A stretch of 35,102 nucleotides of DNA, taken from a virus. The notes under the pieces are model-generated. The model was not told the origin of the DNA. It ran no database searches and worked only from the letters and a program-made list of their open reading frames with translations. Each line of letters begins with the position of its first letter. Within the stretch, counting starts at the first letter, position 1. Positions 1 through 35,102 of this stretch are shown here, one piece after another. A program made the position numbers and the translations under genes. The stretch is taken from UHGV virus genome UHGV-0089682. The stretch is one strand, 5' to 3'.

Positions 1-8168: not shown

Positions 8169-10200
8169 TCCAGACGTTCACATCCAGGCCATGCTGTGTG
8201 GTATCATCCACATCAATACTGCGCGCCCGCCAGCCTTCAGGGGCGACAAGCTCCACCCGTGCGGCGGTTTTCGCGGTGGCCTGTCCTCCGCTTTCGTCAC
8301 TGCCGCCACGCAGTTTCTGCCAGGCCTGCGTCAGCCAGCCGCCCAGGTAATCACCGAGATAGCTGCCCACCGTGGAACCAATGGCAACCCCGACCGGACC
8401 GGCCGCCGCCCCCAGCGCGCCACCGGCGATACTGCCGGCAAGGGAACCCACGGCACCGGCTTTATCGGCTGCGCTGGCGCTGCTGTCCAGCAGGACAGGA
8501 GCCGCCATGGCACCGGCCCACAGGGCACCACCACCCAGCCGACCGGCACCACGGAACAGCCCGGCAAAACGCCCCAGTCCCATGCGGTTACCGGCAGCCG
8601 AAAGCAGGCCACCGGCACGGCTCATCATGCGGCCGAAGAAGCCCTGTTTACCGGCGCTCTCCGCCAGCTGCTCACCGGCGGTCACAACAGTCTGAACACC
8701 CCGTCCGCGACCGGGGCCGCGTTTTTTACGGCCGCGCACGGTTTTGCCGTCACCGCTGACCACCACATCCCCGCCACCTGATGCCAGGCCACCCGCAGGC
8801 CAGTTGGTGACCAGCACGGGCTGAACGGCAGCCGGATTTACCCCGGTAAGGAAATTCAGGAAGCGGCCACCGCGTCCGGGCTGCGTTCCCGGCACAGTGG
8901 TCTGCGGTTTGCGGAAGGGCGACGTCAGCACGGAGGTCATCGCCATACCATAGCGTAAGGGGGTTGCACCAAGACGTAATGCCCCCGTCCCCGCAAACCT
9001 GAGCACCTTCAGCGCGCGGGAGGCGAGATACATATACATCAGGTATTTTGCGGCGGTCTGCGCCCCCTGACCAATACGATCCAGTGCATCGCCATAACCG
9101 GCGTCGCGCAGTGCCTGAAGCGTTTCCCTGACTTTCTGAATGGCCCGGTAAAAGCCGGTTGCAGCGTCTCTGGCATACTCGAATCCCTGATTCAGGGCTG
9201 AGGCCGTCTGTGTGGCCAGCTTATCCTGTAAGCCGCTTTTCTGTGCTGCATCAGCATAATCCAGAAAGCCTTTCAGGCTCTTTTTCAGGCTGTCAAACGG
9301 TCCCTTTGCCATCACTTCACGGGCAAACTGATCCCAGACGTCGCCCATCATGGACGTCATTCCCGTCCAGGAATTCATGGCGTTTTTCTGGGCACCTTTT
9401 GCCTGTTCGGCCATCACCTGAAATAACAGGCGAATGCTGTCCGGCCCCAGTTTTCCTTTTTCGCCTTTCTCACGGATGATCTTCTGGTTTACGCCCAGCT
9501 TATCGGCCAGTAACTGGTAAACGTTAATCCCGTATCCGGTCAGAATATTGGCGTCCGCTGCCTGGATACTCTGGCGGGCAAACATCTGTTTGAGTTGCAG
9601 GGACGCACCCTGTGCATCTGACAGTGACCAGCCGTGATAGCCGCCCTGATCCTGAAGCATGGTAATAAAGCGACGGGCGTCCCTGTCACTCATGCCAAAC
9701 CCGCGACTGGAGGCGTATTCCTGCATAACCCCCGCCAGCCCCCAGGTGGTGTCTTTGGCGTTCTGTACTGCCCAGGCTTTCACTGCTTCCGTTTTTGCCG
9801 TATCGCCATGATTAATGGCGTTGAGACGCAGAATATAGTTCTCCATCTCTGCGGCCGGGCGGATAAAGGCTTTATTAAAACCGTAGACCGCAGCCCCTCC
9901 CGCCAGCATCCCGTAAAGGTTGCTTATCCGCCCGATGGTGCCGGTAATGCTGCCCTGCAGGCGGTCAAAATCTGACGTTACCGTGCGGATGCTGCCACGA
10001 ACACCGGCAAGCGTTCGCTGCATACGGGAGCCGACAAGTTCTGTTTCCTGACCGACCCGGCGGGCTGCATTTCCAAGACCACCCAGGCCTGTCCTGCCGG
10101 AACGGGAGAACGCCCCCAGCTCCTGTGACCACTGGCGGGATTTGGCGGAAATATTGCCGAGTAAATCGACAATCAGGGAGGCTTTCAGGTTTTTTGCCAT
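8143..10200 (-). CDS. Tail tape measure protein
   Basis: 685 aa, largest tail gene, downstream of the chaperone pair; Gly/Ala-rich stretch consistent with tape measure proteins. Confidence 0.8.
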   Translation of the reverse strand: MAKNLKASLIVDLLGNISAKSRQWSQELGAFSRSGRTGLGGLGNAARRVGQETELVGSRMQRTLAGVRGSIRTVTSDFDRLQGSITGTIGRISNLYGMLAGGAAVYGFNKAFIRPAAEMENYILRLNAINHGDTAKTEAVKAWAVQNAKDTTWGLAGVMQEYASSRGFGMSDRDARRFITMLQDQGGYHGWSLSDAQGASLQLKQMFARQSIQAADANILTGYGINVYQLLADKLGVNQKIIREKGEKGKLGPDSIRLLFQVMAEQAKGAQKNAMNSWTGMTSMMGDVWDQFAREVMAKGPFDSLKKSLKGFLDYADAAQKSGLQDKLATQTASALNQGFEYARDAATGFYRAIQKVRETLQALRDAGYGDALDRIGQGAQTAAKYLMYMYLASRALKVLRFAGTGALRLGATPLRYGMAMTSVLTSPFRKPQTTVPGTQPGRGGRFLNFLTGVNPAAVQPVLVTNWPAGGLASGGGDVVVSGDGKTVRGRKKRGPGRGRGVQTVVTAGEQLAESAGKQGFFGRMMSRAGGLLSAAGNRMGLGRFAGLFRGAGRLGGGALWAGAMAAPVLLDSSASAADKAGAVGSLAGSIAGGALGAAAGPVGVAIGSTVGSYLGDYLGGWLTQAWQKLRGGSDESGGQATAKTAARVELVAPEGWRARSIDVDDTTQHGLDVNVWNGGNYGLY

Positions 10201-10203
10201 GGG

Positions 10204-10398
10204 TTACTGCTTCGTTCTGAGAATTTTTTCGGTCTGTCGGCAGTGCCGGTAAAGCTGCGATAAGGGGAGGTTAAGCGCCCACTCCGGGCCGCTTTTTGTC
10301 ACCATCCCCAGCACAATTGCCGCTTCTTCAATCTGATCCCGGCACTGCATCTGTTCGCCCCCGTTCAGCAACCAGCTTTCCGGCCATTGCGGAATCAA
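10204..10398 (-). CDS. Putative frameshift extension of tail assembly chaperone (GT-type)
   Basis: 64-codon ORF overlapping the last ~70 nt of the chaperone in the +1 frame and ending 4 nt before the tape measure start; overlap contains CGGGGGC. Confidence 0.35.
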   Translation of the reverse strand: MIPQWPESWLLNGGEQMQCRDQIEEAAIVLGMVTKSGPEWALNLPLSQLYRHCRQTEKILRTKQ

Positions 10399-10804
10399 GC
10401 AGGCTTACCGCCGCCATCAGACGGGAGAGATCGCGCTCGCTGAGCTGCCCGATCTGACGCGGAGACAATGGCCCCTCAATCTGGCCGACCGCGGCAATCT
10501 GACGGCGCAGCAGCGCAATGCCGCGCAGTGCCGGTGAGGCCACCAGAACCGGACCGTTTCGGGTTTCCATCAGACGTTCAGCCTCGCTCTCCGCGTCAAT
10601 GCTGTCTTTCGCCGTCAGTTCGCGGAAGGTGACGCGATATTCACGGGATTCCCCGAACGGCAGGCCATCAAGCAGATCCACATAGCCGTTCGCCAGCTGT
10701 TCAGCCAGCCCGGCGGTGCGGGGATCGCCGTCTTCAAGTGCATCCCGGATAGCCTCCATCACGGCCTCATCAGAAACCGCCGTTTTTTTCTTACGTGTGC
10801 TCAT
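10328..10804 (-). CDS. Tail assembly chaperone (Mu gp41-like; G-type)
   Basis: 158 aa between tube and tape measure genes; overlapped at its 3' end by a second short ORF in another frame, the typical G/GT arrangement. Confidence 0.55.
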   Translation of the reverse strand: MSTRKKKTAVSDEAVMEAIRDALEDGDPRTAGLAEQLANGYVDLLDGLPFGESREYRVTFRELTAKDSIDAESEAERLMETRNGPVLVASPALRGIALLRRQIAAVGQIEGPLSPRQIGQLSERDLSRLMAAVSLLDSAMAGKLVAERGRTDAVPGSD

Positions 10805-10818
10805 TGCATTTTTCCTGA

Positions 10819-11184
10819 TTACTGGACACGGGTACTGGTGGCACTGGCGAACTTCGCGGAGATATCACCGCCACCGTCAAGTGAGGCCGGTTCACTGCTC
10901 CAGGCCTTCGTCATCATGTGGACTTCGCCGGTATCGGCCACGAACTCAATCGTCACCGCAGTCCAGGTGTTGATTTCATCGGCAGCCGGTGAACCTTCTC
11001 CGCCAGCCGGAAATTTACAGTCCAGCGTCGCCTCACGGGGTTTCTCGCGATAGCCGTAGACTTTCGCGCCTTTCACCACTTCACGTTCAAAGCCGGACGG
11101 GGAGAACGTGGCCCCCTCAAGGGTGGCGTACTCCTGTCCGTTCACACGGATGGTGGCCGTGCCCTGATACTGTTTTCCGCTCAT
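10819..11184 (-). CDS. Tail tube protein (Mu M-like)
   Basis: 121 aa immediately downstream of the sheath gene. Confidence 0.7.
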   Translation of the reverse strand: MSGKQYQGTATIRVNGQEYATLEGATFSPSGFEREVVKGAKVYGYREKPREATLDCKFPAGGEGSPAADEINTWTAVTIEFVADTGEVHMMTKAWSSEPASLDGGGDISAKFASATSTRVQ

Positions 11185-11192
11185 GCCTTACC

Positions 11193-12674
11193 TCACAAAA
11201 TGAAACGGATCTGCGCGGCCATGAAGCGGAACTGGTTAACCAGATCCGGTGTACACATCACATCCAGACGGTTACGGTCTTTTGTGTTGCGCTCCACGAG
11301 CAGATTCTTTTTAAAGGTGTCCAGATTTTCGACCAGTCCCAGATCCACCCATTCTTCCCCCAGCGCAATCAGCTGGAGCATCATGATCTCCGGCGTCACG
11401 ATATTCTGACCGGGCCGGACGGGGGTGCCGTTATCGGCCAGTTTATGGCGCGGGAAACGCTGCGTGATAAAGGTGCGCAGGGAATAACGCAGATATGACA
11501 GGGTGTAGATGGTTTCCACATCCAGATAGCTGGGATCGCTTTCGCTGTATGCATTCTGACGGTACATCGTCACCTGACGTTCAATCTGCACCACATCAGC
11601 GGCCGCGACGGTCACCGTGGACATCCCGGTATAAAGCAGGCTGTTTCGCTCTTCCCGTGTCAGGCGATCTGATTCTGCCGGGGCCAGTCGTGCAGGCAAC
11701 GCCAGCGTCTGGAGCGGGCGGGCAGGATCGGCAGACAGTGACGGCGCACAGACCGCACAAATGGAGGCAGCCCAGACATAATCCGGCTCCGGTGCCTTCG
11801 GAATGGAAGTACAGGTAAACAGGAAGTCGTTACGGGACTCACCAAAACTGGTTGCCGTGCCAAAGGTGCCGGTATGCGCCATCCAGACCATGCCGTCCGA
11901 CATTTTTACCGGCCCCCAGCGTTTCAGCAGTTCTTCCGACAGAATTTTGAGATTCGCCGCATCCTTATAGGGCATCACAATATAGTTATACTGGCGCGTC
12001 CCCATGGCAGCGATGCTGTTGGTAATATCCGGGTTTTTCGGCGCGGTGCCACCGGCAACCGACACCACAAGCCCGGCAGGTGTCACTTCACCGGAATAAT
12101 AATTCAGCCGGATATCATGCACGGAGCATTCGCCGGTAAATTTCGCCGCCAGGGTGATCACTTTTTTGGTCTGATCCTGATTATCCGCAGGGACGGAAGT
12201 ACTCGCACTCACCGGACTGTCCTGGTCAGCGTTAATCATCGCGGCAAGCGCATCCGCCAGGAGATTGCCCGGTTTGCCTTTGCTGACGGCCAGACGGTAA
12301 GGTCGCCCGGCAACATAGAGATTCAGTACATTGTCTTCCGTTGCCGTACCGGAAAGCGTGATGGTGCCGGACGTGGCCGTGCCGGTGCCTTCCCCCTGAG
12401 CAATGCCGTACAGTTCCGTATCAGGGTTAATGGCAATAAACGCTGCCACCATCTGCGCAATCATGGAGCCACGCCCCCAGAGTTCTGTTGCCTGAGACGC
12501 GCGGGTGATACGGACAGGTGAATCCACGGCACCGAACGCATTACGGTTTCGCTGACCAAACAACAGCACCGCCTGACGCTGCGGCGGCGTGCCGGTCACG
12601 GCCATTGAGTTATTGATTTCAATCTGTACCAGCGGAATACGATTGTTATCGCCGATGTTATCAAAGTTAATCAT
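11193..12674 (-). CDS. Contractile tail sheath protein (Mu L-like)
   Basis: 493 aa; size and position match Mu L. Confidence 0.85.
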   Translation of the reverse strand: MINFDNIGDNNRIPLVQIEINNSMAVTGTPPQRQAVLLFGQRNRNAFGAVDSPVRITRASQATELWGRGSMIAQMVAAFIAINPDTELYGIAQGEGTGTATSGTITLSGTATEDNVLNLYVAGRPYRLAVSKGKPGNLLADALAAMINADQDSPVSASTSVPADNQDQTKKVITLAAKFTGECSVHDIRLNYYSGEVTPAGLVVSVAGGTAPKNPDITNSIAAMGTRQYNYIVMPYKDAANLKILSEELLKRWGPVKMSDGMVWMAHTGTFGTATSFGESRNDFLFTCTSIPKAPEPDYVWAASICAVCAPSLSADPARPLQTLALPARLAPAESDRLTREERNSLLYTGMSTVTVAAADVVQIERQVTMYRQNAYSESDPSYLDVETIYTLSYLRYSLRTFITQRFPRHKLADNGTPVRPGQNIVTPEIMMLQLIALGEEWVDLGLVENLDTFKKNLLVERNTKDRNRLDVMCTPDLVNQFRFMAAQIRFIL

Positions 12675-12952
12675 CAGGAAGTCCCCTTGTCTGATGCTGC
12701 GGGTTTTTCAGCCGCCGCCGCAGGTTTTTCTGCTGCCGCTCCCGCCGGTTTTGCCGCCGCGCCGGTATTAGCAGTTGTGGCAGCCGGGGCAGGCTCCGCC
12801 GTTTTATCCACCACAATGACGTCACCATCATTAAGACGGCGGCACCAGAACGGGGTGAAAGGCTTCTCTTCCCCTTCCTGTGAGAGCGGAGTCATCGTGT
12901 CGGGATCGCGGATCAGGCATCCCGGCGCAGGTTTAATAAAAATGGTTGTCAT
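12674..12952 (-). CDS. Mu gp38-like small protein with Ala/Pro/Lys-rich low-complexity C-terminus
   Basis: 92 aa; C-terminal AEPAPAATTANTGAAAKPAGAAAEKPAAAAEKPAASDKGTS; immediately upstream of sheath. Confidence 0.5.
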   Translation of the reverse strand: MTTIFIKPAPGCLIRDPDTMTPLSQEGEEKPFTPFWCRRLNDGDVIVVDKTAEPAPAATTANTGAAAKPAGAAAEKPAAAAEKPAASDKGTS

Positions 12953-12955
12953 CTG

Positions 12956-13519
12956 TTATTCCTCTGACGGTCCGGCGTTTTCACCGGCAGCAGTTGCACC
13001 AGGCAGACGGATGTGTGCCTTAAACTCCGGCGTGCCTTCCGGTTCGGTAAAGGTTTCGTAATGGCGCAGGAAATCATCCAGCGAGCTGATATCCGTCAGC
13101 GGGTCGATCATTTCCTCGCATGAGAAATACAGGGCGTACATCACGGCACCGCTGCCTGCCTGCGTTTCGGTGTAACCGTTGACCGCCTTTTCAAAGTAAA
13201 GCGGTGAGGTTTTTTCGGTTCTGAAGCCGTCCAGCACGGTAATCAGGCGGGCCACGATCTGATAAAGTCCGGGACGGCTGACTTCACGGCCATTGAGCAT
13301 GTCGCCGATGACGTAGAACACCCAGTGACTGACCAGACGCCCACGGGTACGCCCTTCACCGGCACCCAGCCAGGCAACGTAGATCGCCGGGGCGTTAATC
13401 AGCATGGTGCGCAGCACGCTGTCGCTCCAGTCGCCGGGATGTGTGTCAACAGACACCAGTTCATTCCCGAAATACTCACGGATACGGGCGATGTACGCCT
13501 GCTCGGTTTCCGTAATCAT
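12956..13519 (-). CDS. Mu gp37 (K)-like head-tail joining protein
   Basis: 187 aa, positional equivalent. Confidence 0.5.
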   Translation of the reverse strand: MITETEQAYIARIREYFGNELVSVDTHPGDWSDSVLRTMLINAPAIYVAWLGAGEGRTRGRLVSHWVFYVIGDMLNGREVSRPGLYQIVARLITVLDGFRTEKTSPLYFEKAVNGYTETQAGSGAVMYALYFSCEEMIDPLTDISSLDDFLRHYETFTEPEGTPEFKAHIRLPGATAAGENAGPSEE

Positions 13520-13935
13520 ATAAAGCCCTTCTGGTTGCGCCCGAACACCGCCGCATCAGACTGCACCTGCGGTAAATCCCCGGATTCAGGGGCCGCACCA
13601 TCTGTATCCACACCGACCGGCACATTGCCGTTCATGACATCTTTCAGCCAGGCCAGTGCCTCACGGTAACGGTCACGCGCCTGATCGGATGCCCGCTGAT
13701 CGCACAGGTAATAAAAGGCAATCGTGCAGCAGTGCTGAACAAGGACCGCCGGAACCACCGCCAGCGGCAGCGTGTAACGGGCAGACAGGTAGCTGTCGAT
13801 AAGGGCTGACGCGTCCGTCAGTGCCCGGTTCAGCTTGCGCGTGTCCGGTTCATCCGAACGGGGCACAGCCAGTAACGGCCGGAGCAAATCCTCGCGGTAA
13901 CGTGCCCGCATATCGGTTTCGGTGGCGTAATTCAT
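13516..13935 (-). CDS. Mu gp36 (J)-like head-tail connector protein
   Basis: 139 aa, overlapping start/stop with neighbours. Confidence 0.5.
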   Translation of the reverse strand: MNYATETDMRARYREDLLRPLLAVPRSDEPDTRKLNRALTDASALIDSYLSARYTLPLAVVPAVLVQHCCTIAFYYLCDQRASDQARDRYREALAWLKDVMNGNVPVGVDTDGAAPESGDLPQVQSDAAVFGRNQKGFI

Positions 13936-14315
13936 GCGCGCGCCTTTTTTTCCTGTCTGGCTTTATTGTCGGTCTTTTTCCGGGGAGCATCCTGTCCGGC
14001 TTCGGCTTCGGCTTCGGCTTCGGCTTCGGCTTCGGCTAAATCTGCACCGGTCTCTGCATGAACCACACCCGCCACGGCTCCCGCATCATCACCAGGCGTC
14101 TGTAGTATTCGTACAGTGAGGCATGGCTCCGCTTCCAGTCGGGCAAGCTGCTCCGGGGTGACGTCAACCTGCTGGCGTCCACGCATGAACAGGAACCCCG
14201 CACGACGAAACTGCGTACGACTGCAACGCACTTCTGCCAGTACCGTGACAGGATTGTCACCACTGACCCGAAGACCTGAATCATCTGTTGCTGCCACAGT
14301 GTGATGTTCATTCAT
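13932..14315 (-). CDS. Mu gp35-like protein with (Glu-Ala)n repeat and Lys-rich tail
   Basis: 127 aa directly after the major capsid gene; contains EAEAEAEAEAEA encoded by a hexanucleotide repeat. Confidence 0.5.
   Translation of the reverse strand: MNEHHTVAATDDSGLRVSGDNPVTVLAEVRCSRTQFRRAGFLFMRGRQQVDVTPEQLARLEAEPCLTVRILQTPGDDAGAVAGVVHAETGADLAEAEAEAEAEAEAGQDAPRKKTDNKARQEKKARA
13998..14036. repeat. Hexanucleotide tandem repeat (GGCTTC)x6.5 inside the gp35-like coding sequence
   Basis: ggcttc repeated six times plus ggc; in-frame, encodes (EA)6 on the minus strand. Confidence 0.9.
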
Positions 14316-14358
14316 ATTTGCCCTCCGCAGGGGCCGGGCCGTAAGCCCGGCTCACCGT

Positions 14359-15306
14359 TTACAGATAATCCGCGACAACCAGCTCCAGCTTGCCCTTCAT
14401 CTCGTTAGAGACGGTGGTGTTACCGTCCGCGAACAGCTCACGCTCCAGCAGCTGCACCGCCTGTTTTTCCAGCGAGGTGGGGATAACAATATGGGTGGGT
14501 TTGATGCCGAGTTTGCGGCCACCGTCAGCCTTAAAGTCACGCATGGCTGACCAGCCGTGCCACAGCGCATCCAGCGTCAGCGGTGACTGCATCATGTAGG
14601 CCATCTGCCAGAAGCCGTAGCCCACGTTGTGACGAACGGATGCACCGAACACAAACTCGTTATCAGTGAATGCACGACCTTCATCAATTTTGGTCTGTGC
14701 AACCAGTTCAACCTTGCGGCGGCTCTGATAGATGATGGGTTTTATTGCACGGGAGCAGTCGAGCAGATACCAGGCCGGCCCGCTGTAATCTGCCTGTGCA
14801 CCGACAGAGCCGGTTTTTGCCACAAACATATTACTGACCAGCTCCACATCACCGGTACCATCCACATTTGGGTAGACGGGGTGTTCGGTATCAAAGAAGT
14901 TCTGACCGTCGTAACACGCACTTTTCAGGCCATCGCGCAGAGCAGCAAATACAAGCTCATCCGGCTGAACAGCAGCGGCACGACCAAGCTCCTGAAATAA
15001 AGGCGAGTAAATACCGAGATTATCGTCCTCAAAATCATCACGATTAACAGGGACGGTATCTTCCCAGGTCTTGTTTACAATGGAATAACCGTGCGCTTTC
15101 ATTTTCTGGATCACACGGGAACCAATCCACTCACGAAAATGAGGCGCATGCCCCAGCCAGCCGTAGGTGTTGGATTTCGACGTGGACGGCACGGTCATTG
15201 CAATTTTCTGGTACTGCGACGGAGCCATGGACATCCCGGCCTGAAAATCAGAACGGTAGCCCGTCATCAGGGCGGTGATCATCGCCGGTGTAATCGGGGT
15301 AGGCAT
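14359..15306 (-). CDS. Major capsid protein (Mu T-like)
   Basis: 315 aa downstream of the protease/scaffold gene; size matches Mu T. Confidence 0.8.
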   Translation of the reverse strand: MPTPITPAMITALMTGYRSDFQAGMSMAPSQYQKIAMTVPSTSKSNTYGWLGHAPHFREWIGSRVIQKMKAHGYSIVNKTWEDTVPVNRDDFEDDNLGIYSPLFQELGRAAAVQPDELVFAALRDGLKSACYDGQNFFDTEHPVYPNVDGTGDVELVSNMFVAKTGSVGAQADYSGPAWYLLDCSRAIKPIIYQSRRKVELVAQTKIDEGRAFTDNEFVFGASVRHNVGYGFWQMAYMMQSPLTLDALWHGWSAMRDFKADGGRKLGIKPTHIVIPTSLEKQAVQLLERELFADGNTTVSNEMKGKLELVVADYL

Positions 15307-16439
15307 TATTGCATTTCCTCTTTCATTTTCAGGAACTCGGCTTCGGTTTTACCCAGCAGACGGGCGGCGGCGATATCTTCAGCCGACAGCGCAGCGGTGG
15401 CGGTCTTTTTATCCGGCACGGTAACGGTGTCGGTCTGAAGAGCGGTCAGAGCCGCAACAGGCTGACGGGCGTCAAGCTGTGCAGAAAGTGCCGCGACGCC
15501 AATCTGTTGTCCGAGTCCTTCCATGTATCCGCGTTCGCTTTTGAAAATGCGTCCTTCGGACTCGGCCTTATCCAGCAACTGCTCCAGCGTGGTGCTGCCG
15601 TGTTGTGCCGACAGCGCGGCATATTCGGTACGCAGGGCGTTATACGTCTCAACGGGCACGTATTTCGTCAGATCAATAGTGCCGCCAGTTGGTGTGCCTT
15701 TTGCGGTTTCCAGCTCTGCCGACAGGCTGGCAACCTGCGTTTTCAGGGTGTCGTGCGCATCCGCACGGGTTTTGAATCCGGTAAGGGCAGACAGCGCCGC
15801 TGTGCCCAGTTCCGGCGTAAATTCGTCACCGTCGGCCACGGTCAGACCGAGCGCCGTCAGCAACTGGCGTAATTGCTCATTCATGGGGGATTGCTCCTGA
15901 GAAGGGGAAACGACATAGAGATCGTCAGCACTGAGTGCCGCGACAGGGTTCATACCCGTAATACCCGGATCATTCGTCAGGGAAGCCATGCGCAAAAGGT
16001 AGGGTTCCCCGGTGTCAGCGAAATAATGCATATATGCAGACAGATAGGCATATTCACGGTCATCAATATGTTTTTGTGCCTGTGGTGTCCATTCAGGTTT
16101 AATGAAAATCCCCTGACCCTCACGCCATTCGATGTTTTCCGGCTTAACCCATCCCGCAGCAATAGCCTTGAATCCGTTTTTCTGCGCATTCACGGAGTGA
16201 TGGTCATAATCAATCAGTAACGGCTGATTCAGGGCGGAAAGCCCGGCTTTCATCCGGTTACAGGCGGATTCGTTAATCAGCCAGCCTTCAGCCGGTTTTT
16301 CCGGGCGACCGTCGCGGGCCCTTACCCTGCCTGCTGGCAGTAACTGACACCATCCGTCGCCGGATGCAGCCAGCGAAGCTGAAAGCACGGCTAAACCGGA
16401 GGGGCGATTTGCGTCTTTTGGGGGATTTTCTGTCTTCAT
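15306..16439 (-). CDS. Head maturation protease / scaffold (Mu I/Z-like)
   Basis: 377 aa; Ala/Leu-rich coiled-coil-like C-terminal half typical of scaffold domains; position upstream of major capsid. Confidence 0.75.
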   Translation of the reverse strand: MKTENPPKDANRPSGLAVLSASLAASGDGWCQLLPAGRVRARDGRPEKPAEGWLINESACNRMKAGLSALNQPLLIDYDHHSVNAQKNGFKAIAAGWVKPENIEWREGQGIFIKPEWTPQAQKHIDDREYAYLSAYMHYFADTGEPYLLRMASLTNDPGITGMNPVAALSADDLYVVSPSQEQSPMNEQLRQLLTALGLTVADGDEFTPELGTAALSALTGFKTRADAHDTLKTQVASLSAELETAKGTPTGGTIDLTKYVPVETYNALRTEYAALSAQHGSTTLEQLLDKAESEGRIFKSERGYMEGLGQQIGVAALSAQLDARQPVAALTALQTDTVTVPDKKTATAALSAEDIAAARLLGKTEAEFLKMKEEMQ

Positions 16440-16615
16440 ACCGGCAGCATAAGCCGGGCATTTTGGGGCTGGTTTTGCGGGACTTCAGAAAGTGCTGACA
16501 GGGGAAAAATGAGAAAGGCGCTTCACGCAGATTTTAAAGCCCGTTAAATACAGGTTAGAAAATCACGACACGCGCCTGAAGGGGGTAAGGTAATGCGTTT
16601 GTATACCTTAAACCA
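16440..16615. promoter_or_regulatory. G-I intergenic region: candidate late promoter and centre-of-genome element
   Basis: 176-bp gap in an otherwise tightly packed late region, ~18.5 kb from the putative left end; in Mu the equivalent gap holds the I late promoter and the strong gyrase site. Confidence 0.35.
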
Positions 16616-17089
16616 TTACGGCGTGTCTGTGGCCTTTTTAAAGCGTTTTCTGATTTCGTCCATGATCTCCTGTTCTGCCACCTGATCAAAGCCCATATAC
16701 GGACGTGCACCAATGGCCGCCGGTCCCGGTGGCATACCGGGCAGGCCACCCCACTGATGAATGGCCGCATAAGGCTCATTTGATCCAATCAGCGCCCAGG
16801 TATCACCATAATCCGTGGTCAGGCGGTGGGCCAGATCGCCGTTCAGCGTCAGGATTTTGCCGGGCGTGTATCCCTTACGGGTACGCCACTTGCGGTAAGG
16901 ATCTGACCAGTCATGCCAGCGTTCGCCGTCCGGCTCTTTTTCCTGTTCAAACGCCATTTCTGAGGATGACAACAGGCTGGACGCCACACTGCGGGCCAGG
17001 TCTTTTCCGCCGCCCACAAACTGAAGCCGGACAAACACCCGCTGGAGACGCGCAACGTCCACCACTACCGCCGCATCAATGGATGACAT
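16616..17089 (-). CDS. Virion morphogenesis protein (Mu G-like)
   Basis: ATG at 17087-17089 with GGAGG SD; 157 aa beginning MSSIDAAVVVD; the longer track ORF start (17158) is less likely. Confidence 0.65.
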   Translation of the reverse strand: MSSIDAAVVVDVARLQRVFVRLQFVGGGKDLARSVASSLLSSSEMAFEQEKEPDGERWHDWSDPYRKWRTRKGYTPGKILTLNGDLAHRLTTDYGDTWALIGSNEPYAAIHQWGGLPGMPPGPAAIGARPYMGFDQVAEQEIMDEIRKRFKKATDTP

Positions 17090-17207
17090 ATTGCCTCCGT
17101 AAAACTGTCTGGTTAAAATAAATACAGGCCGGTGTACTCTTAACTGGTAAAGCGGCATAAACCCTCAAGGGTCATATGTTTATGCGGGTTCGACCCCCGT
17201 CACCGGC

Positions 17208-18533
17208 TTACAATTTACCTTCCAGTAATTCCAGCTTTCCGCCCTCTATTGCTTTTTCAATATCAAATTTATTTACCCGATAAGCATTAATTACCACATC
17301 CAGCTTATCCGGCTGGCGCTTCACACCATAAGGCGCATTGACGGCAATCTTTGCCGTTCCGTCACGGGTTTCAGTGATGTAAAGCAGATTCTGATGGACA
17401 TTATCCCAGAGTACGGCATCGGGGGCGGCCAGCATGACGGGAAGCTGCGCGAAATCCTCCGGTGCCAGGGCGATGCCGTCATTCTGATGTTTTTCGCTGT
17501 CCGCATGGAGCACATTTTTACCGCTCATCGCCAGCAGGCGGGCCGGTGGCGTTCCTGTCCGGCTTTCAACCGCCTGCGCAATGCTTTCGGTCATAAAGCC
17601 CAGCGTGCGGATATCGTTACCACCGCGCCGGGTCTTCATGATGTTTTTTGCCCAGATGCGGAATGCCAGCTGCCGCTCCGGGCTGTTGTTCATCTCCTGC
17701 ACCACCATTTCCCGTAACTCCGGGCTTTTCACCTCGATCAGTTTGCGGATCAGCGCCTGGTCTGTGCCGAACGCTGCCGAGCCGGGGTTATATGACCAGC
17801 CCACATCCGGTGTCATGGTTCTGGTGCCATCTGAATACGTGGTCACCGGCATTTCTCTGACTTCCCCGGTCTGTTTATCCACGCCAGCCTCAACGTTACG
17901 GGTGGAGAGATGATCATGACCGGATGAAACGGATAACCCCATTGCATCCAGACGGACCTGAGACAATGGCCGCACACGGCAGCGGCAGTTCCAGCCATTG
18001 GGCGGGTAGTGTGTTTTCCAGAACGGAGCGTCATAGCGGAATACCAGCCCGTTAAGGGCGGAATGCGACGGACGGGTACGGCTGTCCATGACTGCCACAT
18101 ACTGCCAGAACGGATGCGTATCCGTGTTGTTCATCATCTGCGTGTAACGCCCGGCATTGTAAGCCACACGGGTGTTCACGTTGTAAATCAGCGCCAGACG
18201 ACGGGGACTCCCCAGTTGCACTTCTTCCACGTTACCGGCACTGTCCACCACTATCTGCTTTCCCCACCATCCCAGCTTTTGCAGGCGGGGCGTCAGCGTG
18301 CGGATAAATTCTTTCTGTGAAATCCCCTCATCAACAGCACGCTGCACTTCCGCCTGTAGTGTGGTCAGTACGTCCAGGCGTGCCACTTTTGCCGCCGTGA
18401 ATGAACGGGCATGAACATCTGCGTTTGTTTCGAACCAGTTCCAGCTGATATGCGCCCCTTTGGCGCGGAAGTATGCCACCGCCTCTTTTGAGGGAAGCGT
18501 GGCGGCATAACCCAGATCAATCCCCTGTGTCAT
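17208..18533 (-). CDS. Minor head protein (Mu F-like)
   Basis: 441 aa directly downstream of portal; size matches Mu F. Confidence 0.75.
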   Translation of the reverse strand: MTQGIDLGYAATLPSKEAVAYFRAKGAHISWNWFETNADVHARSFTAAKVARLDVLTTLQAEVQRAVDEGISQKEFIRTLTPRLQKLGWWGKQIVVDSAGNVEEVQLGSPRRLALIYNVNTRVAYNAGRYTQMMNNTDTHPFWQYVAVMDSRTRPSHSALNGLVFRYDAPFWKTHYPPNGWNCRCRVRPLSQVRLDAMGLSVSSGHDHLSTRNVEAGVDKQTGEVREMPVTTYSDGTRTMTPDVGWSYNPGSAAFGTDQALIRKLIEVKSPELREMVVQEMNNSPERQLAFRIWAKNIMKTRRGGNDIRTLGFMTESIAQAVESRTGTPPARLLAMSGKNVLHADSEKHQNDGIALAPEDFAQLPVMLAAPDAVLWDNVHQNLLYITETRDGTAKIAVNAPYGVKRQPDKLDVVINAYRVNKFDIEKAIEGGKLELLEGKL

Positions 18534-20115
18534 CCAGCATCCCCTTCATTTCCGCAGCAAACATGGCATCACTGAGCAGCGTCATCAGGCGGGAATCATC
18601 CATTTCACGGTAAAGGGCAGGCAGGTCTGCCAGCGCATCAGCCAGCCCCCGCGTTCTGATGGCATCAATGACCGGCTCCAGTACCGGGTCGATGGCCTCC
18701 TGTAAGCGGCGGGCAGGCACAGCGTCCCCCATATCATCCAGTTCATCACGCGGCGTGCTTTTCGCTTCCGGCAGTCTGGCTGACAGCGCCGTCTGTTCTG
18801 TCTTTTCCTGTTTTTCCGTCGGCGTTTCCCTGTCAGGCATGGCCGGTTCATTACTGCTCTGACGGACACGGAATATGGCTTCACCGGGCGCAGGCTGCGG
18901 AATACCGGTCTGCTCCCGTATCCAGGGATCAGAAATATCCATCCCCGTACTGAGCTGCATCACTGCACTGGTAATTTTGGTGATATCCCCCGGTTCTTTT
19001 GTCTGGAAACAGATACGCGGCAGACGGCGGATATCAATGGCATGCGTGGTGTTCAGGGCATACAGCGGATACACCAGATCGCGGTTCAGCGTGGCGGCCA
19101 GCTGGCGCAAATCAGAATCCCTGATTTCCCGGCGCACCTCGTTATGCACCTCACCCAGCGAGCGTGCGCCCTTGTCTCCGGCTTCCGTGGTCAGCGTGCC
19201 GCCGAGTATTGCTTTGGAGATGGAACGCTCCCCCCACGAAATCATGGTTTCAAACGGATCGGCCTGACCGTTCGCGGCTGCCTGAAACTCCAGCGACATC
19301 CCGGCCGGGATGATCCCACCTGTACGTCGCCCGATATCCATCACCGCCCGCATCAGGGCGCTTTTCTGCTCCGGTGTTGCCCCGGACGGGTATTTTCCGA
19401 CCTTCATCGGCAGGCCGTACACCTCCAGAAATTCCGCCAGATCGCGCACGGAATAGTTTTTGAAAATGAACGGCCAGATTAGCGTCCTGACAAGCCCCGT
19501 TGCGCCACCGTAACCGGTCCGTGAACGTGACTGATGCACTATCCAGCCAAAAGGCTGAAACGCCACCCCGGCATGGCTGCCGTCACGCAGCCGCAGTTCG
19601 CTCAAATCATCCGGGTTAAGGCAGAAATGCCCGCTGTCACGCCAGCGGATGGCGCGGATGATGTGCATTTTACCGAGCATCCCGTGCTCAATTTCCATGC
19701 AGGAATAGCCCTTCAGGATGGCATCCGTGGCGTCAAACAGCATGGCATCAAACCAGTCGGCGGAATGCAGGTATTCGTCGAGCATTTCCGCGTCCTTCTT
19801 CTCATTCGCGCTGGCGTTCGGCGGCGGCTCAATGCTCCATGGCACCCCCTGAATGGCAAGGCGTCGCTTGCCCAGCTCCGCAAAAAGGTGGGTGTCCTTT
19901 TCTTCAATATCAGCCGCCAGATCGGACTGGGCAATCAGATCGCCACGTTCAGCCCCGCGAAGGCACTGTGCCGCCCGGTTCGGGGTGATACCCGAGGCCG
20001 GATGTTCAATATAACGGCTGGCAATCTGCGGAATATCCAGCGCGGCACTCTGCATCTCCGGGTCAAAGGAGAAAGGTTTTCCGTCAAGATCAATTATGCG
20101 TCCCACTACCAGCAC
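18517..20115 (-). CDS. Portal protein (Mu H / gp29-like)
   Basis: 532 aa following the large terminase; acidic C-terminal tail. Confidence 0.8.
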   Translation of the reverse strand: MLVVGRIIDLDGKPFSFDPEMQSAALDIPQIASRYIEHPASGITPNRAAQCLRGAERGDLIAQSDLAADIEEKDTHLFAELGKRRLAIQGVPWSIEPPPNASANEKKDAEMLDEYLHSADWFDAMLFDATDAILKGYSCMEIEHGMLGKMHIIRAIRWRDSGHFCLNPDDLSELRLRDGSHAGVAFQPFGWIVHQSRSRTGYGGATGLVRTLIWPFIFKNYSVRDLAEFLEVYGLPMKVGKYPSGATPEQKSALMRAVMDIGRRTGGIIPAGMSLEFQAAANGQADPFETMISWGERSISKAILGGTLTTEAGDKGARSLGEVHNEVRREIRDSDLRQLAATLNRDLVYPLYALNTTHAIDIRRLPRICFQTKEPGDITKITSAVMQLSTGMDISDPWIREQTGIPQPAPGEAIFRVRQSSNEPAMPDRETPTEKQEKTEQTALSARLPEAKSTPRDELDDMGDAVPARRLQEAIDPVLEPVIDAIRTRGLADALADLPALYREMDDSRLMTLLSDAMFAAEMKGMLDDTGD

Positions 20116-21773
20116 CCCCGATCAAATTCATGATATGCCTCATCGTCATCACGATAACTGCCCTCCATTGCCCGCGACCGCTCCGGCAGCGCCTGACAGG
20201 CTGATTCATCCAGGATGAAGCCCTCCATGTATGACGCCCGGTTTGCCATACAGAGCGCCACGGCAAAATCACCATGGCGGCGGGCGTTCACGGAGGAAGC
20301 GTTCTGGTCCTTTGTGCGCCCCTTGTCGATTTGCGGGATACCGTTCACCACCTTCACATGGCGCAAATCATCAAGCGTGGTCTGATGGCGGGCGACGAGG
20401 ATATTCTGATCTTCAAACTCGGCCTTCAGTTTTGGCATCCACTCGCCGTACCACTTCGGCGATAACATCACGCAGTCAATGATGTCCGGGCCAAAGGCCA
20501 GCAGCGCGGCTTCGGCCAGATAGCCGCCGTTACCGGTGGCGTCGAACGCCGCGCCAACCAGTGCCGGAACGCGGGTCAGGATGTACATCATCACCTGTTC
20601 CTGCTGGGCATACGGCAGGTTACGCAGCTCCACGCGAAACACCTCACGTTTTGCCAGGGATTCGGTGATTTCCAGCAGCACAAAGCAGGACAGGTCACCT
20701 GTGCGGGCAAAGTCTTCCCCGAAGCTGAAGCGGGAACGGGGATTTAACCTCTCTAAAAGCGGTTTTAAATGTTCTTCACACCAGGTTAAAACTTCCGATT
20801 CACGCAGCCATGCGGCACGACTGATGAAGTCGTCCGGGGCTTCAAACGTCAGAATCGGGATGTCACGGATCATCGCCATTTCAATAAGCGCGTGGGGGAT
20901 ATAGGCACCGCCGGATTTTTTCGGGATACAGCCGTATTCCTCGTCGGCATCCTCACGGGTCGGGGCGTTTTTGTAGAGGTCATCACGCCACTTCTGCTCA
21001 CTTTCCGGTGACCATTCCTGACCGGTGACGTAACAGATACGACGGTACAGCCCGTCCGCAATGGCATCATCCAGGGTAATGCGGTGGACGCTGTAATCCT
21101 TGCGCCCCTCGCGGGCTTCCTGAATGTACTGATTAAACAGATTATCGACGCCGTTATGCGTGGAAATAATGCGCACGCGCGCGCCCCACATGGTAAGCGC
21201 CATTGCCGCCTTGAGAAGTTCATCCAGCGACTCGTGGAACGCGGCTTCATCAATCACCACATCCCCCTGAAGGCCGCGCAGGTTTGACGGACGGGAAGAC
21301 AGCGCCTGAATTTTGAATCCACTGTTCGGGAAGCGGATCATGTAGGTCAGAATTTCTTCTTTTTTATTCCGATCCCAGAAGGTCTGCTCATACACATCAG
21401 CATCTGCCAGCTGGTTAAAGGCACGGGAGAACAGTGCGCAGGCAGAAATATATTCCAGCGCCATCTCCTGCTTTGACCCCACATAAAACACATTACGGCC
21501 ACCACGACGCTTAGGCTTTGCGGCGGTAATGACGTTACGCCCGGCTTCCGCCCAGGTCAGCCCGGTGCGGCGGGATTTCTCCGCGATGCAGACCTGACTT
21601 TCATCTGCAAACCAGCGGGCCTGATAATCCAGAAACACCGGCATATCACCGGGCAAATCAAGACTGTCCGGCACATCCACTCCCAGCAGGGCTTTTTCAC
21701 CGGACAGATCAATTTTGCGGGGAGGCGTCATTTGCATCAGTGAAGGCGACGTTTCTCTGGCTTTGTTCATCAT
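20106..21773 (-). CDS. Terminase large subunit (Mu gp28-like)
   Basis: 555 aa, first large gene of the late packaging block; start overlaps stop of the upstream micro-ORF. Confidence 0.8.
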   Translation of the reverse strand: MMNKARETSPSLMQMTPPRKIDLSGEKALLGVDVPDSLDLPGDMPVFLDYQARWFADESQVCIAEKSRRTGLTWAEAGRNVITAAKPKRRGGRNVFYVGSKQEMALEYISACALFSRAFNQLADADVYEQTFWDRNKKEEILTYMIRFPNSGFKIQALSSRPSNLRGLQGDVVIDEAAFHESLDELLKAAMALTMWGARVRIISTHNGVDNLFNQYIQEAREGRKDYSVHRITLDDAIADGLYRRICYVTGQEWSPESEQKWRDDLYKNAPTREDADEEYGCIPKKSGGAYIPHALIEMAMIRDIPILTFEAPDDFISRAAWLRESEVLTWCEEHLKPLLERLNPRSRFSFGEDFARTGDLSCFVLLEITESLAKREVFRVELRNLPYAQQEQVMMYILTRVPALVGAAFDATGNGGYLAEAALLAFGPDIIDCVMLSPKWYGEWMPKLKAEFEDQNILVARHQTTLDDLRHVKVVNGIPQIDKGRTKDQNASSVNARRHGDFAVALCMANRASYMEGFILDESACQALPERSRAMEGSYRDDDEAYHEFDRGCW

Positions 21774-22018
21774 GCTTTACCTGTCAGAATGCTTTTGATT
21801 CGGGACTCAAGCTCTTCAGTCATCACGTCCACGCCGCTCAACTCATCAGTAGCAGCCTCTGCCAGCAGCGAATGCAGTTGTTCCAGGGATATTTCCCCGG
21901 CAATGCTGAGTTCAGTCAACTCACGACACGCTTTTATAGTTTCAGGAGGTAACTGTGTTGCAAGACTGAATGCCTTCTGATGGGCACTACTCATCAGTGA
22001 GCGGTTATCTGTTGCCAT
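21770..22018 (-). CDS. Small ORF whose C-terminus duplicates the C-terminus of the upstream terminase small-subunit-like protein
   Basis: 82 aa; ...AATDELSGVDVMTEELESRIKSILTGKA aligns with ...AVTDELRGVDGMSEQIEFRIRQMLLGKA of ORF 22029-22610; stop overlaps TerL start. Confidence 0.4.
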   Translation of the reverse strand: MATDNRSLMSSAHQKAFSLATQLPPETIKACRELTELSIAGEISLEQLHSLLAEAATDELSGVDVMTEELESRIKSILTGKA

Positions 22019-22028
22019 GATTCACCTC

Positions 22029-22610
22029 CTACGCCTTACCCAGCAGCATCTGCCTGATACGGAATTCTATCTGCTCGCTCATGCCATCCACGCCGCGTAA
22101 CTCGTCGGTGACCGCGTTCGCCATCTCTTCAGCAAATGCGGCCCGGATTTCTTTTTCACGCTTAATGCTGCGCTCGGCGGCACTTTCTGCACGCTGTGCC
22201 GACAGGAGGATGTCCTTGATGAGGCGCATATCCACGTCGCTGTCGCTGTTCAGGGATTCGGTGGCGGCACGCAGACGGCGGTACATCAGGGCACGGGACA
22301 TCTCCAGAATCAGCGCCGTGGTTTCACCGGTCGGCTTATCCCCCAGTTCAGCCATCATGGCTTTTGTCTGCTCGCGCAAATCACGCAGGTTACGGGCAAT
22401 CAGCTCATTACGGGAGGCTTCCCGGCTGATGGCCGCCGGTGAGAGCTGCTGCTCTTCCGGCAGACCTGCTTCACGGATCAGACGGTTGATTTCCTCGCGG
22501 ATCTGGACCTGCGTAAGGCGTTTTTCACGCAGCATTTCCAGCAGCGGCTTACGGATGCTGTCGGGGAGCAAGTCCACCTTGCGTACACGGCCACGCGTTG
22601 GCTTATCCAT
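22029..22610 (-). CDS. Terminase small subunit-like protein (Mu gp27 / D equivalent)
   Basis: 193 aa, charged/helical, immediately upstream of TerL region. Confidence 0.6.
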   Translation of the reverse strand: MDKPTRGRVRKVDLLPDSIRKPLLEMLREKRLTQVQIREEINRLIREAGLPEEQQLSPAAISREASRNELIARNLRDLREQTKAMMAELGDKPTGETTALILEMSRALMYRRLRAATESLNSDSDVDMRLIKDILLSAQRAESAAERSIKREKEIRAAFAEEMANAVTDELRGVDGMSEQIEFRIRQMLLGKA

Positions 22611-22612
22611 CG

Positions 22613-22903
22613 TTACCCCCTTGCGCGTGGTTTCTTCACACCCGGAACGGTGGCGCGGCCTTCCGCCACATCCTGACCCCGGCCAGTCAGTTCAGCGATG
22701 AAATAACCATTAACGAGCGTGCGCTTACGCACCAGCCCCTGCTCGGCAAGCCAGGCAATATGGGTATGAACGGTGTCGCGGGACACGCGGTGACCGTAAT
22801 CATCCAGACAGTCCTGAAGCACAGACTCACCCAGTTCGCCGTTGTAATCCGCCAGCGACCGCAGAATGACAAGACGCTGATCTTCAGTAATGAAATCACT
22901 CAT
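22613..22903 (-). CDS. Small winged-helix-like DNA-binding protein (Mu gp26 position)
   Basis: 96 aa; RVSRDTVHTHIAWLAEQGLV resembles a recognition helix/wing; basic C-terminus. Confidence 0.4.
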   Translation of the reverse strand: MSDFITEDQRLVILRSLADYNGELGESVLQDCLDDYGHRVSRDTVHTHIAWLAEQGLVRKRTLVNGYFIAELTGRGQDVAEGRATVPGVKKPRARG

Positions 22904-23207
22904 TGTGTTTTTTCCTTACAGCCTGCTCCAGCAGCAGTTCGTTCTGATGGGAGACGGATTTCAGGGTGGCATTGGTGGCCTTAAGCTCACCGCGCAGGGT
23001 GGTGATTTCGATATTGAGTCTGTTCACCTCCTGCTGCGTGGGCAGGCCGGAAATACGGCTCTCCACCCGCTCAACCCGGTCGGAGAGTTTTTCAAAGGCC
23101 TCGCGGGGGACAAAGGTTTTGCGCATCAGCGCCATAAAAATCCCCCCGGCCGTGGCCGTTGCCGACAGGATCGGCACGACATAATCTTTAACGATGCTGA
23201 CCCACAT
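22896..23207 (-). CDS. Small membrane protein with N-terminal TM helix and coiled-coil (Mu gp25 position; lysis-associated candidate)
   Basis: 103 aa; hydrophobic VVPILSATATAGGIFMALM followed by heptad-like charged region. Confidence 0.45.
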   Translation of the reverse strand: MWVSIVKDYVVPILSATATAGGIFMALMRKTFVPREAFEKLSDRVERVESRISGLPTQQEVNRLNIEITTLRGELKATNATLKSVSHQNELLLEQAVRKKHNE

Positions 23208-23415
23208 GACCGGCCTCCATGATGTTCTGGCAGTTCACACAACGGATGGCATCCGGCACGGCAACCAGACGGGCAGCCGGAATGTCACCCCCGCAGTCCG
23301 CGCATACACGCCTGCCCGGTGTTTCCACCACCCGGCGCTTACGTGTCAGCCGGTCACAAAGGGCGCGTTCTGTTGCCCGCTCCACGACTGCCTGAGCACA
23401 ATCTGAATCATCCAT
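23188..23415 (-). CDS. TraR/DksA-family C4 zinc-finger protein
   Basis: ATG at 23413-23415 with AAGGA SD; 75 aa; CADCGGDIPAARL...AIRCVNCQ gives the CxxC-17-CxxC spacing typical of TraR/DksA zinc fingers. Confidence 0.7.
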   Translation of the reverse strand: MDDSDCAQAVVERATERALCDRLTRKRRVVETPGRRVCADCGGDIPAARLVAVPDAIRCVNCQNIMEAGHVGQHR

Positions 23416-23425
23416 ACCTTTTTCC

Positions 23426-23797
23426 TTACTTCGTCTTTCCTGCCGGAACAGCAGTCGTTCCGGCCATATCAGTAAATTCATGCTGTCGCTGTGCCTCCAG
23501 ACGGCGGATGCTGGCCTTGTCCACGTTGCAGTTCTTAATCACTGCCAGCAGTTGCAGGTTGTAAGTGACCGATGCACCAAACGTGAACGGCTCCGGCACA
23601 GGCGGGACCAGGCAGTCAGCCAGCCATTCAGCGGGGATCGGCACCGGCTTCACCGGCACGTATTTCACAGACGGCCCGCCGCACCCGGTCAGCCACATCA
23701 TCAGGCACAGGCACAGCGGCCGCAGGCACCGTTGCCAGTGACCGGCGGACAACGCTCTGCTGTTCCTCGCTGTGCTGCATGTTCTGCTGTTTTTCAT
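23426..23797 (-). CDS. Outer-membrane spanin (Rz1-like lipoprotein); start uncertain
   Basis: Lipobox-like LTGC followed by Pro-rich mature region (PVKPVPIPAEW...VPPVPEP); overlaps the i-spanin in another frame. Candidate ATG at 23795-23797; shorter starts at 23699-23701 possible. Confidence 0.55.
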   Translation of the reverse strand: MKNSRTCSTARNSRALSAGHWQRCLRPLCLCLMMWLTGCGGPSVKYVPVKPVPIPAEWLADCLVPPVPEPFTFGASVTYNLQLLAVIKNCNVDKASIRRLEAQRQHEFTDMAGTTAVPAGKTK

Positions 23798-23978
23798 TCG
23801 TGGCCGCCTTACTGATTTGTGAAATGAGTTGCAGGGTGCGTTGCTGATTTGCCAGCACCAGACGGGCTTCGTCCCGTTCACGCACAAGCACCTGGTTATT
23901 GTCTTCAAGGCGCTGTGCCTTCTGGTGCATTCCCCATACCACGGCAGCCAGCACACTCATCACCCCCAGCGCCGCCAT
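23628..23978 (-). CDS. Inner-membrane spanin (Rz-like); start uncertain
   Basis: ATG at 23976-23978 with GGAGG SD; N-terminal hydrophobic AALGVMSVLAAVVWG then Gln/Glu/Arg-rich helical region. The track ORF extends further upstream (TTG 24147-24149). Confidence 0.55.
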   Translation of the reverse strand: MAALGVMSVLAAVVWGMHQKAQRLEDNNQVLVRERDEARLVLANQQRTLQLISQISKAATNEKQQNMQHSEEQQSVVRRSLATVPAAAVPVPDDVADRVRRAVCEIRAGEAGADPR

Positions 23979-24090
23979 ACAGCCTCCGGCAATCAGGGCC
24001 GGTAAGGGATTATTCACCGCAGCCACAGCACCCCCCGCAGCACCACAACGACACACAACAGCGCAATCATGAGCAGTCGCCAGTAACGGT

Positions 24091-24591
24091 TCAGACTTTC
24101 GGCAAATCGTAACGACATAACCATTCATCCGCCGAACGGCGGGCCTCAAGACCGGGGAGTTTTACCCCCTTTGAATAAATCCAGCGGATATACTGCTTAC
24201 AGGACGCGGGCATCTGCCCGGCATTGATAAGGCGCAGGAGCGTGGAGTTGCGAAAGTTCGTTTCACCGGCCCAGAACACCCAGGAAGCCAGCGCCACCGT
24301 CTGACCACGGGTAAGCGGCACCTGAACATAACGATCAATGGCCGCAAAGGCCCATTTCATGTCCTTTTCCAGCAGCTCCAGACATTCTTCATCAGTTTTT
24401 GTCATCCCCGGTTTCACATCCGGGCCGGTATGGCCGTAGCAGATGGTGGGGGTGCCGGTGGGATCAATGTACGTGGTGTTTCCTTTCCCTTCCCAGTAGC
24501 CGGTGTAGTGCGTGGCAATGGTGAACGTCCCGGCTCCGGCCAGGACAAGGGCAATCAGCTTTTTACGCAGTGGCGCGGGGAGTTTTGGCAT
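24091..24591 (-). CDS. Endolysin, T4-lysozyme-like (GH24) with N-terminal signal-anchor-release-type segment
   Basis: 166 aa; catalytic triad spacing E-x8-D-x5-T in WEGKGNTTYIDPTGTPT; N-terminal KKLIALVLAGAGTFTIATH is weakly hydrophobic and Gly/Ala-rich, as in SAR endolysins. Confidence 0.85.
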   Translation of the reverse strand: MPKLPAPLRKKLIALVLAGAGTFTIATHYTGYWEGKGNTTYIDPTGTPTICYGHTGPDVKPGMTKTDEECLELLEKDMKWAFAAIDRYVQVPLTRGQTVALASWVFWAGETNFRNSTLLRLINAGQMPASCKQYIRWIYSKGVKLPGLEARRSADEWLCRYDLPKV

Positions 24592-24662
24592 TGTTACGCT
24601 GTCTCATGGTGTTCTCTGAGTCAGCGTAACCGTGGGAAAAAGGGGGCAGGATTTGCGGAATA
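24592..24662. promoter_or_regulatory. Candidate late (lysis) promoter region between the Mor/C-family gene and the endolysin
   Basis: 71-bp intergenic gap directly upstream of the first late gene; no explicit motif verified. Confidence 0.3.
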
Positions 24663-25085
24663 TCAGAAAAGCCGGGGCTGCGTGCGTTCCTGATGCAGGC
24701 GGCGCTGGTTGCGGATAACGGAGTAAATCTGCGTCTCTGACATCTGGTAGTGGCGGCGCAGGGTTTCAATTTTTTCGCCCTGGCTCCAGCGGGAAAAAAT
24801 TTCATTATTGCGCAGTTCGGTGAAAAGGGATTCACCGACCGGGAGATAATAACCACGCCCGCCCATGTACCCGGCCTGTGCGGCTGCAACCTTACGGGCA
24901 AGCATTCCCGCCTGAGCAGGTTCAATCCCCTGACGGTGCAGTTCAGCACTGATCACATCAACCAGGTCCCGCAGCGTGCCGGGCCAGTTCTTTTTCAGCT
25001 CATCATCAGGAATGTCATCCAGACGGTCAATCAGCGCGTGCAGTTGTTCGCTGTCACCAAACATGCTCATCTGTGTTTCAGCCAT
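24663..25085 (-). CDS. Mor/C-family transcriptional activator
   Basis: 140 aa; C-terminal HTH ...TLRRHYQMSETQIYSVIRNQRRL... resembles the Mor/C family C-terminus as I recall it; GGAGG SD; sits between gemA and lys. Confidence 0.75.
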   Translation of the reverse strand: MAETQMSMFGDSEQLHALIDRLDDIPDDELKKNWPGTLRDLVDVISAELHRQGIEPAQAGMLARKVAAAQAGYMGGRGYYLPVGESLFTELRNNEIFSRWSQGEKIETLRRHYQMSETQIYSVIRNQRRLHQERTQPRLF

Positions 25086-25155
25086 ACCCGCCTCCGGTCA
25101 TCATTACACAGGGCAAGTTTAAAATAAAAATCCCGCGCTGTGGCGGTATTTGGGG

Positions 25156-25665
25156 TTAACGGGGGAATGATTTTTCATACAGCCTGCAAACACGCTCATA
25201 ACTCATCACTGCACGCTCCGACATATCTAGGGCGGCCAGCATCTTGCGGCGGTGCCAGCGTTTGAGACGCTCCAGCACATCAGAGGCCAGCGCGGGGTGT
25301 TGCTCCAGCCACTGCCAGTTAGCCACACCTTCGCCGCCGTTCTGAGCGGTCGTCTGCGATTTCACCCAGCGGTTAAGGGCCGTTTCCCCGCCATCAGAAA
25401 TAAAGCCCTGCCGGTGCATCACCTTCCAGATGGCGCGAATTTTGGCGGTCACCGTCCCCGGTTTTAAGGCCCGGTTAACCGGCTTCTGACGCACTTTAAA
25501 ACCGCGTTTTTTGAAAACATCCAGCACGCGGGATAACTCATCCGGTGACATATCCCGGCAACTGGGTTTGCCGGTGGCTGCCAGTAGTACGGATGTGTAG
25601 GTTTCATCATCCAGGGCAAGCTCGCGTTTTGCCACATGAATGGCAGATATCAGTTTCCCTCTCAT
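25156..25665 (-). CDS. GemA-like regulatory protein (Mu gp16 family)
   Basis: 169 aa; N-terminus MRGKLISAIHVAKRELALDDETY... matches the Mu gp16 family pattern from memory; immediately upstream of the Mor-family gene as in Mu. Confidence 0.6.
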   Translation of the reverse strand: MRGKLISAIHVAKRELALDDETYTSVLLAATGKPSCRDMSPDELSRVLDVFKKRGFKVRQKPVNRALKPGTVTAKIRAIWKVMHRQGFISDGGETALNRWVKSQTTAQNGGEGVANWQWLEQHPALASDVLERLKRWHRRKMLAALDMSERAVMSYERVCRLYEKSFPR

Positions 25666-25958
25666 GCTGTATCAACACTCCTGCTGATATGATAGGTATT
25701 ATTTTCCCGATCGAGCTGAACCCGATACTCCGGAGGAATCACAAAAATATTAAAACCATCATCAGTTTTTATTCTTGAGTAGCATTCCCCCTTATGATAT
25801 CTGGCCAGTGCATTAATCAGCGAAGCCGCCGCCAGCCCAATCAGGTATTTTTTATGAAAAATACTGATAACTTTCCGGCACAGCCATCGTGTAATGACGA
25901 ATGCACCGAAAAACGATGTGATATATAAACACCAGAACAACTGCGAACTACTGTCCAT
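25662..25958 (-). CDS. Hypothetical membrane-anchored protein (AT-rich cassette, gene 4 of 4)
   Basis: 98 aa; N-terminal TM-like QLFWCLYITSFFGAFVITRWL; local GC ~40% versus >55% backbone; overlapping start/stop with neighbours. Confidence 0.45.
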   Translation of the reverse strand: MDSSSQLFWCLYITSFFGAFVITRWLCRKVISIFHKKYLIGLAAASLINALARYHKGECYSRIKTDDGFNIFVIPPEYRVQLDRENNTYHISRSVDTA

Positions 25959-26145
25959 TATCTTTCTCCTTATTCAGTCTTCTGCGGCATTCGGCGCAGT
26001 CATCAGGGCTTTCAAATGTATCCGGCTCGCGATTATGAGCCAGATATAACCACCGTCCACATATACTGATATTATCGCCAGTTTTAAAAAAATGATGCTT
26101 CTTAGCCATCAGAGGGCGCGCCCATCCAGCGGGTAGACTATTCAT
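25948..26145 (-). CDS. Hypothetical small Cys/His-containing protein (AT-rich cassette, gene 3 of 4)
   Basis: 65 aa; ...ISICGRW...DDCAECRRR..., possible small metal-binding fold; overlaps neighbours by 8-11 nt. Confidence 0.4.
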   Translation of the reverse strand: MNSLPAGWARPLMAKKHHFFKTGDNISICGRWLYLAHNREPDTFESPDDCAECRRRLNKEKDNGQ

Positions 26146-26512
26146 TTGCTTTATCCTCCATACTGGACAAAATCATCTGTATTAATGTCGGGCGTGGAGA
26201 TATACGCATTTCATTAAGCGTCTGAAGGGCAGCAACAGCTGCCTGTTTATCGGTGCCTTTGGCAATTTCCGCAAGAGTATGCACAATCCATAACGGACTT
26301 AACGCCACGGCTGAATCCAGAATCATGTCATCCATAATAATTTCTGGCACATCCAGTTTGTCATACTCCTTATCCATAAAAGAAACGATTTTTTCCACAT
26401 CTTCCGGTTTCATGCCTCCGGCGATGAGAATTTTTCTATATTCATAAGACGTTCTTAATTCAATACTCATATTCATCTCCTGTAACGCTGACAAGGACGT
26501 AATTTTTCTCAT
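26138..26512 (-). CDS. Hypothetical protein (AT-rich cassette, gene 2 of 4)
   Basis: 124 aa, acidic, no recognisable motif; 4-nt overlaps on both sides. Confidence 0.45.
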   Translation of the reverse strand: MRKITSLSALQEMNMSIELRTSYEYRKILIAGGMKPEDVEKIVSFMDKEYDKLDVPEIIMDDMILDSAVALSPLWIVHTLAEIAKGTDKQAAVAALQTLNEMRISPRPTLIQMILSSMEDKANE

Positions 26513-26694
26513 TTATGTTTTCCAGTAATACGGATATATATGTCGATAAGAAGATTCATAATAAACAGGAAGAGCGACATCATGATAAAGAACCATATAT
26601 CTGGCATCATGGACAGATTTCCTGTAACCGAAAATATAAAACCAACCACCCCAACTGGAACGATAATTGCGAAAAGTATAAGTCGCTTTATCAT
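26509..26694 (-). CDS. Hypothetical small two-helix membrane protein (AT-rich cassette, gene 1 of 4)
   Basis: 61 aa with two hydrophobic segments (LILFAIIVPVGVVGFIFSV and IWFFIMMSLFLFIMNLLIDIYI). Confidence 0.45.
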   Translation of the reverse strand: MIKRLILFAIIVPVGVVGFIFSVTGNLSMMPDIWFFIMMSLFLFIMNLLIDIYIRITGKHK

Positions 26695-27320
26695 GGCGTT
26701 AACTCCCGTAATACAGCGTCCTCGGCGGTCCGGCGACGGTAATAAACTGCGTGAGCAGAATGTTCAGATATTCCAAACTTTTCGCCAATTTCCCGGAATG
26801 ACAGACGGCGTGGGTAATCGGAATCACGCAGCGCACGTATAAGACGTACATCATCATCAGATATGCGCGTGCCGGGGCGTAACTCTCCGCACTTTGTTAA
26901 TCCGGCACCAATCATTCCTGCCCGACATCTGACAGAATCTTTATTACGTCCGAGATATTCTCCCATTTGCTGGCAGGTCATTGTTCTGGCATACGTGACG
27001 GGCGAATATTCACGCCACAGAATGTTCAGTTCATCAGAGGCAACACGCAGGGTTTTAGGTATACGTGATGTGCGCGGCGTGCAGCTCCAGCCATTCGACG
27101 CAGTCGGTTTTCTCCATAAGTCGCGATGAAAAGGATATTTGTCATCCATAAAGCGCAGCCCCTTAAAACAAAATCCACTGATACCGGATACAAATACCGG
27201 GCGGCACGCAACATTCAGCACGGCCTCAAGGCGTTTTGCCTCATCTTTTACCGTCTGGCAGTCCTGCTGGTATTTTTGCCACGCAGCCAGCGCGGAAGGG
27301 TTTGATGTTTTAAAGAACAT
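26691..27320 (-). CDS. Hypothetical early protein with C-terminal helix-turn-helix
   Basis: 209 aa; C-terminal RLSFREIGEKFGISEHSAHAVYYRRR is HTH-like. Confidence 0.45.
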   Translation of the reverse strand: MFFKTSNPSALAAWQKYQQDCQTVKDEAKRLEAVLNVACRPVFVSGISGFCFKGLRFMDDKYPFHRDLWRKPTASNGWSCTPRTSRIPKTLRVASDELNILWREYSPVTYARTMTCQQMGEYLGRNKDSVRCRAGMIGAGLTKCGELRPGTRISDDDVRLIRALRDSDYPRRLSFREIGEKFGISEHSAHAVYYRRRTAEDAVLRELTP

Positions 27321-27853
27321 TACGCCACCTCCGCAGATATCCCGGCAGGCGCTGCTGTCCGGTCAACAATCAGGTAGCGCAGAACACGCGCGGTGATATT
27401 CCAGCCGCTTAAACCGCAGATAATGACACCCAGGCGAATGTCGATATACGCCATCACAAACTGGGGTACGCCTTCTTTCATGGCCTGCTCATCAACTTCA
27501 GCCACCACATAAACGGTTTCACAGGTCAGTACGCCCTGAGCAAATTCCCACGCCATCGACGGAATATCATGCCCCTCAATCCACGGCAGGGATTTTCTGA
27601 AGCTGCACCACTGAACATCATCAGCCGCACATTCCTGGCTGCATTTGCGACGAACCGGCTGCACCGGGCGGGGACGCGGAATATCATAAAAACCGTTACA
27701 TTCCGTCAGCACGCCTGCATCAACCGCATCACGCAGAAAATAAACCATGGAGGATGGCGGCATATTCATTTTTTCAGCCAGTACACCGCAGGTCAGACGT
27801 CCGTAAATACTCAGCCAGTTTTTAACCCCTTCAAGCACTTTTGCATCAATCAT
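27320..27853 (-). CDS. Hypothetical early protein, N-terminal winged-helix-like region and Cys cluster
   Basis: 177 aa; N-terminal LTCGVLAEKMNMPPSSMVYFLRDAVDAGVL; Cys cluster KCSQECAADDVQWC. Confidence 0.4.
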   Translation of the reverse strand: MIDAKVLEGVKNWLSIYGRLTCGVLAEKMNMPPSSMVYFLRDAVDAGVLTECNGFYDIPRPRPVQPVRRKCSQECAADDVQWCSFRKSLPWIEGHDIPSMAWEFAQGVLTCETVYVVAEVDEQAMKEGVPQFVMAYIDIRLGVIICGLSGWNITARVLRYLIVDRTAAPAGISAEVA

Positions 27854-27856
27854 GAA

Positions 27857-28399
27857 TTATTCCTCCGTAAGCGCCACATATTCAGAATGTTTAATTTCCT
27901 GGCATTCTTCAGGAATACACCCGTTTATTTCCCTGCCATAAGCGCCTACTTTAAGCACCACACACAGAGCATCACGGGAGAGCGACGGGGTCCACCAGGA
28001 GTCCGTGTTAAACATGGAGGGGATTCTCATTACCCCCAGCTTTTCACAGAGCCAGACAAGGAAATCAGGATGTTTTCTTAAATCGCGTTCAGCGGCTTCA
28101 ACCATTGCGGCAATCGCCGGTCCTTCAGGGCATAACTCATCAGGTCTGGCAATAAAGCACTGTCCGTCCCCGATAAAAGCCACATCATCGCGCTTACGCC
28201 AGCCCGCAGGCAGAGCACCGGCAAAATAAAACTCACTGACTCTGTCCATGGCGAACGGCTTTAAGCGCAATCCGGCAGCGCCTGTATTTTTCAGTAATGC
28301 CCGAAGAATACTGTTGCGTAGCGGTAAAACAGTCTGTTGATATTTGGTGAAATATTTATTTGTCTGCACACGGTCTAATTTGAAATAAAAATATGCCAT
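27857..28399 (-). CDS. Hypothetical early protein
   Basis: 180 aa ORF immediately downstream of gam; no recognisable motif. Confidence 0.4.
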   Translation of the reverse strand: MAYFYFKLDRVQTNKYFTKYQQTVLPLRNSILRALLKNTGAAGLRLKPFAMDRVSEFYFAGALPAGWRKRDDVAFIGDGQCFIARPDELCPEGPAIAAMVEAAERDLRKHPDFLVWLCEKLGVMRIPSMFNTDSWWTPSLSRDALCVVLKVGAYGREINGCIPEECQEIKHSEYVALTEE

Positions 28400-28496
28400 A
28401 TTTCCGATTCCTTATTTTCAGCTTTCGGGCGCAAGCAGTCCCCTGACGCGAGCGCCATACTTAAAACGATGTGATATTTAAAGATTTAATGCGGTG

Positions 28497-29027
28497 TTAT
28501 TTATTCAGTCCGGCGTCCTGTTCAAAAGGCTCGACATAAAAACTTTCAGCGCCTTTATTCACCTTAATACCGGCAATGCCTTTCACTGCATCCGGCTCCG
28601 CCAGGACGGCTTCCTTGTTCACTTCCTCTTTCGTGCGGATGAATCGCTCAAGCCCCATACGGCGCAGCATTTCAATCACACCTTCCACATCACGGCTGAC
28701 GCTGCATGATGGCGTTCCCAGCCGCCATGACACCGTTCCGGTGGTCAGATTGGCTGTTTTGGTTTTGCCGCCGTTCGTCAGCTCATCACGGTTGGTTTTG
28801 CACCAGTCCTGAATCCCTTTAAAAAGCACTTTGATTTGCTTTTTAAGATTTTCAATCTGCGGCGTATAACGGGCGGTGATTTCAGCCACCTCGTCATTCA
28901 TTGCCGTTTCCAGGCGCAGCGCCTCTCGCTGAATATCGCCCAGGGTGCGGATATCACGGCTGACTTCTTCGCGGGTCTGCGGTGCGGCCTCGGCTGCGGC
29001 CTTTAATTTTGTAACGCGTTTTGCCAT
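28497..29027 (-). CDS. gam: Host-nuclease inhibitor Gam (Mu Gam / Ku-like DNA end-binding protein)
   Basis: 176 aa; size matches Mu Gam (~174 aa) and position in early region; coiled-coil N-terminal half. Confidence 0.7.
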   Translation of the reverse strand: MAKRVTKLKAAAEAAPQTREEVSRDIRTLGDIQREALRLETAMNDEVAEITARYTPQIENLKKQIKVLFKGIQDWCKTNRDELTNGGKTKTANLTTGTVSWRLGTPSCSVSRDVEGVIEMLRRMGLERFIRTKEEVNKEAVLAEPDAVKGIAGIKVNKGAESFYVEPFEQDAGLNK

Positions 29028-29038
29028 TTTGTTTTTCC

Positions 29039-29332
29039 TTATTGCAATGTATCTGGTGCGTTCTGCAAAGAACGGCGCTCAATGCTGCTTTTCACCCCCA
29101 GAGCCTGCATGGAACCCTGAAGTTCATCTGTCAGAAACTGAATAATTGTGGGGCTGTGATATTTAAGAATTTGAGCATAAACATCACAGGGTCCTGTCGG
29201 TCTGTTCTCCGTATCACGTTCGATTTTTACAGTGGCAGTAACACCCTCCGTGATTTCCTCACTATCATTACCGGCTGGCTTTACTTCATGCATTACGTAG
29301 TCAAATTCAAAAATAACGCGAACTTTGCTCAT
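29039..29332 (-). CDS. Small early protein, paralog B of tandem pair
   Basis: ATG at 29330-29332; begins MSKVRVIFEFDYV; shares N-terminus and start-codon-proximal nucleotides (cgcgttatttttgaat) with the adjacent upstream gene. Confidence 0.5.
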   Translation of the reverse strand: MSKVRVIFEFDYVMHEVKPAGNDSEEITEGVTATVKIERDTENRPTGPCDVYAQILKYHSPTIIQFLTDELQGSMQALGVKSSIERRSLQNAPDTLQ

Positions 29333-29336
29333 GGAA

Positions 29337-29687
29337 TTACCCCTGTTGATTAAATTCATTACCGTTAATAACCCCGGAAGCCATGCCCCTGTCTTTCATG
29401 AATGCACTGACTTTCATTGCCACAAACTCTGCGAAGTTTCTGCTTTCTGCCAGCATAACCACCCCAAAAATCATAGCGGGTCCATTATCTTTCTTCTTTA
29501 TTCCGGTTGAACGTATATCCAGACTTACTCCTCTGTACGTGCTGCCATCAGCGTTTTTGCAGATAACATCTTCTTTGTATTCAAAAATAACGCGCACAAC
29601 CTTACTCATCCTCTGGTCCTCGTTTTGTTCGGATAACTGACCCGGCGTCCGACCTGATGACAGAGCCGAACCATGAAGTAACTTCAT
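29337..29687 (-). CDS. Small early protein, paralog A of tandem pair (likely true start at 29609)
   Basis: Internal ATG at 29607-29609 gives MSKVVRVIFEYKEDV...; the longer track ORF starts at 29687 overlapping the upstream stop. Confidence 0.5.
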   Translation of the reverse strand: MKLLHGSALSSGRTPGQLSEQNEDQRMSKVVRVIFEYKEDVICKNADGSTYRGVSLDIRSTGIKKKDNGPAMIFGVVMLAESRNFAEFVAMKVSAFMKDRGMASGVINGNEFNQQG

Positions 29688-29914
29688 ACTTCCCAGTAAA
29701 CCGTGCAGCCGCTGATGCGGGTGGCTTTTACACGGCGGCGCAGGCCATTGGTCTTAACGGTGATTTCAATTTCCTCTCCAGTCCCATGAACCTTGCTTAG
29801 CGGTGGCGTGGTTTTCAGTGCAAAGCGTTGCGGGTAGCGTTTGCTGCGCTCCAGTACCGCACCGGCAAGTTCGGTCAGGCGACGGGCGTTATTCAGTGAA
29901 TCAAACAAATTCAT
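29684..29914 (-). CDS. Hypothetical small basic early protein
   Basis: 76 aa, Arg/Lys-rich; overlapping start/stop with neighbours. Confidence 0.4.
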   Translation of the reverse strand: MNLFDSLNNARRLTELAGAVLERSKRYPQRFALKTTPPLSKVHGTGEEIEITVKTNGLRRRVKATRISGCTVYWEV

Positions 29915-30320
29915 AGGTGAACTCCGGTTGTATCAGTAATGGATTCATGCGCAATGCAGCCAGCTCTGACAGGAAGCCTTGATTAACTTTACCCATCCCC
30001 GGAATTTTTCGGGTTTCGCCACGTATGATTGCCCGAAGAATGGAGTAACCGTGCCGCCACTCCCGACGATAATCCTCCATGATCAGAAAACCAAAGCGCA
30101 GGCTTTCCCATACGTCCACATCAAAGCATTCATGATTAAAACGGCGTCTGATGGGTTCAGGTTGCATGTCTGCATACCACTGATACAGGTCTATATACAG
30201 AAAACACACACCATTACTGTTCATCAATTCATAGATATAATCACAAACCTCCCCGTCATCGACGTTAAACTCTCGAAAGCTGTGGAGAACATTGATTTCC
30301 TGCTGTATCTGCATTTTCAT
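29901..30320 (-). CDS. Hypothetical early protein
   Basis: 139 aa; AT-rich coding region; no recognisable motif. Confidence 0.4.
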   Translation of the reverse strand: MKMQIQQEINVLHSFREFNVDDGEVCDYIYELMNSNGVCFLYIDLYQWYADMQPEPIRRRFNHECFDVDVWESLRFGFLIMEDYRREWRHGYSILRAIIRGETRKIPGMGKVNQGFLSELAALRMNPLLIQPEFTYEFV

Positions 30321-30332
30321 ATAACCTCTCGT

Positions 30333-30560
30333 TTAACTAACCCGTCTTGCACCGATAAAGCGACAAATATTGCTGTAAGCTTCTTTCGCACCTTCACGAT
30401 CAAGTCCTGCCGATATTGCCATTCGGGTGCGATCATTAAATTCAAAGAGTAAATAGCCACATTCTTCACTGTCAGACATGGAGACTGCTTTGACGTTATC
30501 GAAATTCACCAGGTAAAAGCGTCCGTAAATATCAGGAATATTAAATGCAGCCATAATCAC
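30333..30560 (-). CDS. Small early protein in the Mu kil position
   Basis: 75 aa ORF starting 4 nt inside the B stop; Mu Kil is of similar size (~74 aa) and position. Sequence identity not verified. Confidence 0.4.
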   Translation of the reverse strand: MIMAAFNIPDIYGRFYLVNFDNVKAVSMSDSEECGYLLFEFNDRTRMAISAGLDREGAKEAYSNICRFIGARRVS

Positions 30561-31489
30561 ACCTGTGAGAGTAATTCAGGGTTGGTATAAACCTCTTTAA
30601 AGGCCGCATTAATATGTTTTTCTGTCAGCGCCGCACCTTCACCGCTGGCGGTGATCCACGCCTGGTTAAGCGTATGTGTCAGAACGCGTAAGGCTCCCGG
30701 CTTTTCAGCGATGGCCTGCATGACGGCCAGCTCGGCCTCACCACTGATACCCCATGCCCTGGCAATGGCCAGCACATCCGCCTTTTTGGCCTTGCGAAGT
30801 TGTTTTGTACGGGCAAGACGGCTGAACAGACGAGATAAATCATCAACGGCGCGGCGTCCACCTTTAAACAGCCCGCGCGGGTTACCAATAAGCACCATCC
30901 CGATCCCCGTGGCGTCCTGAATTGCCCGGAGTTGCTCCAGGCCGTCAATACCAAGATGATCCGCCTCATCAACAATCACCAGTCCACGCGTTCCCATCAG
31001 GCGACGACGGATGGCGCGGGATAATGCCCCTTTGTTCGCGCGGGTGTAATCAATCCCCAGCTCCTCTGCCAACTCCAGCAGACACTCCGTGACGCTGGAA
31101 TGCGCGGGAGACAGGGTGATCATCCAGGTGTTCGGTTGCTCCTGGCAGTAATTACGGGCGGTGGCCGTTTTACCCACACCCGGTACACCAACAATGACGT
31201 TAATACAGCCCATCAGGCGAACCGCCTGAAACAGTGCGCGCAGCTCCTGGACTGTCTGTGTTTCCACAAACTGCGGCGGTTCCGGCAGTGCGCTTTGTTT
31301 ATTCCAGTTCTCATACCAGGAACGCAGGGAAGCAGCCACAGCAGCGTTATCGCCTTTATATTTCCCCTTACGGAAAGCCGATAATGTACCGTCGGAAATT
31401 CCCGCCTCTCTGGCGATGGCATACTGCGTCAGTACGCCGCCATCAATAAGTTCATCAATGGTCTTGATTACATCGTTTATATCGGTCAT
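30557..31489 (-). CDS. B: Transposition ATPase MuB (AAA+ target DNA activator)
   Basis: 310 aa; Walker A GVPGVGKT, Walker B-like LVIVDEADHL; N-terminal HTH-like region; directly downstream of the transposase. Confidence 0.88.
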   Translation of the reverse strand: MTDINDVIKTIDELIDGGVLTQYAIAREAGISDGTLSAFRKGKYKGDNAAVAASLRSWYENWNKQSALPEPPQFVETQTVQELRALFQAVRLMGCINVIVGVPGVGKTATARNYCQEQPNTWMITLSPAHSSVTECLLELAEELGIDYTRANKGALSRAIRRRLMGTRGLVIVDEADHLGIDGLEQLRAIQDATGIGMVLIGNPRGLFKGGRRAVDDLSRLFSRLARTKQLRKAKKADVLAIARAWGISGEAELAVMQAIAEKPGALRVLTHTLNQAWITASGEGAALTEKHINAAFKEVYTNPELLSQV

Positions 31490-31564
31490 ATTATTACCTC
31501 GCGTTTGTGTAGTTCCTTTGTTTAATCAAATAACCTGAGTCGCCGCTCGGGTTATTTTTTTATT

Positions 31565-33670
31565 TCAGGCCAGAGGGTCATTTTCTTTTAATTTCGCTTC
31601 AAGCAGCTGCAATCCCCGCTGGAAATTACGCTCGTATTCTTCATCAGGTTCATCGTCAGCGACCGGTTGCTGAACGGTCACCGTATTACCCACAGGGCGG
31701 TATATATTTTCCAGCCACGGCTCCTGTGGCTTGTGCTCCAGCACGTTGACAATCTCATCCTCGGCATCACGGATTTTTTCCTCTGCGCGTTTACGCATGC
31801 CTTTAAGGCGCTGCTGCTGTTTGTAGTATTCCGCGCTGACCGGGAAGGCTTCGCGTTTATTGCCGTCCCATACCGCCTCGCAAATCACGCTGCCATCCGG
31901 GCGGCGCACGGTAATTCGTTCGGCATCATGAATGTCATAGCTGATAAGTACCTTACGGCCATGCTCGTCACGCAGCTCGGGCGCGTAGTAAATATTATTC
32001 AGCCAGCGTATTTCACAGCGTCTTACAGGGCGCTCCACCATCGGCCGGAACATATCCCGCAGCTCAACATCGGACAGCCATTCAATTTCCGTGTCCTCTT
32101 CCGCCAGGCGTTTTTTTCTGAACTCCGCCGGGCTGTAATGTTTACCGTTCGGCTTCATGGGTAATTCATCGTGCGGCCGGTTGTTGTACCACTCAACACC
32201 GTCACGAATGGCATCAATCAGTTCAGACCAGGACGGTAAATCACGCATCGCTGACTGCTGCCGGGCGTTCAGCCACTTACCCTGTTGCAGGGCACTGAAT
32301 GCCGAGCGTAAATCGCGGTTGGTTTTGCGTAACGTCTCGCGATCTGCACCTTTCCCGAAATAGGTGCGGTATTTACGGGCTATGCGCATCGGTAATGTGC
32401 GGTTAAGCCGTTCGATAATGCCCCGTCCCTGCGGATTACCGGCAATCCCGGTCGGGTGATTAATCCCCAGTCGTGGCAGGATCCCCACAACTTCCTTATC
32501 CAGGACGTCGGCGGTTTCCCCGGAACCGTTATCCGAGTAATACAGAAACGGTTTGCCGTGATGGCGAATGCCGTGCTGTATGGCACCGGCTACAGCGAAA
32601 ACATTTTCAGCCAGATCAAGGCTCCAGCCCACCACAAAGCGCGTGCCACCGTCGATAACAAAGGTCACTTCCGGTGCAAATGGCCGCCCGTGAACCGGGT
32701 GCGCACATTTCAGCTTCATGCCGTGACCGTCACCAATCCAGACATAATTCACCGGCATTTTTGACCAGTCGCGGCGCGTGAATCCCTCAAGCTGACGGTA
32801 TTCACTGCCGGTCACCCGGCCTTTTTGTTTCACCACTTCCGGCAGTTTCTTCATTGCGCGGCGAATGGTGTCATAAGACGGCATGATATCGAGCATATAA
32901 GGCTCATCAGCGTGCCGGTGCTGCCATTCAGCGACAAAATCCTCGTAAGCCTCGGTCATTGGGCGGCCGTTTGACTGGCGATACTGCGCCAGAAATTCGG
33001 GCAGCCAGTTAATATCTTCGGCTTTTATTTCCTGACGTTTACCAGGTGCCAGTAAAAGCAGGCATTCAGCGGCGTTCTGTGCCTTGTTAAAGGCCGCAAT
33101 CCAGCGTTTCAGCGTGATTTCACTCAACGCGCGGCGGTTTCCCTTTTTGGCGTTCGCCGTCTCAACCATTGCCACAATGCGCTCGTCCAGTTGTGAGCGT
33201 GCCAGGCTGTCAACGATAAACCGGATAGCCTTAGCGCAACTAAAGCCGGGTTGTTGCGCGACTTTCATCACTTCGCTGACGATCGCGATTCGTGCATCGG
33301 CCACCTGGCGCTGGTTTTCAGTCAGGGCATTGAGGCGTTCGACCATCAGTTGTGGTGATCCGCGATATGCCTCCACCGCATTAACCACGGCAGGTGAGCG
33401 TCTGGCTTTTGTCACCACCGGAGCCGGTGATTCGTCGGCTTTTTGCGTCATCAGTTGAAGGGCGTAACGTTCGCGTAATACTTGTTGTGCACAATAAGGC
33501 AAACAATCGATATTAAATTCGATGGCTTTTGTTCCCTTACGTTTGCGTAACATGGCTGCATTTCCAGCAGCTGCTTTTGTGAGTCTATGGCGAATGTTAT
33601 GTTCCATCATTGGTAAATCAGGAAGACCAACACATTCTTTTGCTGTTACCCACATACATCCCTCCATCAA
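31565..33670 (-). CDS. A: DDE transposase MuA
   Basis: 701 aa; catalytic motifs WIGDGH, YYSDNGS and GIIERLN (D-D-E) in Mu-like spacing; overlaps ner stop. Confidence 0.9.
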   Translation of the reverse strand: MMEGCMWVTAKECVGLPDLPMMEHNIRHRLTKAAAGNAAMLRKRKGTKAIEFNIDCLPYCAQQVLRERYALQLMTQKADESPAPVVTKARRSPAVVNAVEAYRGSPQLMVERLNALTENQRQVADARIAIVSEVMKVAQQPGFSCAKAIRFIVDSLARSQLDERIVAMVETANAKKGNRRALSEITLKRWIAAFNKAQNAAECLLLLAPGKRQEIKAEDINWLPEFLAQYRQSNGRPMTEAYEDFVAEWQHRHADEPYMLDIMPSYDTIRRAMKKLPEVVKQKGRVTGSEYRQLEGFTRRDWSKMPVNYVWIGDGHGMKLKCAHPVHGRPFAPEVTFVIDGGTRFVVGWSLDLAENVFAVAGAIQHGIRHHGKPFLYYSDNGSGETADVLDKEVVGILPRLGINHPTGIAGNPQGRGIIERLNRTLPMRIARKYRTYFGKGADRETLRKTNRDLRSAFSALQQGKWLNARQQSAMRDLPSWSELIDAIRDGVEWYNNRPHDELPMKPNGKHYSPAEFRKKRLAEEDTEIEWLSDVELRDMFRPMVERPVRRCEIRWLNNIYYAPELRDEHGRKVLISYDIHDAERITVRRPDGSVICEAVWDGNKREAFPVSAEYYKQQQRLKGMRKRAEEKIRDAEDEIVNVLEHKPQEPWLENIYRPVGNTVTVQQPVADDEPDEEYERNFQRGLQLLEAKLKENDPLA

Positions 33671-33933
33671 GCCACTTCTCTGGCGTCCACCTGGTATCTG
33701 CTGGGCCAGATTACAGCAGGTTCAACCCCTATTTTTTCGGCGATGGCGGCTTCGTACTTACGGCACTGGCGGTAAAACACGTTGCGCATTGATCCGCTTT
33801 TTAATCCTAACTCCCTTTCCAGTTCAGGGAGGTCTGTGCCTTTGTTTTCAAGGGCTGCATATACCGCTTTAGCAGACCAGTCACACCCCTCTCGAACAAA
33901 CAAATTATTCGATGCTTGTCTGGATGCCCTCAT
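33667..33933 (-). CDS. ner: Ner-like DNA-binding early regulator
   Basis: 88 aa; C-terminal ...PAVIWPSRYQ... matches the Ner family motif; first gene of the early operon, divergent from repressor. Confidence 0.75.
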   Translation of the reverse strand: MRASRQASNNLFVREGCDWSAKAVYAALENKGTDLPELERELGLKSGSMRNVFYRQCRKYEAAIAEKIGVEPAVIWPSRYQVDAREVA

Positions 33934-34089
33934 TGTGTGATCCTCTCATGTTTACCTAAGCCGATAATCAAAACCGGTTATCGATTTAGGTAAATCATAA
34001 TCGCAAAATAATTCGATATCAACGGTTTTTTGCGAGCAAATCGAAATTAAGTGCGATATCGATAATTTCTTTGTTTTATAGGGGGTTAT
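33934..34089. promoter_or_regulatory. Operator / divergent promoter region between ner and repressor
   Basis: 156-bp AT-rich gap between divergent genes containing repeated cgata/atcga-type motifs (ccgataatc, ggttatcgattt, attcgatatc, aaatcgaaatt, gcgatatcgataatt). Confidence 0.6.
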
Positions 34090-34701
34090 ATGGATAAGGC
34101 AGAAAAAACCGTATCCAGTGCGGAACGGTTTATTGATATGGAAGGAATAAACCGATTTTCAGAACGCTTAGCTATGGCTATGGGCGACATGACAAACGTC
34201 GAACTGGCGACCCTTTGTGGACTATCTGAAGCCACAGTAAGAAATTACAGGAAGGGGAAAAACTTCCCTCCTTTGGATAAACTGGCCTTAATAGCTAAAG
34301 CCTGTAATTGTTCACTCGAATGGTTGGCCACAGGCAAGAACGAAGATGAATGCGGGGTAATCGAAAATAATTGCGACGCAAGTTCGGGCATTGATCAGGC
34401 GCTTAGTTCTCTAAGCCCCCAAGAGAAGCAATTAATCCTTACATTCATCAGGCGAGAAGGTACTAACAACCTTGTCAGGCTGGCAGCAATGAATACATCT
34501 ACAATCAGCCAGGATGCGGTAGAAAGCATCATTGATGCCTTGCCATTACGTCCCGTACTAAAAAATGCAATAAAGATAGGAATGGCGGGAAGTGAAGAAA
34601 CAGACAAAGAGATTTTGCGCGTTATTGAGAAGTACAACACGAGCAATAACACTGTCCAAGAATCAAAGGCGATGACAGTAAAGAAAAATGCTATTAGTTA
34701 A
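34090..34701 (+). CDS. Mu c-type repressor
   Basis: 203 aa, divergent from ner; N-terminal HTH-like LATLCGLSEATVRNYRKG; position between early operon and phage end as in Mu. Confidence 0.75.
   Translation: MDKAEKTVSSAERFIDMEGINRFSERLAMAMGDMTNVELATLCGLSEATVRNYRKGKNFPPLDKLALIAKACNCSLEWLATGKNEDECGVIENNCDASSGIDQALSSLSPQEKQLILTFIRREGTNNLVRLAAMNTSTISQDAVESIIDALPLRPVLKNAIKIGMAGSEETDKEILRVIEKYNTSNNTVQESKAMTVKKNAIS

Positions 34702-35102: not shown

What the first reader, a model, noticed from the sequence alone, without database searches (positions are those of the whole stretch)
21770..22018. Micro-ORF duplicating the terminase small-subunit C-terminus, coupled to TerL
The last ~35 residues of the 82-aa ORF align with the last ~35 of the upstream 193-aa TerS-like protein (A.TDEL.GVD.M.E..E.RI...L.GKA), and its stop overlaps the TerL ATG. 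This looks like a partial tandem duplication; the shared C-terminal peptide is a plausible TerL-interaction motif, so the small protein could modulate packaging.
Basis: seen in the sequence. Interest (0 to 1): 0.45.

Follow-up and report, generated by a model that had tools for sequence, protein, structure and literature searches.

The report
Chimeric small gene carrying terminase tail
A Mu-like prophage of E. coli carries an 82-residue gene, between its small and large terminase genes, made by fusing a small accessory gene of unknown function to a second, diverged copy of the small terminase's C-terminal tail; it is a tidy case of phage mosaic gene fusion, and a possible but untested packaging modulator.

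Summary
ORF82 (21770-22018, minus strand) ends with 31 residues that are 58% identical to the end of the upstream Mu gp27-type small terminase (BLASTP E 2e-10). Its stop overlaps the TerL start (ATGA).

This is not a simple in-place tandem duplication.
- **N-terminal part.** Residues 1-55 belong to a family of 51-69-residue ORFs ("X") that sit alone between gp27 and TerL in other enterobacterial Mu-like prophages. None of those carries the tail.
- **C-terminal part.** Residues 56-82, plus the junction with TerL, are closest to the gp27 tail of the Sp18-type prophage (O157 Sakai), which lacks the ORF. They are less like the window's own gp27 tail.
- **Origin.** ORF82 is therefore an in-frame fusion made by recombination between two phage lineages.

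ORF82 looks like a real gene. It has a strong Shine-Dalgarno site, all 32 alleles are open, and omega is about 0.38 (tail 0.27). It is dispensable and rare: 25 of 5426 E. coli genomes carry it, against 230 that carry the flanking module.

Binding of the tail to TerL is inferred only by analogy with lambda and P22. A rival view is that the tail is a recombination passenger kept because it carries TerL's translation start region. Interest is moderate.

The parts
22029..22610 (-). gp27-type small terminase (193 aa), Mu gp27 / DUF3486 family
   Evidence: PF11985 E 3e-33 over residues 12-193. PHROG 426 'terminase small subunit' E 9e-55. Across alleles omega is about 0.01, with 1 nonsynonymous against 59 synonymous changes.
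22032..22124 (-). Tail copy 1: gp27 codons 163-193 (MANAVTDELRGVDGMSEQIEFRIRQMLLGKA)
   Evidence: BLASTP partner of the ORF82 tail. Across alleles there are 0 nonsynonymous and 17 synonymous changes. The last ~20 codons are shared with the L010-type phage, not with Sp18. The AF2 secondary structure is helix, then loop 172-178, then helix 179-189 (low confidence).
22019..22031 (-). gp27 stop (TAG) and the ribosome-binding site of ORF82: TAGGAGGTGAATC followed by ATG
   Evidence: Read directly. It is identical in all ORF82 alleles and in the L010 and L035 types. It resembles the Mu gp27-TerL junction GAGAGGGTTATG.
21770..22018 (-). ORF82, the chimeric 82-aa gene (the finding)
   Evidence: Annotated as a hypothetical protein (WP_000179787.1) in RefSeq relatives. 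phrog_30922 E 1e-52. All 32 alleles / 13 haplotypes are open. Omega 0.38, p 5e-5 against neutrality.
21854..22018 (-). X module: ORF82 codons 1-55, homologous to the stand-alone small ORFs found between gp27 and TerL in other Mu-like prophages
   Evidence: 56% identity to the 67-aa P0012 in the same slot of L010. HMM matches to the 67- and 69-aa members. 41 protein clusters from E. coli, Salmonella and Citrobacter. AF2 predicts three helices (3-22, 25-39, 45-60) with block-mean pLDDT 79-88 over residues 11-50. Omega 0.43.
21773..21853 (-). Tail copy 2: ORF82 codons 56-82 (ATDELSGVDVMTEELESRIKSILTGKA). The BLAST-detectable similarity starts at codon 52 (21865).
   Evidence: Closest to the Sp18-type gp27 tail (22/31 aa; last 75 nt at 87/87/87/73/73% in 15-nt blocks). 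Omega 0.27, p 0.008. AF2 gives a low-confidence loop at 59-64 and a helix at 69-79.
21768..21773 (-). Overlap of the ORF82 stop with the TerL start: ATGATG, with TGA at 21772-21770
   Evidence: The junction GGTAAAGC(A/C)TGATGAA is homologous to the gp27-TerL junction of Sp18. Two other X-family members (L054, L016) also overlap the TerL start by ATGA.
20106..21773 (-). Large terminase (Mu gp28-like)
   Evidence: PHROG 2 'terminase large subunit' E 2e-43. 82% identical to Mu gp28 over the core. Omega 0.07 for codons 17-554.
21723..21773 (-). Hypervariable first ~17 codons of TerL, the right-hand edge of the mosaic segment
   Evidence: Window against Sp18 is 63-67% identical here and 93-100% beyond the RKID motif. 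Omega about 0.9. L010 has a different N-terminus.

Best explanation
**What it is.** ORF82 is a real, translated, lineage-restricted accessory gene of an Sp18-like, Mu-type transposable prophage. It is a chimera.

**How it arose.** A recombination event between two Mu-like phages joined two pieces in frame.
- The first ~55 codons come from a small 'X-family' gene. In other phages that gene stands alone between the small and large terminase genes.
- The last ~27 codons come from a second, Sp18-like allele of the small terminase gene gp27. That allele's overlapping junction with TerL came along with them.
- The joint falls in a short Ala-x-Ala motif that both parents share.

**Consequences in cis.** The phage now has two diverged copies of the gp27 tail. 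The copy on ORF82 supplies TerL's native upstream sequence, so TerL is still translated by termination-reinitiation or a weak AGGT site, now coupled to ORF82 rather than to gp27.

**Consequences at the protein level (inferred).** The tail of ORF82, a flexible loop followed by a short amphipathic helix, still docks on whatever the gp27 tail docks on. By analogy with lambda Nu1 and P22 gp3, that partner is TerL. ORF82 would then either deliver the three-helix X module to the terminase or compete mildly with the oligomeric gp27.

**Shown:** the anatomy, the chimeric origin, the distribution, the coding constraint and the coupling geometry.
**Inferred:** binding to TerL and any effect on packaging.
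For: **Anatomy**
- ORFs, sequence and tail similarity.

**The X family occupies the same slot without a tail**
- L010 carries a 67-aa ORF there.
- Other loci carry 58-87-aa members.
- The family comprises 41 clusters of 51-69 aa; only the E. coli 79-82-aa subfamily scores against gp27 tails (81-104 against 15-29 background).

**The tail is closest to the Sp18 type**
- 22/31 aa against 18/31 for the window's own tail.
- 76% nt against 63%.
- Block identities and breakpoints, including gp27 codon ~170 and TerL codon ~17.
- The junction sequence is homologous to Sp18's gp27-TerL junction.
- In E. coli the tail-plus-TerL-start segment is bimodal: 25 records at >=90% and 206 at about 75%.

**Real gene**
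- AGGAGGTGA lies 5 nt upstream of the ATG.
- 32 alleles are open, and the only indels are in frame.
- Omega 0.38, p 5e-5, while the neighbouring gp27 has omega 0.01.

**Protein-level constraint on the tail**
- Omega 0.27, p 0.008.
- By inspection of the alignment, 16 of the 20 invariant or nearly invariant gp27-family tail positions in A8 are kept in ORF82.
- gp27 and ORF82 show the same helix-loop-helix prediction.

**Analogy**
- The C-terminal region of lambda and P22 TerS binds the TerL N-terminal region (PMC9611059).
Against: - No direct evidence shows that the Mu gp27 tail binds TerL. No structure or literature was found.
- ORF82 differs from gp27 at four family-conserved tail positions: R172 to S, G176 to V, S178 to T, and V167 to A/V.
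- All other X-family members work without a tail, and close relatives lack X altogether (Sp18, Mu; L035 is a deletion scar). The protein is therefore not needed for packaging.
- The selection test on the tail rests on only 17 substitutions, and it ignores transition bias and recombination.
- The first 16 residues of TerL evolve nearly neutrally (omega about 0.9). If TerL is the partner, the docking site is not its extreme N-terminus.
- The direction of evolution is not settled. A fusion of X with an Sp18-like tail is the most parsimonious reading, but loss of the tail in other X lineages cannot be excluded.
Confidence: 0.45

Rival explanations
1. Passenger tail with a cis role only. The same chimeric origin applies, but the tail peptide has no function of its own. 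The recombinant survived because keeping the last codons of a gp27 gene in front of TerL preserves TerL's translation initiation region and its coupling to an upstream translated ORF. The ORF must stay open up to the TerL start. The X module does whatever X does elsewhere.
For: - TerL has no strong Shine-Dalgarno site of its own. Upstream there is only AGGT / GGTAAAGC, inside the tail's G-K-A codons, and a 4-nt or 1-nt stop/start overlap.
- The same overlap geometry appears with gp27 in Sp18 and with tail-less X members in L016 and L054.
- ORF82 is changed at four positions conserved in the gp27 family.
- X members normally lack the tail.
- No promoter or terminator flanks the ORF.
Against: - Omega of the tail (0.27) is no higher than that of the X module (0.43), and it is below neutrality at p 0.008.
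- 16 of 20 family-conserved tail positions are kept even though synonymous divergence from the nearest known tail is about 0.7.
- Only in-frame indels are seen at the joint.
Confidence: 0.33
2. One reading: a partial tandem duplication of the 3' end of the resident gp27 gene happened in place, and the upstream part of the micro-ORF is new or scrambled sequence.
For: - Two direct copies of the tail lie 259 nt apart in one operon.
- An Ala-x-Ala microhomology sits at the joint (seen in the sequences).
Against: - The upstream 55 codons are homologous to an independent gene family that occurs without the tail in L010, L061, L081, L063, L052 and in 30 further clusters.
- The two resident copies are the least similar pair among the E. 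coli tail copies compared (63% nt, pS 0.80). The ORF82 copy is nearer to the Sp18 gp27 tail.
- The window's own gp27 tail is itself of foreign (L010) type from codon ~171 onward.
Confidence: 0.07
3. A non-functional remnant: the ORF is a recombination scar that happens to be open, and it is either not translated into a stable protein or is evolving towards loss.
For: - It is rare: 25 of 5426 genomes carry it, against 230 with the flanking module.
- It is dispensable in relatives.
- It evolves fast compared with its neighbours.
- Two frameshifted variants occur in read-level assemblies (P0010, P0011).
- Many alleles start with GTG.
Against: - It has a perfect Shine-Dalgarno site.
- All 32 alleles from genomes, IMG/VR and metagenomes are open across about 12% synonymous divergence.
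- Omega 0.38, p 5e-5.
- The wider X family is conserved across E. coli, Salmonella and Citrobacter.
- AF2 predicts a compact helical module.
Confidence: 0.1

Closest known systems
Mu gp27 / Phage_Mu_Gp27 (PF11985, DUF3486) small terminase subunit
   Same: The last ~27-31 residues of ORF82 are homologous to the conserved C-terminal tail of this family (TDEL-G-D-M-E...RI...L-GKA). Both are predicted to form a loop followed by a short helix.
   Different: ORF82 lacks the N-terminal helix-turn-helix and the long helical core. It gets no PF11985 hit, and its first 55 residues are unrelated to gp27. It is not a small terminase.
Unnamed 'X' family of 51-69-aa hypothetical proteins between gp27 and TerL in enterobacterial Mu-like prophages (phrog_30922 and relatives; for example P0012, P0137, P0141, P0145)
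   Same: They share the genomic slot, the ribosome-binding-site context and a homologous N-terminal ~55 residues. Where examined, they show the same overlap with the TerL start.
   Different: Only the E. coli ORF82 subfamily carries a gp27 tail in place of the family's native short C-terminus. No function is known for any member.
Prophage Sp18 of E. coli O157:H7 Sakai, and the Mu-like inserts in Stx phages LC727881 and LC727895
   Same: The flanking gp27 and TerL are about 90% identical in nucleotide sequence. Sp18's gp27 tail and its junction with TerL are the positional homologues of the ORF82 tail and junction.
   Different: They lack ORF82. In them gp27 abuts TerL directly with a TGATG overlap.
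C-terminal TerL-binding segments of lambda gpNu1 and P22 gp3 small terminases
   Same: Each is a flexible C-terminal moiety following the oligomerisation core that binds the N-terminal region of TerL (PMC9611059). This is the functional analogy behind the docking hypothesis.
   Different: There is no sequence relationship. In those phages the segment is not known to be copied onto a second protein. Binding has not been shown for Mu gp27.
Small proteins that bind terminase subunits: PLE Gpi (binds ICP1 TerL) and PICI Rpp (binds phage TerS)
   Same: These are small proteins that change packaging by binding a terminase subunit (PMC11417361, PMC6739421). ORF82 would work like them if the docking hypothesis is right.
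   Different: They are encoded by satellites that parasitise a helper phage, not by the phage's own packaging operon. Pfam, PADLOC and NCBIfam gave ORF82 no significant hit that would link it to such proteins. No mimicry of a TerS tail has been described for them.

Membership tests
Mu gp27 / PF11985 small terminase | Full-length match to the family profile (N-terminal HTH plus helical core) | tested here: not met
   hmmscan of ORF82 against Pfam gives no PF11985 hit at E <= 0.1, while gp27 scores 3e-33. hhalign of the X module against a gp27 alignment gives probability 0.4%.
Mu gp27 / PF11985 small terminase | Conserved C-terminal tail motif | tested here: met
   BLASTP gives 18/31 identities, E 2e-10. 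The match to the Sp18-type tail is 22/31. By inspection, 16 of the 20 invariant or nearly invariant tail positions of A8 are kept.
X family (phrog_30922 and relatives) | Profile match over the N-terminal ~55 residues | tested here: met
   phrog_30922 E 1e-52 for ORF82, 2.6e-14 for the 67-aa member and 4e-4 for the 69-aa member. A profile search recovers 41 clusters.
X family (phrog_30922 and relatives) | Position directly after the gp27 stop, with its own Shine-Dalgarno site, and directly upstream of TerL | tested here: met
   Window; L010; L016, L052, L054, L061, L063 and L081.
X family (phrog_30922 and relatives) | Short native C-terminus (total length 51-69 aa) with no gp27-like tail | tested here: not met
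   ORF82-type proteins are 79-82 aa and score 81-104 against gp27 tails. All other members score 15-29. ORF82 is a tail-bearing variant of the family.
In-place tandem duplication | The two resident copies are each other's closest relatives | tested here: not met
   ORF82 tail against the window's own gp27 tail: 63% nt, pS 0.80. Against the Sp18 gp27 tail: 76% nt, or 81% over the last 75 nt.
Moron (independently transcribed phage accessory gene) | Own promoter and/or terminator | tested here: not met
   The consensus scan finds no sigma-70-like promoter and no flanking terminator in 21500-23300. The gene is embedded in the operon and overlaps TerL.
Moron (independently transcribed phage accessory gene) | Presence/absence polymorphism among close relatives | tested here: met
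   25 genomes carry it against 205 without it among 230 that hold the module. L035 carries a deletion scar.
Terminase-binding packaging modulators (Gpi, Rpp and the like) | Sequence or fold relationship to a described modulator | tested here: inconclusive
   ORF82 gets no significant hit in Pfam or NCBIfam and no hit in PADLOC; the X-module profile finds no meaningful PDB relative; BFVD fold matches have E > 0.9. These libraries may not contain Gpi or Rpp.
Terminase-binding packaging modulators (Gpi, Rpp and the like) | Physical binding to TerL or TerS and an effect on packaging | not testable with these tools
   This needs complex prediction or an experiment. Only monomer prediction was available.

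The most novel reading that the evidence does not exclude
ORF82 is a phage-encoded mimic of the small terminase's own docking peptide. It would be a monomeric three-helix protein that uses a copied, diverged TerS tail to occupy the TerS-binding site on TerL. In that way it could tune or gate terminase assembly and nuclease activity. It could also discriminate between the two tail types (the C type on its own gp27 and the A type of Sp18-like phages), and so interfere with packaging by co-resident Sp18-type Mu-like phages.
Probability: 0.2. Interest if true: 0.6.

Novelty: new variant of a known kind. Interest (0 to 1): 0.35.

Why it matters
**If the tail on ORF82 still docks to TerL.** This would be a natural experiment that isolates the TerL-binding peptide of a Mu-type small terminase on a tiny soluble carrier. 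Nothing structural or biochemical is known for that family. It would give a direct handle for mapping the TerS-TerL interface in transposable phages. It would also be a first example of a phage copying its own TerS tail onto an accessory protein.

**If the tail does not dock.** The locus still documents three things.
- The gp27-TerL boundary of Mu-like phages is a recombination and insertion hot spot that holds one or two families of small unknown genes.
- Breakpoints fall inside the TerS tail rather than at the gene boundary.
- TerL expression is kept coupled to whichever ORF lies upstream.

The practical impact is modest. It is mainly a correction to annotation, from 'hypothetical protein' to 'X-family / gp27-tail fusion', and a testable hypothesis.

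Tried and rejected
1. **ORF82's N-terminal part as a copy of the TerL N-terminus** (a tandem duplication spanning the gp27/TerL junction). A weak ungapped alignment of ORF82 residues 8-46 to TerL residues 1-39 was found (score 35, p 0.03 against whole TerL). I dropped it once true homologues of the N-terminal part were found as stand-alone genes.
2. **The N-terminal part as a degenerate gp27 helix-turn-helix.** By eye, LPPETIK... resembles LLPDSIRK.... It is not supported: local score p 0.64 and hhalign probability 0.4%.
3. **Nucleotide homology to gp27 extending upstream of codon 52 in another frame.** It is not needed. Codons 41-55 align with the X family, allowing a 4-codon indel.
4. **Library and fold searches.** Pfam, NCBIfam, PADLOC and Rfam gave nothing significant for ORF82, and a PDB sequence search with the X-module profile (A6) likewise. 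The PDB hit 7rdr is a designed repeat protein with no valid stretch. The BFVD fold search of the ORF82 model gave only E > 0.9.
5. **Monomer model of gp27.** It is too poor (pLDDT 56) for a fold search, so I used only its secondary structure.
6. **Co-variation between tail type and TerL type in Pasteurellaceae Mu-like phages.** The tails are all variations on one motif, and my script did not capture the divergent TerL cleanly. No conclusion was drawn.
7. **A gp27 allele with a tail nearly identical to ORF82's, as a direct donor.** None was found among the 120 best gp27 clusters or in complete E. coli genomes, where no record falls in the 80-90% identity band.
8. **A decayed gp27 tail in the 87-aa X member of L054.** There is a 12-residue match (p 0.002 uncorrected, 8 tests) and a gappy nucleotide alignment. 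This is suggestive only.
9. **Literature on the Mu gp27 tail or DUF3486.** Nothing relevant was found.
Full report
**Setting.** The window is a Mu-like transposable prophage read on the minus strand. It holds transposase genes near 30.5-33.7 kb, Mor, a lysozyme at 24091-24591, a TraR/DksA-like ORF, and DUF2730 (Mu gp25-like) at 22896-23207. A gp26-like winged-helix ORF lies at 22613-22903, gp27 at 22029-22610, the 82-aa ORF at 21770-22018, TerL at 20106-21773, and then portal and head genes. The 193-aa protein is a full-length member of Phage_Mu_Gp27 / PF11985 (E 3e-33) and of PHROG 426, 'terminase small subunit'. The 555-aa protein matches PHROG 2, 'terminase large subunit', and is 82% identical to Mu gp28 over its core.

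**Check of the observation.**
- ORF82 residues 52-82 align without gaps to gp27 residues 163-193: 18/31 identical, 24/31 similar, BLASTP E 2e-10. The score is 90, against 18.8 +/- 3.9 for shuffled sequence.
- The PHROG profile built on relatives of ORF82 independently hits the gp27 tail (E 6e-8).
- At the nucleotide level the last 93 nt are 63% identical, with a 55-nt ungapped core.
- The ORF82 stop (TGA, 21772-21770) overlaps the first TerL ATG (21773-21771) as ATGA.
- ORF82 has a near-perfect Shine-Dalgarno sequence. TAGGAGGTGAATC-ATG begins inside the gp27 stop codon.
- No promoter-like or terminator-like site flanks it, and no Rfam family matches the region.

**Distribution.** The 1.2-kb region around the ORF matches 230 of 5426 complete E. 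coli genomes. The part unique to ORF82 (21875-22030) occurs in only 25 of them, at 29 places. The other ~205 are of the Sp18 type, the Mu-like prophage of O157:H7 Sakai. In that type gp27 runs straight into TerL with a TGATG overlap and the region is 259 nt shorter. Phage Mu, D108 and SfMu also lack the ORF; in Mu, gp27 and gp28 are 7 nt apart. In a 5.8-billion-protein collection ORF82 has only E. coli relatives, in 11 clusters. RefSeq annotates it as a hypothetical protein, and PHROGs holds it as phrog_30922, function unknown.

**What the N-terminal part is.** An exhaustive HMMER search found a 67-aa protein, P0012, that is 56-59% identical to ORF82 over the first ~56-60 residues but has a different end. 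P0012 sits in exactly the same slot of another Mu-like prophage (L010). It follows an identical gp27 tail and an identical TAGGAGGTGAATC-ATG. After it come 120 nt of unrelated spacer and a TerL with a different N-terminus.

I then surveyed about 90 Mu-like loci from GTDB genomes and IMG/VR. The distance from the gp27 stop to the conserved RKID motif of TerL is about 40 nt in most of them. In the rest it is 85-92, 237, 303, 310, 393, 411-469 or 565-672 nt. The longer gaps start with small ORFs of 58-87 aa that are homologous to the first 55 residues of ORF82 (alignment A5; phrog_30922 E 2.6e-14 and 4e-4). A profile search recovers 41 clusters of this 'X' family in E. coli, Salmonella and Citrobacter. 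All are annotated hypothetical, and the tail-less members are 51-69 aa. Only the E. coli subfamily of 79-82 aa scores against gp27 tails: 81-104, against a background of 15-29.

The X module is unrelated to the body of gp27 (hhalign probability 0.4%). ORF82 has no significant Pfam, NCBIfam or PADLOC match, the X-module profile finds no PDB relative, and the ORF82 model has no BFVD fold match. AlphaFold2 predicts three helices (3-22, 25-39, 45-60; block-mean pLDDT 79-88 over residues 11-50), a low-confidence loop (59-64) and a C-terminal helix (69-79). The low-confidence gp27 model has the same ending: a long helix to residue 171, a loop at 172-178 and a helix at 179-189.

**What the C-terminal part is.** Among 120 gp27 clusters, the tail closest to ORF82's is the Sp18 type (22/31). 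The window's own gp27 tail matches at only 18/31.
- In nucleotides, the ORF82 tail is 76% identical to the Sp18 gp27 tail and 63% identical to the resident gp27 tail. Over the last 75 nt the 15-nt block identities to Sp18 are 87/87/87/73/73%, and to the resident tail 87/60/60/60/53%.
- The junction GGTAAAGC(A/C)TGATGAA is shared by ORF82-TerL and Sp18 gp27-TerL.
- Conversely, the window's gp27 is about 95% identical to Sp18's up to codon ~170. It then drops to 80, 67 and 47%, while staying 97-100% identical to L010.
- On the other side, identity to Sp18 recovers to 93-100% only after TerL codon ~17.
- In E. coli genomes the segment 'tail + TerL start' has just two deeply diverged forms: 25 records at >=90% and 206 at about 75%, with nothing in between.

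The simplest history is a single illegitimate crossover between two phages. One parent was X-bearing, of the L010 kind (gp27 with tail type C, the Shine-Dalgarno site, then X). The other was an Sp18-like phage (gp27 with tail type A, overlapping TerL). The crossover joined X codon ~55 to gp27 codon ~167. Both parents read Ala-x-Ala at that point: AHA in X, ANA in gp27 and AEA in ORF82 (sequences). The result is a heterologous 'duplication' of the tail, not an in-place tandem duplication. The direction is inferred, not proven. A hint of a decayed tail in the 87-aa X member of L054 (12 residues, p 0.002 uncorrected) leaves room for an older fusion followed by loss elsewhere.

**Is it a gene?** I collected 32 alleles (13 haplotypes) from complete genomes, IMG/VR and metagenomes. 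All are open, and the only length changes are in-frame 2-3-codon deletions at the X/tail joint. Two frameshifted variants exist in read-level assemblies. I counted substitutions along minimum spanning trees of haplotypes:

| Region | Nonsynonymous | Synonymous | Omega | p against neutrality |
|---|---|---|---|---|
| gp27 body | 1 | 59 | 0.01 | - |
| gp27 tail | 0 | 17 | 0 | - |
| TerL codons 17-554 | - | - | 0.07 | - |
| TerL codons 2-16 | - | - | 0.89 | - |
| ORF82 whole | 38.5 | 31.5 | 0.38 | 5e-5 |
| ORF82 X module | - | - | 0.43 | 0.0016 |
| ORF82 tail | 8 | 9 | 0.27 | 0.008 |

ORF82 therefore evolves far faster than its essential neighbours but under clear coding constraint, and the tail is constrained at least as much as the rest. 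ORF82 keeps 16 of the 20 tail positions that are invariant or nearly invariant in gp27 alignment A8 (against the alignment). It differs at R172S, G176V, S178T and V167A/V. The gene is dispensable: Sp18 and Mu lack it, and L035 is an L010-type phage in which X is reduced to the scar ATGGCAACAGA.

**How it most likely works.** Two facts are shown by the sequence.
- *Coupling to TerL.* TerL has no strong ribosome-binding site of its own. Its start is embedded in the last codons (G-K-A) of whichever ORF lies upstream: gp27 in Sp18, ORF82 here, and tail-less X members in L016 and L054. The tail DNA therefore carries TerL's native initiation context, and TerL translation is coupled to ORF82.
- *Constraint on the tail peptide.* It is conserved across the whole gp27 family, even at 35-40% overall identity, and it remains constrained on ORF82.

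By analogy with lambda gpNu1 and P22 gp3, whose flexible C-terminal segments bind the N-terminal region of TerL (PMC9611059), I infer that the gp27 tail is the TerL-docking element. I also infer that ORF82 can still use it, either to place the X module on terminase or to compete weakly with oligomeric gp27. This step is untested. No literature or structure for the Mu gp27 tail was found. The near-neutral evolution of the first 16 TerL residues means that any docking site lies elsewhere on TerL.

The main rival is that the tail is a passenger, retained only for its cis role and for keeping the ORF open. The selection data argue against this only mildly.

**Comparison with known systems.**
- ORF82 is not a small terminase. 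The defining profile match and the HTH/core were tested and not met.
- It is a member of the unnamed X family / phrog_30922, and a tail-bearing variant of it.
- It is not a classical moron, because it has no transcription signals of its own, although it shows moron-like presence/absence.
- Functionally it would resemble small terminase-binding proteins such as PLE Gpi, which binds TerL (PMC11417361), or PICI Rpp, which binds TerS (PMC6739421). It is encoded in the phage's own packaging operon, and Pfam, PADLOC and NCBIfam gave no hit that would link it to such proteins.

**Verdict.** The duplication reading is corrected to a chimeric gene made by recombination between phage lineages. The TerL-interaction idea is plausible but unproven. 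I rate novelty as a new variant of a known kind: phage mosaicism and gene fusion, and accessory small ORFs in the packaging module. Interest is moderate (0.35). If the tail-mimic reading were true (about 0.2), it would deserve about 0.6.

Noticed in passing
Loci L016-L110 (survey). Window equivalent: 21723-22031.: The gp27-TerL boundary of enterobacterial Mu-like phages is an insertion and recombination hot spot. The distance from the gp27 stop to the conserved RKID motif of TerL is about 40 nt in most loci. In others it is 85-92, 237, 303, 310, 393, 411-469 or 565-672 nt.
   Followed up: partly
L063 3754-3951; L067 3762-3965; L081 3749-3940; L083 3747-3944: The larger inserts (411-672 nt) carry a second conserved small ORF ('Y', 63-67 aa, MxNEKIxYKSSTELAL...LYLLMQMVDGP). 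It matches phrog_21398 (E 5e-26), function unknown. In L063 and L081 it lies downstream of a called X gene.
   Followed up: partly
L035 3582-3675: An L010-type phage in which the X gene has been deleted. Only its first 11 nt (ATGGCAACAGA) remain, fused to the sequence upstream of TerL. This shows that X is dispensable and turns over.
   Followed up: yes
window 21723-21773 (TerL codons 1-17): The first ~16 codons of TerL are mosaic and nearly neutral: omega about 0.9, and 63-67% nt identity to Sp18 against 93-100% further in. L010 has an unrelated, longer N-terminus.
   Followed up: partly
window 22032-22124 (gp27 tail): Among ORF82-bearing alleles the gp27 tail shows very high synonymous diversity with no amino-acid change: 17 synonymous and 0 nonsynonymous changes in 31 codons. 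This is a higher synonymous density than in the gp27 body, which suggests recombination under strict protein constraint.
   Followed up: no
L054 3590-3853: An 87-aa X-family member whose stop also overlaps the TerL start by ATGA. Its C-terminal AKARAERLRGAE resembles AKAVTEELHGVD in its own gp27 tail (p 0.002 uncorrected). It may be a decayed second instance of a tail fusion.
   Followed up: partly
window 22016-22018 and 21771-21773; loci L006-L008, L031, L033, L037-L039: There are start-codon polymorphisms. Many ORF82 alleles begin with GTG rather than ATG. In most alleles the first TerL ATG reads CTG, so TerL starts at the next ATG with a TGATG overlap.
   Followed up: yes
NZ_AP022815.1 (E. 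coli JE86-ST05), locus L007: This genome carries three copies of the ORF82-bearing prophage region, and JE86-ST02 carries two, consistent with recent transposition. In the copy examined, TerL and the lysozyme gene are annotated as frameshifted.
   Followed up: no
P0017 (291 aa, Logan assembly): A 291-aa protein contains a complete Sp18-type gp27 (97% identity, 100% coverage) plus about 100 extra residues. It may be a gp26-gp27 fusion or an assembly or frameshift artefact.
   Followed up: no
window 22081-22701 (+): A 206-aa open frame runs antisense across almost the whole of gp27. The same antisense frame is open in L001 and L010. It is probably a by-product of gp27's codon composition rather than a gene.
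   Followed up: no

What the first reader, a model, noticed from the sequence alone, without database searches (positions are those of the whole stretch)
25662..26694. AT-rich four-gene cassette with two membrane proteins in the early region
Four co-oriented ORFs with 4-11 nt start/stop overlaps: 61 aa two-helix membrane protein, 124 aa acidic protein, 65 aa Cys/His protein, 98 aa TM-anchored protein. GC is roughly 35-45% in 60-nt windows against >55% in the structural genes, suggesting horizontal acquisition. Small membrane plus soluble partners in the Mu semi-essential region fit superinfection-exclusion, abortive-infection or anti-defence cargo. I recognise no known family by eye, so this is the best candidate here for an undescribed system.
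Basis: partly seen in the sequence, partly recalled or inferred. Interest (0 to 1): 0.65.

Follow-up and report, generated by a model that had tools for sequence, protein, structure and literature searches.

The report
Variable small early genes, Mu-like prophage
The four small genes are real, but they are four independently shuffled accessory genes of unknown function in a known variable spot of a Mu-like prophage's early operon, not one new multi-gene system.

Summary
Four co-oriented minus-strand ORFs lie at 25662-26694, at 40.8% GC against 57.7% in the structural genes. They sit in the early operon of an Sp18-type Mu-like prophage, between a gp12/HTH gene and gemA. One correction: the "124 aa" product is most likely 110 aa, starting at 26470.

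The "four-gene system" reading does not hold.
- Close relatives carry at least six different gene sets in this same slot.
- The 65-aa Cys/His protein occurs alone in 36 lambdoid-type viral contigs (37th hit a fragment) and in several unrelated phages.
- The 110-aa protein family occurs without the other three in SfMu-type phages.
- The 98-aa gene has two alleles that are recombined just after a conserved N-terminal hydrophobic segment.

None of the four resembles Mu gp13, gp14 or gp15. None matches any Pfam, NCBIfam, PADLOC or PDB entry. Three belong to PHROG families of unknown function.

All four evolve under purifying selection. They are packed against neighbouring early genes by start/stop overlaps, and there is no excess of promoter- or terminator-like sites.

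Best reading: independent accessory early genes in a region of genomic plasticity, probably each acting alone on a host target during lytic growth. Their functions remain unknown. Interest is modest.

The parts
26509..26694 (-). Gene for a 61-aa, very hydrophobic protein. It is predicted to form a two-helix hairpin (about residues 5-23 and 33-52) with basic N- and C-termini, so both ends are probably cytoplasmic.
   Evidence: ORF; hydropathy. Weak match to phrog_19804 (E 2e-4). Found in 109 of 5,426 complete E. coli genomes, against 231 carrying the gemA-mor marker. Replaced by two unrelated genes in L005 and L006. dN/dS 0.29-0.53.
26138..26470 (-). Gene for a 110-aa acidic, all-helical protein of phrog_1988. 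The open frame runs up to 26512 (124 aa), but the start at 26470 is preferred.
25948..26145 (-). Gene for a 65-aa Cys/His protein of phrog_2358. Conserved motif: GWxRP...(K)HHxF...SxCGxW...EPDTFESPDDCxxCR. It is probably zinc-binding.
   Evidence: phrog_2358 at E 1e-33. Alignment A1 shows invariant or near-invariant H17, H18, C29, C50 and C53. Occurs alone in 37 IMG/VR hits (36 intact, one 24-residue fragment). The most frequent neighbouring ORFs, pooled over the 36 loci, include lambda-P, DnaT-domain and Hok/Gef types. Also in Klebsiella, Pantoea, Buchananvirus and Pseudomonas phages. dN/dS 0.03-0.13. AlphaFold2 pLDDT 72.9; no significant PDB fold match.
25662..25958 (-). Gene for a 98-aa protein. 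Residues 1-35 form a conserved hydrophobic segment, a possible N-out membrane anchor followed by basic residues. The C-terminal ~60 residues are soluble and variable.
   Evidence: phrog_17269 at E 4e-67. Homologues found only in E. coli Mu-like prophages. Two alleles are 50% identical overall, nearly identical up to residue ~35 and divergent after it. The DNA breakpoint is near window 25850. The window-type C-terminal allele is in 65 genomes. Hydropathy is marginal.
26691..27320 (-). Upstream flank. A 209-aa in-frame fusion of the N-terminal 113 residues of Mu gp12 with the C-terminal ~96 residues of an HTH (SANT/Myb-like) DNA-binding protein. It was created by a 440-bp deletion.
   Evidence: Residues 1-113 are 50% identical to Mu gp12. 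Residues 1-113 match phrog_2314 and residues 111-208 match phrog_323. Relatives have two separate genes here. Deletion mapped.
26974..26992 (.). 19-bp stretch present once in the window but twice, 440 bp apart, in relatives. It marks the junction of the deletion that fused gp12 to the HTH gene.
   Evidence: blastn of the window against L001, L002 and L006: the two aligned blocks overlap at 26974-26992.
25156..25665 (-). Downstream flank: gemA (Mu gp16 family). Its start overlaps the stop of the 98-aa gene (ATGA).
   Evidence: Pfam GemA at E 1e-29; 46% identity to Mu GemA.
27320..27853 (-). Conserved early gene gp11, which marks the upstream side of the variable slot.
   Evidence: Pfam Gp11_C at E 4.5e-40; 68% identity to Mu gp11.

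Best explanation
The interval is the variable slot between gp12/HTH and gemA in the early (Pe) operon of an Sp18-type Mu-like prophage. Here it holds four separately inherited accessory genes, not one system.

Shown:
- The genes are real and under purifying selection.
- They are packed into the early gene string by start/stop overlaps (inferred translational coupling), and the region shows no excess of promoter- or terminator-like sites.
- Each is gained, lost or replaced independently among close relatives.
- The 65-aa and 110-aa families each occur elsewhere without the other three.

Inferred:
- They are made together with the transposition and Gam functions when the prophage enters lytic growth, or at a trickle from leaky Pe transcription.
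- Each acts alone as a small binder of a host component, as known Mu semi-essential genes do (Kil on cell division, Gam on RecBCD, GemA on gyrase and ligase expression).
- The 65-aa protein is a small zinc-binding module with a basic C-terminal helix, likely to bind a nucleic acid or a conserved host protein.
- The 110-aa protein is an acidic helical protein specific to enterobacterial Mu-family phages.
- The 61-aa hairpin and the 98-aa anchored protein act at the inner membrane. The 98-aa protein's variable cytoplasmic domain suggests a changing target.
For: Context:
- Mu-like gene order, in window coordinates (early operon on the minus strand): Gin-like invertase, lysozyme, Mor, GemA, gp11, Gam, MuB, MuA, CI-type repressor.
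- Mu itself has different, non-homologous genes (gp13, gp14, Mu_54) in the same slot.

Independent assortment within the lineage. Six slot architectures were seen:
- 61-110-65-98
- 61-110-65-98'
- 103/109-116/122-110-65-98(')
- 109-122-98
- 109-98'
- 109-122-110' followed by an opposite-strand 136-aa ORF

Counts in 5,426 complete E. coli genomes:
- gemA-mor marker: 231
- 110+65 segment: 209
- 61-aa gene: 109
- window-type 98 C-terminal allele: 65

Autonomy:
- 37 viral loci carry the 65-aa homologue at 62-72% identity with none of the other three (one is a 24-residue fragment).
- ORFs pooled over the 36 intact loci include lambda-type replication and nin-type genes.
- L027 is another Mu-like phage with only the 65-aa homologue directly before gemA.
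- 24 Mu/SfMu-type loci carry the 110-aa homologue without the other three.

Expression context: overlaps with both flanking early genes, and promoter-like and terminator-like sites at chance level.

Coding: dN/dS below 1 for all four.

Literature:
- Semi-essential genes are largely uncharacterised and transcribed from Pe (PMC3820752).
- Mu-like Pseudomonas phages carry 34-100-codon accessory ORFs in defined regions of genomic plasticity, some of them anti-CRISPRs (PMC4378225).
- SfMu ORF14 was noted as absent from Mu and D108 (PMC4406740).
Against: - No function is shown for any product; the mechanistic part is inference from context.
- The 110-aa and 65-aa genes stay together in 209 genomes of this lineage, so a two-gene unit cannot be ruled out by co-occurrence within the lineage alone.
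- Independent assortment does not strictly exclude that products cooperate when present together.
- Both structure models are of moderate or low confidence and gave no informative fold match.
- Promoter scanning covers only sigma-70 consensus sites.
Confidence: 0.66

Rival explanations
1. The four products work together as one undescribed system, with membrane sensor or effector proteins plus soluble partners, for superinfection exclusion, abortive infection or anti-defence.
For: The genes are tightly packed, co-oriented and overlapping. The set mixes two hydrophobic and two soluble small proteins. No known family matches. The full set is found in a subset of E. coli prophages.
Against: - At least six alternative gene sets fill the same slot in near-identical prophages.
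- The 65-aa gene stands alone in 36 intact non-Mu loci, a 37th hit being a fragment.
- The 110-aa family is without the other three in SfMu-type phages.
- The 98-aa gene is present without the other three.
- The 61-aa gene is missing from about half of the lineage.
- The same overlaps link the cassette to unrelated neighbours (the HTH gene and gemA), so packing is a feature of the whole operon.
Confidence: 0.06
2. Only the 110-aa and 65-aa genes form a functional pair in this lineage. The 61-aa and 98-aa genes are unrelated neighbours.
For: The 110+65 segment is the most constant part of the slot: 209 of 231 genomes. The two genes share an 8-nt overlap.
Against: Each family is found without the other outside this lineage. 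Within the lineage, L075-L083 carry a 110' variant without the 65-aa gene. L027 has the 65-aa gene without the 110-aa gene. Linkage within one lineage is expected from common descent.
Confidence: 0.1
3. One or both hydrophobic proteins (61 aa, 98 aa) are made in the lysogen from leaky early transcription. They protect the lysogen by blocking DNA entry of other phages, that is, single-protein superinfection exclusion.
For: Small inner-membrane proteins are a common form of phage exclusion factor (general knowledge). Low-level Pe transcription reaching semi-essential genes was reported in Mu lysogens (PMC3820752). The variable C-terminal domain of the 98-aa protein would fit an arms race.
Against: There is no own promoter or terminator above chance. 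The genes lie about 7-8 kb downstream of the expected Pe position, judging from the repressor and MuA coordinates. The positive-inside rule puts the variable domain of the 98-aa protein in the cytoplasm, not facing incoming phage (inference from the sequence). No match to any PADLOC model.
Confidence: 0.12
4. The ORFs are chance open frames in an AT-rich spacer and encode nothing.
For: Low GC lowers the stop-codon barrier only weakly. The 61-aa ORF has only a weak family match.
Against: - dN/dS is below 1 for all four.
- Shine-Dalgarno motifs lie before each start.
- Three ORFs have strong PHROG matches.
- The reading frames are conserved across alleles down to 75% identity for the 61-aa gene and 50% for the 98-aa gene.
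- The ORFs fill the interval with no spare space.
Confidence: 0.02

Closest known systems
Phage Mu semi-essential early genes gp13, gp14 and Mu_54 (gp15), between gp12 and gemA
   Same: Same position in the same operon, between homologous flanks: gp11 68%, gp12 N-half 50% and GemA 46% identical. The makeup is similar: a ~60-aa Cys-rich protein, a ~100-aa helical protein and a further small ORF. GC is below that of the neighbours: 45.5-48% in Mu. Functions are unknown.
   Different: No detectable sequence similarity (blastp E > 0.01). Mu has a 105-bp gap with a mapped promoter before gemA, whereas here the 98-aa gene overlaps the gemA start. Mu's slot genes include no hydrophobic protein like the 61-aa one.
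SfMu ORF14 (YP_009152200, 102 aa) and its relatives in Yersinia Mu-like phages
   Same: Homologue of the 110-aa protein: 35% identity, E 3e-14. Both share the motif LSPxWI..L..IA.G.DK.AAVAAL and the same slot before gemA.
   Different: In SfMu it sits between Mu-type gp13 and gp14, with no 61-, 65- or 98-aa partners. The SfMu paper lists it as having no homologue in Mu or D108 and gives it no function (PMC4406740).
Regions of genomic plasticity with small accessory ORFs in Pseudomonas Mu-like phages (Cazares et al. 2014, PMC4378225)
   Same: Short ORFs (34-100 codons there, 61-110 here) sit at fixed sites between conserved core genes, mostly in the left (early) arm. They differ between otherwise near-identical phages, often deviate in GC and are mostly of unknown function.
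   Different: Different phage group and no shared sequences. Some Pseudomonas accessory ORFs have proven functions (anti-CRISPRs); none is proven here.
Small uncharacterised ORFs downstream of the replication genes of lambdoid prophages (nin-type region)
   Same: Homologues of the 65-aa protein at 62-72% identity lie in viral contigs whose neighbouring ORFs include lambda-P, DnaT-domain, DUF1627, dATP/dGTP pyrophosphohydrolase, Hok/Gef and DUF968 types.
   Different: Different phage type and different neighbours, which shows that the gene moves as a single unit.

Membership tests
Mu gp13 / gp14 / gp15 (Mu_54) | Detectable sequence homology to the Mu proteins | tested here: not met
   blastp of all four products against Mu early proteins: best E-values 0.045-1.7, short chance segments only.
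Mu gp13 / gp14 / gp15 (Mu_54) | Position between gp12 and gemA in the early operon | tested here: met
   Flanks are homologous to Mu gp11, gp12 and GemA; Mu map.
PHROG families phrog_1988 (110 aa), phrog_2358 (65 aa), phrog_17269 (98 aa) | Significant profile match over most of the protein | tested here: met
   E 1.7e-42, 1.1e-33 and 4.1e-67. The 65-aa protein covers only positions 4-67 of the 146-position phrog_2358 profile. All three families are annotated 'unknown function'.
PHROG family phrog_19804 (61 aa) | Significant profile match | tested here: inconclusive
   E 2.1e-4, 22.5 bits, for a low-complexity hydrophobic sequence.
Accessory ORFs in a region of genomic plasticity of Mu-like phages | Small ORFs at a fixed site between conserved core genes, differing among closely related genomes | tested here: met
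   Six architectures between the HTH gene and gemA in prophages whose flanks are 85-99% identical.
Accessory ORFs in a region of genomic plasticity of Mu-like phages | Base composition deviating from the core genes | tested here: met
   40.8% GC against 55.6% in gemA/mor and 57.7% in the structural genes.
Morons (prophage-expressed autonomous gene units) | Own promoter and terminator that allow expression from the repressed prophage | tested here: not met
   Promoter-like sites: 6 found against 6.9 +/- 2.8 expected. Terminator-like sites: 7 found against 5.9 +/- 2.3 expected. Start/stop overlaps with both neighbours leave no intergenic space. Only consensus scanning was possible.
Known anti-phage defence systems (PADLOC-DB v2) | Match to any model of a known or candidate defence protein | tested here: not met
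   No hit at E <= 1 for any of the four products.
Multi-gene system (operon of obligate partners) | Components co-occur across unrelated genomes | tested here: not met
   65-aa gene alone in 37 loci (36 intact, one fragment). 110-aa homologue without the other three in 24 loci. 98-aa gene without the 61-, 110- and 65-aa genes. 61-aa gene absent from 122 of 231 lineage genomes.
Class II holin (possible identity of the 61-aa hairpin) | Two transmembrane helices in a protein of about 60-100 aa | tested here: met
   Hydropathy shows two hydrophobic stretches. This feature alone is not specific.
Class II holin (possible identity of the 61-aa hairpin) | Location in the lysis cassette next to the endolysin, under late control | tested here: not met
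   The gene lies in the early operon, 1.9 kb upstream of the lysozyme gene (24091-24591), with the 110-, 65- and 98-aa genes, gemA and mor in between.
Zinc-binding small protein (65 aa) | Conserved set of four Cys/His ligands | tested here: inconclusive
   H17 and H18 are invariant; C29, C50 and C53 are conserved in at least 90% of 17 sequences. No match to a known zinc-finger family. Metal binding cannot be tested here.

The most novel reading that the evidence does not exclude
The 65-aa HH...C...CxxC protein (phrog_2358) is an undescribed, broadly useful phage factor, for example an inhibitor of a conserved host defence or DNA-transaction protein. It is strongly constrained (dN/dS 0.03-0.13). 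It is carried as a single mobile gene by Mu-like, lambdoid and Buchananvirus phages, and distant relatives (36-44% identical, by fold search) occur in Pseudomonas phages. In parallel, the 98-aa protein, with its fixed anchor and swapped cytoplasmic domain, would be an arms-race factor specific to E. coli Mu-like prophages.
Probability: 0.15. Interest if true: 0.55.

Novelty: new member of a known kind. Interest (0 to 1): 0.25.

Why it matters
The result removes a false lead: there is no four-gene system here. It also gives a usable map of a hypervariable slot, gp12/HTH to gemA, in the Mu-like prophages found in about 4% of complete E. coli genomes, many of them Shiga-toxin-producing strains.

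Such slots are where anti-defence and host-takeover genes have been found in other phages. The anti-CRISPRs of Pseudomonas Mu-like phages are one example.

The practical consequence is that the four genes should be tested one at a time. The widely spread 65-aa zinc-type protein is the most promising single candidate.

Tried and rejected
- Pfam, NCBIfam and PADLOC scans of all four products, and PDB sequence searches of the 110- and 65-aa products: no meaningful hit.
- The Foldseek afdb50 library was unavailable.
- BFVD returned only uncharacterised Pseudomonas phage proteins.
I reran it without that sequence.
- Exhaustive phmmer of the 110-aa protein gave only 10 hits, so no deeper profile could be built.
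- The third homologue search, for the 98-aa protein, gave only E. coli prophage proteins.
- An Rfam scan of 24500-29500 gave only a chance snoRNA-like hit below threshold.
- Promoter and terminator scans were at chance level.
- I considered and rejected a holin identity for the 61-aa protein because of its position. I also rejected orthology to Mu gp13-gp15 (no similarity) and the idea that the 124-aa start is the real one.
Full report
**What is there.** The window is a nearly complete Mu-like prophage with almost all genes on the minus strand.
- Pfam identifies a CI-type repressor (34090-34701, plus strand), MuA (31565-33670), MuB (30557-31489), Gam (28497-29027), gp11 (27320-27853), GemA (25156-25665), Mor (24663-25085) and a Gin-like invertase (523-1095). 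A 166-aa ORF at 24091-24591 corresponds to the lysozyme gene annotated in relatives.
- The finding's interval, 25662-26694, lies between a gp12-derived gene and gemA. That places it in the semi-essential early region.
- The four ORFs are present as described, on the minus strand: 61 aa (26509-26694), a 124-aa frame (26138-26512), 65 aa (25948-26145) and 98 aa (25662-25958).
- The overlaps are ATGA with the upstream gene, then 4, 8 and 11 nt inside the set, then ATGA with gemA.
- GC is 40.8% for the interval, against 55.6% for gemA/mor and 57.7% for the structural genes.

**One correction.** The 124-aa frame is most likely translated from the ATG at 26470, giving 110 aa.
- That ATG has AGGAG 6 nt upstream, while the upstream ATG has no comparable motif.
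- RefSeq uses the 26470-equivalent start in relatives.
- Every homologue in two very large protein collections is 102-111 aa long.

**Are they genes?** Yes.
- Compared with alleles from related prophages, dN/dS is 0.03-0.13 for the 65-aa gene, 0.18-0.29 for the 110-aa gene, 0.29-0.53 for the 61-aa gene and 0.36-0.68 for the 98-aa gene, the last from few substitutions.
- Three products match PHROG families strongly: phrog_1988, phrog_2358 and phrog_17269. The 61-aa product matches phrog_19804 weakly. All are annotated 'unknown function'.
- Hydropathy supports a two-helix hairpin with basic ends for the 61-aa product. For the 98-aa product it supports only a marginal 17-residue hydrophobic segment (residues 7-23) followed by basic residues.
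- The 110-aa product is acidic, with pI 4.67.

**Relation to Mu.**
- In Mu the slot between gp12 and gemA holds gp13 (60 aa, Cys-rich), gp14 (100 aa) and Mu_54 (55 aa).
- The flanks are homologous: gp11 68%, the gp12 N-half 50%, GemA 46% and Gam 57% identical. None of the four window proteins resembles any Mu early protein.
- The slot is therefore conserved while its content is not.
- Low GC in this slot is also seen in Mu (45.5-48%) and in SfMu ORF14 (43.7%).

**Is it one cassette?** No. In 5,426 complete E. coli genomes:
- the gemA-mor marker of this lineage is in 231;
- the 110+65 segment is in 209;
- the 61-aa gene is in 109;
- the window's allele of the 98-aa C-terminal part is in 65.

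Annotated relatives and IMG/VR contigs show at least six arrangements between the HTH gene and gemA:
- 61-110-65-98
- 61-110-65-98'
- 103/109-116/122-110-65-98(')
- 109-122-98
- 109-98'
- 109-122-110' followed by a 136-aa ORF on the opposite strand

The 98-aa gene has two alleles. They are almost identical through residue ~35 and about one-third identical after it. The DNA breakpoint is near window 25850.

**Outside the lineage the genes separate completely.**
- An IMG/VR scan with the 65-aa family returned 53 loci. Sixteen are Sp18-type prophages. The other 37 (one only a 24-residue fragment) carry the homologue at 62-72% identity and none of the other three.
- ORFs pooled over the 36 intact loci include lambda-P, DnaT-domain, DUF1627, dATP/dGTP pyrophosphohydrolase/DUF551, Hok/Gef and DUF968 types.
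- One locus, L027, is a different Mu-like phage in which the homologue alone sits directly before gemA.
- The same family occurs in a Klebsiella phage next to DNA methyltransferase genes, in Buchananvirus phages after a ParB-like gene, and in Pantoea and Pseudomonas phages.
- The 110-aa family is rare, with 10 hits at E<1e-3 among 1.8 billion cluster representatives. Outside the Sp18 lineage I found it only in Mu/SfMu-type prophages, again in the slot before gemA and without the other three.
- The SfMu paper had listed this gene (ORF14) as having no homologue in Mu or D108 (PMC4406740).

**What the proteins look like.**
- The 65-aa family has the conserved pattern GWxRP, (K)HHxF, SxCGxW and EPDTFESPDDCxxCR. 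H17 and H18 are invariant and C29, C50 and C53 nearly so. This suggests a zinc site followed by a basic helix.
- Pfam, NCBIfam and PADLOC (all four products) and PDB sequence searches (the 110- and 65-aa products) found nothing.

**How it most likely works.**
- Shown: the genes are embedded in the early gene string by overlaps on both sides, and promoter-like and terminator-like sites are at chance frequency.
- Inferred: they are transcribed from Pe with the transposition genes and Gam when lytic growth starts, and each acts alone on a host component. Characterised semi-essential genes of Mu work that way (general knowledge of Kil, Gam and GemA). The semi-essential region is described as largely uncharacterised and Pe-driven, with some leaky transcription in lysogens (PMC3820752).
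- This matches the 'region of genomic plasticity' pattern described for Pseudomonas Mu-like phages, where 34-100-codon accessory ORFs vary between near-identical genomes and some are anti-CRISPRs (PMC4378225).
- I put this explanation at about two-thirds. Against it I set a 110+65 pair (0.10), single-protein exclusion by a membrane product expressed in the lysogen (0.12), the four-gene system (0.06) and non-coding ORFs (0.02).

**Verdict.**
- The idea of variable, horizontally exchanged cargo is supported.
- The idea of a single undescribed system is not supported.
- The sequences are already catalogued as hypothetical proteins and PHROG families. Relatives of this prophage occur in O157 strains, where a Mu-like prophage (Sp18) has been described (PMC2669165); I did not compare the window with Sp18 directly, and use 'Sp18-type' only as a label.
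- I rate this a new member of a known kind, of modest interest.
- The 65-aa family is the best single target for follow-up.

Noticed in passing
window 26691-27320 (junction at 26974-26992): The gene upstream of the cassette is an in-frame fusion. The first 113 residues of Mu gp12 are joined to the last ~96 residues of an HTH (SANT/Myb-like, phrog_323) DNA-binding protein. Relatives have two separate genes (171 aa and 183 aa). The window lacks 440 bp between two copies of a 19-bp repeat.
   Followed up: yes
window 25662-25958; L004 2313-2609; L126, L127: The 98-aa gene has two alleles. They share an almost identical first ~35 residues (the hydrophobic segment) and diverge to about one-third identity afterwards. 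The recombination breakpoint is near window 25850. This looks like domain swapping or diversifying change in the soluble part.
   Followed up: partly
L076 3689-4099 (minus strand); same arrangement in L075-L083: In some related prophages the 65- and 98-aa genes are replaced by a 136-aa ORF on the opposite strand, between a variant 110-aa gene and gemA. A reverse-oriented insert in an otherwise one-directional operon could be a true moron.
   Followed up: no
window 27857-28399: A 180-aa gene (phrog_2260, weak DUF5420 match) lies between Gam and gp11. It is 40% identical to SfMu ORF11 and is absent from Mu. It is a second indel site in the early region, and it is missing from some relatives (for example L072, L076).
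   Followed up: partly
window 29039-30320: Three more small early ORFs (106, 116 and 139 aa) between MuB and Gam are also low in GC (43-44.5%) and match no Pfam family. Low GC is therefore a general trait of the small semi-essential genes, not of the cassette alone.
   Followed up: partly
E. coli M3 (H73) and STEC1587 (H76); L126 and L127: Some relatives carry an extra ~650-800 bp, with one to three annotated hypothetical genes, between gemA and mor. In the window these two genes are separated by only 70 bp. This is another variable site.
   Followed up: no
window 26581-26583 (codon 38 of the 61-aa gene): The window's 61-aa protein has Met at position 38, inside the second hydrophobic stretch. 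All five other distinct alleles examined have Arg there.
   Followed up: no
L060 3767-4153: In one lambdoid contig the homologue of the 65-aa protein lies at the C-terminal end of a 128-aa open frame. BFVD also lists a 136-aa Pseudomonas phage relative, and the phrog_2358 profile is 146 positions long. Some family members may therefore carry an extra N- or C-terminal domain.
   Followed up: no

What the first reader, a model, noticed from the sequence alone, without database searches (positions are those of the whole stretch)
29039..29687. Tandem pair of diverged small paralogs immediately upstream of gam
Adjacent genes both begin MSKV(V)RVIFE(Y/F) and share 16 nt after the start codon (cgcgttatttttgaat), then diverge while keeping a loosely similar pattern (GV.....I......GP). 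This is a local duplication followed by divergence, a pattern often seen for phage counter-defence proteins under diversifying selection.
Basis: seen in the sequence. Interest (0 to 1): 0.5.

Follow-up and report, generated by a model that had tools for sequence, protein, structure and literature searches.

The report
Two tandem Mu gp7 (Gnarl2-like) genes
Two adjacent small early genes of a Mu-like prophage are distant relatives of each other and of phage Mu gene E6/gp7 (recently named gnarl2, which alters the host O-antigen when expressed), so this is a two-copy version of a known swappable accessory-gene slot and not a new kind of system.

Summary
P1 (90 aa, 29337..29609, minus strand) and P2 (97 aa, 29039..29332, minus) lie between kil and gam in the early operon of a Mu-like prophage. 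They start MSKVVRVIFEY and MSKVRVIFEF and share an exact 16-nt run.

Both belong to one small superfamily, only 36 clusters among 1.84 billion representative proteins. It contains Mu gp7/E6 (Mup07), which Silas et al. 2025 named gnarl2: expressing it downshifts O-antigen bands and sensitises wild E. coli to T5.
- P2 is a clear member of phrog_2230.
- P1 (phrog_4107) is the outlier. With the N-terminal motif removed its profile still matches the rest (hhalign score 28.8; 300 shuffles reach at most 20.2).
- Both are predicted to fold as a beta-hairpin plus a long helix, from a shared alignment.

"Recent local duplication under diversifying selection" is only partly supported.
- The P1 body is least like the P2 body, although their N-termini are most alike.
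- The 16-nt identity is specific to this P1 allele.
- dN/dS is 0.28 (P1) and 0.35 (P2), against 0.09 for flanking genes, so below 1.
- The two P2 allele classes differ by dS of about 0.86 against 0.14-0.18 in the flanks, which indicates old alleles swapped as cassettes. Mu and Mu_3F6 show the same pattern at gp7.

Function is inferred from remote homology only.

The parts
29337..29609 (-). P1: 90-aa gp7-superfamily gene (phrog_4107), the divergent copy
   Evidence: ORF and start codon. phrog_4107 E 3.7e-53, with a weak full-length hit to phrog_2230 at E 0.023. The body matches the rest of the superfamily. AF2 model pLDDT 79.5, with E6-18, E24-35 and H44-73.
29039..29332 (-). P2: 97-aa gp7-superfamily gene (phrog_2230), the cassette-like copy with two allele classes
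   Evidence: phrog_2230 E 9.3e-36. hhalign to subfamilies G, C, H and B gives E 1e-21 to 8e-8. AF2 model pLDDT 77.9, with E4-21, E24-39, H48-58 and H60-77. Nucleotide identity between allele classes falls to 51-76% only inside 29280..29040.
29579..29594 (-). 16-nt exact repeat, copy in P1 (codons 6-11, RVIFEY)
   Evidence: allele-specific
29305..29320 (-). 16-nt exact repeat, copy in P2 (codons 5-10, RVIFEF)
29610..29683 (-). kil-P1 leader. Its last ~45 nt are the remnant 3' end of an upstream gene that is intact (90 aa) in C. braakii and partial (51 aa) in most E. coli relatives. It contains the P1 Shine-Dalgarno-like GAGGACCAGAGG.
29684..29914 (-). kil (context; upstream neighbour)
   Evidence: phrog_2679 E 3.7e-38
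28497..29027 (-). gam (context; downstream neighbour)
   Evidence: PF07352 E 5.5e-42

Best explanation
P1 and P2 are two anciently diverged members of the small Mu gp7/E6 superfamily, which comprises phrog_10252 (Mu gp7, named gnarl2), phrog_2230 (P2 and most relatives) and phrog_4107 (P1). They are encoded head to tail in the early operon of a Mu-like transposable prophage.

Shown: each is an 87-98 aa protein with a conserved N-terminal strand (M-[AS]-K-V-x-V/I-I-F-E-F/Y). Each has a predicted long beta-hairpin, a loop ending in G-P, and a ~30-residue helix. Neither has an enzyme-like feature or a known domain.

Shown: the slot behaves as a single-gene cassette. Old, strongly diverged alleles are exchanged by recombination, with breakpoints at the conserved 5' codons and at the stop codon.

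Inferred: this E. coli lineage holds two cassettes instead of one, and the 5' end of P1 has been homogenised towards P2, or P1 is a chimera.

Inferred from the one tested relative: the proteins act as stoichiometric binders of host proteins, probably as dimers. By analogy with Gnarl2 they may perturb O-antigen/LPS assembly after induction or infection, for receptor masking or superinfection exclusion. Different alleles and the two paralogs may suit different host variants.
For: Family membership:
- PHROG hits.
- hhalign network: P2~G 1.4e-21, P2~C 2.4e-11, P2~H 1.2e-10, P2~F 9e-6, A(Mu gp7)~F 4.5e-11, A~H 1.5e-7.
- P0134 matches both phrog_2230 (1e-24) and phrog_10252 (1e-6).
- P1 body against all non-P1 bodies scores 28.8, against a shuffle maximum of 20.2.
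- Only these two ORFs in the window match the superfamily HMM.
- The family is tiny: 36 clusters at E <= 1e-3 among 1.84e9 representatives.

Fold:
- Both AF2 models have the same topology at pLDDT 78-80.

Cassette behaviour:
- The drop in identity is confined to the P2 body.
- All P1/P2 allele combinations occur.
- P0004 is an intragenic chimera of the two P2 classes.
- P2 is bimodal in 232 E. coli genomes: 32 records at >=90% nt, 201 at 60-80%, none between.
- Mu and Mu_3F6 are 95-100% identical except across gp7, where identity is 42%.
- Single-copy arrangements exist in L046 and in C. braakii.

Expression context: no promoter-like or minus-strand terminator-like site was found in 28400..30700, which fits the region lying inside the early operon.

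Function of the relative: gnarl2 is NP_050611.1, Mu 4784..5047. It downshifts O-antigen bands and raises T5 infection 1e5-1e6 fold in ECOR1 and ECOR22 (PMC12373910).
Against: - Direct BLASTP of P1 or P2 against Mu gp7 finds nothing. Direct hhalign gives E 0.14 for P2 against A and about 0.01 for P1 against A. The link to the tested protein is therefore only transitive, and function may not transfer at under 20% identity.
- The direct target of Gnarl2 is unknown, and its phenotype came from heterologous expression.
- Both AF2 models were built from alignments that mixed the two families, so their agreement is not independent. A crude family-by-family hydrophobic-periodicity check supports only the second strand.
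- BFVD gave no significant match for the P1 model.
- No oligomer prediction could be run.
Confidence: 0.5

Rival explanations
1. P1 and P2 are inhibitors of intracellular anti-phage defence systems (restriction-modification or others), kept variable by an arms race.
For: - They lie in the accessory early region next to gam, an end-protection (anti-RecBCD) gene.
- dN/dS is 3-4 times that of flanking genes.
- Alleles are mosaic.
- They are small proteins with no enzyme-like domain.
Against: - dN/dS is below 1 gene-wide, and the elevated dS indicates allele exchange.
- The only tested relative gave effects that did not correlate with any specific defence system and were phenocopied by O-antigen mutants (PMC12373910).
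- There is no Pfam or NCBIfam match to any known anti-restriction family.
Confidence: 0.2
2. A recent in-situ tandem duplication followed by rapid divergence of the whole body under positive selection, with the N-terminus as the untouched remnant.
For: - The genes are adjacent and in the same orientation, 4 nt apart.
- The MSKV...R-V-I-F-E N-terminus is shared only by these two subfamilies.
- There is a 16-nt identity.
Against: - The P2 body is far closer to genes in Citrobacter and other Mu-like phages than to P1.
- The P1 body scores lowest against P2.
- The 16-nt identity is confined to one P1 allele group.
- There is no gene-wide dN/dS above 1.
Confidence: 0.12
3. The resemblance is limited to a translation-initiation or N-terminal context, and the two proteins are otherwise unrelated.
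For: - With the first 11-12 residues removed, P1 family against P2 family alone gives no signal (E 0.24-0.27).
- The full-length hhalign hit covers only columns 1-34.
Against: - Against the merged superfamily, the P1 body scores 28.8 over 61 collinear columns, about 8 sd above the column-shuffle mean.
- P1 hits phrog_2230 across residues 5-78.
- Length, G-P position and predicted topology are the same.
Confidence: 0.07
4. They modulate Mu's own early functions (transposition, replication or host DNA metabolism) like other semi-essential early genes, with no role at the cell surface.
For: They sit between B/kil and gam in the early operon. The function of most genes in this region is unknown.
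Against: Core-function modulators would not be expected to be swapped for alleles of 42-60% identity between otherwise near-identical phages, nor to be absent or doubled in relatives.
Confidence: 0.1

Closest known systems
Phage Mu gp7 / E6 / Mup07 = Gnarl2 (NP_050611.1; phrog_10252; Silas et al., Nat Commun 2025, PMC12373910)
   Same: - Small (87 aa) early accessory protein of a transposable phage, lying between B/kil and gam.
- Same N-terminal motif (MAKVIIEI against MSKVRVIFEF), and the same beta-hairpin, loop, helix layout in alignment.
- Same single-gene cassette behaviour.
- Linked by profile comparisons through subfamilies F and H.
   Different: - No direct pairwise similarity.
- Mu has one copy, separated from gam by gp8 and gp9; here two copies directly abut gam.
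- Mu gp7 and most subfamilies end in a conserved His, which P1 and P2 lack.
- The phenotype has been tested only for Mu gp7.
phrog_2230 proteins, e.g. the gp7-slot protein of Escherichia virus Mu_3F6 (VUD37869.1) and the 97-aa gene of a Citrobacter braakii Mu-like prophage (L052 3001..3294)
   Same: P2 is a member (E 9.3e-36). It is 34% identical to the C. braakii protein (E 5e-15). Size, motifs (TGP.D, SP.II.F) and early-operon position are shared.
   Different: Those phages carry a single copy. No member has a tested function.
Gnarl1 and Gnarl3 (other small phage proteins that alter O-antigen; Gnarl3 binds GalU)
   Same: Proposed mode of action only: a small non-enzymatic phage protein that perturbs LPS/O-antigen synthesis by binding a host protein (PMC12373910).
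   Different: They come from lytic phages and are grouped with gnarl2 by phenotype. No sequence relationship was tested here, and none is claimed.

Membership tests
Mu gp7/E6 (Gnarl2) superfamily | Significant sequence or profile similarity to Mu gp7 (NP_050611.1 / phrog_10252) | tested here: inconclusive
   Direct tests fail or are weak: BLASTP finds nothing, hhalign P2~A gives E 0.14, and P1~A gives E 0.008-0.011. Transitive links are strong: P2~F 9e-6 and P2~H 1.2e-10, with F~A 4.5e-11 and H~A 1.5e-7. P0134 hits both phrog_2230 and phrog_10252, and Mu gp7 itself hits phrog_2230 at E 0.009 full-length.
Mu gp7/E6 (Gnarl2) superfamily | N-terminal motif M-[AS]-K-V-(x)-[VI]-I-[FI]-E-[FIY] at the very start of an 80-100 aa protein | tested here: met
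   P1 starts MSKVVRVIFEY and P2 starts MSKVRVIFEF. Alignment A2 has I7 invariant and E9 nearly invariant.
Mu gp7/E6 (Gnarl2) superfamily | Position in the early (semi-essential) operon of a Mu-like transposable phage, between B/kil and gam | tested here: met
   Gene order in the window, compared with Mu and Mu_3F6.
Mu gp7/E6 (Gnarl2) superfamily | Single-gene hypervariable cassette between conserved flanks | tested here: met
   P2. Mu against Mu_3F6 at gp7. P1 shows milder allele classes.
Mu gp7/E6 (Gnarl2) superfamily | Expression downshifts O-antigen bands and sensitises O-antigen-bearing E. coli to T5 | not testable with these tools
   The phenotype is reported only for Mu gp7 (PMC12373910).
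phrog_2230 | Full-length HMM match | tested here: met
   P2: E 9.3e-36, residues 3-97 on profile positions 1-88 of 89. P1 reaches only E 0.023 (residues 5-78), so P1 is not a member at family level.
phrog_4107 | Full-length HMM match | tested here: met
   P1: E 3.7e-53, residues 1-90 on profile positions 1-90 of 90.
Known anti-restriction / anti-defence protein families present in Pfam or NCBIfam | HMM match to any such family | tested here: not met

The most novel reading that the evidence does not exclude
The gp7 slot is a swappable specificity cassette. Each allele or paralog binds a different variant of the serotype-specific O-antigen machinery. The conserved N-terminal strand would serve both as the recombination anchor for cassette exchange and as a dimer interface. 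A phage carrying P1 plus P2, possibly as a heterodimer, could then remodel the surface of a wider range of E. coli serotypes.
Probability: 0.12. Interest if true: 0.6.

Novelty: new member of a known kind. Interest (0 to 1): 0.35.

Why it matters
- It ties two unannotated PHROG families (phrog_4107 and phrog_2230, found in about 4% of complete E. coli genomes, including O157:H7 and O111:H8 strains) to the one tested relative, Mu gp7 = gnarl2. That gives a concrete assay for "hypothetical" prophage genes: LPS gels and T5 plating in wild strains.
- It shows that the slot evolves by exchange of old alleles and not by measurable gene-wide positive selection. This is a useful caution for reading "diverged tandem paralogs" as arms-race genes.
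- If alleles prove serotype-specific, the locus would be a natural panel for finding Gnarl2's unknown target.

Tried and rejected
- Pfam, NCBIfam and a PDB sequence search gave nothing for P1, P2 or the family profile.
- The afdb50 library was unavailable. An independent check against AlphaFold DB models of each family was therefore not possible.
- The search for related loci with the whole-superfamily alignment failed for lack of a conserved stretch. The subfamily-G alignment found only one genome locus.
- My first attempt at trimming the N-terminus missed most P1 sequences, so the "trimmed" and "reversed" columns of the E_P1 rows are stale and invalid. It was redone.
- Hydrophobic-periodicity analysis per family was too crude to confirm the helix.
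- Literature searches for the Mu semi-essential early region found nothing on gp7. The locus-tag search found the gnarl2 papers.
- The AP-MS supplement held as text is only a sample sheet, so it gave no clue to a target.
- I considered that natural variant L046, which lacks P1, is a simple deletion between the two 5' repeats. I rejected this as unproven, because its leader is itself diverged from the P1 leader.

Full report
**1. What is there**

The window is a nearly complete Mu-like prophage with its genes on the minus strand. At one end are a Gin-type invertase, a tail-fibre assembly protein and a Gp48-like protein. Further along are GemA-like and Gp11-like proteins. At the other end are a CI-type repressor, transposase A and B.

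In the early operon the order is:
- B (30557..31489)
- a 75-aa gene
- a 139-aa gene
- kil (29684..29914; phrog_2679)
- P1 (29337..29609)
- P2 (29039..29332)
- gam (28497..29027; PF07352)

The region 28400..30700 holds no promoter-like site and no terminator-like site on the minus strand. This fits co-transcription.

P1 and P2 are 4 nt apart, and P2 ends 11 nt before gam.

**2. Check of the observation**

P1 is MSKVVRVIFEYKEDV... (90 aa) and P2 is MSKVRVIFEFDYV... (97 aa).

The 16-mer CGCGTTATTTTTGAAT occurs exactly twice in the window, at 29579..29594 and 29305..29320. No matches occurred in 100 shuffles. The longest common substring with shuffled P2 never exceeded 13 nt in 500 trials.

The longer 116-aa reading of P1, which sets the finding's upper coordinate, is not the conserved product. 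In most related prophages another ORF ends on the MSKVV start with an ATGA overlap.

**3. What family they belong to**

Neither protein matches Pfam or NCBIfam. In PHROGs:
- P1 is phrog_4107 (E 3.7e-53).
- P2 is phrog_2230 (E 9.3e-36).
- P1 also touches phrog_2230 weakly but nearly full length (E 0.023).

A tblastn hit of P2 led to the gene in the gp7 slot of Escherichia virus Mu_3F6. That protein (MAKVIFEFTW...) and Mu gp7 itself (MAKVIIEIKN...) carry the same N-terminal motif.

A profile search seeded with these found more subfamilies in Escherichia, Salmonella, Yersinia, Cronobacter and Citrobacter. An exhaustive HMMER scan of 1.84 billion representative proteins found only 36 clusters at E <= 1e-3. 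The superfamily is therefore real but very small.

Profile-profile comparisons give a connected network:
- P2~G 1.4e-21
- P2~C 2.4e-11
- P2~H 1.2e-10
- P2~B 7.8e-8
- P2~F 9e-6
- Mu gp7 (A)~F 4.5e-11
- A~H 1.5e-7

Most of these links survive removal of the N-terminal motif; A~H does not (E 0.0027). In PHROGs, Mu gp7 is phrog_10252 and hits phrog_2230 at E 0.009. P0134 hits both families, at 1e-24 and 1e-6.

**4. Is P1 really related to P2 beyond the N-terminus?**

- P1 family against P2 family alone gives no signal once the first 11-12 residues are removed (E 0.24-0.27).
- P1 bodies against the merged bodies of all other subfamilies give hhalign score 28.8, E 1.9e-5, over 61 collinear columns. 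The alignment puts GVSLDIR on GVTATVK, GPAMIFGVVML on GPCDVYAQILK and MKDRGM on MQALGV.
- 300 column shuffles of the P1 alignment give mean 10.8, sd 2.3 and maximum 20.2.

AlphaFold2 predicts the same topology for both:
- P2: strands 4-21 and 24-39, helix 48-77 with a break at Ser-Pro, pLDDT 77.9.
- P1: strands 6-18 and 24-35, helix 44-73, pLDDT 79.5.

One caveat matters. Both predictions used alignments that mixed the two families, so they are not independent. The afdb50 library that could have provided an independent check was unavailable.

My conclusion is that P1 and P2 are homologous, but remotely.

**5. How the pair arose and evolves**

I compared 39 IMG/VR loci that carry P1, further loci found with P2, and an E. 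coli chromosome.

*Allele classes.* B, kil and gam are 83-100% identical to the window at the protein level, mostly above 89%. P2 falls into two classes, about 91-97% and about 57-61% identical to the window. P1 falls into about three classes (>=90%, 86-87% and 77-80%). All combinations occur.

*Where the divergence sits.* Between P2 classes, nucleotide identity falls to 51-76% only inside 29280..29040. It stays at 83-85% over the first ~50 nt of P2 and returns to about 96% in gam.

*Distribution in E. coli.* Among 5,426 complete genomes, 232 carry the gene. The distribution is bimodal: 32 records at >=90% nt, 201 at 60-80% and none between. P0004 is an intragenic chimera of the two classes.

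*Selection.*

| Gene | dN/dS |
|---|---|
| P1 | 0.28 |
| P2 | 0.35 |
| kil, gam, B | 0.09 |

Between P2 classes dS is 0.86, and about 1.2 in the hairpin and helix. Flanking genes have dS of 0.14-0.18. The alleles are therefore older than their flanks. This is recombinational cassette exchange plus relaxed constraint, not demonstrable gene-wide positive selection.

*The same pattern in Mu.* Mu and Mu_3F6 are 95-100% identical from kil to gam except across gp7, where identity falls to about 42%.

*Single-copy arrangements.* L046 has a P2-type gene directly after a diverged version of the leader. A Citrobacter braakii prophage has one G-type gene after an intact 90-aa gene. The window's kil-P1 leader is the remnant 3' end of that 90-aa gene.

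*Discordance within P1.* The P1 body is the least P2-like in the superfamily: hhalign score 11.0 against P2, compared with 22.5 against G and 18.1 against Mu gp7. Its N-terminus (MSKV-R-V-I-F-E) is the most P2-like. The exact 16-nt match exists only in the window-type P1 allele. The common P1 allele differs from it at five positions in the first 33 nt, and three of those five changes converge on the P2 sequence. Synonymous codons in this motif differ among Mu, Mu_3F6 and the window.

I read this as 5' homogenisation (gene conversion) or a chimeric origin, on top of an old paralogy. I do not read it as a recent tandem duplication.

**6. Function**

A locus-tag search found that Mu gp7/E6/Mup07 (NP_050611.1, Mu 4784..5047) is the gene named gnarl2 (orf63/UDP0063) by Silas et al. 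(bioRxiv 10.1101/2023.04.06.535777; Nat Commun 2025, PMC12373910). It is the exact ORF I translated.

According to the paper:
- It was expressed from a single-copy construct in wild E. coli.
- It downshifted O-antigen bands in ECOR1 and ECOR22.
- It raised T5 infection 1e5-1e6 fold in those strains.
- O-antigen mutants phenocopied the effect.
- The effect did not correlate with any specific defence system.
- The direct target is unknown.
- The authors suggest a benefit through superinfection exclusion or receptor masking.

By remote homology, position, size and cassette behaviour, I take P1 and P2 to be small non-enzymatic host-protein binders of this kind. The transfer of the O-antigen phenotype is an inference across less than 20% identity, and direct BLASTP finds nothing. 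I put the combined statement at about 0.5. Superfamily membership is clearly more certain than the specific phenotype.

**7. Verdict**

It is wrong in its particulars: this is not a recent duplication, gene-wide diversifying selection is not shown, and the nearest tested relative acts on the O-antigen barrier and not on restriction-type defence.

This is a two-copy instance of a known, recently named accessory-gene family. Its modest added value is linking phrog_4107 and phrog_2230 to gnarl2.

Noticed in passing
window 29901..30320 (-): The 139-aa gene upstream of kil is a remote relative of Mu gp8 (also 139 aa): BLASTP 29% identity over 76 residues, E 2e-4. Here it sits before kil, whereas in Mu gp8 follows gp7. 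It is missing from most related loci.
   Followed up: partly
window 29610..29683 (-); L009 2349..2504; L052 2732..3004: The 74-nt kil-P1 leader is the leftover 3' end of a gene that is 90 aa in a C. braakii prophage and a 51-aa remnant in most E. coli relatives. The early region is a patchwork of insertions and deletions.
   Followed up: partly
L046 2402..2794; L038 2259..2504; L028 and L036 around 2800..3330: Natural variants: L046 has no P1. L038 lacks kil and fuses the 75-aa gene to the remnant ORF. In L028 the P2 5' end is truncated, and gam appears disrupted in L028 and L036. P0092 and P0096 are frameshifted P2 forms. Some prophage copies are decaying.
   Followed up: no
protein P0121 (710 aa), top hit: A 710-aa protein made of about 13 repeats of a ~52-aa unit containing EQTGPASMFAVILLS scored best against the family profile (13 stretches on profile positions 34-54). 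It looks like a chance match of a repeat to the G-P plus hydrophobic-helix segment, not a relative.
   Followed up: no
subfamilies A, B, C, F, G, H: Nearly all other subfamilies end in a conserved C-terminal His (...KH...RH...CH). P1 (…NQQG) and P2 (…DTLQ) both lack it.
   Followed up: no
window 34090..34701 (+) and 526..1095 (-): The repressor is a CI/HTH_3-type protein (PF07022, PF01381). A Gin-like serine invertase with an adjacent tail-fibre assembly gene marks a probable invertible host-range segment at the other end.
   Followed up: no
one search hit list: The divergent P2 class (about 71% nt) is the one seen in listed O157:H7 and O111:H8 genomes, while a window-like allele is seen in an O103:H2 strain. 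This hints that allele class may track serogroup or prophage lineage. It was not analysed.
   Followed up: no
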